A stretch of DNA of 64,000 nucleotides from Eledone cirrhosa (taxonomy: Eukaryota): the NCBI GenBank assembly GCA_964016885.1, contig OZ024740.1, forward strand, positions 100,316,001 through 100,380,000, in the 5' to 3' direction. Of the stretch, positions 1-64,000 are shown piece after piece. Each line of letters starts with the position of its first letter. The first letter of the stretch is position 1. The notes beneath the pieces are model-generated. The model saw only the letters and a list, made by a program, of their open reading frames with translations. It was not told the origin of the DNA and ran no database searches. Made by a program: the position numbers and the translations under genes.

Positions 1-893
1 ATATATATATATATATATATATCATCATCATCATCATCATCATCGTTTAAAGCCCAATTTCAATGCTAGCACGAGCAGGAAGGGCTGACCTTTTGGGAAA
101 GAATCAAATCAGAAGACCATGTTTGTTCATCCAAGGCTGATTTTGGCCTTGTTTCCACAGTTGGGTGTCCTTCCTAACGCCAAACACACACTCACACACA
201 CTTCAGCATTTAGTCACAGAAGTTAAGCAATATCAACAAATATTACATAACTGAGCACATCTTCAGAGAGTAATCACCTACCCTGAAATGGAAACGTTTG
301 TCTAAATGTCTCATACAAATACAGTCTATGCCATCACTTAGTGTAGCTGTTTCAGACTGGAAATGACATATGACCTCGCCCAAAGAAGTGGTCAGTCAAA
401 AACTGATCATTGTGAGGGAAAATGCTGGAATGAAATTTAAAAAATGAATACAAGCCAAAGTTTTCAACCAGGTTAATTATGTAAAGATCAAAGACAGAGT
501 TGCCAAAAAATATATAAATTAAACGAAAATAAAAATAAAAACGTTCACCTTATATTCAAAAGCAAGTCCATCACATGAGAGAAAAAAGAAATATTGATTT
601 ATGAAGTTAGTCGATGAATGAACATGAAGATGGGGTTGTATTATTACTTGATTGAATTAATTTCTCTTATGTGTATTTCCATAATATCAGCACGTTTTTG
701 CTATGTAATTGTAGAATAGACTGAAATGGCTTCTTTAGACAGTATTTTGCATGTAGTCAAAGTTTACACAACAAAAAATGATAAAGTTGCAGATATGGTT
801 AAAGCATGAGGAAAGAGGTCTTGAGATCTAGCAGTAATATTTTTTCTCTTGCATGTCAAATTTGGAGGAATATTCTATATGTATATATTATAT

Positions 894-1097
894 CAGCATG
901 TCAAAGATGCGGACCGCAGGCCACATGCAGCCCTTTACATGCACACCTGCAGCCTACACAAAGGTTTTTACAGCGCAAGCATGTTTTATCTTGGTAAAAT
1001 TAGTTGTAATGTGCACAATTAGTTGTCGTGTGTGGCCTTCAGACAATACATATGAGACACATGTGGCCCTCGGGCGACTCTCAGTTTGACATGCTTG
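894..1097. mobile_element. Non-autonomous hAT (Charlie-type) MITE
   Basis: Termini CAGCATGTCAAA / TTTGACATGCTTG; perfect 8-bp TSD TATTATAT (886-893, 1098-1105); subterminal GGCC motifs. Confidence 0.85.
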
Positions 1098-1545
1098 TAT
1101 TATATCATATCGATCCTACTGGCATTCCAAGGGGAGGGTAGAAACATAATGTGCAGAGATGTTCTCGACTTTGCTTATGTGTATAATAAAGGTAAGTAAG
1201 TCCTGTGCTGCTATTAGACCACAGCTGAAAGCAGTAATCTAAACAGCTCAAAACAAATCATTTCCAAAGTGGCAGGACAACTGTCAGATTTCTCTTTGTA
1301 AATGTTCTCAGTACACAGCCACATACCACTGACAGTTCGTTGACACTTAATGAATATCTATAGAGAAGCATGCCTGTGTAGGAATAGCTATGCTCAATGT
1401 TTTCAATTGTTTTCCTGTTTGGAGCAAGGTAAGAACATTTTCTTGTGGTTACTCTTTATCATAAAGGACATGAAATTTTGCTGCACAGAACGACATGTTA
1501 TGCTGGTTTTCTCAGTTATATATAGAGCTGAGTGTCGTTATAGAG

Positions 1546-3526
1546 CAGGGGTCACCAAACTTTTTTCACAGTGGGCCGGATAACTGAAAGAATGACGAGC
1601 GCGGGCCGCATAATCATTCTGTTCAATACTTGCAAGCCAGAACGAAAGCTTTGGAAAAAAAGACGAAACACTACGTTTAGCATTCCATGTTAATCATGGG
1701 TGAGTGGCGTGCAATGCACAAAAAACAAAGACAACCAACATATTTATTTACTAGAAAGTTATCAATGAAGGCGACGTTAGCACAAATATAGTTACATCAG
1801 ACCTAGTGTGCACATATCCGAATCTTACAAACTAAGCAGCAAAAAAGGTTAGTGCGATTTGTGAAACTGACGTTTGGCTTTCAAGATATCATCAATGTTT
1901 GGTTTGGAATTGCTGCATCCAAATATTCATCAGTCAATCTCGTTCGATGTGTTGACTTCACATACTTCATTTTTGAAAATGTTTGCTCACAGACATAAGT
2001 TGTTCCAAACAATGATGCCATACCAGCGGCAAATTTCTTCAAGTTCGGAAACTCAACATCAGGTAAGAAGCGGTAAAATTCAACAAGTTTTCCTTCTCTG
2101 TGCTTCTCTTTCAACAAGTCATTTGCTTACAAATCAATGAGCTCCAACTGTAGTCCAACTGGCACATCATCAAGCGGATCAAACGGATTCTGGAACAGAA
2201 GAATGTCACTCTCAATTCTGTCGAGATCTGAAAATCTCTCCAAAAAATGCTTCTTCAAGTCACGAATAATCTTTTTAGGAAAATCGAGGTTGACATCTTC
2301 AGCAATTGTAACGCAAAACTCTTTGAAACAGTGAAAATGAGAGAAGTTTTCTCCTTCCAGTTGTGCTTCAAGCAATGACAGCTTTCTCCGAAATCCTTTG
2401 ATGATTCTGTAGAGATCACAGACGAGGTTATCCTTTCCCTGAAGTTTCAAGTTCAGTTCATTCATGTGGGATGTGATGTCGACCAAAAATGACAACTTTG
2501 ACAGCCAGGTAGGATCTGACAGCTGTGCATCAGCTCTATCTTTTTCAGTGAGAAAAACATCTATTTCGTTTCGGAGCTTGTAAAAACGAAACAGGACTTT
2601 ACCGCAGCTGAGCCACCTCACTGCTGTGTGATAAGGCAAGTCACAGAAATCAGAATCTATTTCTTCAAGAAAAGCCTGGAACTGACGATGATTGAGTGCA
2701 TGTCCCGAATGAAGTTCACAGCAAAGTTTTCTGCACTTCCATGAAAATGTCTTGTCCAGTTGTTGTTCCATGCATGCAGTAAATGGATGCCAACGCTTCC
2801 GTTATCTGAAAGTCCAAATTTACACCACGAATGAACACGAGAAGTTGTAACGTACTCGAGAGATCAGTAGACTCATCCAGTGCCAGAGAATACCACAACA
2901 AGTTCCTAGCTTTCTCGCATATCTGTAGCACTATGTTCTCTCCAAGTTCTTCTGTTCTCCGCACAACTGAACTAGCCGAAAGGCTGATACTTTCAAACAA
3001 ATCGGCTTTCTCAGGACACAAGTCATTTGCTGCATACATCATACACTCAGTAAACGGTTTTCCTCGCTCTGCTAACTTATGCACTATTTTGTAACTTGTA
3101 CGAGTGACAGATTCATTTTCAGCAAACTTTCTCTTGAAGTGATTTCTTTGAGTTTCTAAACCACGTTTCATAGACTCATATTTCTCAGGGCGTAACTTTC
3201 CAGAAAACTTTGAATATGTTGATAGATGTTTTGTTTCATAGTGACGCCGAAGATTAAATGATCTTTTAAAACGGCAACACTTTCGCTGCATACCACGCAA
3301 CTAGCTTTCTGGTCCTTTTTTTCCACAAAGAAGTACTTTACTCCCCATTCTTCATTGAGAACGCGACACTCGGCGTCCACTTTTCTTTTCTTAGTAGCCA
3401 TAATAAAGGGTGAAGAAAACAGGATCTGAAAATGAAAAAGACATTGAATTAGAAACATCTCGTGTTCCATCCGTTTTATCACGCAAATGCAAGTACCGTC
3501 GGTGGGCCGTAGTTTGGTGACCCCTG
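1546..3526 (-). mobile_element. hAT DNA transposon, Charlie/Buster (GTF2IRD2-like) family
   Basis: Terminal inverted repeat CAGGGGTCACCAAACT / AGTTTGGTGACCCCTG; 8-bp TSD TTATAGAG / TTCTAGAG (7/8); encloses a transposase. Confidence 0.95.
1849..3401 (-). pseudogene. Frameshifted, internally deleted hAT transposase
   Basis: Overlapping ORFs give MATKKRKVDAECR..CVVC..NLRRHYETKH, SLALDESTD, HTAVRWLSCG, FGTTYVCEQTFSKMK and a C-terminal QFHKSH*. The TDGA and CxxH block is missing at the junction near 2716. Confidence 0.92.
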
Positions 3527-3599
3527 TTCTAGAGCATCAATATTGTTGTTTGCCTTTGCATTACTTAGATATCATCTATATAGCTGCTTAGTGTGGTTA

Positions 3600-5762
3600 C
3601 AAATACAATTTGTATATGGAAATAACTTGCAGCAGTCCAGAGAGTATTACTACTTTTAGGTTAAAGAGTGTCCAAGTAGAAAAGAGATCCTCCTAGCCTC
3701 CCAGGAGGAAATGTTTTAAATGATCTTTTAAAAAGCAATTAATTAAAAAACTGTAAAGATTCTTATTATATATTTATTTAAAAGCCTTAAAAAAATGTCC
3801 AGTAAACATGGTTCATGTTATCTTAATTTACTCAAGCAAAAAAAATCAAAACTTTAAGAATCATGTTCAAAAATCCATAAATTATGTAAATATCATGAAG
3901 ATTCCTGCAGTTTCACCATATAGCTGATTTCTTCCTGAACAAATTTTCGTTTTCGACAGGAGAAGCTAGAACTCTGAGAATAAGGACACATTTCTTTTGG
4001 GTTCCTTCACAAAAACCAAAACAACAACTTATCATGTTTTGGTAGAAGGGGTAAATTTAGATATTCAACCAAAGTGTTATTGCAATGAACATGTGTACTT
4101 GTTCTTTTCATTTTTGTTTCTTCATCAAGGATGCCTGCTTATAATCATTTTTTCCTTTTTAATAAAAGATAACTTATCAAATATATTTGAAAACTTTACT
4201 ATTGCACCATTTTGAAGTAGGCAAATCTTTAATTCTATTCTATCCATGTTCTGAAATTTTCCAAATCAAACATTGTCCATTTTGTTTCTTTTTTCCGTCA
4301 TATCATGTTGAAATCTAGATCTAGCAAAAACAACTTTTTTTAATAAGCTCAAAATCTATTCTCAACCAAAGAGTGAAGTTATTCAAATGTGGAATAAATT
4401 CCAGCAAAGAAAATGTTTGTTTTTGCCTTTAACATGATTATTTCATAGCCTGATTTGTTTGGGTAATTATTGAAAAAGTAGCTTCTCATTTTCTTGTACC
4501 ACAATAATTGTTTCAAATGGTTTTATACATTAAATAATAGTTTCTGCAAAAGGTCACTCATAAAGCCTCAGTGTAAGAATGTTACTATCTACAGCATTAT
4601 GTAACAAGGCCTATTTGCAGTTTAATATCTCTTTCCAGCATATGCTACATTGAATTTCAGTAAGTACATACTGAATTAATTTGTTTCTTTAAACACAGCT
4701 GTTCTTTTAATCCTGTCTATTTGCTTACAATCACAGGAGAATGATTAAAGTGCTTAATGTTCCAACTGGTTGTGATAATAGTTTTCACAGTATACTGAAC
4801 AAATATAGACTCATTCAATGACAATTAAACTGTATGTGTGAAGCATGACAATGATTCTAAACCACAAATCCTGCCCTTGGCACCCATATTTGCTTCAGAA
4901 TTTCACATTGTCATCATCACTGTTTAACCTCTGTTTTCAAAAATTGCATGGGTTAGATGGGTTTTTTACAGCTGGATGCCCTTGCTAACTCCAATCATGT
5001 TTACAGTGTGAAACTGGGTGGTCCCATTAGGAGGAGGGCCTGGTCAGTTAGGTATGCCAATATTATCATATGTCATATCCAAGAACATTGCTTAACTCTT
5101 CACTAATTCATGTATTTGTGAGAGAACCTTCAAAATGAGCAATTCATAATACAGCTGTTTTGCGTTGAAATTAATCTGTCAATCAGTGGACTAATACCCA
5201 CCAAAAAATGGAAAATTATTTATAGTAGCCATCCAAACGTCAGTGGATGAATAATTAGATTTAGACTCATTTACATATTTGCCAGTTGTTTTTTCACTTT
5301 ATAATATGTTACAGGAATGGTGTTTTCAAAAGAATATTTTTTGCTTTGATATAATGTAGCTGGGAGTAAACCTTTTAAGTATAATTTGTAATCCAAAATC
5401 AGACAAAAGAATATGACTGCAAGTCAACAGTTATCATTTGTCTGATCAAATAAGGGAAATCTTTAGACTGACAATCATTGATGTCCCATAACCTTTTTGG
5501 TTCCAGTATATCAGTAAAATAGTTTGTGCTCTGGCAGAATATTTATTTGTCATCAATGAATACTCAACATTTGTGTTTTACCAGTTTCTTTTGCCAATTT
5601 ATCAGGATGAGACTTTTAAAGATGATTCATCATATCCGATGTTGTGAAAGCTTTAGCAATTTTCTCTCCTCTTGATATGGAAACATCACAGAAAATGCAT
5701 TTGCAGAAAGTATCATTATGTTTATCCACTTTAGGAAATGTCCATGCAATGCTTGAAGCCAT
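3600..5762 (-). pseudogene. Highly decayed BED-finger (ZBED/Ac-like) hAT transposase
   Basis: Manual translation: MASSIAWTF..CKCIFCDVSISRG..TTSDMMNHL*KSH (BED finger), STDVW, CFTHTV, HFNHSP, KPFE, EDLFST (ERLFS-like). Many stops; interrupted by a short repeat near 4910-5070. Confidence 0.75.
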
Positions 5763-6949
5763 AAGGCATTTTTATTTTATTATATTTTGCAATATATCCT
5801 GCTTAATCCAATGATGTAAATAAAATCAGCTTATCTGAATATTTTCTGAGCCTACATGAGAGTGTCAGGTGGTGGAAAGTGTCAGAACAAGCCTGATTCT
5901 CTTCAATAACGGACAGTCAATAAACAGCTTCTTTAAAGTTTAGATAACTAACAGCAAATATGTTAATAACTCTGCTGTGTTGCCTTCTATGTATATGTGG
6001 TTAATTATATGTTTTACTTTTGCTGTTCTGTCAATATAACTACACACTACACATGGTGGTGTTAGCATTATACAATGATTAAACAGAATAGAAACATATG
6101 TGTAGATACAGAACATGTGACTAGTTATGTACAGAAGGTTGTGCTGTTGAATGACACAGTTCATTGATAATAAAAAGCATAAACTGCATTAAAATCAGTC
6201 TAAATTTGTCATCATGTGGTCTCAAATAGTAGCTTAATAACTGAGATTAATATTAAAATGTTATAGAATATTACCTACAATTAATTATAATTCACATTTT
6301 CATATCACAATACATAATTACATTATAGATAATCAGTAGCTTATTAATTGTTATCAACTAATAAGACAAAGTCGATTAATCAGTAATTTAATTTTTTTAT
6401 TGATTTAAATTTTGGTTACATAATACCTCAAAGTTTGTGTTTGTGTGTGTGCATATAGGTAAAAGATAGTGCTGCCTATCAACTCCTACAAAGTACACAA
6501 TGAAAATATATAAATATAAATTCACTCCTTTCAGAAAAGATAACATTTCAAATAATATAGGCACATTATTTTTAAAGTAGCAGCAAAATTAAATGTACAA
6601 TCTTTAATCTTTAAAAAGTAAAACACAATAAACATATTTCGATAATTAATTTATCTCTCCCATAAAAGAGGATTAGCATGTGGATGAACACACTTCTTTA
6701 TTATAATAATCAATTTTTCTTTATTTGGTTTTGATCAAATTATTAATTAAGAGCTAAATTCTGTAAAACAATAACAGTAATTTCAATTTAAAATATCTAT
6801 TCATATAAATCGTTTGTTTAACAAAAAATCCCACCCAATTTCTTTTATAAATTTATAAACGTTTATTTAACAAACACCAACAACCTTATTTGTGTGTTTA
6901 TAGTAATAATTTCTTTTGTTTTCTTCAGATTATGGATAAATTTGTTAGC

Positions 6950-8150
6950 AGAATCTGAAAAGATGATTCAAATTAAAGTACTGCTGCAATGATATAAAAT
7001 ATAATCCAACGTAAACAAATGTGTTAGGTCAGAATAATAATCCAAATATGTCATCACCACTGTTGCTGGTTATCCAATTTCCAAACAAAGTAATGGTTGA
7101 TAATATATCTTAAAAGATGGTATGAGTTTTGCGAATGGTTAAAATATTCAGTAAGTAGAGATGTCAATTTTCTGTTTTCCTTGCATGGTTTTTAGTTCTG
7201 AATGCACAACAGAAAGCATTTCTATAATAGTTGGTTATCATAATTTGAAGCATGCTAATGTCTTATCAAACAAAGGTTTACTCTAACATAAAGCAAGCAC
7301 AAGCCATATTGTATCCATGCCCATATGAGGAGAATATGAAATTCATAATCCTTCTGATTTCCACCTATGGAACAGATATCACCTTACATCTATAGTTGAG
7401 GTCATAAATAAATATTTTTAGTATTACTTGAATTAACATTTTCAGAGGATTATGATAATATATTGAAAAAAGAGCAGGGTCTTTTTGACAATAACATTTC
7501 TTATACTCTGGAAAATGACAGAATCTTGCTGCAACTTATCTGACAAGTTTAAAGAATAGTTCATATTATAATTTAAAATTAACAATTGAAATTTAAATAC
7601 AAATAGCTATTGATAGTGTTGCAGCAAATGTAAGAAATATTTGATTGTTGGTCCTGCACATTACTTGAGGATAGAACAAGATACAATGGTAGCACTGTGA
7701 ATTGATATTCACTAAGTATAAAAATGGTGTTGTGTTTGAGTCACATTTAGATATACAACATGTTTCACATATAACAAAGAAAATTTCGGAAATATTGAGA
7801 GAAGCTGGTACATAATTTTCTAAAAAAGATAGCACAGTGTTATGATAAAAATATTAAGTTTGGAAAATAACCCAGAAAAAATAACACATCTACCTTGTTT
7901 TAATCACATGATCCCTATGGTGATTGTTGGTTCAGTCGAGAATATAACAACCCTGGAACAATATTGTGATCAATACAAATCAATATATAATATTTTCAAT
8001 ATCACAAAATCGCTGCTATATTTGTTGGAAAGAGTTTAAAATGGCTTTTGGAATAACAATGGTCAGAACACCTTGAAGAAACAAAGATCCTGGAATAATT
8101 GTTACCTTTACTAGTAACAACAATTCAAGGGATATGGATAATGACTCAGT
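6950..8150 (+). pseudogene. Probable second decayed hAT transposase
   Basis: KYCCNDIKY (BED-like) near 6975; THLPCFNHMIPMVI (CxxH motif) in ORF 7842-8039; RSWNN (RWNS-like) near 8090. Confidence 0.5.
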
Positions 8151-9249
8151 TGTAAATTAATGTTACTTATTCAGCTTATCTAATATCAAGTTGACATTTT
8201 CTGCAAGTCCTGCTGGAAGGAATTCTTAACCTGAAGATAAAATATTCATGTAACCATAAAACTGATCCAGCTCTTCATAAGGAAATACCAAAAATTAAGG
8301 CCAACAGAAACCCTTGAAGAAATTGAATTTATAAAACAAGTTGTTCCAATTGTTGATGTTACAAGGTCAGGGCAAATGGACATACACAATATGCCTTATA
8401 CCAATATAAGTAAATAGGTAAGGTAAATGGCCATCCATCAATATTTTTTAGACAATGAGTGTTCCAGTTGTTCAATCAATGAAACCCCTTTCTTATGAAA
8501 TTAATGTGCAAGTGAATGAGCATTCAACAGACAAGTAATTCAACATCACACAGTGTGTGATAAGGCTGACCCTTTGAAAAGGGTTCTAGATAGTTTCTGC
8601 CCATCCAATATCACTCACATGCCTAGGGCTATAGTAAATGTCACTTGTTCGATATGTCACACAAAGGGATTGAACTTGGAAACTTATGATTGGCAAGCAA
8701 TCTTCCTAACCAGTCGTCCATGCTGCATTCATACTGATGCTATTCTAATGAAAACAGCATGTCAGACACCCAATGATGAAACAATTCTTTGATCAACATT
8801 TTAAAAAATCATTTGATTGAATGAATTAAGAAAATGTTAAGCAATTTACAAATCATAATGGCCTCTATCATGATATTGTGTCTGGTACTTCAGAGAAAAA
8901 ATTAATTTGAAATATCTTTTTCCATTGACTGGGCATCATAATCAATTTCTGTCACAATTAAAAAACATGAATGTAATAAACATCATTTTGATAACACCAG
9001 CAATGACATGCATTCGTCAAGCACCATTTGAGCAAACAGAAGCATTTCAAGACACATAGAAGCTCATGGCTACCTTGGCTACATTCCTATGTTCAACTGC
9101 AATGTGTGAGTCTTAACAGTTGTCAGAATTGCAGACCTTAATGTTGATCCAGATTTCAAAACTATGGTGTCACCTTGTCCTTCAACTTGATTTTGAAACA
9201 AGTGAAAAATTATATATATAAATATGAGGCAGTTTAAAAAAATCTTTAC

Positions 9250-9660
9250 ATCTTCTTCTTCTTCTTCTTCTTCTTCTTCTTGTCTATTAACAACACTCCT
9301 CCAGTGGGTCAGTCAGAAGAAACCATCTCCAGTTGATCTGGTTGGATCCTTAGTCGACACCAGACAAGCTTATGGATGTCAACCAAACATCTTGCTCAGA
9401 ATCTGCCTCTGGTTCTCCCACCAGTTGGTTTTGCCCATAAAATCTGTCCATCAATTCTTTCCTGAGACGTTTTAACTACATGTCTGTAGTATCGGAGCAG
9501 TAATCACTTAGTTTGGAGAAGTAGTAGCTTTACCTGGAGCGAGTCTCTGATCTCTGAGTTATGCACTCTATCATGTAACGTTACTCCATAGACCCTTCAG
9601 AGGAACTCAATTTCGGTTGCTTTTATTCACCATCATATTCGTTCAGTCATTACCCAAACA
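9250..9660 (-). mobile_element. RTE-like LINE 3' fragment with (GAA)n tail
   Basis: Homologous to 56150-56575; remnants of EFL.RV.GVTL.D and a (TTC)n tract at the 3' end. Confidence 0.7.
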
Positions 9661-11329
9661 TAAATTTTATAAATGCGGTTATGCCTATATTGTAATATCA
9701 ATCCCATTCTCTAACATTAATCATGCATTACCAAGGCTAATATTCTAGGTATAGGTCTAGTGGTTGATGATGCACTTTCATTCAGTTGAATAGGTCTTCT
9801 GAAGTTAAAGGGCTTTTTACAACTTCATCTTTGCTTAGATAAATACCTTACAACAGGAATACATTGTTAGACTTGAATAAAAACATTACCTGGCTTATTA
9901 TAATTATGATAAATCCTTAACATAGTCAGCATCCAACACCACAACTTTGTTAGCTATGATTATTAATACTTAGAGGAGTTGTATTTTGTTTCAATTATCA
10001 TAGATGACAGCAAACAAATTATGATTCTACTATATATTGGAGTTGAAGACTTTAATCAAATCTCTCGTACAATGATAAATTAATTTATGTGATTGCAAAA
10101 AAACCTACTAACATTCTATTTCAGGTAACAAAAACATTTACTTACATGGGGAATAGGTTCTATTCTATTTCCCTACAAGATAAAGATTCCTCATACTTAG
10201 TACATTAATCAACTGCAAAATTATTAAAAATCATGTGATTTTTATAAGTATAATACTGAAAATGCCAAATTGGATCAACTCATTGAAAACACAAATAACA
10301 CTATTAAAACAAAACCAACATCATACATAAAATGTACATAGACTTGAGAGAAGCACATGCTCAGTTGAACAGCAATGTTCAACTGCTTCACAGAAGAGAG
10401 CGTATCCATTACTTTATGATGAAAATAATATCAATTTAATCAATATTCTTCTGTTATGGATATGGTTCCAAATCTCACATATTTTTATTGTAAGTTTCTG
10501 GAAAAAGAGAAAACCTGTTATACATGAAAAAATAAATTGGTCATTTTAGAATTATATGTAGATTGTGGAAATCATGGTTTTATAACTTTAGTAATATTTT
10601 TACCTTTACTAATAGGAAGAGCAAATATATAAGTCTGGATCTGAATCAACAAGATCCCAGACCTCATTTGGTTATCAAATGAAATGGAACTCATCAGACT
10701 GAACCAAGGAAACAATGTTTCTATTGGTCTTTCCAATTGCTAACACGATCTACCAGTTGCAACTCCTGGCAGAAGGAGCAGCATGAAATAAAGTGTCTTA
10801 AATAATTCATCACACAGCCAGGGAATTGAACTCAATGATATCATGATTGTAAGGTCTCTAACCACTATCATTTAATAATTATCAATTTATACTTCAGAAT
10901 GGAATAATCATATCATTCAACATTGCTTCTGAAGCAACATGTGATTAATTGATTAAGCAACATTTGATAAAACCACTGTATTAAATCTTGAAACAATTAT
11001 CTAGTCATGTTAAACTAAGATATTTATCTATGGCTGAACTGCACCTCTAACCTTAGCTTTACTTGTGGTCATTCATGTAACACTCAAATTTGGCTCAATT
11101 TGCTGCATTTATAAGATAGCTTGATTATAATAAACTATAAGAATACTCTCTTGACAGCAAAAGAGGATTCAATTATTAAACAATTCCCTGAAGTATTCAT
11201 AGGCATTGATAAGTTAAAAGACTGTGCTATAATTATCAACCAACCATGATATAAAACTGGTAATATAAACTGCGAGACAAATATTATTTCATGTAAAGAA
11301 ACAAGTGAAGAAGTAATTGTATGTTTGTT

Positions 11330-11710
11330 AATATTGGACATCATAATGAAATTTGATGGTTCCACAAAATAGGGTTCCCATTGGTCGCAGTACCAAAGAA
11401 AGATGGTTGTGTTTGTTCATATGTAGATCTAAACAGAAAAACTACAGCTACCCAAAGGAAATAATATATTCAATAACTACTATTGAAAAAGTACTAGATG
11501 GCTCATGCTTCTTATGAAAATTGGATCTGAATATGGGCTATCACCACGTGAAATTAGAACCATCCTGGCATCATACCACATTTGTTTCTTCTAGTTGATT
11601 ATATTCATACAAATGGTCAGTTCTTGAAACATCATCAGCATTTAGAGAATTTCAAGAATACATTAGCAGTTGTTTCACATCTGAATATATAATATTGTAC
11701 ATGATATTCT
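11330..11710 (+). pseudogene. Gypsy/Ty3 LTR-retrotransposon reverse transcriptase relic
   Basis: Manual translation with frameshifts: PLVAVPKKDG..YVDL, TIEKVL, KLDLNMGYHHVKL, HTTFV..LYSYK..SSAFREFQ. Confidence 0.8.
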
Positions 11711-13546
11711 AGAATGTGACATGCCCCCCCCCCCCCTCCCCCCGAAAAAGAAATACTAATAAAAGGCCATGCCATGACAATAAACCAGTGCCTCACAATA
11801 TCACATAATTATATCACAAAAATGTGTGTATTGTTATATTAACAGTGATTAATTGTAGTTTAGGAAATTAATAAATTATATGCGATGTTCACAAGATTAG
11901 AGATTTTTTCTGTAAATGTATTATATGTGGAATATCTTGTAGAACAAAATATAGATTTGACTAAGATAGATTTTCTACAAAAACTGACAAAAGTTATGAG
12001 GAAGGAGATTTCAGTATGGGGATAAACATGAGGAAACATTTCAGGAAACAACTATTTCATTAACATATTTGTAATGAAGAGACTATGTATATTTGTCAAA
12101 TAATTTTGAAAATAATCAGGTATTTCAAAGAATTTAGGAACTTTCATTATTTATCTGGTATTTAAAGCATAACTTGACAAAAGTTCTTACATAAAATTAT
12201 ACTGGAAAAATTCTAGATAAATAGAAGCACTTTGAAATAAATGGCTTAGTTTCTGCCTGTTTGGTATCCAAAGGGTTAAAACAATGCATAACATCATATA
12301 AAATATTATCACACTTTGGCAACAAACATAAAGCTTCTATTTATATTGATGTCAGCCTTGTTGTATTGGACACTATATTCGTGCAGTATGTTTCCAAAAG
12401 TGAGTGTCATGTTATTTCCTATATAGTCAAAGCATATTAAAACATTAAACAGTGATATGGGGAAATAATAAAATGTAACTGTTAGAATTCATTTGCCAAT
12501 AGAACAAGAGCTTGTAGAGAAATCTGCTATTGTTCTATGAAGAAATTGAATTTTCATTTCCCTTGCTTTAAGAATAAAATTAATAGACAATGTCTATGAG
12601 TGTTTTGTTGGAAATGGGTGAAACAGAAACAAAGCAACTTCTAAATATGGTAGCACAATATTAACAAAGCTAAAGTGTTGGAAATCTAAGATTGCTTCAT
12701 GTGTATGGCCCTTAAACTGTATGAGTTGGTTGAGCCCTTAAGTTCTACAATGCCAAATTTGTGGGAGGAAATACATATAGATTTCAAAGGACCAATACCA
12801 TATGGGGAATCACTACTCACTATTGTAAATGAAGCATAATATTAGCAGCAGTTAGTGGTCATAAAATTGATCAAAACTCAATTTTATCAACTGCATGGAC
12901 TTCCATTAACATTGTGGAGAATTAAAAAAAAAATTCTTTCTAACAAGAACACACAGGTTATAAGATGTGTTTCGAGACCATTGAGAACAATGGGGAATGC
13001 AACACCTAAGTATTACCTACTACCATCCTCAAGCAAAGTCTATAGTAAAAAGATGTAAGAGAAATACAGCCAAAGTAATCAGATGGCAAAGAGTGAAGGA
13101 GAGATGTTTGCAAGTTTTACTTCTTTACTAACTAGACAGCCTCCATTTATCAACATTGATAGCAACATTTTATTCTATTTTTAAATTGCCTTTTACATTA
13201 CAAATTTTAAAACTGTAAGCAAAAAAATAATTAGGACAGATAGTAATGATAAAACAAAATCTAACTTTAAATACTATTCTGACTGGAAGATGAAATACTC
13301 ATCTACAAATGGTACTGATCATATCAGGAAAGTAGCAACCAACATTTTATTTGAATCAGTCAGTCATTAAGGAAAGACCAAATGATTTGGGTTACACGTA
13401 CAGTTACATTGAAAATAATGTGATCCATATCTGATATCGTGCTCATAGCTGAAGAAAGTACATGATTCATACACTGTTTGCTTTCGTGACATCTGTACAC
13501 TATTCTATGTACTCTACATGCATCTGATGAGCTGTAGTGCATCTGA

Positions 13547-13737
13547 GTGGATTGGCAGTATCGGTAGAGGGTTGGATGCCATGCTTTGCAGCAAAGAGTT
13601 ACGGCCCTTTATGGTCTGAGTTCAAATCTCGCTGAGGTTAACTTTGCCTTTCATCCTTACGGAGTCGATAAAATAGAGTACCAGTAATGCACTGAAATAA
13701 TTGCTGGCCTTGTGCCAAAAATAGAAACAATTATTAT
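13547..13737 (+). mobile_element. tRNA-derived SINE family A
   Basis: A box TGGCAGTATCGG, B box GTTCAAAT, body CTTTGCCTTTCATCCTTACGG..GATAAAATA.AGTACCAG, (ATT)n tail; about 11 copies in the window. Confidence 0.85.
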
Positions 13738-14495
13738 GGAGGGCTGGGCATACCATGGCTGATGATGCGCAGACATGTACTTAGGCTACGGCATCTCCAC
13801 CTCGTCCTCGACAGTGATCAAGTGTGGTCACCCTTTGCTAGACACATGTTTCCCCAGCTTGTCTCCTTGGTGGAGCTGCAGTCCTGGGTCAAGTGAAGAC
13901 TGAGAGGTAGCGCTTGGAGACTAGAATGTCTTCAGGCACTTACAGCCCTCAACCAGTCGAGCAATACAATGGCTGGAAACTCCACCTTGGCTTTCTATAG
14001 AGGATTAGTGGAAGGAAAGAGCAACAACGTCCTTGGGGAGACTCTAAGCAACTAGCCAATCTCTTCGGTAGAACTTTCGGGCCGGGACCCATGGACGTCC
14101 AGAAATCCCTGGCCTGGCAGTGCTACCGAGGAGCCTTGCCAGTTCGGTATAGACTCTACAGGCATGGAAGTGCCATCAGCCGAGCCTGTCTGAGATGCAC
14201 CCAGGGTGATGAAACCGTCCTGCACGCATTCGTCCAGTGTCCGAGCATTGCTGACCTCCAGCCAATTTGTTGAAAGGTGGGCGAGAGAGGCAAGATGTGA
14301 ATGGGTCTACCCTGAGCGTGTGCCTGTAGCATTGTAGGAGGAAAACTGGAGGAGGGCATTTGCTCTAGCGGTCAGGGTAACCGTGGCTTTAGGTCTCCCC
14401 CCTTATTGGGAATTTTTCATTGTTTCCTTTTGTTACACTCTGTTTTTGTTTTTTTATACTTTGTTTTGTTATACTTTGTGTCAACCCTTGTGGTT
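13738..14495 (+). mobile_element. Tx1/L1-clade LINE 3' fragment
   Basis: SLAWQCYRGALPVR..C..C..ETVLHAFVQC (CCHC); homologous to 45820-46340. Confidence 0.8.
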
Positions 14496-14496
14496 C

Positions 14497-14617
14497 CGCC
14501 AAGGTTAACTTTGTCTTTCATCCGTCGATAAAATAAAGTACCAGTAATACACTGGATAATTGCTGGCCTTGTGCCAAAAGTAGAAACAATTATTATTATT
14601 ATTATTATTATTATTAT
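14497..14617 (+). mobile_element. SINE family A, 5'-truncated
   Basis: Body and (ATT)n tail match the other copies. Confidence 0.8.
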
Positions 14618-14626
14618 AGTATAAAT

Positions 14627-14787
14627 CCGTCATGGGCAAATTGTGGCCTGCAAGCCATATGCAGCCTGTTTCGCTTTCTGAATGGCATGTCTAATTTCAA
14701 AATTGCCTTGAATTTTGTAGAGTGGCCTGCCTTTTGATGAGCCACATCCTATGTGGCCCATGTCTTGAAAAATGCTGCCCATGCTTG
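14627..14787. mobile_element. Non-autonomous hAT MITE
   Basis: Termini CCGTCATGGGCA / TGCCCATGCTTG; perfect 8-bp TSD GTATAAAT (14619-14626, 14788-14795). Confidence 0.8.
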
Positions 14788-15287
14788 GTATAAATCCTCA
14801 TCATACTTTTGAATGCAAATTGAACTTGCAGAATGAATACAAAATCATTTATTTTCGTTGCATAGTTGAGAACAACAATCTCCCAAATGTTGGTGCCATG
14901 TTAAGATGCATCTTGCTCATTCTTTAAAGTATTAGTGTTAGTGACATGATAACTGCACCCAGTACACACTGTAAATTGACTGGCGTTAGGAAGAGCATCC
15001 AGCTGTAGAAGTCATTAACAAAATGAGACATATGAACAAGACAAAGCACATGACAAACTGTCGCACCCTTGCTAGCATTGAAAACAGCTATAACGCAGTG
15101 ATATTGGTGATGATGACATATACACAGACGCAAATTATACATATCAATATACATTCTCCCAGAGGTAAAATTAAATATGCAAATAAATAATGCTTGCTTC
15201 TTTGGTTATGTCTTCTAAAATTTAAAAATGATGGTGGCAGTAATGGTAGCAGTTTAAATGGTGGTGAGGATATATATATATATATAT

Positions 15288-15303
15288 AAAATAAAAAGAT
15301 TAG

Positions 15304-15365
<62 letters not shown>

Positions 15366-15381
15366 CTAATCTTTTTATTTT
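15288..15381. repeat. Inverted repeat enclosing a (TA)n tract
   Basis: AAAATAAAAAGATTAGTTA-(TA)n-TAACTAATCTTTTTATTTT. Confidence 0.85.
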
Positions 15382-15841
15382 TAAGTGTTTTTTGGCAGAC
15401 TCTGAAAATAGCAGATCGTTTCTAATGTGTTGTATGTGACAAGTTCTACCTATCCATCATCTATAACATAACCTCATTCATGTATGTCTGCTATGAATAT
15501 GAATAAGCAAGCATATTGCAGTCAAACGAATGAATACACCTTAAGTTTTACTTTCATTTTCTTATTTTCTTTGGCACTTTATTATTATTATTTTTGCAGG
15601 GTTAATGTTTTGTACTTTGTTTGACTTGTTAATTTGTTTTTGTTGTAGTTGTAGTTATTATTATTATCATTATTGTTGTTGTTGCTTTTATTATTACTGT
15701 TATTATTATTGTCTCTACTCCCCATTGCAGGTTCTGTTACAGCTGAATTTATAGCAATATTAGATGTTAATAGTATATTTCGTCTTTCTTTATTGCCACA
15801 TAGAGATTGGTTGGACACAAATACAAAGTATATGTTATGTG

Positions 15842-15872
<31 letters not shown>

Positions 15873-15890
15873 CATATATATTATGTGTGA

Positions 15891-15928
<38 letters not shown>

Positions 15929-15944
15929 AGTGAGGTATTTTGTG

Positions 15945-16550
15945 CTTCCAACCACCAGTCTAAACTTCCGATGAGAATAAATCTATATGGTTTGTGTGCT
16001 GACCTGACTTATATGTGATCAAATGAGTGGCTGACTTTCGGAAATTGGTGTTATAGAGATTCAAATCATTAGCATCACAGAGGTCCAGAAACATTGATCC
16101 CACCTCCTTTCTCCTGCCTAACCCAAAGCCTCCATTGAAGCCATCACAGCGTTGCCAAACATTTCCATAAAAATTGTGAGCTATGATTATGAATTCACCA
16201 ACACTCATTAAAACAGTCTGCATAAAGAACTCGTTGTCCTAGATTGTCGTGCATATTGAGATATAATTTTTTCTGTTGCTTATATGGGACGAGCTTAAGT
16301 TTAATGGTTCTATGATTAATCCTAACTACCTCAATTACTTTAACTTCATAATTTTCTGTTACTCACCCATGGCTATGGTTCACCCAGAAAATATGTAGCA
16401 CAGTGTTTTTCCCATGAATAGTTTGGCTAAGACTTATCTACATCTAGTCTCTTGTAAACAGCACACATCTACTTGCTTTTGATTTAGCGTCTCTACATTC
16501 AAACCCAAGTTAACTTCATCATGCCAACATTGATATAGGGACCTCTAAAA
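15945..16550 (-). mobile_element. RTE LINE APE-endonuclease fragment
   Basis: LDLCDANDLNLYNTNFRKSATHLITYKSG matches the APE domain of ORF 57429-60011. Confidence 0.8.
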
Positions 16551-16767
16551 TTTTGCAATTCACATATGAGAGATGTTGTTTCATGTAGAGATGCTGGTAT
16601 TGGTTTCATTCTTTTACGTCTTCAGTTACGGAAGTTGCGGGTGTTGTCCTGCCAAATTCAAAGAGCTCAGAAACCTGATGAAATACCTCCAGCCTCTCAG
16701 TTATCTCCCCACTCAAAAATCTATTACAAATAATTATCATTACTATGTTTACTAATTATTATGAATA

Positions 16768-16879
16768 TCAAATCCCGCCGAGGTTAACTTTGCCTTTCAT
16801 CCTTACGGGATCGATAAAATAAAGTACCAGTAATGCACTGGGTAATTGCTGGCCTTGTGCCAAAAGTAGAAACAATTAT
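16768..16879 (+). mobile_element. SINE family A, 5'-truncated
   Basis: Sequence match to the family body and tail. Confidence 0.85.
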
Positions 16880-17220
16880 GATTGTCAGATTTGATACTTT
16901 AGAACTAGAGGTGTTTGCATGGTCTAGCAAAGACTGGTGGTGGTGGTGTGTCTGGGAGGGAGGAAGGTGTCATAGGGTATCAGTGAGCAAGGCCATGCTT
17001 ATAAATTCTTTTGAAAAGTTAATTCATTAATAGAGTGTGCTAGATATAGGCATTGATGGTTCGTTTACTGAAGAAATTTACATGGCCCATGGAAATAAAT
17101 TGCACTTGGAGAAATGAGTTAGCAAAACATATTCGATACCACAGTAAACCAACAAACATATATATATATGTTAAATGGTGATGATGATGATATATATATT
17201 ATATATATATATATATATAT

Positions 17221-17327
17221 ATTAAAATAAGAGATTAAAGTTTAAGCAAAGAATCGCTGCTTTCACCCTTAACGGGATCATCTGAAATCAGCGATTCTTT
17301 GCTTAAACTTTAATCTGTTAGTTTAAT
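17221..17327. repeat. Foldback element with a hammerhead relic in the loop
   Basis: Arms of about 33 bp (AGATTAAAGTTTAAGCAAAGAATCGCTG); minus strand reads cAGATGA-tccc-gttaa-gggt-GAAA; adjacent to (TA)n. Confidence 0.7.
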
Positions 17328-17615
17328 AAATATTTGCTCTACAGTTATATATTTGATATTTATTTATCCTTATCGAGCCCTCTTTGAATTTTAGTCTTTA
17401 AATTTATTATTATTACTATATATATATATATATATATATATTATAAAGAATTAGTATATCTAGTAACATATATATACACAGATGCATACTTATGCTAGCA
17501 AATATATAGGTTTAGTCTTAATAACTTTGTGGTTCAATGCATGGGGATGCAGAACAATAATATGAGAGACGTAAAATAAGAAAATTATAAAATTAACTTA
17601 CTTACTAAAATTTCA

Positions 17616-17694
17616 CTCCAACTAATTAGTTTCTGAACGGGAATAAACATAGTTTCCGAAGAAACGTACGGAGAAGCCTTTCGTCATCAGGGAA
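17616..17694 (-). ncRNA. Type I hammerhead ribozyme motif (GUU site)
   Basis: Minus strand: ttcc-CTGATGA-cgaa...ttcg-GAAA-cta...tag-TT-ggag; stems I, II and III can all pair. Confidence 0.65.
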
Positions 17695-18059
17695 GTCTAT
17701 TCTCAGCTAAGTTTCCAGGCAATACGTGGACACAGGGAACTTATACAAAAATAATTCAGTGGATGGAAAAAAGCAAAGCGTGGACTAAATTCCAAGCCAT
17801 TGAAAAAATCACTGCCTACTGCGTCGGTGGCAAATTCAAAATAATCAGTCACGTGACATCGAGGTCAATCAGTGAAGAGTGGTTTGTTAAGAAGACAGCA
17901 GCCGGACCGTTACTATAGTAGCAGTTTTGACCAATTTTTGCTCGACAAAATAATTTGGAGATAATTATAAAGAATTAGTATATCTAGTAACATGTGTGTA
18001 AAACCATGTGCGTTAAACAGTCTTTTTAAATATTTTGAAGTGAAACATACCAATTTTTC

Positions 18060-18191
18060 TGGTGCTTGCTGAGGAGATAGAAATGCGGTATTCTTTCACT
18101 TTTTCATTTTTCGAAACTTATTTGGATTTTAGGGTTTAAACCTGTATACGGAACAGGTTTGATTTTGAAATTTAAATTTGTCCAAGCACCA
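18060..18191 (+). ncRNA. Type I hammerhead ribozyme, copy 1 (GUC site after 18182)
   Basis: 9-bp perfect stem I TGGTGCTTG/CAAGCACCA; CTGAGGA at 18069; G-C-closed stem II; GAAAC at 18113; long imperfect stem III capped by AAACCTGT/ACAGGTTT; GTC. Confidence 0.8.
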
Positions 18192-18607
18192 CGGCCATTT
18201 GCCAATATAATTTGTTTTATTGATTTATTATTTTAAATCGAGACAGGCAAACTGTATTATTATAATTAGTATTTTTCAATCTAGCTAACTTAGTCATTTA
18301 CAATACAAACATGGATATGTTGGTATTTGTGTTTATCAAATATATTAATTTATATTAACTTGTATTACACGGCTCAGAAATACTTCTTTCTTTGAGCTAT
18401 TTCATTGTAAAGGACTACCTGAGATTTGAACTCATTATTAATAGTATCACTGCTCCTTACGCAGAGCTAAATTTAACGCCATATAAACGGCTGTTATTTC
18501 TAGCAGCACGAGTATGCGGTAGTTAGACACTGGATAACCATGTGTGAAAAACGATGTGCGTTAAACAGTCTTTTTAAATATTTTGAAGTGAAACATACCA
18601 ATTTTTC

Positions 18608-18737
18608 TGGTGCTTGCTGAGGAGATTGAAATGCGGTATTCTTTCACTTTCATTTTTCGAAACTTATTTGGATTTTAAGGTTTAAACCAGTCTACAGAAC
18701 AGGTTTGATTTTGAAATTTAAATTTGTCCAAGCACCA
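18608..18737 (+). ncRNA. Type I hammerhead ribozyme, copy 2 (GUC site after 18728)
   Basis: Same architecture as copy 1; CTGAGGA at 18617, GAAAC at 18659. Confidence 0.8.
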
Positions 18738-18968
18738 CGGCCATTTGCCAATATACTTTGTTTTATTGATTTATTATTTTAAATCGAGACAGGCAAACTG
18801 TATTATTATAATTAGTATTTTTCAATCTAGCTAACTTAGTCATTTGCAATACAAACATGGATATGTTGGTATTTGTGTTTATCAAATATATTAATTTATA
18901 TTAACTTGTTTATATATATATATATAGAGATAAATATACACGGGTGTGTATGATTGTGTATAGAACAT

Positions 18969-19311
18969 TATATTAATAAAAGGACTTCCAACTTTGTCTG
19001 ATTTACTCGTTTTATTTACCATCCTTTAAAATTTATAATGGTATTAGAATGAAATAGTATGGTAGAATATTAAATGTTAAGTGTTAATTGAACAAGTACT
19101 TTCATGCTTTCGAAATTTCCAGGTTCATATTGTGTGGTGACAATTTTCCTGAAGATTGCAATGAACCTGAAGATTGCGAAAGCATGAAAGTACTTGTTCA
19201 ATTAACACTTAACATTTAATATTCTACCATACTATTTCATTCTAATACCATTATAAATTTTAAAGGATGGTAAATAAAACGAGTAAATCAGACAAAGTTG
19301 GAATTCCTTTT

Positions 19312-19320
<9 letters not shown>
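18969..19320. mobile_element. Foldback element (arms of about 160 bp), Penelope-like/retrozyme type
   Basis: Near-perfect inverted repeat with a spacer of about 30 bp; abuts (TA)n; hammerhead at the inner end of each arm. Confidence 0.75.
19162..19200 (+). ncRNA. Minimal type I hammerhead ribozyme
   Basis: tgaac-CTGAAGA-ttgc-gaaa-gcat-GAAA-gtac-TT-gttca; palindromic loop 3; the mirror copy at 19089-19127 has a mutated core. Confidence 0.75.
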
Positions 19321-19398
<78 letters not shown>

Positions 19399-20627
19399 TA
19401 TATTATATTATTTATTCATGTACATACACAGAACAAAAAGCACTACCTTTGTAGTGCTTTTTTGTTTTGTGTATAAACAAAAATAAATTATTTAATATAT
19501 CAGTTTTCACACCAGATTGAGAACTGTTTTCGTTTTTGCTGCTTCACACCCACCAATATTTTACTACATATATATATATATATATAAATATATATATATA
19601 TGTATACAGATAAGAGAATTCATAGGAGAGAGAGGGGAGAGAAGTGAGAGAGAGAGAGAGGAGAGAGAGGAGAGAGAAAGAGACAGAGGGAGACAGACAT
19701 ACAAAGAGGGGGTTAAAATTTAACACATAGCTTAAAAGATATTGAAATCTATATATGGTGTAAGTTGCTTCTGTTATAAACAAAATATTTTTTTGACAAA
19801 CAAGAGAGTCTCTACATCCTACTCTACTCAACCTATTTGAAATAGTAACTGGATTTCCCTGTCTTTCTATCAACAAAACAAATTTTCATGTATCAATATT
19901 ATTCAATCTTCTTTGTATTCATAAATTAATCTGAAAAAGATGCAGTACCTATAACCATTACATGTTCTCCCACACTGGTGAGAATGATGTTATGGATGTT
20001 ACATTTTAAACATTGGTAGGTCAGTTTAATTATAGTGGAACTATTGAAAAACATATCTAAATACTGTGAGTTTGGTTAACTTTTGTCAAAGTGGACAAAA
20101 TATGAAAGATGAATTGATATGAATAAAACTCATTATGGGCATATATCCTAAATCTCATTAATCAATAAAGTTGCAGAAGAGAAATGTGTGTGGGCTTCAC
20201 TAACCAACAATACATTTGATCAAGTTTTAAAGAAGTTGATGTTTCATGAAGTAGAGTCAAGAGATGCCGATAGTTATCACTGAGTCAAAACGAGAAAAAT
20301 TTTCTAATGCAAATTTTGTTGTAATAAACATTTACATGTTAAAAGAAAATCTTTTGTAGTTGGAAGATATGCAAATTGTGAAATAAAAATAACTATTTTG
20401 AATCAATTTGTAGCGTTAAAAAGTAAAGTTTGCAACATGTTGATGATAAGATTTCTGATATTGAAAGAAATCATCATCATCATCATCGTTTAACATCCAT
20501 CTTCCACACTAGCATTGGTAGGACGGACTGTCCCTTTGTGAGGGATTAGGCCGGGGGGACCTTGATTCGCTCACACAGAACTGATTTTGGCTTGGTTTCT
20601 ATGGCAGGATTCTCTTCCTAACGCCAA

Positions 20628-20962
20628 ATCATCATCATCATCATCATTTTACGTTTGCTTTTCCCTGCTTGCAAGGGTGGGACGGGAACTGATACTGGCT
20701 TGATTTCTACAGCTGGATGCCCTTCCTAACACCAACCTCATTTACAGTGAGTGCTGGGTGCTTTTTGCCGTGGCAACTATATAACCACTTTGCAGTGATG
20801 ATAGGGACCTCAGTCCTTACCATCTCATTTCTACAGCTGAGTAAATTGGAGCAATGTGAAATAAAGTGTCTTGCTCAAGGAAACAACACATCACCCGGTC
20901 TGAGAATTGAACTCACAACCTTTCGATTGCAAGGCCAATATTCTAACCACTAAGCCATGTGC
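20628..20962 (-). mobile_element. tRNA-derived SINE family B with RTE-derived tail
   Basis: Head GGCTTAGTGGTTAGA..GAGTTCAATTCTC; CORE/V-like CCTTGAGCAAGACACTT; tail shared with the LINE 3' UTR at 56593-56860; (GAT)n end. Confidence 0.85.
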
Positions 20963-21384
20963 AATGTACTTACATTTCAGGAAAAAGAGGAAAAAAAAAA
21001 TTAAATGTATAAGGGGATACCAGTAATGATATTAGTTTGATTCCAAGAAACTTTTAATTACTCAATGGTCAAGACAAACTTCACAAAAGCCATCTACAGC
21101 TTTACAAGTTTGATGGATTAATGTTTAGCAGCTCTGACTATTTTAAAAGTATTCTAAGAAACATAAATAAGATTTTGTTTCAGTGATATTCTATTTCTAA
21201 GGAGTGTATTTCACCAGATTGATATTTGGTCCAGAAAACATTAACTGTATCTGTTCCCTCTAATAAGAAAGAATAAGAATCATTGTCAAAATATTTTTAA
21301 ATGATCTAATGACTTTTGAAATATTACATAAATTTGATGCAATAGGCATTAGAGAATTTATAAACTTCTCTTGTAAAAAACAAG

Positions 21385-21600
21385 ATATATGGTGGACGAG
21401 ATTGAGAGGACTGAGAACAGATGCCTTTCTCTCTGGACAACAACTCATTCCCTTCTTTAGATACCACTTTAGAAGGAGAATCAGAATGGAGAGAGAGGCA
21501 CTGCACCCCAGTAAATTTACTGAAAGGTGGGTGAATGTGGCAAAAATGGCTCGAGCAATTGGGCCTTCTCTGTATATAAACCTGTAGGTTGAAGAAGATT
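21385..21600 (+). mobile_element. Tx1/L1-clade LINE ORF2 C-terminal fragment
   Basis: WWTRLRGLRTDAFLSGQQLIPFFRYHFRRRIRMERE, nearly identical to the end of ORF 46352-46675. Confidence 0.85.
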
Positions 21601-22470
21601 TAAATGCAAAATAACTGCTCATCCAGATTATAAGATTCTATGGTAAGTGTAGGTTATCTTATAGTTTGTTTTGTCAATTTTGTGAATATTACTTGAATGA
21701 CTGAAACAAAAAGAAAAGAAAATATTTTATTCTATCTACTTATCTATAGTCATAGTATAGTATGTTGTGAAGTTGGTGTAAGGATATTTAATGCTTACAA
21801 AGTCATCGCATCGACAAGCAATACTAATTTGCATTCTATTTCAAGCATTCTACCTTGTCTATGCCTAGGGTATTCTTGTGATATTGCCTGCTCCAGTTAA
21901 CCTAGAGTATAATAATAAAGATATATTGACTCAGAAGTTAAACTCAGGTACAGCAGTTAAACAAGCACATATAAAAATTGACCAATGATTATATTGACTA
22001 TATTATTGTCACATAGTTTGAAACAATCAAGGTGGAATAAGGATAATTCCTCATTATGTTATGATATTTAAAATTATATGCAGTCTTCTATCTAGGAAAC
22101 AAAATAGGTTAGTAGTGAGGGGCATGGAACATCTCTATAAATAAGCTGGTGCTTTTCAACCAATACCTTATGTGATATTTGTATTACCTGGGTTGCAGAG
22201 AAGCTTGTGTCACTCTCATCATCATAAATGTGATGAACTAGTGGCTGACTTTTTTAAAACTTTCCACATAATACGATAAGGTTCACAAAATGTGATAAAA
22301 ATTAATAAAAAAAGCAACTTTTTCTTAATACATTTGAGTACAGTAATTGTTGCTGTTTAACACCAGGTTAGTCTTGGTTCAGTAAACCTTTGATCCAAAG
22401 TATTTCAGTCATAATGATCGCAATATTTTATCACTAACATACTGTAACTAGGACAGTAGTTTCTATACAT

Positions 22471-22536
22471 ATTTTACCACAAAATTCATGTATGATTTTC
22501 CAATTGGAAAATCATACATGAATTTTGTGATAAAAT
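22471..22536. repeat. 66-bp loopless palindrome
   Basis: Centre CAATTG at 22501-22506; one mismatch between the arms. Confidence 0.9.
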
Positions 22537-23053
22537 TGCAGAACATATGCCTATATTTTATGAACAACACACACCACTCTAATTTTAATTTGACACTAAA
22601 TGAGGCAAACATATTTGAAGAGAGAATATATTTGTATAATATAAAATATTTAATTATTTATCATTAACATTTTTTTAAATTTATCATTAAATTTTTTCCT
22701 TTAGGAAACATGAATCTATGACTACATTATCTAAAGTCTCTCTTTTATTATAAGAGATTAATTTACTTTGGTTTGAGTTTACAATAAAGTCAGCCATAAG
22801 CAGCATATCATTTTTTCAAGCATTCAGAATCATAAACTATATTATCCAATGTCCTCTTTTATGTTTTGATCATGCAGACCTCTGGTCAGAGGCATTCCAG
22901 CAATAACAATATTTTCTTTATAATTGTATGCAAGATTAATTAAGAAAATATGGAATGACGTGAGGAAAATTTGGTTGCTATTTCTAGGAGGCTGTACAAG
23001 CAGCTAGAAGCTCCATGTTGACATACTTTCCATTCATTGTTTCTGTTAGTTAA

Positions 23054-23263
23054 CCCTTTTGCATTCATATTACTCTATATATACTATTATATTTTCATGG
23101 TAAAGGCTTTACCTTGCATAATTATCTCACATAATATCTAATCTATGAGATTTTGAAAGTATTTATTTTGAGAGCAATACCTTAACATCAGTATGAGTGG
23201 CCAGTTTCAACAGAAAGTGGTAGAGAATTCTGGCTGGTTTTGGCCGGTTTGAACATTAAAGGG
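23054..23263. mobile_element. piggyBac-type MITE
   Basis: TTAA|CCCTTT...AAAGGG|TTAA with an imperfect 14-bp TIR. Confidence 0.65.
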
Positions 23264-23299
23264 TTAAGAAGCCTGAAAAAAGTAACTGACAGCATCATA

Positions 23300-23960
23300 G
23301 AACTCATCATTATTTTTTTTCATGTCTATGCTTGTTTGAATTGGAAGTGTCCCCTCCAACACAACATTTTGCTACTTATTTCATTCCTTTGTTATATTTG
23401 TGAAGTTAGTTTTCACCAATTTTCTGCCTTTATCTTCTTTGGTCTCCTTTTCTGTAGCTTCCTTCCAATTGGATCACATGATAGTTTTACGAAGCTATCA
23501 AAATCCATATGCATTATATGTATTTCCTAGCACTATCTTCTCACTTGCATACAATGTCTGATTTTTCTTATACCCAGCTTTTCTCGTAAATACTCTGTGT
23601 CTTTTCATTCATGCACACGGCCCTTACATATTGAGTAAAGCACATCCACTTCGTTTTCCAGCCTTTGCACATCCTTTGTATTTAAAGTCCATGACCTACT
23701 ATCATACTATATTGAACTTAGTACACAAGCCTCATACTCCCTGCCCTTCACTTGGAAGGAAAATTCTGTTGATATCAACAGAAGTAATAGCTCACTGAAC
23801 TTTATCTACACCATTTAGATTCTAGCTATTATGCCTCCAGAGATGTATGCTTTATAGCTAATCAGTTCTCTAATTATGAAATAGAATTAGCCTCCTAGTA
23901 AATCTTCATCATTTAACATCCATTTTTCCTGCTAGCATCTTCCTCTCCTCTATAGTTAAT
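23300..23960 (-). mobile_element. Decayed RTE LINE 3' fragment
   Basis: Remnants of YEACVLSSIV.D.RSWTL..KDVQRLENE similar to ORF 56892-57341. Confidence 0.6.
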
Positions 23961-24332
23961 AAGAACTCAAATCCATCATCATCACCATTGTCAGCTTTCC
24001 CTGCTAGCAAAGGTTTGACCATTATAAGTTAGTATTAGCCTTCTAGTAATTACGTTTTAAAATCATCATCACCATTTTTCTTCTAATTTCAATGCTTTCA
24101 AGAGTTAAACAAGCTGTTAAGGTTCTAAGACAAAACAGATCGGATGACCACGGCTTGCTCACATAATCCATTTTGGAATAGTTTCTTTGGCTGGATAGCC
24201 TTATTAAGCACATCACAGCATATACTGGGTGCATTTTAACATGGCAATAATACTGTCACTTTTTAGAGTGAACTGGGTACGTTTTCTGTAGCACCAACAC
24301 TGACATACAAACATTTATACATACGTACATAC

Positions 24333-24363
<31 letters not shown>

Positions 24364-24579
24364 CATACATACATACATACATACATACATACAAACATAC
24401 ATTTATATTCTCAAGCAATGATTGTTGAATTTTGGTCTATTAATTTTTGTGCTATAAATTCTTTGCAATTGAGTAAAAATTACTGTAAAGTTTCAGTTGA
24501 AAAGCTTCTGAAGGTGAATTTTCTTAAAATCAATTTGCCTTTTATGTAGCAGAAAGTTGTGTGAGAAAAAAACAGCGGC

Positions 24580-24610
<31 letters not shown>

Positions 24611-24984
24611 TAATAATAATAACAATAATAATAATAATAATAATAAAAATAATAAACGAACACAAATGGGGTGGGAGGATATCTTTTCAAACTACTGCAT
24701 AATCAATTGGTTGTTTCTATATGAGTTATATTGTCATTGGACACAAATCTTACTTCTCTGTTTCTCCATCAAACAGCAGCAATGAAACAATCAGAAAGAT
24801 TTATAGCTACACAAAAATAAAAAAATAATAATGGAAATTGTGTTACAAATGAAAATAAAGAGAAGGTAGAGTACATGTGTGTATGTGAGAAAGAAGGAGA
24901 GAGAAAGAGAAAGAAACAATGACAAGAGAAATAACAGTAAAATAAGTTCTCTTGACAAAAGGAATATTTATATTTTTATAAATA

Positions 24985-25905
<921 letters not shown>

Positions 25906-26405
25906 TGTGAAGATGATGATGGTAGTGATGGTGGTGAGGAGGATAATGATGATGATGATTCAGAAATGAGTTGGCTAAAAATAAAATATAATAATAAAGT
26001 AAATTGTTTGATGCTATTCACATTTTTCTTTCTTTCATCACATCAAAACTAATTCCAAAAAGATGATGATGACAATGATGATGATGATGAGGATGATAAT
26101 GATGATGATGATGATAATGATGATAATAGTTGTGGAGGGCATACTTACCCATAATTTATATCAACTGTCAGATTTGTCAGTAACTTGGTGGCCTTAAAAG
26201 GACAAATTAGACATCTTGTGAAATAATAAATCTTTTCCTATACTAATCACCTTTTGCATATATTGCTTGTGTAGCTTCATTAAGGAATACATACACACAT
26301 ATATATACACCTGTACAAATATATATCCACAATACACTGTAGTGTGTATATATAAATATATTTTTTATTTATGCATACATGTGTTGTTTTATACATAAGT
26401 ATTTT

Positions 26406-26439
<34 letters not shown>

Positions 26440-27048
26440 GTATATATGCATACAGACATTCTCACACACACATACACACATATATATACTTATATTTTAT
26501 ATATATATATATATACATACAAAATACATTTAAATACTGTTGACAACAAAAGGCTTCTCCCTAAATGAAAGGGTTGTTGCTTGATGCCTGTGTAATATAT
26601 GTGATGTTACATGGTAGTGTGATATGAGCAATAAATACAGAGGATATGCAAAGGCTAGAGGAAAATGAAGCAAGTATGCTTCAATGAATGAGCAATGTTA
26701 ATATACATGGACAATGAAGCCTGTAAGAACTGAGAGAAGAACTGACTATCAGAAAAATCTTGTGCAATGTGCAAGAGAGAAAACTACACTGGTATATATA
26801 TCTGTTGTGTATGGATGATGATTAATAGGCGAAGAAGTTCCACAACATTTGTATCGAGAGATACTGTGCTGAAAAAAATCCATCAAGCCCATGGAAGCAT
26901 GGAAAAGTAAATGTAAAATGGTGATGCTGATGATGGTGCACATATATATATATAATATATATATATTTACATATGTATATATGATCCTGATGTAAGTCGG
27001 GAGGTGACCACTGTCAAAATGGGAACTCAATAGATTAGTAGTTTAGGT

Positions 27049-27189
27049 ATATTAATTTCATTATAGAAATGACTTCTACAGGACTATAAATGTTTCATTT
27101 GTAACAAATCATCAGGAGAGATCAGAGGATTTTTTACGAATGAAACACATCTAGTGCTGTAGAAGTCATTTCTATAATCAAATGAATAT
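27049..27189. repeat. Foldback element with decayed hammerhead in both arms
   Basis: Arms TTATAGAAATGACTTCTACAG; minus strand CTGATGA-tttgttacaaat-GAAAC; plus strand cagagga-ttttttacgaat-GAAACacaTC. Confidence 0.65.
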
Positions 27190-27459
27190 GAAATTATGTA
27201 AGGCTTTATAGCATTACCTAATTTTCTGTGAATGCCAGCTCCATATGGACTGTTGCTAGAGCAGTGGAAACTAATTAATTAGTCTGGGAAGAGGGAATCT
27301 ATTTCTCTACCCATAAGAAATTGTTCTTCTCACTATTTAATGTATTAGTATGCACTCTATTTTCATTTGGATTGTTATCTTAAACATACTAGCTTCATTA
27401 AAACATTGAGCCAGTGGGGAGAGCAATCGAAGATTTTCAGTCATACCTGATGACTCCGT

Positions 27460-27640
27460 TGGATTGGCAGTATCAGTAGAGGGTTGCTTTGACACATAGA
27501 GCTACGACCCTTGCCATTCTGAGTTCAAATCCCGCTGAGGTGAACTTTGTCTTTCATCCTTACGGGGTTGATAAAATAAAGTACTAGTAATGCACTGGGA
27601 TAATTGCTGGCCTTGTGCCAAAAGTAGAAACAATTATTAT
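27460..27640 (+). mobile_element. SINE family A
   Basis: Near full-length family match. Confidence 0.85.
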
Positions 27641-27654
27641 TATCATTATTGTTA

Positions 27655-28099
27655 TTCCTTGAATCTCAGTCATTGATGTTGGTTAACTGGAAAGTCCGTT
27701 GGAATGAATATCAAGCCACTACCTGCAGCCTCAGATATTCAGGACGTATCGGAGGGTTCTTGCTGTTCCAAGCAAGCATGCCTTTTGAAGCGTTCCAAAA
27801 AGCGTGAAGGGGCCGATTTTCTTTAACCATCCCTGGAAACTTTTGGAGATAGTCCCCAGTGCGCCTATGACAATCGGGATCACTTTGACTTCATGGCAGT
27901 TCCAAATCCTTTTCACCTCCCACTTTAGGTCCTGGTATCGGTTAATTTTCACCCTCTCCTTCTCTTGCACTCTCGTGTCGAACGGGCAGGCCACATCCAC
28001 AATCAGACACGATCTTTTTTCTTTGTCCACAACCACCAGGTCAGGTCTATTGTGTTCCAGTTTTTTGTCCGTCTGTATCCTAAAATCCCACAGCACCTG
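27655..28099 (-). mobile_element. R4/Dong-clade non-LTR retrotransposon 3' fragment (restriction-like endonuclease)
   Basis: LWDFRIQTD..HNRPDLVVVDK..IVDVACPFD..EK..K..Y.DL..PIVIGALG..LQKACLLGTA; flanked on both sides by (TAA)n. Confidence 0.9.
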
Positions 28100-28151
28100 T
28101 TATTATTATTATTATTATTATTATTATGATTATTATTATTATTATTATTAT

Positions 28152-28412
28152 ATATCACAGAAAAAAGAGAATCAGTGTTGCGACAAAAGGAATTTACTGG
28201 ACATATTACAATCGTTTCTCGGACGACCAGCTTAAGGCACAATCGATGTGGTGATCAAACCTGACTCTGAAATTATGCCGTCCTCAGATACGTCTCGATT
28301 CTATGAAGCAGATTTATAGGAAAATCTATTAAGCAGATTTTCCTATAAATCTGCTTAATATATCCAATAAATTCCTTTTGTCACAACACTGATTCTCTTT
28401 TTTCTGTGATAT
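28152..28412. mobile_element. Foldback element with 57-bp arms, an internal hairpin and a hammerhead
   Basis: Arms 28152-28208 and 28356-28412; second hairpin at about 28306-28356. Confidence 0.75.
28200..28294 (-). ncRNA. Minimal type I hammerhead motif with extended stem II
   Basis: Minus strand: gacgtat-CTGAGGA-cgg...ccga-GAAA-cgattg-TA-atatgtc (7-bp stem I). Confidence 0.65.
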
Positions 28413-28517
28413 CATACTCTGCTCTATGAGGGCATCGATTGCTCATACGGCTTACCGCATACGGACGCTTTAAGCATCCAATACAAATTATATATATATA
28501 CATATATGTATATATAA

Positions 28518-30836
28518 CTACTTCATCAGCACTCGCCCTGACCGCCTGAGCAAACATCTGCCACTGGTCTTCACGGTTCTGTGCATGCTGTAGTTCTTGG
28601 AACTTATTCCTGATCTCCAGGTAGAATCCCTCTGACGTGCCTTGGTCTTGCAGGCTTGCGACAGCATATGGACTCACGATCTTATTTGCTTTGTTCTTCT
28701 TCAACCTCAAGCGGATTTTTCCAACCACAAGATGATGGTCAGATCCGACGTCTGCCCCTCGGTAGGTGCGAACATCAAAGAGAGAGGAACGCCACCTCGT
28801 GCCAATGCAGATATAATCAATCTCATTCCTGGTGTTGCCATCAGGGGAAGTCCATGTCATCTTGTGAATTGGCTTATGGGCGAAGAATGAATTCCCAATG
28901 GAGAGGTTGCTGATAGTGCTCAGGGACAGCAACCGTTCCCCGTTGTCATTGACGAGAGGAAGGATGTTAAGAACAAAAGAGATCAAAGCAAAACTCGACA
29001 GCAATGGAAGGAAGTGGACAAATTGTACAGACGTCTTGACAAGGAAGTAAAGAAGAGCTGTCGAAAAGACAAGCGGCACCAGTGGTAGGAAGATTGGGCT
29101 GCAGAGGCACAGGTGGCAGCAGATCGAAATGATTCCAAGACGCTGTACCAGATCGTCAGAGAGCTAACTGGAGGACGAAGTGGAAGCAGTTTGCCAATCA
29201 AGAGCAAAGATGGTCGGATGCTTGCAGCCAGTGAAGAGCAGGCCCAGAGGTAGAACGAACACTTTTGTGAGGTGCTCAATCAGCCATCCACCAACACAGT
29301 GTTCGGGGCTTGACTGGTTACCGGCTGGATGTTCAACTAGACGACATCACAAGAGGTGAGGTGGCCAAGGCCATCCGCTGCCAAAAGAATAACAAAGCGG
29401 CAGGGCTGGATGAGATTCCTGCAGAGCTTCTGAAGCACGGCAAGGATGTAATAGAGGAGCAGCTCACCCATTTATGCAAAGTGATTTGACAAGAAGAGGA
29501 GGTGCCGGAGGACTGGGGAAATGGAGTGATTGTACCACTACCAAATAAGGGCTGTCTCAGCGACTGCAACAACTGGAGAAGGATCACGTTGCTCTCAGTG
29601 CCAGGGAAGGTATTCTGCACAGTCATCCTGAACCGGCTGAGAGCAGATGTAGATCGTCATCTTCGAGACGAACAGGCTGGCTTCCGCAGTGGAAGGTCTT
29701 GTTCAGAGCAGATCTTCACTCTACGAAATATCATTGAACAATATCGGGATTTCCACAAGTCCCTTGTTGTCAACTACATTGACTTTTGGTAGTGTTCATC
29801 GGGAGTCATTGTGGAAGATTGTAAGACTCTACGGTGTCCCAGAGAAATATATTAACATCTTCAGGTCGCTGTACCGAAATTCCAGGTGCTGCGTTAGGAC
29901 AAAGGACAGAAACACGGAAATGTTTGACATCTTGACGGGTGTTCGACAAGGCTGCATCTTTTCGCCTTTCCTTTTCCCATTGTCATTGATTTCATCATGA
30001 AGAAGACAATACGTGACCCTCGTTTTGGCATCAGTTGGGATGGAAGAAGATTAAGCAAACTTTGCCGATGACATTGCAGTTATAGGTCATTCACCGAGAA
30101 GAGCTTCAAGAGAAGACAAATGTTCTAAATGACAATGCAGAGAAAATTGGCCTATGCATCAGTTGTAAAAAAACCAAGACCATGTCGACAGGTGACCCTC
30201 CAAATCCTCCCATCATGTTTGGTCAGCGTAATATTGAATGTGTAAACCACTTCCAACTCCTTGGCAGCAACATCTCTGACGATGGGGATGCTGAGGTGGA
30301 TGTGCGCACAAAGCTGGGAAAAGCAGCGGCGGTCTTCCAGCGACTCCGTCCACTATGGTCCAGGTGTTCCATCGGCAATGCTGTCAAATTCCGTGTTTAC
30401 ATGTTCATTGTAGTACCAACAGCGATATATGCCTGTGAGACATGGAAGAGTTCAGAAAGTGTATGTAACAAGCTTGATGTATTCCACCGTCGTTGCATTC
30501 GGACCATATTGAAAATTTCACGGAGAGACCAAGTTAGCAACGAGTAAGTGATGAGGAGGTCAGGATTGGAGAGGTTAAGGGACATTGTCCGGAAAAGGAG
30601 ATGGCGGTTCGCGGGCCACATCCTTCGTTTGCCGGCAGATCGACCTGCTCATATTGCCCTGGATTGGGTACCAGAAGGTAGCAGGAGAGAACGGGGAAGA
30701 CCACGGAGCACATTCAGGGAGGACCTGCGGAAGATGGGAATTACCTGGAGAGGTGCTAGAAGGGCTGCCAGTGACAGGATCAAGTGGAGGAAGCTCGTCG
30801 CCCAATGTTCCACAAGGGACTGGAGGAACTAGGACT
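28518..30836 (+). mobile_element. RTE-like LINE with an inverted 5' segment
   Basis: 28518-28952 on minus encodes the APE C-terminus (NGERLL..TWTSPDG..IDYI..SDH); 28950-30832 on plus encodes RT (KAAGLDEI, NWRRITLLS, EQAGFR, GVRQGC, FADD) with stops. Confidence 0.9.
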
Positions 30837-31196
30837 AAAGATATATGTATATATATATAATATGTGTGTGTGTGTGTGTGACTGGGGTTGTATATTGAAT
30901 TATGTATGAGAAATTCAGTAAATTATGGAAGTGAAAGAAGAAATGGTTTTTGGAAATGGGATGACAAATATTATATCTAATTTTTCTAACATAGACAAGA
31001 GAACTGTTAATCATGATCTTCTATTATAATGCGGTCATACTTACTATATGTAAAACACCTTGTGTGCATTATAGTAATATTAATTTCTAATTTATGCACA
31101 AGGCCAACAAATTTGATGGAAGGGGAAGTAAATTAAATCGACTGGTACTTTATTTTAATGACCCTACTTGGCACCCTTTATTCCTGTCTCTCTCTC

Positions 31197-31725
<529 letters not shown>

Positions 31726-31865
31726 AATAATTAACTCCGTACTCGCACCGCCAACTACACAAACGAAGACGGGTGAGTTGCATTACGTTGAGTGCTCTCC
31801 ATAATATTACATCGAGATTAACCACACGGGATGACCAGTTCTATCCAGTGGTGAACCAACAAACC

Positions 31866-31919
<54 letters not shown>

Positions 31920-32045
31920 GTAGGAGGTGAGTTTTATTGTAGTACAATAAAGCAATGCAGATATCGGATAAGAAGCACTCTACAGTTTGTAGGACTGGAG
32001 TATACATAATATAAGATCAAAAGATGGTTAAAGGAGTTCCATGTA

Positions 32046-32112
32046 TTTTATTATGCGCATTTCAAAAACAAACATCATCATGCAATAATATTTGTGTTTT
32101 CATCAGATAAAA
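32046..32112 (-). ncRNA. Minimal type I hammerhead ribozyme (mirror copy)
   Basis: Reverse complement of 32244-32310. Confidence 0.8.
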
Positions 32113-32243
32113 CAGGAGAACATGATATGAAGGCTAAAAAAACACTTGTGGATAGTGCAGTTTTAAATCAACATATCATGTATGTTGATTTAAAACTGCA
32201 CTATCCACAAGTGTTTTTTTAGCCTTCATATCATGTTCTCCTG

Positions 32244-32310
32244 TTTTATCTGATGAAAACACAAATATTATTGCATGATGATGTTTGTTTTTGAAATGCG
32301 CATAATAAAA
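32244..32310 (+). ncRNA. Minimal type I hammerhead ribozyme
   Basis: ttttat-CTGATGA-(long stem II)-GAAA-tgcgca-TA-ataaaa; palindromic loop 3. Confidence 0.8.
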
Positions 32311-32342
32311 TACATGGAACTCCTTTAACCATCTTTTGATCT

Positions 32343-32417
<75 letters not shown>

Positions 32418-32601
32418 ATACATTAACAGAGAAAGCTTAAAGCTTCAAGCTATACTCTGACTGGCTTCCATCTCACTCAACAAACATTAGGATATACCTT
32501 AGTATAATCCCAATTTTACGTTTCGGGTGCAAACTATATGTATTTTGCGGATAGCCAGTTGTATTATTTTATATGAGACATAATTAAAATACATCTCCCT
32601 T

Positions 32602-32723
32602 TCCAAACAATTGTTTCATTATAAGTTTTCTACAAGTTGGGAAAAATGTGTCCAGGTTATGTAGAAGCCTGCAAATAATTCGTAGGAATATATGCAGGTG
32701 GGCACTTATAAATCATCAGTGGA
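32602..32723 (-). ncRNA. Minimal type I hammerhead with branched stem II
   Basis: Minus strand: tcca-CTGATGA-tttataagt...acttataat-GAAA-caattg-TT-tgga; two extra hairpins inside stem II; lies in a 340-bp island between (TA)n tracts. Confidence 0.75.
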
Positions 32724-32750
32724 TGCCCGTCAAACATCGATATAAAAAAA

Positions 32751-32824
<74 letters not shown>

Positions 32825-33289
32825 TTATGATAAAAATATTGACTAATCAGAATGATTGCATAAGTAACACACCAATGATGTGATGATGAAATTAGTTTTA
32901 CGCACTCAACATTGTGTGTTTTCTTTCAAATATAATTTGATAGTCTGTGATGGAGTATAAAGAGAGTAAAGATAATTGCAAAAATCAGATGTTCAGGTTT
33001 AAATATCCTTTATTCATGAAGCTATGTTACATAATTCAATGGTGATCATGGCTACATGATGTTTCAATCATGCAATAGTAATGCTATATAATCAGACAGC
33101 ATCTTATGCAATAAGGTATGTATGTTACCTGTCTTTTAGCTTGTATTGTATTGTATATATATATGTATATATATATATATATAAATCAATAATAATGAGT
33201 TCAAATCTCAGGCAGTCTTTTACAATGAAATAGCTCAAAGAAAGAGTATTTCTGAGCCGTGTAATACAGGTTAATATAAATTAATCCAA

Positions 33290-34520
33290 GCGAGGAAGGC
33301 TGAAGGTGGTGTTTGTGTATTTGTGCAGGTGTACGTGAGTGTGTGTGCGTGTGTATGTGAGAGTTTGAGGAATAACGAGGTTCCATGTTCAGGAAAAGGT
33401 GTGTGCGTGGGATGGGGTGTAAGTCGGTGTGTGCGTGCGTGTGGAAGGAGAGGCGTCAGGGGTGGGAGAGGTGGCGTGTGGATTCCGGAGGTTGTGTATA
33501 TGTGGGGGTACGCACGTGTGTGTTTGTGTTTATATGTAGTGTGGATGTGGGTGGCGTGGTGCGAAAAAAATGTGAGTGTATGTTCGTAGGTAAGGTCCTG
33601 AGGTAGTTCCGTCGGATGTGTGGAGAGGTGCTGGATATTTTTCAAGTTATGGAGTGGATGGTTGGAGAGATGACCGAAGGTGTAGAATCCAATGTTGGTG
33701 GGATGCGCGCGCAACAGGTAGTGGTCAGAGTGTCAAGACAGGGTGAAGAGATAGCAGTAGAGCGGGATGAAGAGATAGCAGTAGAGCCGGATGAAGAGAT
33801 AGCAGTAGAGCGAGATGACAGGTGGAGTGAGGTGAGGACTGTGTGTGTGTCTGTGTGTGCGGAGGTGCGGTGGACAGGGGAGAGGATGGGTAGGTGTGAA
33901 GGGTGGATGGGGAAGGTGGGGAAGTGGGGCGATGGGGTGTATATTAGTAGAGGTGTTAGTGGGATGTGTGTGCGTGAAGGGGTGTGGGTGGAGCAGGGAG
34001 AGGGAGAGAAGAGGTGTTGGGGACGGAGGAGGGAGTGTAGTGTACTGGTGTGTGTGCGCGTGTTTGGATGAGTGTGTTTGTGGTAAAGGGGTGTTAGTGG
34101 GTGTTAGTATTACATGTGGTGGGGAAAGGGTGGAAAGCGGGTGTGTAAGTGGTGGTTAGTGGTGTTTGGGTGGGTGGTGTACATAGGTGTGTGTGTGTGT
34201 GTGTGTGATGGTTCGTGTGCGTGGGGTCGGGGGGAGGTTAGTGATCTTAGTTGTGGGGTGGTTGGAGTGGATGTGTGGGTGAGGGTTAGTGGTGGTAGTA
34301 GGGTGTGTGGATAGTGTGAGTGCGTATATATATTATGTTCAGGTGGGTGGGTGCGTGTTAGGGGGAGGGGTTGGGATGTTAGTATAGTTAGTTAGGGGAG
34401 GGCGGAGGGGTGAGGTGGGGTGTTAGTATGTTAGTATATATATATATAGGTGTGTGTATGTCTGTGTCTGTATTTGTATTTTGTATGTGTGAGTGTATAT
34501 GTGTATGTCTGTGTGTGTGT
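33290..34520. repeat. G/T-rich low-complexity tract containing a 3 x 24-bp tandem (33744-33818)
   Basis: Strong G skew; unit TGAAGAGATAGCAGTAGAGCNNGA. Confidence 0.8.
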
Positions 34521-35016
34521 TATTTGACATCAGTTGGCTTTAAAAATAGAACACAAAGGTATATTATCAAAAACTACATAGTATTTAGATTGATGCTCAA
34601 CCAATTTTACCAATTAACTATTCATAACCAATGACTGATTATGAATAAATTATTAGCATTTACACTGTGCCAGTTATAATGTCAATTCCAATATAAGTCT
34701 GGTTTTTAGATTAATCTTCAGATATTTTCTATAAGTTTTAAATCATAATGTGAGCTGCTTTGATTATGTATCTAGAACATTCATTTATAATGATAACTTT
34801 AGGGATGACATATCTAGAACATTCATTCATAATGTAATGTTTGTATATCGAATCATCAGCACCAACCTCATTATTTGATCACAGAAGCAGACGACTACAA
34901 TCTCCATCTACCTATTACAGATTTCATAATCAATTAAGGTCCAATGGCTGAGTGACTGACAGTAGCCAACATTTGATTCCCTTTATCGAATTTAGATGGT
35001 TTATTGTCAAAGCAGA

Positions 35017-35112
35017 TAATTGTTTCTACTATTGGCACAAGGCCAGCTATTACCAGTACATTACTGGTGCTTTATTTTATCGACACCGTAAGGATGAAAG
35101 GCAAAGTTAATC
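35017..35112 (-). mobile_element. SINE family A, partial
   Basis: Reverse-complement match to body and tail. Confidence 0.75.
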
Positions 35113-36760
35113 CTTGACCAATGACTGTTACTTTAGTTTTAACCCTGATGCTCTAAAACATCTGTCAAATCATCACCAAGATAGAGTAATGTTTTGTCAT
35201 ACCCCATTATATATGTATCATCATCATCACCATCACCGTTTAACATCCGTTTTTCCCCACTAGCATATATATATATAAGCTGTTGTTGTTGTTGTCATCG
35301 TCATTTGTTGTTATCGTTATTGTTGTTAGCTGGGTATTACTATCACTATGATTGCAACGGCCAGTGTAGACAACGTTGGTCGGGGTTTGCTGTTGTTGTC
35401 TTCAATGTGGCTGTCAACAAAATATATACCTCACCCTCCCTCAGAGTTCCGTTTATTGCTTCCACTATCTACTGGATTATGGCTACGCATAGACCTATCA
35501 ACACAACATACTTGAGGGGTTGCCTTTTGCTGATTTATGACCTCAATTCCGTTGGGGGATGCTTCAATTCTGATTTTGCTAATTGACACATGGATAGCAC
35601 TTTACTCCAGTGAACATGATGGCTGGGAGACATTTTCAGGAACTCATATGACTGCCGGACACACGAGCAAAAGGATGCGTGTTTTTTCCTGCACAAAATT
35701 GAATTTCATCTCAGGAGACCATTCTCATAACACCAACAAATGCATGAATTACACCTTGATTGCATGGGAGGACCGTTGAAATAATTATAATGTATAAATG
35801 ATTTATGTAACATCAGTATCTTTATTAATGTTATTATTATGCTGAATCTCCATCGTAACTACAAACTACGAGTGTTGAGAGCTTTCTCCTGCTTTTACTA
35901 AAATAATCTCTTCGGAAATAGGAAAAATATATACATATATATATATATATATCTTCAATGTATGTAATTCAAAACTTTATTTTCTCTTCTAATTATATAG
36001 CAAAACTGATTTATACATGTATATGTATATATTGTAATTTTTATTAATGGATACAAAAGTAATAATTATCTATTTAGATTAATTTCATTTACTAAGATGG
36101 TAATGCATTTAATTTTCAATTTAAAATAACTCCATAACTTTAAATTGTTGAGTTTAAATATTGTTTCATGCTGTACATATTATAATATATTTCTGATACA
36201 AGCTTCCTTCAATTATTTTTACATTTTCTAGGTTTGCCTTATTTGTTGTAAAAGCAGGTTTATAGTGAATGTCTATCCTGTTTAAAGGTCTCTTATTTGG
36301 ACATATATTAGCTGCACAGGTAGCTTCACATAATTAGTTTGTTTTTGTTTATCGTTTGTGGGTTTATAGTTTAGCCAAATATATATATAGCAAAGCTGCA
36401 AACCAAAGAATAAAAAAGAAATACATAGAATAAATGAGCAACAGCATATATCCTCCTGTTCATCCATCCCCCACTCAAAGCAAGCTCCTGCATAAAGGTG
36501 ATATAGCATAATACTTAACTCAAGCTGAATGACAGATTAGAATGAGCATGAGATGACTCAACAATATAGAGACAGGTGAGAAAATGTGAGTGTTTTTTTA
36601 CTAGGACAGAAAAGCAAGTACATAAACAAATAAAAATATGGTGCAGACAAGGTGTTCAAATTGTAATGCTGGAAGGAGGGAAATATGAATATACTTTTGT
36701 CAAAAAATAGGATAGAGACTGTATATATATATATACACAAACTCTCATATATATATATAT

Positions 36761-37070
36761 CATCATCATCATCATCATTTCATTTTACGTCCGCTTTTCC
36801 CTGCTTGCAAGGGTGGGACGGCAACTGATTCTGCCTTGATTTCTACAGCTGGATGCCCTTCCTAACACCAACCTCATTTACAGTGAGTGCTGGGTGCTTT
36901 TTTGCTGTAGCACCTGCACGACCACTTTGCATTTCTACAGCTGAGTAAACTGGAGCAATGTGAAATAAAGTCTCTTGCTCAAGGAAACAACACATCACCC
37001 AGTCTGAGAATTGAACTCACAACCTTTCGATTGCAAGGCCAATGCTCTAACCACTAAGCCATGTGCCTCC
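36761..37070 (-). mobile_element. SINE family B
   Basis: Head and tail match the family. Confidence 0.85.
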
Positions 37071-37087
37071 ATAGATATATATATATA

Positions 37088-37860
37088 TCATCACCGTTTT
37101 TACGTCCACTTTTCCATGCTTGCATAGGTTGGATGGGTCCTCCTCAGCACAGTATCTCTCCATTTGTTGCATTCCTTCATCTTCCCTGCCAGTTTTAACG
37201 ATTTCAGATACGCTCTCTCAACCTCTGGCCAGGTCTTTCTTTGTCGTCCTCCATTGCGGCTTCTTTCCACTGGAATATCCTGGCATTTCTTCACACATCG
37301 GTCATTTTCCATGCTCATCATATGTCATACCATACTATACTCTCCTGCATATCACCTCAGATTCTCCTTAAGCCCAGCTTCTCTCTCAGCTTGTCCAAGC
37401 TCTGCCTTTCTGTCATATTTACATTGCACATCCGACAAAAGATGGTTGCTTCATTTCTCTCCAGTCTACACATGTCCTCTGCAATCACAGCCAATGTTTC
37501 ACTACCATGCTGCATCACACACCACATGGCTGCATTTACTTTGCTGTTCCACCACCAGGTCACCCTTTGTCTTCCAGTCGCATGTTTCGCTAGTAGTACG
37601 CATAAAAATTTCTAGTTGTCCTCTAAATTTTATGTATCCAGCTTGTCATCCCTCTCACCAAGTGCATCTTGTACGGCCTTTCTAAATCTATATTTTACTG
37701 AGAGGTCTTTTAGCTTCCGCACCCTCTCTCTCCATATTTTCCTGCATGTCTTGTTCTGTCTTTTGTTTATTTTGAAGTTACAAATAACTAACTTGTGCTG
37801 GGCAGTGCATTCTTCCCTAGGGAAGGTCTTAATGTTTATTACAGTCCATTTGTAATTTTA
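37088..37860 (-). mobile_element. Deleted RTE LINE copy
   Basis: TWWWN joined directly to HGSETLA..RLERNE; same family as the 56593-60260 element. Confidence 0.8.
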
Positions 37861-38535
37861 TTGTGGCACCAAAATGACCACTTTACAGTGTGGAGGGTGA
37901 CTTTGTTGGGGGAGTTGTGTGGGGATTAGGGAGGTAGGTATAGAGGTATTTGTGAGTGTTAGGATATGGGTGGGGGTATTAGATTATGTGGTTAAAATAA
38001 TGTAAAAATAGTAACAGAATGAGTACAAAATCCTGGTAAGTAAAATGTAGAAATTTATTTTCTCAGAAGAAAAGTGTCAGTTAACTCGAAATTTCAGCTT
38101 TAACACTTCATCTGGCTTTATATATTTAATTGTTATCTCCTTCAAATCTTACAGCTTTTCAAACTAGAATAATGCATTCATATTTATACCTATAATTATT
38201 AGTGCAATTGGGTATGATAGTAAATGACAAAATTAGATGCACAAAATCCTGAGCTTTTCAGACAAAGATAATCTAAAATGCACTTAGCAAATAAAATTTG
38301 TAACTAGAAGAGTAAAAATATGTAAAACTTTTCTAAAGTTCAACATATAACTCATCACTGTTATTATCTAAATTCCAAAAATAGAGCTGCTTTGTTTCTT
38401 TCTAAGAAAGCACCTCCTTATTAAAATAATTCAAATAATTAAAAAATAACAAACATTTGAATTGTGCAAAGAACGTAAAAAATCTTAGTGAAAATATCCA
38501 CATACTCACATATACACAAACTAACATGCATGTAA

Positions 38536-38568
<33 letters not shown>

Positions 38569-38848
38569 AATATATCTATTCACACACATACAATGCATAC
38601 TATTCCTCAGAAAAATGCTTCATCATTAACTCTAAGTTGAAATAGCTATAATTACAAATAAGTGGATGTCACCAAGCCACAGATGGAATCTCAAATACAA
38701 ATAGATCAATGCAATAAAAATGTTCTTTTTCAATTTCTACTTTAGCATTTTTTTAGTAACTTTAGTTGTTTATATATATATCATCATCATCATCATCTTC
38801 ATTTAACGTCTATCTTCCAAGCTAGCATGATACACAGACACACACACA

Positions 38849-38895
<47 letters not shown>

Positions 38896-39183
38896 ACACA
38901 CACGCACACACACATACACAGAAAAATCACAAACCCTCCATCTCAATTCTACTTTTGAAAAGCACAAGAACTGTGAAACCCGTAAAGAAACCAAATAAAT
39001 ATTGTTAAAAAGACTCCAGTTGCATTTTCGATTTCATCTTTTTTCCTCATACTTTCACTCATGTAGGACATCTCGTTGTTTTTTTCATTTTGTAAAAAAA
39101 AACTCACTTTCTAACATATATATATATATAATATTATTCAAAATATTAACAAATGAAGATATTCATATAATCAAAATATATGC

Positions 39184-39243
39184 TTTATTATATATATTTC
39201 GAAGGTACTGTGTTGTTTTTTCAGTACGTCCTCGTCAGATAAA
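39184..39243 (-). ncRNA. Minimal type I hammerhead ribozyme
   Basis: Minus strand: tttat-CTGACGA-ggacgtactg...cagtaccttc-GAAA-tatata-TA-ataaa; G-C-closed stem II. Confidence 0.8.
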
Positions 39244-39343
39244 ATATATGATTTGTTATATGACCATACCTCTACAGAATATATATAATAAAGTATATAT
39301 TTTGATTATGTGAATATCTTCATTTGTTAATATTTTGAATAAT

Positions 39344-39529
39344 TCTTTCTACGTTAGGCACAAGGCCAACAGATACCCAGTGTATTACTGGTACTTTATT
39401 TTATCGACCCCGTAAGGATGAAAGGCAAAGTTAACCTTGGCGGGATTTGAACTCAGAATGGCAAGACCGTAACTCTATACGTCAAAGCATAGCGTCCGAC
39501 CCTCTACCGATACTGCCAATCCACCGCCC
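39344..39529 (-). mobile_element. Full-length SINE family A with TSD
   Basis: TSD TTTTGAATAAT at 39333-39343 and 39530-39540. Confidence 0.9.
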
Positions 39530-39615
39530 TTTTGAATAATATTAAAAACTCCAGGAAAACTTTTTACTGTTGAGAAAAACTGTATTCATTGAGTAATCAA
39601 TGAACCATAATCTTT

Positions 39616-39650
<35 letters not shown>

Positions 39651-40302
39651 GCGGAATGACCAGGTTACCAGGTTGCCCACTGGCAAGTGAACCACGGGAG
39701 ACCCAAGGTAGCATTGCAGGGGACCACAGTAGCATTGCAAGGGCCCACTGTAGTATTTTAGGGGCTAATGCTTTGCTTTCAAAAAAAATAACTTTAAAAA
39801 TAAATCTAAGTGTAAGAATAAAATGTTTTTAAAAATAGATAAAATTAATTAATTTCTCATAACATATATTATTTGATATGAAAGCCATTCCTAGATTACC
39901 ATTGATCATGATATACATATATGTTGAATGTATTTCATACCTAATGATATATTATCAATTTCACAAAATAATAATAAATTGAAAGGGGATATAACAGTGA
40001 AAGTAAGCTAGAGCTGACAAAATGTAACCACAGTGAAATGCATCCACTGCTGCCCCAGTGCCAAGGTAGCTGCAACATGAACTTAGTTTAAAATAGTCAA
40101 TCAAGACTAAATGAATGTTTGTTTTACTTGAATATTATATATGGGTACATATGTGCTTTTATAGAGTGAGCAAGTTTTTATAATATTGATGATGATCGAT
40201 GGGTAAAGAAGTGGCAGGAAATGCCAGTGGAAGGAAGGCACAGTAGAAGTAGACCAAGAAAGACCTCGGCAGAGGAGGTGAGATCTGATGTCAAATTGGC
40301 TG

Positions 40303-40488
40303 TGGATTGGCAGGATCGGTAGAGGGTCGAACACCATGCTTTGACGCATAGAGTTACGGCCCTTGCCATTCTGAGTTCAAATCCCGCCGAGGTTAACTTT
40401 GCCTTTCATCCTTACGGGGTCAATAAAATAAAGTACCAGTAATGCACTGGTATAATTGCTGGCCTTGTGCCAAAAGTAGAAACAATTA
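40303..40488 (+). mobile_element. SINE family A
   Basis: Family match; interrupts an RTE remnant at 40195-40300. Confidence 0.85.
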
Positions 40489-40841
40489 TATTTCTTATCA
40501 GTGACTGTTTGTATGGCTTAAAGATGTAGATATTTTGAGGTACAATAGGCACAGGCTAGACATGAATGCAGGCCCCATTTCAGACTGCTCATTAAATATT
40601 TTAGTAATCAGCATTCAATATATATATATATGATTCATATATTGGTAATGGGTGTATATATCATGATGAGGGTGCACTTAAATGTAATAAAACAGAATAA
40701 AAGAACTAGAACAAAAGCTGGGTAACCTGCCCCCACTATCTTCCATGAAAAGCTGCCTACTTACACCCACCCACCTCTGCTGAGCTCATGGATATTTTCC
40801 AAGCATACTGCTTGGGGTATATTCTGGGACTTGCCAGTTGG

Positions 40842-41150
40842 TTATGCCCTTAAAGTTTGTCCATTTTTTTCCTGAGACATTCTACCCACTTGTCCATAAT
40901 ATAAGAGAAGTAACGACTCTATCTGAAGCAATCTCCCTGATCTATGCACTCTATTGAGTAACATTACACCAAAAACTCTTTGAAGGAACTCCATTTCACC
41001 CACATATTCACGATCATATTCTTCTGATGATTTACCAAGATTCATGACTGGTAAGGGTTGGCATGAATACCAAATTGAAGATAGCAACTTTGACTTTTAC
41101 ACCCAACTCTCTTTTTCTGAAGAGCAGCTACTGAAGCTGGTGCATTGCTG
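40842..41150 (-). mobile_element. RTE-like LINE fragment
   Basis: EMEFLQRVFGVMLLNRV..YGQVGRM. Confidence 0.7.
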
Positions 41151-43069
41151 CACCAGCTCCTGCAATTATTTTGAGGTTGATAAAATAAATTACCAGTCCA
41201 AGGTGGTGAATTTGTAGAGTTGCTAAAACATCAGATGTGTTGCCTTGCAGTATTTGTTTGAGTTCTTTTTACACTGTTTAAATTCTGCTTTGGCTTAGTT
41301 GGGTGATAGATGTAACCAATTGCCAAATTTTGACCACCACTAGGTACTTAGTTAATTTTGCTATATCCCGCTCTGCTGCATGATACTGAACTGATGTTTG
41401 GGGATAATTTCATCTTTCATTTCTAACAATCTCAGAAGACGTGAAATATGATCATGGGTCCAACCATCACTTCTTTGACTAAATCAGCAAAATAAAAATG
41501 AGAGAGAGAGAAGACCATTGGTATTTTGGTTGTCTCAGTTTTAATTTCTCAGTGCCCTGGAGTGAACAGGGACTGTGGAAGGTTATCTGCAGGTCAGATG
41601 GTCAACCAGGGTTGTGTTTGGAATCCTCCAAGTACAGAGGAATTAATGTGAATATAATAAATAAGATGAAATATAGACAAAATATGCAGCATAGATGGTA
41701 TGAATAGATATGATCTCTTTGCTGAACCAGATCTTGCAACAGAATTATTTCTTTGATGTATAAAGCTTCTGGGGGAAGCTGTTACACCCATCAACGGTAA
41801 TAAATTACAGGAAGGATGTCATGCCAAATCTGTAGATTGCATTAAGAATAATGCTTACGATTTCTATATCTATGGCCACAGGAGAGAGAACATTTAGTAC
41901 ACTATAACTTATAAAGACATTTACAGTCAACCATAACATGAGACTGTTAAATTATTTGGCAATTTTCTTAATATCAAATGATATCATAATATGGATAGCT
42001 ATAGAAAATGGCTTGAAAATATTTATTAAACGTCTTAGATAAAAAAGCATGATTCAATAAAATGCACCAAGTACACACGGTAGAGTTGCTGATGTTAGAA
42101 AGGGCATCTGGCCATAGAAAATTAGCTTAAAATGCAATCTATGAGCAAACCATAACTGAGTAGCCACATGATCAAATGCATTTTATCAATGTTAATTCTG
42201 TGTTTTCTTCAGAAATATTGCACCTCTTGCTACAATGTATCCTTGATTAAATGATGGGGCATATATTAAGGAATATTTGGCTTCTATTTCTGACAGGTCA
42301 AACAAACATATAAGGCTCCTTCAGTGGTTTATATAGCTCTCACTTTATACCTTAGGTGGTATAATTTACAGCTGTATACAGTAGCAGCATTATGATATCG
42401 ATAAATGATTTATTGATTTGCATCACCATATTAAATTCTTACCATTTACTTTTTCTCATATAACACTATAAAAGAACGAATAAAACATCCTTATGAGGTT
42501 GCTTGACCTACTAGAAATAGCATTCAAATACTCCTCAAATCCCATCTTACTCTCCTAATAAAAAAAAAGCACATTGGATGAACTAGCTTTTGCTAGTGTT
42601 AGACTATTTCCAAATTTAAAACAAAGTGCAAAGGCATGATGGCCATGGCTAGAATGGCATTGATATTAGGTTATGAGGTCTGCTCAATGTCAGAGCAGAC
42701 TTGGAGTTAAAAACCACACAAGAAAATAACAACAGAAAAACTGGAGTTAAACATTGGCCTTCTGAACTCCTGAATCAGAAACAAATTAACTTTCCCCATT
42801 CCTCAAAAGATGATCGATTAAATATTAGGAAGCTTTTTTTTTCCTATTTTTCTTTTTCGTTTTTTTTTTCTCAATATTATAGCTTCTTATTTCTATTTCC
42901 GTTGCATTACAACACACAATATCTAAAATGTGTAGGTATACACACACATACACACACACACACATATATATATATACATGTATATATTCAAAAAGATTTT
43001 ATGAAATCAAACTACCACTCAATGTTTTGGGCACGCAGACATATTATCGAAAACAAAAATTAATGTCCA

Positions 43070-43480
43070 GCAAGCTGTAGTTCTTTCTACTCTCCTATAT
43101 GAATGAGTATCTTGGGAACCTTAGTAATTACATATTAACAAGCTTGATGCGTTTCATAAATGATGTCTTCAGACCATTTGTCAGTACATATTAAATGACA
43201 GAATTTTAAATATTGGTATGTTTTCTAAATGTAAAATTGGTGGCATTGAATACTTCTTTTGCAATCTCAGTTAGGATGGACCAGTCATATTGTCAACATG
43301 AGTGACAAGAGACTTCCAAAAGTCCTCATATATAGCCGGCTCTATGATGGAGAGAGGAATATAGGAAGACCGTGGCTTTGGTACAAGGTCAAAGCTAACA
43401 TAAAAACTATAAAGATTCCTCCAGAAACATTTGAAAAAACTGCTCTGATATATAGAACCAAGATCATTATCACAAATTGA
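43070..43480 (+). mobile_element. Decayed LINE (RTE-like) C-terminal fragment
   Basis: KLDAFH..CL; QLGWTSHIVNMSDKRLPKVLIY..L..GERNIGRP. Confidence 0.7.
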
Positions 43481-44151
43481 GAGCAAAGGCAAAAATATGA
43501 TCTAATATCCCTGTCACTTTGTATAATAGTCCTTCCTAATATTGAATCTGTGGACTAGTCTTCAAATCATTGGCTGGATTAAGATCTCATTCGAGATTTA
43601 AACATCAAAACGAAAAATGGAAACAAAACCCCTAACTAGTGGACTTTCATGTCAAAATCAAAAGGAAAATCTATCACACACACACACATATACATGGACA
43701 TGTGTCCAACCCTTGCTAGCACGGAGAGCAAATGTTAAACGATGATGATGATGACACTATGCAGAAGACCCGGCTTCCAATGGGCACAGACAAAAGCTGA
43801 AGCATGTATATATTATGCACCAGACCACCCACTCCCATACATCTCCCATGAGGACAAGCTGATGTATTCATCCAGTGAAGCCTCCAGCCCACACTGTAAA
43901 GTGGTTGTGATGGTGACAGGATAAAAAGCACCTAGCTCACACTGTAAAGTGATGATGATGGAGACACAGCAAAAAGCACCCAGTACTCACTGTAAATAAG
44001 GTTGGTGCTAGGAACAGCATCCAGGTGTAGAAACCAAGTGGTTCTGTATGAGCAAGACATGATCCCCTGACCTGGCATTCTCACAACAGGATAACTCATC
44101 TAACACAGCATGGAAAATGGACATTAAAGAGTGATGATGATTATGATATAT

Positions 44152-44460
44152 ATCATCATCATCATCATCATTTTACGTCCACTTTTCCCTGCTTGCAAGG
44201 GTGGGACGGGAACTGATTCTGGCTTGATTTCTACAGCTGGATGCCCTTCCTAACACCAACCTCATTTACAGTGAGTGCTGGGTGGTTTTTGCCGTGGCAC
44301 CTCCACGACCACTTTGCAGTGGAATGATAGGGACCCCAATCCCTATCATCTCATTTCTACAGCTGAGTAAACTGGAGCAATGTGAAATAAAGTGTCTTGC
44401 TCAAGGAAACAACACATCACCCGGTCTGAGAATTGAACTCACAACCTTTCGATTGCAAGG

Positions 44461-44465
<5 letters not shown>
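44152..44465 (-). mobile_element. SINE family B
   Basis: Family match; head truncated by (TA)n. Confidence 0.85.
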
Positions 44466-44506
<41 letters not shown>

Positions 44507-44621
44507 TACATACACTAATATATATATATATACATACATACACAAATATATATATATATATATTCATATATATATATATATATATACATACCAATCTATG
44601 TTTATCTCTATCTATCTATCT

Positions 44622-46915
44622 AGGCAACTTCCGGCCCATAACTCTGCTAAACACAGAGTTACAGATTTTGGCCAAGGTGTTGGCAAAGAGGCTGGCGTTT
44701 GTCGTGGAAAACCTGGTGGGAGAAGCACAGACATGCGCAATCCCGACCAGGTCCATACACGACAACCTCCACCTCATGCGATACATCGTAGAGAGGGTAG
44801 GGTGTAAACCCAGCTTCGGTGGGGTCCTGATGAACTTGGATCAGTCTAAGGCTTTCTATAGGGTTGACCATCGTTACCTGGATGCAGTGCTCGAGGCGGC
44901 AGGCTTCGGACCCGTGTTCAGGGGCTGGATTGCTGCAATGCACAGCAGCAATATCTGCTCAAGGGTCAAGGTGAATGGCTACCTCTCAGAGCCGTTCCAT
45001 ATCATNNNNNNNNNNNNNNNNNNNNNNNNNNNNNNNNNNNNNNNNNNNNNNNNNNNNNNNNNNNNNNNNNNNNNNNNNNNNNNNNNNNNNNNNNNNNNNN
45101 NNNNNNNNNNNNNNNNNNNNNNNNNNNNNNNNNNNNNNNNNNNNNNNNNNNNNNNNNNNNNNNNNNNNNNNNNNNNNNNNNNNNNNNNNNNNNNNNNNNN
45201 NNNNNCGTTCCATATCATGCGATCCATCTGACAGAGATGCCCTCTCTCCTCCCTTCTATACGTACTGACGCTCGAGCCACTACTGCAGAAGTTGGAGCTA
45301 TTGCAGAGCATCCCTCTAGAACCGGGACTGCGGAAAGCAGCGTCGGCCTACACTAACGACGTGACTGTAATGGTGTCGAGCACCTCGCAAATCGAAAAAG
45401 TCGGCACCCTACTGAAGGAATACGAAAGTTTCACAGGAGCTAAGCTGAACTGGGACAAGTCCATTGGTTTGCAACTCAGATTGTGGAGAGGCAAACCATT
45501 GCCTTCCGATGGCATCGTCAGACGTTGGACGGAAGGACCGGTGATGCTGCTTGGGGTTTGGTTTGGTCCGGACCTCCAGGTGGAGAAGAACTGGAACGTG
45601 GTGACGGCCAAGGTGTTTGCACTCACTCAGAAGTGGGCCGAGTGCAAACTATCCTTGAAAGGCCGAGCGGAGGTGGCAAACACTTTTATAGCGTCTGTTA
45701 TCTACTACCGCTTGACCATCATGCCTTGTCCAGCCAAAACGCTCACCAAAATGGAGCACGCGCTCTTCCAATTCCTTTGGAAGAAGTGGGCGCCTTTGGT
45801 GAGAAGATCCATCTGCTGTCTGGCTGACGATGCGCAAACACACACTCAGGCTGCGGCACCTCCACATATTCCTTACCGGAAATCCGGTGCGGGCCTCGTT
45901 TATGAGGTGAGCCTTGCCACGACTCGTCTCGCTGACCGAGCTGCAGTCCTGGGTCAAGGAAAAGCCGAGGAAAATGGGCAACTGGCACATCGAATGTGCC
46001 CAGGCGTTCACAGCCCTCTGGCAGGCGGACCTGGCGATCAGTGAAGACTCCACTCCATCATTCTATAGAGGGTTGGTCGGAGAAACTCTAGGCATAGAGG
46101 AAGACGAACTGGCCAGTCTGTTCGGTAGGACCTTCCACTCGGGACCGATGGATAATTTCCAAATGTCCCTGGCCTGGCAGTGCTACCGAGGAACTCAACC
46201 AGTTCGGGACAAGCTCTACAGACATGGGCGCCCGGGCAGGGACCCTTCGAAAATGATCTGTCTGAGATGTGTGCGAGCCGAAGAAAGCATTGCGCACACA
46301 TTTGTACACTGCCCTGGCATTACCAACCTGTGGGGCTATGTAGAATGACTATTGTCGCAGGTGGGACCAATTCGCTTGACCACCGATTCCATCGTCATGA
46401 TCAAACCGCCACCCTCCTTCAAAAACCAAGGAGAGGCGGTTTTCCTTTGTGTGAAAGCTATGGTGAAAGAGGTTGTATCGTGGACGAGGTTAAAAGGGCT
46501 GAGGTCAGACACCTTTCTCTCCGGCCAACAACTGATTCTTTTTTTCAAATACCACTTTAGAAGAAGGATCAAGATGGAGAGAGAGGTGCTGTACCCCAGC
46601 AAGTTTTATGAAAGGTGGGTGAAAGTGGCGAGAATCACCCGAGTGAATGGGCCTTCTCTCTATATCAGCCAGTAGGTTGAGGAAAAAGAGGAGGAGAGGA
46701 AAGGGGTACTCACTCTTCGTACTCCTGGAGATGAGGTTTGCACATTTTTTCAGGGGTATGTGTTATTCATATGTAATGTCTCTCCCTAGTGGGGAAAATC
46801 GATTAATTTTTAAATTGCATTTGTGATAGTATTTTACACATTTTTATTCTATGTAAACTTCCCCCTTTGTATTGTCCCCTTCTTTTGTGCCCCTGTGGCT
46901 AATAAAGAAACATAT
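44622..46915 (+). mobile_element. 5'-truncated Tx1/L1-clade LINE (RT plus C-terminal CCHC), degenerate
   Basis: [56 protein letters not shown] (YADD-like), LSLKGR, C..C..ESIAH.F.HC; AATAAA near 46901. Confidence 0.9.
45006..45205. other. Assembly gap (200 N)
   Basis: N run; the 13-mer CGTTCCATATCAT is duplicated on both sides. Confidence 0.98.
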
Positions 46916-46940
46916 CTTTCTAACCACCACCACTACCACC

Positions 46941-47005
<65 letters not shown>

Positions 47006-48214
47006 TTAACATTCATTTTTACATTTTCCCACATATATATTTGTATGTGTGTAATTCTGCATGCAGGTATGTTTAGACACTCATGTTTACATGTGTCTGT
47101 CTTCTAACCTTATTGTTTAAGTAAGGAAATAAACAGTTTGTAGTTGAGAGAAAATAATCCTCTTGAAAAATTATGCCTAAGGATTTAAGGAAATGATCTT
47201 CTTGTCTACGAATACAATTTTATGATCAATTTACTAAAAATATTTGTTCTAGATTTTGATTTTATACTGTTTTATTTAAAGTCTTTGTTTGTTCCTGGTA
47301 CCAATGTATTTATTTGAAGAAATAAATCTAATCATTCGAAGTGAATTCAGTGTTTAATTTGAAAAGACATGAATGCCAACTTGACTTATACTATAATCAA
47401 TTAAACACCAGCATGGAAATATCATCATCGTTATTATTTTGTGTCCATTTTCCAAGCTGTCTTGGGCCTGAAGTGTCATCATGATCTTAGACAAGATGGA
47501 TTAGATATTTATGTCTTCTTCATATGTTCCATATTTTAGCATGGTTTCTATAACTGGATGCCATTCATAATGTCAACCACTTTATAGTGTTTTATTGGAA
47601 CTAAAATAGAGTGGTTGTCAAATCTTGACAAGACTAAAGTGTCTTCTTTACTATATGTTGTTTGTCATATATCATCGTCATTATCATTATCATCATCATT
47701 TTTCCATGATGGTATGGGTTTGATGAGTATCATAGTGTCTTACTACTCACTATAATCCTTCATCTTCTGACACACACAAGAACAGACAAAAAGAAAATCA
47801 CACTAACTCTCTTAATGAATATATTCATACCATGATATTTTATAGCTAGATGCCAACCTATTTTAATCACTTTACAGAGTGTACTGAGTGAATTTTCCTG
47901 AGTTACCCTTATTAAAGAGGATCTCTTTAACAAAAATAAAAATAAAAATATATTCTTGTGTAACTTCAGTTTAATTAGAAAAGTATGATATTAATGGGGA
48001 AAAGTGAGAGAAGTATCGACACCAGTACTGGACTAGTACTTTGTCTGCCTCAAAATGATAAAAGGCAAAGTTGACATCCACATGATTTGAACTCAGAGTG
48101 TAAAGAGTTAGTATTCTATCCAATGCCAATTTGCTGCGAGATAAATGAAATACCAAATCATGGTTTCTATAATTGTATCTATCTATCTAGGGCGGGTAAA
48201 ATTATATATATATA

Positions 48215-49041
48215 TATTAGGATTGGTTTTCTGAAATAGCGATGTATGCATGAATGTATGTATAGTATATTTGGCAATATACCGTATGTTTAATTAAAAC
48301 CATTTTGAAGACCTTGCGCTATCATTTTTAAAGTAGTGACTATGTCACTTACTTCTTTATTCGGCAAAAGAAGGGAGAGAAGCTGACAGATTCTGCTTCA
48401 TGCTGTTTGCGATCCTCAGATCATTGTACTCCCACTTTTGCCGAAAATTATAGAGGCTGGATTCTTATAGAATTTCAATAATAATCAGGAACTGATTATA
48501 CAGAGCGATTGCTTGTCCAGCAAAAATTAAAAATTAGGATTGGTGTCCTGAAATAGCGATGTATACATGTATGTATAGTATCATCATCATCATCATCACC
48601 AGTTTACGTCCACTTTTCCATGCTTGCATGTTTAATTAAAAACATTTTGAAGACCTTGCGCTATCATTTTTAAAGTAGTGACTATGTCACTTACTTCTTT
48701 ATTCAGCAAAAAAGGGAGAGAAGCTGAAATGTCTTCAAAATGTTTTTAATTAAACATACGGTATATTGCCAAATATATTATACACACATTTATATATATG
48801 TATGAATGTATGTATAGTATATTTGATAATATATTGTATGTTGATTTAAAAGCATTTTGAAGCAAGGGGATAAGCAGTCTTGATAACCGTTAACAAACGA
48901 GAAACAGCTGTCGGTTGCTTCCCTTTATTTTCGCCGAGACAAAGTAAGTGACATAGTCACTTCTTTAAAACTCATAGCGAATGGTCTTTAAAATGTTTTA
49001 AAATAAACATACAGTATATTATCAAATATACTATACATACA
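48215..49041. mobile_element. Rearranged cluster of direct and inverted copies of one short element with hammerhead relics
   Basis: Direct copies at about 48217-48386 and 48535-48727; inverted copies at 48733-48785 and 48942-49041; hammerhead relics at 48381-48422 (-) and 48872-48920 (+). Confidence 0.7.
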
Positions 49042-49078
49042 TATATATATGTATATATATATATACATATAGATAGAT

Positions 49079-49124
<46 letters not shown>

Positions 49125-49126
49125 CA

Positions 49127-49445
49127 GGCACATGGCTTAGTGGTTAGAGCATTGGCCTTGCAATCGAAAGGTTGTGAATTCAATTCTCAGACCGGGTGAT
49201 GTGTTGTTTCCTTGAGCAAGACACTTTATTTCACATTGCTCCAGTTTACTCAGCTGTAGAAATGAGACGATAGGTACTGGGTTCCCTATCATTCCACTGC
49301 AAAGTGGACGTGTAGGCGCCACGGCAAAAAAGCACCCAGCACTCACTGTAAATGAGGTTGGTGTTAGGAAGGGTTTCCAGCTGTAGAAATCAAGCCAGAA
49401 TCAGTTCCCATCCCACCCTTGCAAGCAGGGAAAAGCGGACGAAAA
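49127..49445 (+). mobile_element. SINE family B, full length
   Basis: GGCACATGGCTTAGTGGTTAGAGCATTGGCCTTGCAATCGAAAGG head. Confidence 0.88.
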
Positions 49446-49473
49446 AAAACCCCCAAAAAAACAAAAAAAAACA

Positions 49474-49523
<50 letters not shown>

Positions 49524-49573
49524 GTATATATATATGTATATATATATGTATATATATGTGTATATATATATAT

Positions 49574-49920
49574 GGAGGTTGTGAGTTCAATTCTCAGACT
49601 GGGTGATGTGTTGTTTCCTTGAGAAAGACACTTTATTTCACATTGCTCCAGTTTACTCAGCTGTAGAAATGAGATGATAGGGACTGGGGTCCCTATCATT
49701 CCACTACAAAGTGGTCGTGGAGGTGCCACGGTAAAAAAGCACCCAAGCCAAACTGTAAAGTGGACGTGTAGGTGCCACAGAAAAAAAACTCCCAGCACTC
49801 ACTGTAAATGAGGTTGGTGTTAGGGCATCCAGCTGTAGAAATCAAGCCTTAATCAGTTCCCATCCCACCCTTGCGAGCAGGGAAAAAGCGGACATAAAAT
49901 GATGATGATGATGATGATGA
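49574..49920 (+). mobile_element. SINE family B, head-truncated
   Basis: Family match with (GAT)n tail. Confidence 0.85.
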
Positions 49921-49972
49921 TATATATATATATATATATATTTATATTTTTATATATATATATATATATTTA

Positions 49973-50013
<41 letters not shown>

Positions 50014-50021
50014 TCGGTACA

Positions 50022-50341
50022 AGCTGAAGCTGAAGCATTTAGACAATATGCTCCCACACCCTCCCACTGCAAAGAGGTCGTGGAGGTGCCATGGCAAAAA
50101 AGCACCCAGCCCACACTGTGAAGTGGACATGTAGACGCCACATAAAAAAACACCCAGCACTCACTGTGAATGAGGTTGGTGTTAGGAAGGGCATCCAGCT
50201 GTAGAAATCAAGCCAAAATCAGTTCCTGTATGAGCATGGCATGATCAGCCGACCGGCTACTGCCCACAACAGGACAACCCGTCTAACCCATGCTAGCATG
50301 GAAGAACGGACGTAAAACGGTGGTGGTAATGATGATGATGA
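50022..50341 (+). mobile_element. Isolated 3' UTR of the RTE LINE family
   Basis: Matches the reverse complement of 56593-56895. Confidence 0.85.
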
Positions 50342-50370
50342 TATATATATATAGATAGATAGATATATTG

Positions 50371-50664
50371 TTATACTTTGGGAGGGTCATACTGCCAATA
50401 AAAACACATGCACCTGTTGGTTTTCACTTCAATTTATTATAAAATTTCCGTTTGGTTGGTTAGTTGATTTATATGTTGTCAAAGCTCTTTCGTCAAACAT
50501 TCTGTGACCACCTCAGTGACTGGGTTTTTATTTTGCATCCCTCCTTATATAAACAACCTTCCAGTTATCGGACAAACCAATCAACCAGAAATTTATAATA
50601 AATTGAAGTGAAAACCAAGCGGTGTGTGTGTTTTTATTAGCACCATGACCCTCCCAAAGTATAA
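50371..50664. repeat. Diverged foldback element with hammerhead relic
   Basis: Arms of about 80 bp (TTATACTTTGGGAGGGTCAT); minus 50478-50520 reads gtca-CTGAGGt-ggtca...tgac-GAAA-gagc-TT-tgac. Confidence 0.7.
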
Positions 50665-50952
50665 TATCTGTTTCAACATATGTTTTCAGATAGAAAATCT
50701 TGCAAAATGAATTAAAAAACGAAGCATATATATATATATATATCTTTCATTCTAATTGTTCTTGTCATCACCTGCTTAAAATGAATGGAGATCAATAAAA
50801 TAAGTTAATACTACTAGGCCATACTTTCCAAAAGGCCATACTGTGTGCCATGAATTTACATACATTGAGCTATATTTTGAAAATGTTACATTCAACAGTC
50901 CCATAGTCTATACTGAAACATGTTTATCTTTCATTATCTTTAATACCACAGA

Positions 50953-51140
50953 GGGCGGTGGATTGGCAGTATCGGTAGAGGATCGGACCCCATGCTTTCC
51001 AGCATAGTTACATCCCTTTACGATCTGAGTTCAAATCCCGCCGAGGTTGACTTTGCCTTTCATCCTTACGGGGTTGATAAAATAAAGTACCAGTAATGAA
51101 CAGGATAATTGCTGGCCTTGTGCCTAAAGTAGAAACAATT
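50953..51140 (+). mobile_element. Full-length SINE family A with long TSD
   Basis: TSD ATCTTTAATACCACAGA on both sides. Confidence 0.92.
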
Positions 51141-52919
51141 ATCTTTAATACCACAGAATTTAGTGTTAAATACTGGCTTTAATGAGTCTTATATCCTTTA
51201 CACATCTACATCAAAATTTACATACACTTTTTCATGCTGGCATTGGTGGTCTGGGTCTAGTCCAGCAGTGTCTCACCACTTATTCCAGTCCTTCATCTGA
51301 ATCACACCACATCAGAGAAACTGGTTAATCTTTGCTGTCATGCATTCTTTTGCATTTGTATAGCAGAATACCTTTCCTATCACCAAACATTTTACAGCAG
51401 AGACTAGGTGTATTTCATCATACCATGAGCAGCAGGGAAGGTATCTCTAGTAGAACTAAAATGTCCCTTGTACACTGTATCAGTTTTTATTCAGACTTAC
51501 TACTTTCCTAGATAGGTTTCCTTTACTGCAGTTTACAGTGTCTATGACTCTTGTATTTCTTCTTCAGACTTTTTTTTTTGCTAACACTGGGATTAGTCTT
51601 GTGAAACCCATAACAGATTTCATACTCATCATGGCCTTATTTTTGAGGCAGGGTTTTACAGCTGGATGCTTTTCCCCATGCTCATCCTTTTAGTCACTTT
51701 TTACAACATGCAAGGATGTGGTGAACATATTTCAAATCAGATAGATGCAAGTTCTTGTGTAGAAGGGTAATGAACATATGGGTAAGATATTCAGCTACTA
51801 GCTTTTAGATTTCCCCATATTTTGTTGAACAAACTTTTATATTCCACATTGCCTAACTTCACCTGTTTATCAAGGAATAAGCACCACCAGACCATTTGGG
51901 AATGTCGTTTGAGATATCATTATCTTTGGAACGATTTGACTCCTCCAATTTATGCATAAATTTGGAACTTCATAAAAATTCCACAGGGTCCTATTGAGTG
52001 AGGAATCAGTGGCACTTCACACAAACATTCTTATCTGCTTGAGGAGAATTTGATGCAACTTCTTGTCTCTTTGTAGTGAAGTAAACAATCACTAAATGTT
52101 TTCAGGGATAAAATATATCTCATCTTTATACCTGAAACAATTAAAATCCTAATTATTCTCCAGCAGAAAATAATTGAAAACTAATTTTAAGTTTAAGGAA
52201 AGTTGATTAACTACTCCAATAATTTGTTTTACAATTTTGTTTATGACAATTTGTGTCATACAACATTTCAATTTATTTTTGTTTTAGTTTTTGTCAAAGC
52301 AACCTCTGAGTCAAACATTTAGATAATTTCTCCATAAATTATTTGTTTATTCATTTATGTTTTCTTTACTTCAAGGATGATGAATATTTTTTCAGCAACA
52401 TATGACATATTTTTGAAACATGAGACAGTATTTAAAATTCAGTAATAGAAAATATAACAAAAATAAATTTTCTACAATAATTACCATAAGAATAATTTTT
52501 GACAGTCTAGATATGACATGACATCAATTATTTTACATAAATTCATAAGAAAATGATAAGCCCGCTGCAAATGTGTTTCAATTTGTTAATTTATCTAGTT
52601 TACTGATAACATTTTACTTTAGTTATCTATCTAGGAGTTAATTAGTAAAAACAAAAGGTCACGCAGTGTGTTACTGAAATTCTAAATCGAATCATATTTC
52701 AAAAAAAATTGTGCAGAGTTCTTTTATTACTCAATCAGGAGGGAATGATTGTGCCTATGACTCCTTTGAGGGCCTACAGAACAGGAAGATGTCATTATAC
52801 TTTCAGCCTGGTCTGAATGCTGGTAATGGAGTAGAATCTGGTAATGTCACCCATAGGGTAGATTATGGTGTTAACCTATGTAATTGGGTTTAAGACTACA
52901 AGACAAGGAAGCCGAGTTA

Positions 52920-53040
52920 ATAATTGTTTCTACTTTAGGCACAAGGCCAGCAATTACCCAGTTCATTACTGGTACTTTATTTTATCGACCCCGTAAGGAT
53001 GAAAGGCAAAGTCAACCTCGGCGGGATTTGAACTCAGATC
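52920..53040 (-). mobile_element. SINE family A, partial
   Basis: Reverse-complement match. Confidence 0.8.
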
Positions 53041-53489
53041 GTGTTAATAATAATAGTATCATTGGTTTTAGGTTTTCAAAGTGTTAATTACAGAGTTCCT
53101 TTATGATGGTTGATGAGGGAGACAAATGAGTACCTGAAGACTTGGGAAGAAGTTGTGAAGAATAACCACAAGAAACTGAATCCCATGAAGGAGATGACAC
53201 AGGACAAAGCTGACTGGTGATATTCCATAATCAAAAGATATGTACACCAGTATAAGCATTGCATCAGTAAAAGGAAGCATGTTGAGAGATCGGAGGCTAC
53301 AGAATAGAGATAATATAGGGTTTGAGAGGACACTTTAGTCTGGCCAAGCCTGTGACAACCTCTTTAGTGCTGGTGCCACAGTAGAATGTTCTTATCAACT
53401 CTTTAAAGTGGTAGTGATGGTACCTCATAAAGACATCCAGTACATTCTGTAAAGTGGTTATATTAAGAAGGACATACAACCATAAACCA

Positions 53490-53865
53490 AGAACTGACCA
53501 AGAAACTCACTCAGATGGTGGATGGGTGCTACACGAGAATGCTGAGGATGGATCTGAACATTAATCAGTATACACTGAGGATGAAGAACTCAGAGCTGTA
53601 TGGGAGGCTCCCAAAAGTCAGCTTGAGAGTAGCATAGAGGAAATTGAGGTTAGCTGGACATGCTCACTGACATCCAGAGTTGACACTGCACTCAGTATTC
53701 TTGTGGGTGCCTCTGCATGGACATACTGGAAGAGGAAGACCGAGGTTAACATATGTTGAGGACCTAAGGACAGACACTGGTCTCTTGGAGACACAGGACA
53801 GCGATAACGAGGGACAGAGACAATGGAGAGAACTCCTCCATGAATCTTGGGAATTTTACCCGCCC
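53490..53865 (+). mobile_element. RTE-like LINE 3' fragment
   Basis: VDGCYTRMLRM.LNI; LAGH; LWVPLHG..GRGRPRLTYVE. Confidence 0.75.
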
Positions 53866-55598
53866 TAGATAGATAGATACAACTATAGAAACCATGACAA
53901 ATAGTTAATGTATGATTAAAATTAGGTTGCTCCAATCTGACAGGTCTTGGACTTTGACAAACCGTCCAGCCCACGCAAGTGTGGAAAGTGGACGTATTAT
54001 GTGAGATTTTCTTTTATATTTAACTTCTGTATGCACTTAGACGATTTTGATATCTACAGTAGTATGTTTGATGTGAATTTTAAAATTTGGGGCATGAAGA
54101 GCCCATTGAACCTGAAGTATCCTATGCCCCACCTCCCAAGGTCTAAATCATGTCCTCATAACCAACTGAAGATCATGTCAACTCAGACTGACACCAACAG
54201 GATTGCAAAATCAATTCCATAAACACTGCACAAGATTTCCATAAATCAGTGACTTATTTTTTTAAATATTCCAAAATGACATCTTCTAGTAAATTAAAAG
54301 CATATTTATGGTTTACTTGCAGGCTAATTCTAATTAACTTAGTTGAAGATTTTGTGATATTCAATAAAATCCTGAAGTAGCGCATAGTCTCAATTAAAGG
54401 AAGCGAGTAACATGCACTACTGAAAATAGCATAATCCTCCACTTGTCCTCTAATATGGCAATTATTGTCACTAGTAACCACATGCTAAGGGGACACCACA
54501 TATATTTTGGTTCTTCTGAATACAAAGACATTAAATTCTGTAGCAATAGAAAAAGTTATTTTAAAAGTCATAGAAAGTATTGTGAAACATTTATAGATTT
54601 AAAGCTAAAAAAGAAAAAAAAAGCCTTTGAGTTAAGATATATTTTTGTCACTATCTGTTATTTTGTTCATTTATACTACTAGAAAATTTGTTATATCTAA
54701 ACGAGATCAAAGTACTTTTTCTCACACATTATTCCTCTAGATAGCATTTGTAACAGAAATGTTTCATGATCAATACCATGATGTAGATAGATGCATGCAT
54801 ACATATTCATATCAAAGGATTCTGAGCTTGAACTGTTCTCATTACTTTGTATATTATAATAAATATTTTATTCCAACATTTGCACTTCATCCTTCTTTTA
54901 AAGAGCGATATATTTGCAAGACAGCCAAAATCTTGCTGGCCAAGGGCACCAACGACCCTAGTGCTGGCCCTGTTCCTGAAATTGAACTGGTAGTTAAATG
55001 TTATAACCCAAAACACACACAAGCAAACAAAATGCATTCAATGTCACATTAGATGACAATGATATCACAGTCCAGATTACAGCTACGTTAAATGGAAATA
55101 TTATCACAAGGTTTAAAGTGATTGAAGAAATGTTCCACTTTAGCTAGTAAAGTAATGTTCAATGCGGAATTTAAATGTTTTCAGTCATTATAGCTCTAAG
55201 TTTCCGCTATTTTATATAAATTTACTTCATTTTGTTATTTAAATAAAATATGACATTTTCCTGGATATATAGGTAGGGTATGTCTATCCATTGTCAAAAT
55301 AAATGATCATCTACACAGCCACAATGTCCCTCATGCCTATACAACAGTTTGACGTTGTCTGCCAGCTTGAACTAGTGTGTATCCACAGAAAATATACACG
55401 TTTATGAAAGTTGACATTTTTTTGTTGTTTCGTTGACAGGGGTGGCTGAATGGGTACTATGCCTTGCCAAAGGGTAACCTGTAACTATATAAGGCATGGT
55501 CTTCATTCCGTGAGATATTCAATATCTTTATAATAATAATTATTAACATCATTATTATCATTATTATTATTAATTATTATTATTATTATTAATTATTA

Positions 55599-55792
55599 GG
55601 GCGGTGGATTAGGAGTATCGGTAGAGGGTCGGACACCATGCTTTGCAGCAAAGAGTTACGGCCCTTTATGGTCTGAGTTCAAATCCCGCCGAGGTTAACT
55701 TTGCCTTTCATCCTTATGGGGCCGATAAAATAAAGTACCAGTAATACACTGGAATAATTGCTGGCCTTGTGCCAACAGTAGAAACAATTATT
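55599..55792 (+). mobile_element. Full-length SINE family A
   Basis: GGGCGGTGG start; inserted in (TTA)n. Confidence 0.9.
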
Positions 55793-56149
55793 AATAGTGT
55801 TTACTTGTTTCCTGTCCTGTGTATATGTGTTGTTACTGTTGCTGCAATAATTGATGTTGTTTTTGTTATTAATGTTTCCTTTTGTTGTAGTACTGGTGTT
55901 AGCTGTTGAGTTGTATTTGTTTTTGTTATTCCATTAAGCATTGCTAGTAGTTAATGATAGTGACAGTTTCTCCACGTGCTTTTTCTTCAGTGGTAGAGTA
56001 GTGGTGGTGGGAATGGTGATGATAGAGCATTAGGTGTTGTTGTTGCTGTTTGTTTTTGTTTCATCTCAGTTAAGTTTTGTAGTTATAACAATTTCTTGTT
56101 GCCTTGTGCCTAGATCAGAAACCAATATTACTATGGTCATGAATCTTAG

Positions 56150-56575
56150 GTAATAACTGAAAGAATATGATTGCAAATGCAAGCAGCCAAAATGGGATTC
56201 CTCTGAAGGGTCTTTGGAGTAACGTTACTCAATAAAGTGTGTAGCTTGGACATCATACGAGTCACTACAGGTAGAGCTGCTACTTCTCCGAGTTGAGAGA
56301 TCACAGGCCAGATACTATGAGCATGTAGTTATAATGTCTCATGAAAGAACCACTGGACAAATTTTACAGACAGGAGATCCAAGGGTAGACCCAGAGTAAG
56401 ATGATTGGATAACATCCATTAGCTTTGCTGGTCTCACTTGGAGATCCATCTGGATCAGTTGGAGATGGTAGCTTCTGACAGGACCCACTGGACGGAGTGT
56501 TTGAGGACTCTACCCCCATGATTTTCTCAGGAATAAGTGGCTGAAGAAGAAGAAGAAGAAGAAGAAGAAGAAGAG
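56150..56575 (+). mobile_element. RTE-like LINE 3' fragment with (GAA)n tail
   Basis: QMQAAKMGFL.RVFGVTLL; homologous to 9250-9660. Confidence 0.75.
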
Positions 56576-56592
56576 ATTACAGAAATTGAAGT

Positions 56593-59500
56593 CATCATCA
56601 TCATCATCATCACCGTTTTACGTCCGTTCTTCCACGCTAGCATGGGTTAGACGGGTTGTCCTGTTGTGGGCAGTGTCTGGTCGGCTGACCATGCCTTGCT
56701 CATACAGGAACTGATCTGGCTTGATTTCTACAGCTGGATGCCCTTCCTAACACCAACCTCATTTACAGTGAGTGCTGGGTGCTTTTTCGTGGCGCCTACA
56801 CGTCCACTTTACAGTGTGGGCTGGGTGCTTTTTTGCCGTGGCACCTCCACGACCACCTTGCGGTGGGGGGGGGGCATATTGTTTATATGCTTCAGCATGT
56901 ACCCATGGGAGGTCGGGTACCCTGTATTACTGCGTGACGCCAGAAGTCACGGTCGTGTGTCATTGACTTTGAGAGGTGTAGTTGGGTAAGGTCGGCTTTT
57001 ATCACCTCATCCCAAGTCATCTTGGGTCTCCCCACTCCGCGGTTTCCATCAACTTCTAGTGCTCTGCACCTTTTTATGCAGCTGTCATCCTTCATACGCA
57101 TCACATGTCCATACCAGCGTAACCGCCTCTCCTGCACGCAGCATTTGATTCCTCTTATGCTCAGTCTCTCTCTCAATTCATTTATGCTTTGTCGTTCACG
57201 TATATTACTGTTACACATCCATCGGAGCATGCAGGCTTCGTTTCTCTCTAATCTACGTAAGTCTTCCACCTTCAGCGCCCAGGTCTCACTACCATGCAAC
57301 ATCGCTGTTCGGATACACGCATCATACAGTCTGCCTTTCATTCTGAGGGAGAAGCCTTTTGCAGCTAGCAGTGGTAGTAGTTCCCTAAACTTCTTCCATC
57401 CCGTTCTTACCCTAGTTATTGTACTTTCTTAGCACCCACCTCCGTTGCTAATTCGGTCACCTAGGTAGCAGAAGCTGTCTACTGTTTCTACAGGGCCCTC
57501 CCAGAGATTGGTGGTACTTGTTTCCTGTGGCTGTTTGCTTGCTGTTTCAGCACAGCTGCTGCATGTGAATCCTACATTCTTAATTAAGCTTCCTGAGATC
57601 CCGCTACATCTCTTGTGTACCCATTGTTTGCATTTGGGGCAAAGAATGGAGTTCCTACCTACACCTTTCCTACATACTGAGCAAGGCCATTTCCCTGAGG
57701 GGATCTGGGTTCTGTTTTCTCGTCTACTTATAAGGACCTTAGTCTTTGTCATGTTGACTTTGAGGCCCTTTCTCTCTAGTCCCTGCTTCCAGGTTTGGAA
57801 TTTATTCTCTAGTTCTACCATAGATTCAGCTATGAGTGCGAGGTCATCAGCATACAGGAGTTCCCATGGGCATCCGGTCTTAAACTCCTCCGTTATTGCC
57901 TGCAGGACTATGATGAACAGGAGAGGGCTAAGAACAGAGCCCTGGTGGACCCCAACCTGTACGCTAAATTCCTCGCTATACTCATTGCCAATCCTAACTT
58001 TGCTGACTGCTCCCCTATACATGGCTTGTACCGCTTTCACAAGCCATTCATCTACTCCTAGTTTTCTAAGAGCCCACCAGATTACTGCACGTGGAACTCT
58101 GTCAAAGGCTTTCTCAAGGTCGACAAATGCCAAGTAGAGTGGCTTACTTTTAGCTAGGTACTTTTCCTGTAATTGCCTCACAAGGAAGAGCGCATCAGTG
58201 GTGCCTTTCCCTGGAACAAACCCAAATTGCATCTCGTCTATATTCACCCGGTCCCTAATCAGCTGTGCTATAACTCTTTCTGTTACTTTCATGACCTGGT
58301 CCATCAACTTTATACCTCTATAGTTTCCTCTATCTAGTGCATCGCCTTTACCTTTGTAGCAGTTGACAATGATGCTACTGCACCAATCTTTTGGTATGGC
58401 CCCCTCTAGTATTACCTGGTTAACGATACGTGTGGTTATAGTGTGACCTACAGACCCAGATGCCTTCAGCATCTCGGCAGCTATACCCGATGGACCGGTT
58501 GCCTTCCCTATCTTCATATCTCTGATTGCCTTACTTACTACGCTGCCGCTGACTTGTACTGCTGGTCCCTCTATAGGGTCTACGTGGGGTAGGGTCTCTT
58601 CTTCCCATGCATTCTCCTCATTTAGTAATCTATCATAATGACTCTTCCATGCATCTTTCTTCTCAGCACTTGTGAGGGCAAGCTCACCTTTATCATTCCG
58701 GATACACTTCTCTCCAATGACATCACAACTATCTCTGACACACTGCCTCGCAATCTTGAATACCTCCTGTTTCTGGTCCTCACGTTGTAAAACATGCTTG
58801 AATTTTCTATCCTCTGCTTCCCTCCTAGCTAAGTATACTTGTCGCCTAGCTTCCCTCTTGGTCTCTATGTAATGTACCCTGCTCCCCCCGTTCTTCCATT
58901 CTTTCCATGCCTGTCTCTTGGCCTTGACTGCTTCATCTACCTTATTGTTCCACCACCAAGTCACTCTCCTCCTGCTTGAGGTCTTACTCCAGCCACAAAC
59001 CTCATCCGTCGCCTCTAGTAAGTTATTTTTTAGGAACTCCCAGTTCTCTTCTACGTTAAATGTCTCTATCTGTTCTTCTTTACTGTCGTAGGCGTTGAGT
59101 AAAATATCTTTAAATCTGTTACTGGTTGAGGGGACTTTCAGCTTCCAGATCTTTCTTCTCCAGGTTGGCCTCTGTTTCAGGGCTCGTCTAGTTCTGACCG
59201 TGAGGTCGCTGACAACTAAGCTATGTTGGGATGTACATTCCTCACTAGGGAAGGCTTTTGTGTTTACGACCGTCCATCTGTCACGTCCTCTGATGAGGAT
59301 AAAATCTAACTGACTAGAGTGCTCCCCTGATCTATAGGTGATCAGGTGGTTGTCGGGTTTTTTAAAGTTTGTGTTACATATCGACATGTCATTGGCGTCG
59401 CAGAATTCTAGAAGTCTGAATCCTTCCTCATTCCTTGTGCCAACTCCTTGGCCTCCATGTACTCTATTGAAGCCGTCGCAGTGTTTACCTACGTGTCCGT

Positions 59501-60260
59501 TAAAATCTCCTGCAATGATTAGGAAGTCCTTGTCGTCTGTTAGAGCAGTAGTGTGTATTAGGGACTCGTAAAACCTATCCTTAAGTTCGTCTGGCAGCCC
59601 CGATTGGGGTGCGTAAGCTGATATTATTGTGGTAATTGTCTTATTCAGGACTAGTCTGAGTTTAATGATTCTTGCATTTACCCTGTACACTGAGATTACT
59701 TTATCTACCCACTTGTCAGCTAATAGTATACCTACACCACCCATCCCATCGTCATTTCCCACCCAGAAAAATTTGTAGCACTGGCTTTTTCCTACAAGGA
59801 CTCTAGCAGACCCTCCTCTCCATCTAGTCTCTTGCACACAGCATACATCAACTTCCTTTCGCTCTAGCATTTCTACGATTTCTCCTGCTCTTCCTTTCAT
59901 TGAGCCTACATTGATGGTACCAACTCGGAGTTTTGGGCATTTGTCGACACTCGTAGGGGAGGGTCTCTGGGTTGGCGCTTCACGTGGGTGCTTGGTAGCT
60001 CGCAGATTCATATTTCATCTATTGATTCAGAGTTGCTCGTGTATTCCCAGCTCATCCATCCCTAACGGTGGGAAAATTGAGGGCTAGAAGGACAGTGGTG
60101 GTGGGGTAATGGCAGGGTGTGTTGGGATGCGCCAGAGGAGGAGAGAGTTAGTTAGGCAGGTAGTAGCAGCAGCAGCAGTGGAAATGGCATGCTAGGTTTG
60201 ATTGGTCGAATAGACTATGGTGGTGTGTGGGGGTGGGGGGGGGAGGTAAATTGTGAGGTA
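56593..60260 (-). mobile_element. Near full-length RTE-clade LINE
   Basis: (GAT)n tail, 3' UTR, single long APE-RT ORF, C-rich 5' leader. Confidence 0.93.
56892..60011 (-). pseudogene. RTE LINE polyprotein: APE endonuclease, reverse transcriptase and PHD-like zinc finger; one in-frame TAA at 57429-57431
   Basis: GTINVG, CVQETRW, AYAPQ, GDFNGH, NYRGIKL, QFGF.PG, FVDLEKAFD, QGSVLSP, YADD, YLG. The frame continues past the stop into ORF 56892-57341 (HGSETW, RLRWYGHV), about 1039 codons in total. Confidence 0.93.
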
Positions 60261-63233
60261 GGAACTGAGGGTCGCATGGTAAATATCCAAGTTAATACTA
60301 CATCAGTAAAATTAACAATAATAACGTCATGAAAAAAGCTACTAAGAGAAACCCTCGAAAATTTATCGCTAATACAGCAGGGAAAATTTAACGCTAATAC
60401 AGCAGGGAACATCATAATATTAACGACATGAAAAAGCTACTAAGAGAAACCCTCGAAAATTTATCGCTAATACAGCAGGGAAAATTTAACGCTAATACAG
60501 CAGGGAACATCATAATATTAACGACATGAAAAAGCTACTAAGAGAAACCCTCGAAAATTTATCGCTAATACAGCAGGGAAAATTTAACGCTAATACAGCA
60601 GGGAACATCATAATATTAACGACATGAAAAAGCTACTAAGAGAAACCCTCGAAAATTTATCGCTAATACAGCAGGGAAAATTTAACGCTAATACAGCAGG
60701 GAACATCATAATATTAACGACATGAAAAAGCTACTAAGAGAAACCCTCGAAAATTTATCGCTAATACAGCAGGGAAAATTTAACGCTAATACAGCAGGGA
60801 ACATCATAATATTAACGACAATATGTAGGCTAAAATACCTTCGTAGATTAGGTGGATGGCTGGCTGGGAAAATTTGAATCAGCTCAGTGGTACATTTTAG
60901 CAGAGAAGAATGGCAAAGTGTCTTATCTCTTCAATATTTTCAGATTGAATGAATTAGGTTAAAGACAGGGTAGTAAGCCTTAAAGGAGTGCATAGAGGGG
61001 GGGGAGGGGGGTAGGAACTGAGGGTCGCATGGTAAATAACTGAGAGAGATACAATAGGATTAGAATACCGCATGGTAAATATCCAAGTTAATAAGTTAAT
61101 ACTACATCAGTAAAATTAACAATAATAACGTCATGAAAAAAGCTACTAAGAGAAACCCTCGAAAATTTATCGCTAATACAGCAGGGAAAATTTAACGCTA
61201 ATACAGCAGGGAACATCATAATATTAACGACATGAAAAAGCTACTAAGAGAAACCCTCGAAAATTTATCGCTAATACAGCAGGGAAAATTTAACGCTAAT
61301 ACAGCAGGGAACATCATAATATTAACGACATGAAAAAGCTACTAAGAGAAACCCTCGAAAATTTATCGCTAATACAGCAGGGAAAATTTAACGCTAATAC
61401 AGCAGGGAACATCATAATATTAACGACAATATGTAGGCTAAAATACCTTCGTAGATTAGGTGGATGGCTGGCTGGGAAAATTTGAATCAGCTCAGTGGTA
61501 CATTTTAGCAGAGAAGAATGGCAAAGTGTCTTATCTCTTCAATATTTTCAGATTGAATGAATTAGGTTAAAGACAGGGTAGTAAGCCTTAAAGAAGTGCA
61601 TAGAGGGGGGGGGGGGGTAGGAACTGAGGGTCGCATGGTAAATAACTGAGAGAGATACAATAGGATTAGAATACCGCATGGTAAATATCCAAGTTAATAA
61701 GTTAATACTACATCAGTAAAATTAACAATAATAACGTCATGAAAAAAGCTACTAAGAGAAACCCTCGAAAATTTATCGCTAATACAGCAGGGAAAATTTA
61801 ACGCTAATACAGCAGGGAACATCATAATATTAACGACATGAAAAAGCTACTAAGAGAAACCCTCGAAAATTTATCGCTAATACAGCAGGGAAAATTTAAC
61901 GCTAATACAGCAGGGAACATCATAATATTAACGACATGAAAAAGCTACTAAGAGAAACCCTCGAAAATTTATCGCTAATACAGCAGGGAAAATTTAACGC
62001 TAATACAGCAGGGAACATCATAATATTAACGACATGAAAAAGCTACTAAGAGAAACCCTCGAAAATTTATCGCTAATACAGCAGGGAAAATTTAACGCTA
62101 ATACAGCAGGGAACATCATAATATTAACGACAATATGTAGGCTAAAATACCTTCGTAGATTAGGTGGATGGCTGGCTGAGAAAATTTGAATCAGCTCAGT
62201 GGTACATTTTAGCAGAGAAGAATGGCAAAGTGTCTTATCTCTTCAATATTTTCAGATTGAATGAATTAGGTTAAAGACAGGGTAGTAAGCCTTAAAGAAG
62301 TGCATAGAGGGGGGGGGGGGGGGTAGGAACTGAGGGTCGCATGGTAAATAACTGAGAGAGATACAATAGGATTAGAATACCGCATGGTAAATATCCAAGT
62401 TAATAAGTTAATACTACATCAGTAAAATTAACAATAATAACGTCATGAAAAAAGCTACTAAGAGAAACCCTCGAAAATTTATCGCTAATACAGCAGGGAA
62501 AATTTAACGCTAATACAGCAGGGAACATCATAATATTAACGACATGAAAAAGCTACTAAGAGAAACCCTCGAAAATTTATCGCTAATACAGCAGGGAAAA
62601 TTTAACGCTAATACAGCAGGGAACATCATAATATTAACGACATGAAAAAGCTACTAAGAGAAACCCTCGAAAATTTATCGCTAATACAGCAGGGAAAATT
62701 TAACGCTAATACAGCAGGGAACATCATAATATTAACGACAATATGTAGGCTAAAATACCTTCGTAGATTAGGTGGATGGCTGGCTGGGAAAATTTGAATC
62801 AGCTCAGTGGTACATTTTAGCAGAGAAGAATGGCAAAGTGTCTTATCTCTTCAATATTTTCAGATTGAATGAATTAGGTTAAAGACAGGGTAGTAAGCCT
62901 TAAAGAAGTGCATAGAGGGGGGGGGGTAGGAACTGAGGGTCGCATGGTAAATAACTGAGAGAGATACAATAGGATTAGAATACCGCATGGTAAATATCCA
63001 AGTTAATAAGTTAATACTACATCAGTAAAATTAACAATAATAACGTCATGAAAAAAGCTACTAAGAGAAACCCTCGAAAATTTATCGCTAATACAGCAGG
63101 GAAAATTTAACGCTAATACAGCAGGGAACATCATAATATTAACGACATGAAAAAGCTACTAAGAGAAACCCTCGAAAATTTATCGCTAATACAGCAGGGA
63201 AAATTTAACGCTAATACAGCAGGGAACATCATA
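60257..63233. repeat. Higher-order tandem array of 98-bp monomers in blocks of 5, 3, 4, 3 and 2, separated by a linker of about 310 bp
   Basis: Monomer starts at 60328, 60427, 60525, 60623, 60721 and so on; GTAGGAACTGAGG recurs at about 60258, 61011, 61617, 62323, 62926. Confidence 0.95.
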
Positions 63234-64000
63234 AGTGCAATACATAAAATATAAAAACCGTCGATGTTAACCAGTTTATGATATTATTGTTGCTAGCAGA
63301 TGTTTAAAATGTAGAATATTTAGGAACTATTCATTTAAATAAAGTTAACTTAAAGTTTTAGTTATCAAGTTTAATCCAGGATAGGCTTCTGCCTGTGTGA
63401 ATCAGATAATGTGCATTTGCAAGAAATTTCATTATATTGGACCTGCAATGAACTAATTATCTAATTTCGTAGAAAGATTTCAATGCTACTCTTAATTATC
63501 TGACGCGTAATTTCTTAATTGGAACTATTTGCCTATACTAATGGTTAGAAAGAATGTATTGTAAATACTTGTCTCAAACATTCCAGTTGATGGACTAAAT
63601 GAAGACATGATTGTTGGCGTAGCTCCTTCCGCTGCAACATTAGATTTACACAAAAGACATTCAATATTTTTGACTCCTAGTCTGTTTAACTAGCCCTATA
63701 ATTGAATAAATTCTAGTCATGCAATTGAGACACAAAATCCAGAGTATATATATTTCTGTTGTCAGGGAAAAGTGTAAACTCACCTATGTCATTGGTGCTC
63801 TCCTATCATTGATCTTGTCCACATGGGATATATCTGTGAGAGCCCTACCTCTGGCCAGAAAACTTAGCAGTTCAAACCACAAACACTTCTGGCAAGTCAC
63901 AATTTCCTTGCATTTTCCAAGCATCTGATCATTAATCACTGGCTCTATAACTTCTAATGGTGTCATAGAGGAGCCTTGATCAACATTCAAACCCTTCCCT

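Follow-up and report, generated by a model that had tools for sequence, protein, structure and literature searches.

The insertion found at positions 17991-18909 of the window (the whole stretch of 64,000 nt of Eledone cirrhosa DNA that was analysed) is very probably one copy of a multi-copy 546-nt unit with Penelope-type ends, likely non-autonomous and copied by the RT/GIY-YIG enzyme of a coding Penelope-like element (PLE). A sequence-only reading of the same DNA had presented it as a retrozyme; there is indeed a mobile, non-coding element whose tandem type I hammerheads match the animal (non-LTR) kind, but its layout is a Penelope-type partial tandem and not the one then claimed. The unit belongs to subfamily A1 of a family here called A, and the features of the locus are the following.

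17417-17440, unstranded: (AT)n run at the left junction, beyond the long end of family B
17441-17993, minus strand: arm of family B, whose unrelated non-coding unit of 524 nt makes 1.06 turns here, joined to A head-to-head, with B's long end
17621-17697, minus strand: putative family B hammerhead-like motif with a CUGAUGA core, a GUU site and a short bulged stem I (approximate boundaries)
17991-18909, plus strand: family A1 arm, 1.68 turns, 5'-truncated at ~17991, with the short 3' end of the family (917 nt long, from unit position 357 to 181)
18060-18191, plus strand: type I hammerhead motif, copy 1, with predicted cleavage after 18182
18183-18728, plus strand: predicted 546-nt monomer, 31% GC, longest ATG-started ORF of 30 aa, circular fold z = -5.25 (15 shuffles)
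18364-18447, plus strand: 'tail' between the two fixed 3' ends, short at ~18363-18365 (equivalent to 18909) and long at 18447, presumably two RT start sites
18479-18505, plus strand: block with a TATA-like motif, conserved in A1, A2 and A3, candidate promoter, sole copy at the locus
18608-18737, plus strand: type I hammerhead motif, copy 2, with predicted cleavage after 18728
18910-18925, unstranded: (AT)n run at the 3' junction, probable target site
18925-19315, unstranded: family D, a separate insertion, head-to-head pLTR pair of a coding PLE with a minimal hammerhead

The two direct repeats that had been noticed at the locus were recovered at 17991-18363 and 18539-18909 in a 373-nt alignment with 97.05% identity, the copies differing by nine substitutions over 371 compared positions and one 2-nt indel. 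The 175 nt between them (18364-18538) had been taken for unique DNA, a claim that did not hold when a probe covering 18250-18447 yielded 2137 candidates, of which the 40 that were scored were 97-100% identical. As this segment is multi-copy and part of the tandem unit, it is the remainder of the 546-nt unit, and the locus is a partial tandem of 1.68 turns of a circularly permuted, non-coding unit. The proposed tandem layout is thus right in having repeats with hammerheads 546 nt apart, but not in having an LTR-like pair around unique DNA. The apparent sparing of the core and stem I by the differences between the copies is no evidence of constraint, since 10 differences would miss these 33 bases with a chance of ~0.40. 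An assembly artefact, which the first reading had named as a way to be wrong, is unlikely because the copies carry separate differences (7/9 are private) and because the junction from one unit to the next is found again at other loci, in arrays of up to four units.

Hammerheads were located by a motif scan of both strands of the window. Both copies have the perfect 9-bp stem I first described (18060-18068 with 18183-18191, and 18608-18616 with 18729-18737), CUGAGGA at 18069 and 18617, the G10.1-C11.1 bases, GAAAC and GUC, and the predicted cut sites after 18182 and 18728 leave the GUC sites 546 nt apart. The core elements CUGANGA, GAAA and NUH follow in the order of a type I hammerhead, with helix I open and helix III closed, and the 9-bp helix I pairs with a probability of ~1 in the isolated motif. 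Stem III, given earlier as imperfect and about 28 bp long, was predicted with 27 and 26 bp. The minimal hammerheads reported nearby are also real (32250-32304 on the plus strand, 32052-32106 and 39189-39238 on the minus strand, and one at ~19161-19198).

The G-C-closed stem II was confirmed for its bases but not for its pairing, as the predicted probability of the 10.1-11.1 pair was 0.0. In the constrained active fold this stem consisted of 2 bp, a 2x2 loop and then 6 bp, and the active fold lay 3.7 and 4.0 kcal/mol above the minimum-energy fold for the two copies at the locus, core bases being mispaired in the predicted fold with the U-rich 3' side of helix II. Stem II was weak in every subfamily, with probabilities of 0.00-0.06 and active folds 1.5-6.6 kcal/mol above the minimum. 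According to these predictions stem II, and not stem III, is the weak helix, and for this reason the long stem III is no guarantee of the monomeric activity that had been expected from it. Rfam gave 0 hammerhead matches at the gathering score and 0 at E<=10 in 16000-21000, where its models may reject long helices, and a metagenome scan with the stem III pattern gave 0 matches.

Two sister subfamilies, A2 (531-534 nt) and A3 (559-560 nt), were found beside GIY-YIG matches. A1, A2 and A3 are mutually 67-79% identical, and all of them are non-coding with a period of 531-560 nt. Across the three, 8/31 pairs of the ribozyme change on both sides and 98.8% of cells pair, compared to 19-54% in slid controls of the same alignment, which consists of 13 chosen representatives of three lineages and thus holds few independent events. 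The pairs that change comprise five of eight in stem I, C3-G8 (to U3-A8) and two of the three at the base of helix II; two further helix I swaps were detected inside A3. U3-A8 is a natural variant reported for PLE ribozymes (PMC4209133). The closing G-C of helix II is invariant and two of its three basal pairs covary, yet its predicted pairing probability is 0.00-0.06. The compensatory changes between subfamilies indicate that the ribozyme fold is under selection. In single genomic copies the core showed 1.1-1.6% divergence vs. 1.8-2.6% elsewhere, a comparison affected by query bias; as single copies decay with little sparing of the core, selection would act on source elements and not on the copy at the locus.

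The search for copies was carried out over the whole genome, of 3.0 Gb. An exact 40-mer over the cut site gave at least 191 matches dispersed over the chromosomes, compared to 0 for the reversed control, and the ribozyme probe gave 1259 candidates, of which the 40 scored were 96-100% identical. With 191 exact 40-mers at a mean divergence of ~2%, some 400-450 ribozyme-bearing A1 copies would be expected genome-wide. The count and arrangement of copies, proposed at the outset as a check, revealed hundreds of scattered copies in partial tandems with Penelope-type ends.

To define these ends, loci were mapped onto the circular 546-nt unit (44 A1 loci, from 50 fetched and 6 duplicates removed). The A1 arms end at unit position 183 (window 18365, equivalent to 18909-18911) or 265 (window 18447), followed by (AT)n, so that there are two fixed 3' ends 82 nt apart; 71/76 arms stop at one of them, and an AT run lies behind 68 of the 71 typed arms. 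By contrast to these fixed ends, the 5' ends are variable, and the copies are 5'-truncated and comprise 1-4 units. Among 96 distinct insertions with the exact 40-mer (115 loci before overlap removal) there were 37 simple head-to-head pairs, 26 complex arrangements, 19 single arms with (AT)n on the 5' side and 14 with different flanks. An arm with two complete ribozymes, as at the locus, occurred in 11/96, and one insertion had four units. When both ends of a head-to-head A1 pair could be typed, 51/52 pairs were long plus short and one was long plus long (104 distinct insertions, variant ends allowed), and the same rule was followed by 14/14 pairs in A2, 11/11 in A3 and 12/12 in B (37/37 together).

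According to PMC8557442, PLEs are marked by truncation at the 5' end, partial tandems, an inverted copy next to the first, a tail on one side and (TA)n targets. With purified PLE protein, AT-rich DNA is cut on both strands and both are extended, synthesis starting at two internal RNA sites whose spacing gives the tail; ribozyme cleavage was dispensable for insertion and needed protein, as the PLE protein assists its ribozyme (PMC11167929). In the A1 copies the partial tandem with an inverted 5' arm, the one-sided tail and the (TA)n preference of a PLE derivative were all found and, judged from the junctions, the A1 ends, the (AT)n runs and the long/short inverted pairs together are a PLE signature.

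A local tandem duplication, satellite DNA or an assembly error, in each case with a ribozyme motif that is a relic or due to chance, is a very improbable account of the same locus. Simple repeats are abundant there, individual copies decay by ~1-2% with little core sparing and no read or contig spans the locus (contigs of three runs from one sample cover all 30 bins), all of which would suit it; the 191 dispersed 40-mers against 0 for the reversed control, the fixed ends, the covariation of the stems and the private differences between the two copies would not.

Regarding its own coding and promoter capacity, no RT/GIY-YIG ORF was found within the 546-nt unit, which rules out an autonomous EN+ PLE, and the A1 unit, non-coding and with 31% GC, falls under the limit of 45-50% GC of animal non-LTR retrozymes. 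Between the long end and the ribozyme, A1, A2 and A3 all keep the TATA-like block, and at the locus its single copy sits between the two ribozymes. As the locus begins downstream of the first such block, its own promoter could probably not span both ribozymes, and this A1 copy would depend on transcription from outside for the release of a monomer. A tRNA-derived, Pol III-driven SINE with a hammerhead, moved by LINE machinery (for which we take Schistosoma SM-alpha as the type), was also considered, and we give it hardly any credence. A B-box-like motif with a T-arm-like hairpin does exist on the minus strand at ~18420-18435, but it is antisense to the ribozyme, polymorphic in A1 (at 18424) and absent from A2 and A3, Rfam detected no tRNA there and the ends are not LINE-like. 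The antisense B box, being confined to A1, was thus rejected as a Pol III promoter, and no A and B boxes conserved on the sense strand of the family were found. Elsewhere in the window, at 37000-37063 (minus strand), an abundant SINE-like repeat has a tRNA-like head, scored by Rfam at 29.9 bits.

Coding PLEs with RT and GIY-YIG domains and long open frames exist in the genome. The search for GIY-YIG gave 10,596 candidates, of which 150 were scored, and RT plus GIY-YIG matches were obtained in 4/4 ORFs tested, with the RT under the curated cut-off in three of these; the best named homolog of one coding element was from Octopus vulgaris (69%). An A-like pLTR behind the ORF was found in 0/146 coding-PLE loci examined, a small sample of the families present, with tens of thousands of candidates. 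One coding family, P029, has a 1246-aa frame, a pLTR with a minimal hammerhead and an inverted tailed arm, is joined to A1 once (locus L298) and is linked by BLASTP (E 7e-15) to a Pfam-confirmed RT plus GIY-YIG ORF. The proteins of P029 and of locus L084 gave no Pfam match, and blastn of the A units against the P029 pLTR gave no match. P029 is only a candidate as the mobiliser of A1. A coding PLE with a 1246-aa open frame, also without Pfam match at E<=0.1, lies at L361:1792-5529 (minus strand), and its asparagine-rich stretch recalls the N-rich inserts described for rotifer Penelopes (PMC3846280).

Two same-sense chimeras join non-coding arms to coding PLEs, that of A1 with P029 at L298 and that at L084/L191, in which a long arm of B is fused through a 4-nt microhomology to the endonuclease region of a coding PLE whose own 3' end is missing (the L084 protein is one that we take to be Neptune-like). 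A template switch to a coding PLE RNA was considered for L298 and L084 but could not be distinguished from a later insertion: since the coding parts carry more private changes than the non-coding arms (~3% vs. 1.3% in L298, 1.4% vs. 0.2% in L084), insertion at a later time, with deletion of the target, would explain them equally well.

The copies could instead be pLTR fragments, that is the 3' end, of an unsampled coding PLE, the 546-nt tandem being a secondary deletion form, which we consider improbable. Most PLE insertions are 5'-truncated pLTR pieces (PMC8557442, PMC4209133), the adjoining family D is such a case and the 146 loci were drawn from tens of thousands of candidates. However, arms longer than one pLTR enter the next 546-nt unit and not an ORF, and as all three diverged subfamilies, 67-79% identical, keep the non-coding period of 531-560 nt, units of this type would have evolved for long without an ORF.

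Family D (18925-19315), with one long and one short end and a minimal CUGAAGA hammerhead, sits in the (AT)n at the 3' end of A and shows this architecture once more within the window. PLE insertions accumulate in such (AT)n runs. Other families arranged head-to-head and bearing minimal hammerheads are located at 31970-32355 (hammerheads at 32250, plus strand, and 32106, minus strand) and 39000-39340 (at 39238, minus strand), and the first of these, family C, is also joined to an A2 arm in L128/L132. The palindromic, (AT)n-flanked high-copy repeats at 17237-17440 and 31313-31729 resemble further PLE-type families.

The insertion continues for 550 nt to the left of the A arm as an inverted family B arm, which had been missed in the sequence-only reading. 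The B unit has no similarity to family A, and its probe gave 2204 candidates, of which 40 were scored; the family has two ends ~118 nt apart and reaches 2.9 units. At the locus the long arm of B meets the short arm of A head-to-head, the two overlapping by 3 nt without any (AT)n between them, and private divergence is similar in both (5/550 in B, 12/919 in A). All six typed mixed junctions with a two-ended partner were long plus short (L001, L006, L010, L132, L168 and L298; typed by eye), the chance of which under a 50:50 expectation is ~0.016. At L087 a B arm is joined head-to-head to a candidate two-sided family (K) with a hammerhead-like core.

Three other mixed junctions have non-PLE partners, and one of these partners, which matches 39 other copies exactly, probably postdates the A arm. 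Two of these partners, presumably a very young Helitron-like element and a SINE-like element judging from their end motifs, are not two-ended families, so that the short-plus-long rule could not be extended to their junctions, and the third is an RTE-like LINE fragment at L284. The Helitron-like one, at L367-L391, is a very young element of ~1.5 kb with a 3' hairpin, a CTAG end and internal 93-nt tandem repeats, for which 40/40 scored matches were identical over 209 nt. Within the window, an 861-aa frame with endonuclease, RT and PHD-finger matches was found at 57429-60014 (minus strand), with its (GAT)n-tailed 3' region at 56592-57423; a 98.7% identical 3' piece abuts the A1 arm in L284. Just upstream of this LINE frame, 60317-63234 holds a nested tandem array of 98-nt units (97-99% identical), grouped with a period of ~610-710 nt.

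The non-PLE partners and the unequal ages within the coding-PLE chimeras imply that microhomology deletions also make such joints, and the A|B join may be a deletion product. Still, we lean slightly towards the A and B arms at the locus having been co-integrated, with the second arm coming from a different RNA. Head-to-head PLE palindromes have been explained by self-priming on an antisense template (PMC3846280); mixed-family pairs, if real, need two templates, unlike fold-back self-priming.

The template of these insertions was approached through the alleles of the units. Within tandem arms 13 differences were counted, compared to 149.7 expected from independent draws (348 diagnostic comparisons, 41 arms, 22 sites), and between inverted arms there were 10 compared to 129.5 (302 comparisons). 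All the units of 2-4-unit arrays share one haplotype, even though the subfamilies differ at 22 diagnostic sites. Because units in one arm share subfamily alleles far above chance, the 546-nt monomer is the unit of inheritance, in agreement with the monomer first proposed. Such sharing fits a circle, but would fit equally homogeneous multimers or end-jumping.

The cut site was read through in 49/61 arms, corresponding to ~80% of cDNAs. In the 96 insertions, 13 of the 5' ends lay at +1 to +25 past the cut site, including +1, +2 and +2, compared to 4.2 expected (P 0.0005); the 25-nt window was chosen after the first data, and the 60 new loci alone gave 6 vs. 3.0 (P = 0.087). The count was 4 vs. 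1.5 expected in A2, and no excess was seen in A3 (2 vs. 1.5). The excess is a hint of in vivo cleavage or of RT stalling at helix I, and is not specific to cleavage, as stalling at this stem predicts the same.

In a strict retrozyme cycle, tandem transcripts would be self-cleaved efficiently and an abundant 546-nt circle would be the obligatory template for rolling reverse transcription, to which we assign a little under an even chance; this is compatible with the explanation preferred here as to the enzyme and differs from it as to the template. It would account for the single haplotype of each 2-4-unit array in spite of 22 diagnostic sites between subfamilies, for the passage of the cut site in 49/61 arms and for a monomer circle that folds better than shuffles (z -5.25, 15 shuffles), and circles have been reported for coral, mussel and axolotl retrozymes (PMC7229834). 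It is less easily reconciled with the weakness of the predicted stem II, with two whole ribozymes in one arm in just 11/96 insertions or with the 8/9 Xenopus dimers reported as uncleaved in vitro (10.64898/2026.07.22.740005), and uncleaved multimers or template jumps would leave the same DNA pattern.

The explanation preferred here, copying by the enzyme of a coding PLE, would proceed as follows. The PLE enzyme would nick the (AT)n target and begin cDNA at internal sites of the RNA that lie 183 nt and 265 nt downstream of the ribozyme cut, each target strand using one of the two. Reverse transcription would usually pass straight through the ribozyme cut site, the ribozyme likely cleaving a fraction of the transcripts, and the 5' ends of the arms would be joined by microhomology. 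The template most probably consisted of identical units. A circle made by ligation of the monomer is quite conceivable, if not quite an even bet, and an uncleaved homogeneous multimer or end-jumping between monomers has slightly better than even prospects.

A bolder proposal, which we put forward tentatively and think rather unlikely, is that a clade of 520-560-nt ribozyme-bearing RNA circles parasitises PLE enzymes in the octopod genome. A dimer of the enzyme would prime both (AT)n strands on two RNAs, always with one short and one long start site, would roll round the circles to give multimers and could load two unrelated RNAs, as in A|B. If true, it would prove at the level of junctions that PLE machinery moves animal retrozymes, and it would replace fold-back self-priming, as proposed in PMC3846280, as the source of the head-to-head inversions of PLEs.

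When compared with known systems, the A family is closest to two groups. With the animal non-LTR retrozymes (PMC7229834; 10.64898/2026.07.22.740005) it shares non-coding, low-GC tandem units with a type I hammerhead each, in dimers to multimers, and the co-occurrence with PLEs. Its units of 531-560 nt are above the 150-450 nt of the first of these sources and inside the 51-972 nt of the second, and its helix III has 26-27 bp, compared to 1-2 bp. Going by the descriptions of retrozymes cited here, it is set apart by its dispersed partial tandems, two fixed ends, (AT)n targets and long plus short inverted pairs. With EN+ PLEs such as Poseidon of Anolis (PMC11167929; PMC8557442; PMC3846280) it shares the partial tandem pLTR layout, 5' truncation, an inverted 5' arm, a one-sided tail between two end points, AT-rich targets and a hammerhead in the repeat; it differs from those described there in having no RT/GIY-YIG ORF, a tail of 82 nt, longer than the 30-40 nt cited, and a full-size instead of a minimal hammerhead.

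The type I hammerheads with a large helix III of fungal and protist PLEs (PMC4209133) have in common with the A family the long helix III and, apparently, no recognisable contact between helices I and II, and the U3-A8 core variant of A3 is reported in the same source for Schistosoma PLEs. Such motifs are reported there to cleave as monomers, that of Serpula among them, whereas the A family is animal, in a non-coding unit and with a helix II predicted to be unstable. Chlamys elements such as MRC1 are likewise non-autonomous PLE derivatives with pLTRs and multicopy head-to-tail insertions, but they are green algal and, as described in PMC8557442, generally similar at the 3' end to autonomous partners, unlike the A family; the same account gives N-terminal EN+ PLEs as lacking canonical hammerheads. 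Plant LTR retrozymes also have two hammerheads several hundred nt apart in direct repeats (PMC7229834; 10.64898/2026.07.22.740005), but are described with type III ribozymes, true LTRs, PBS, PPT and 4-bp target duplications, and a plant-type LTR retrozyme is ruled out here by the type I topology and by the spacer lying inside a permuted tandem unit.

Taken together, these junctions and folds suggest that the A family behaves like a non-autonomous PLE of the animal non-LTR-retrozyme type, joined at the locus to a second, unrelated family. This class of element is already known, and its mobility through PLEs, by way of circles, has already been proposed from co-occurrence and pLTR similarity (PMC7229834; 10.64898/2026.07.22.740005). 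No pLTR homology to a coding PLE was found for the A family in the 146 loci. In the papers searched on cephalopod or octopus hammerheads and on chimeric PLE inversions neither the A family nor mixed-family inverted pairs were found, and the family may already be listed in a repeat library. Three things are new relative to the descriptions cited: an animal unit whose ribozyme has a long helix III, a PLE signature read at the junctions, and inversions that mix families. The last of these, if confirmed, would bear on the origin of PLE inversions and tails. The A family shows the PLE integration signature at its junctions, names two likely RT start sites to the base, includes natural variants of the ribozyme with covarying bases in the catalytic core and occurs in the same genome as long-frame coding PLEs, all of which make the relation between retrozymes and PLEs testable with the published in vitro PLE assay.
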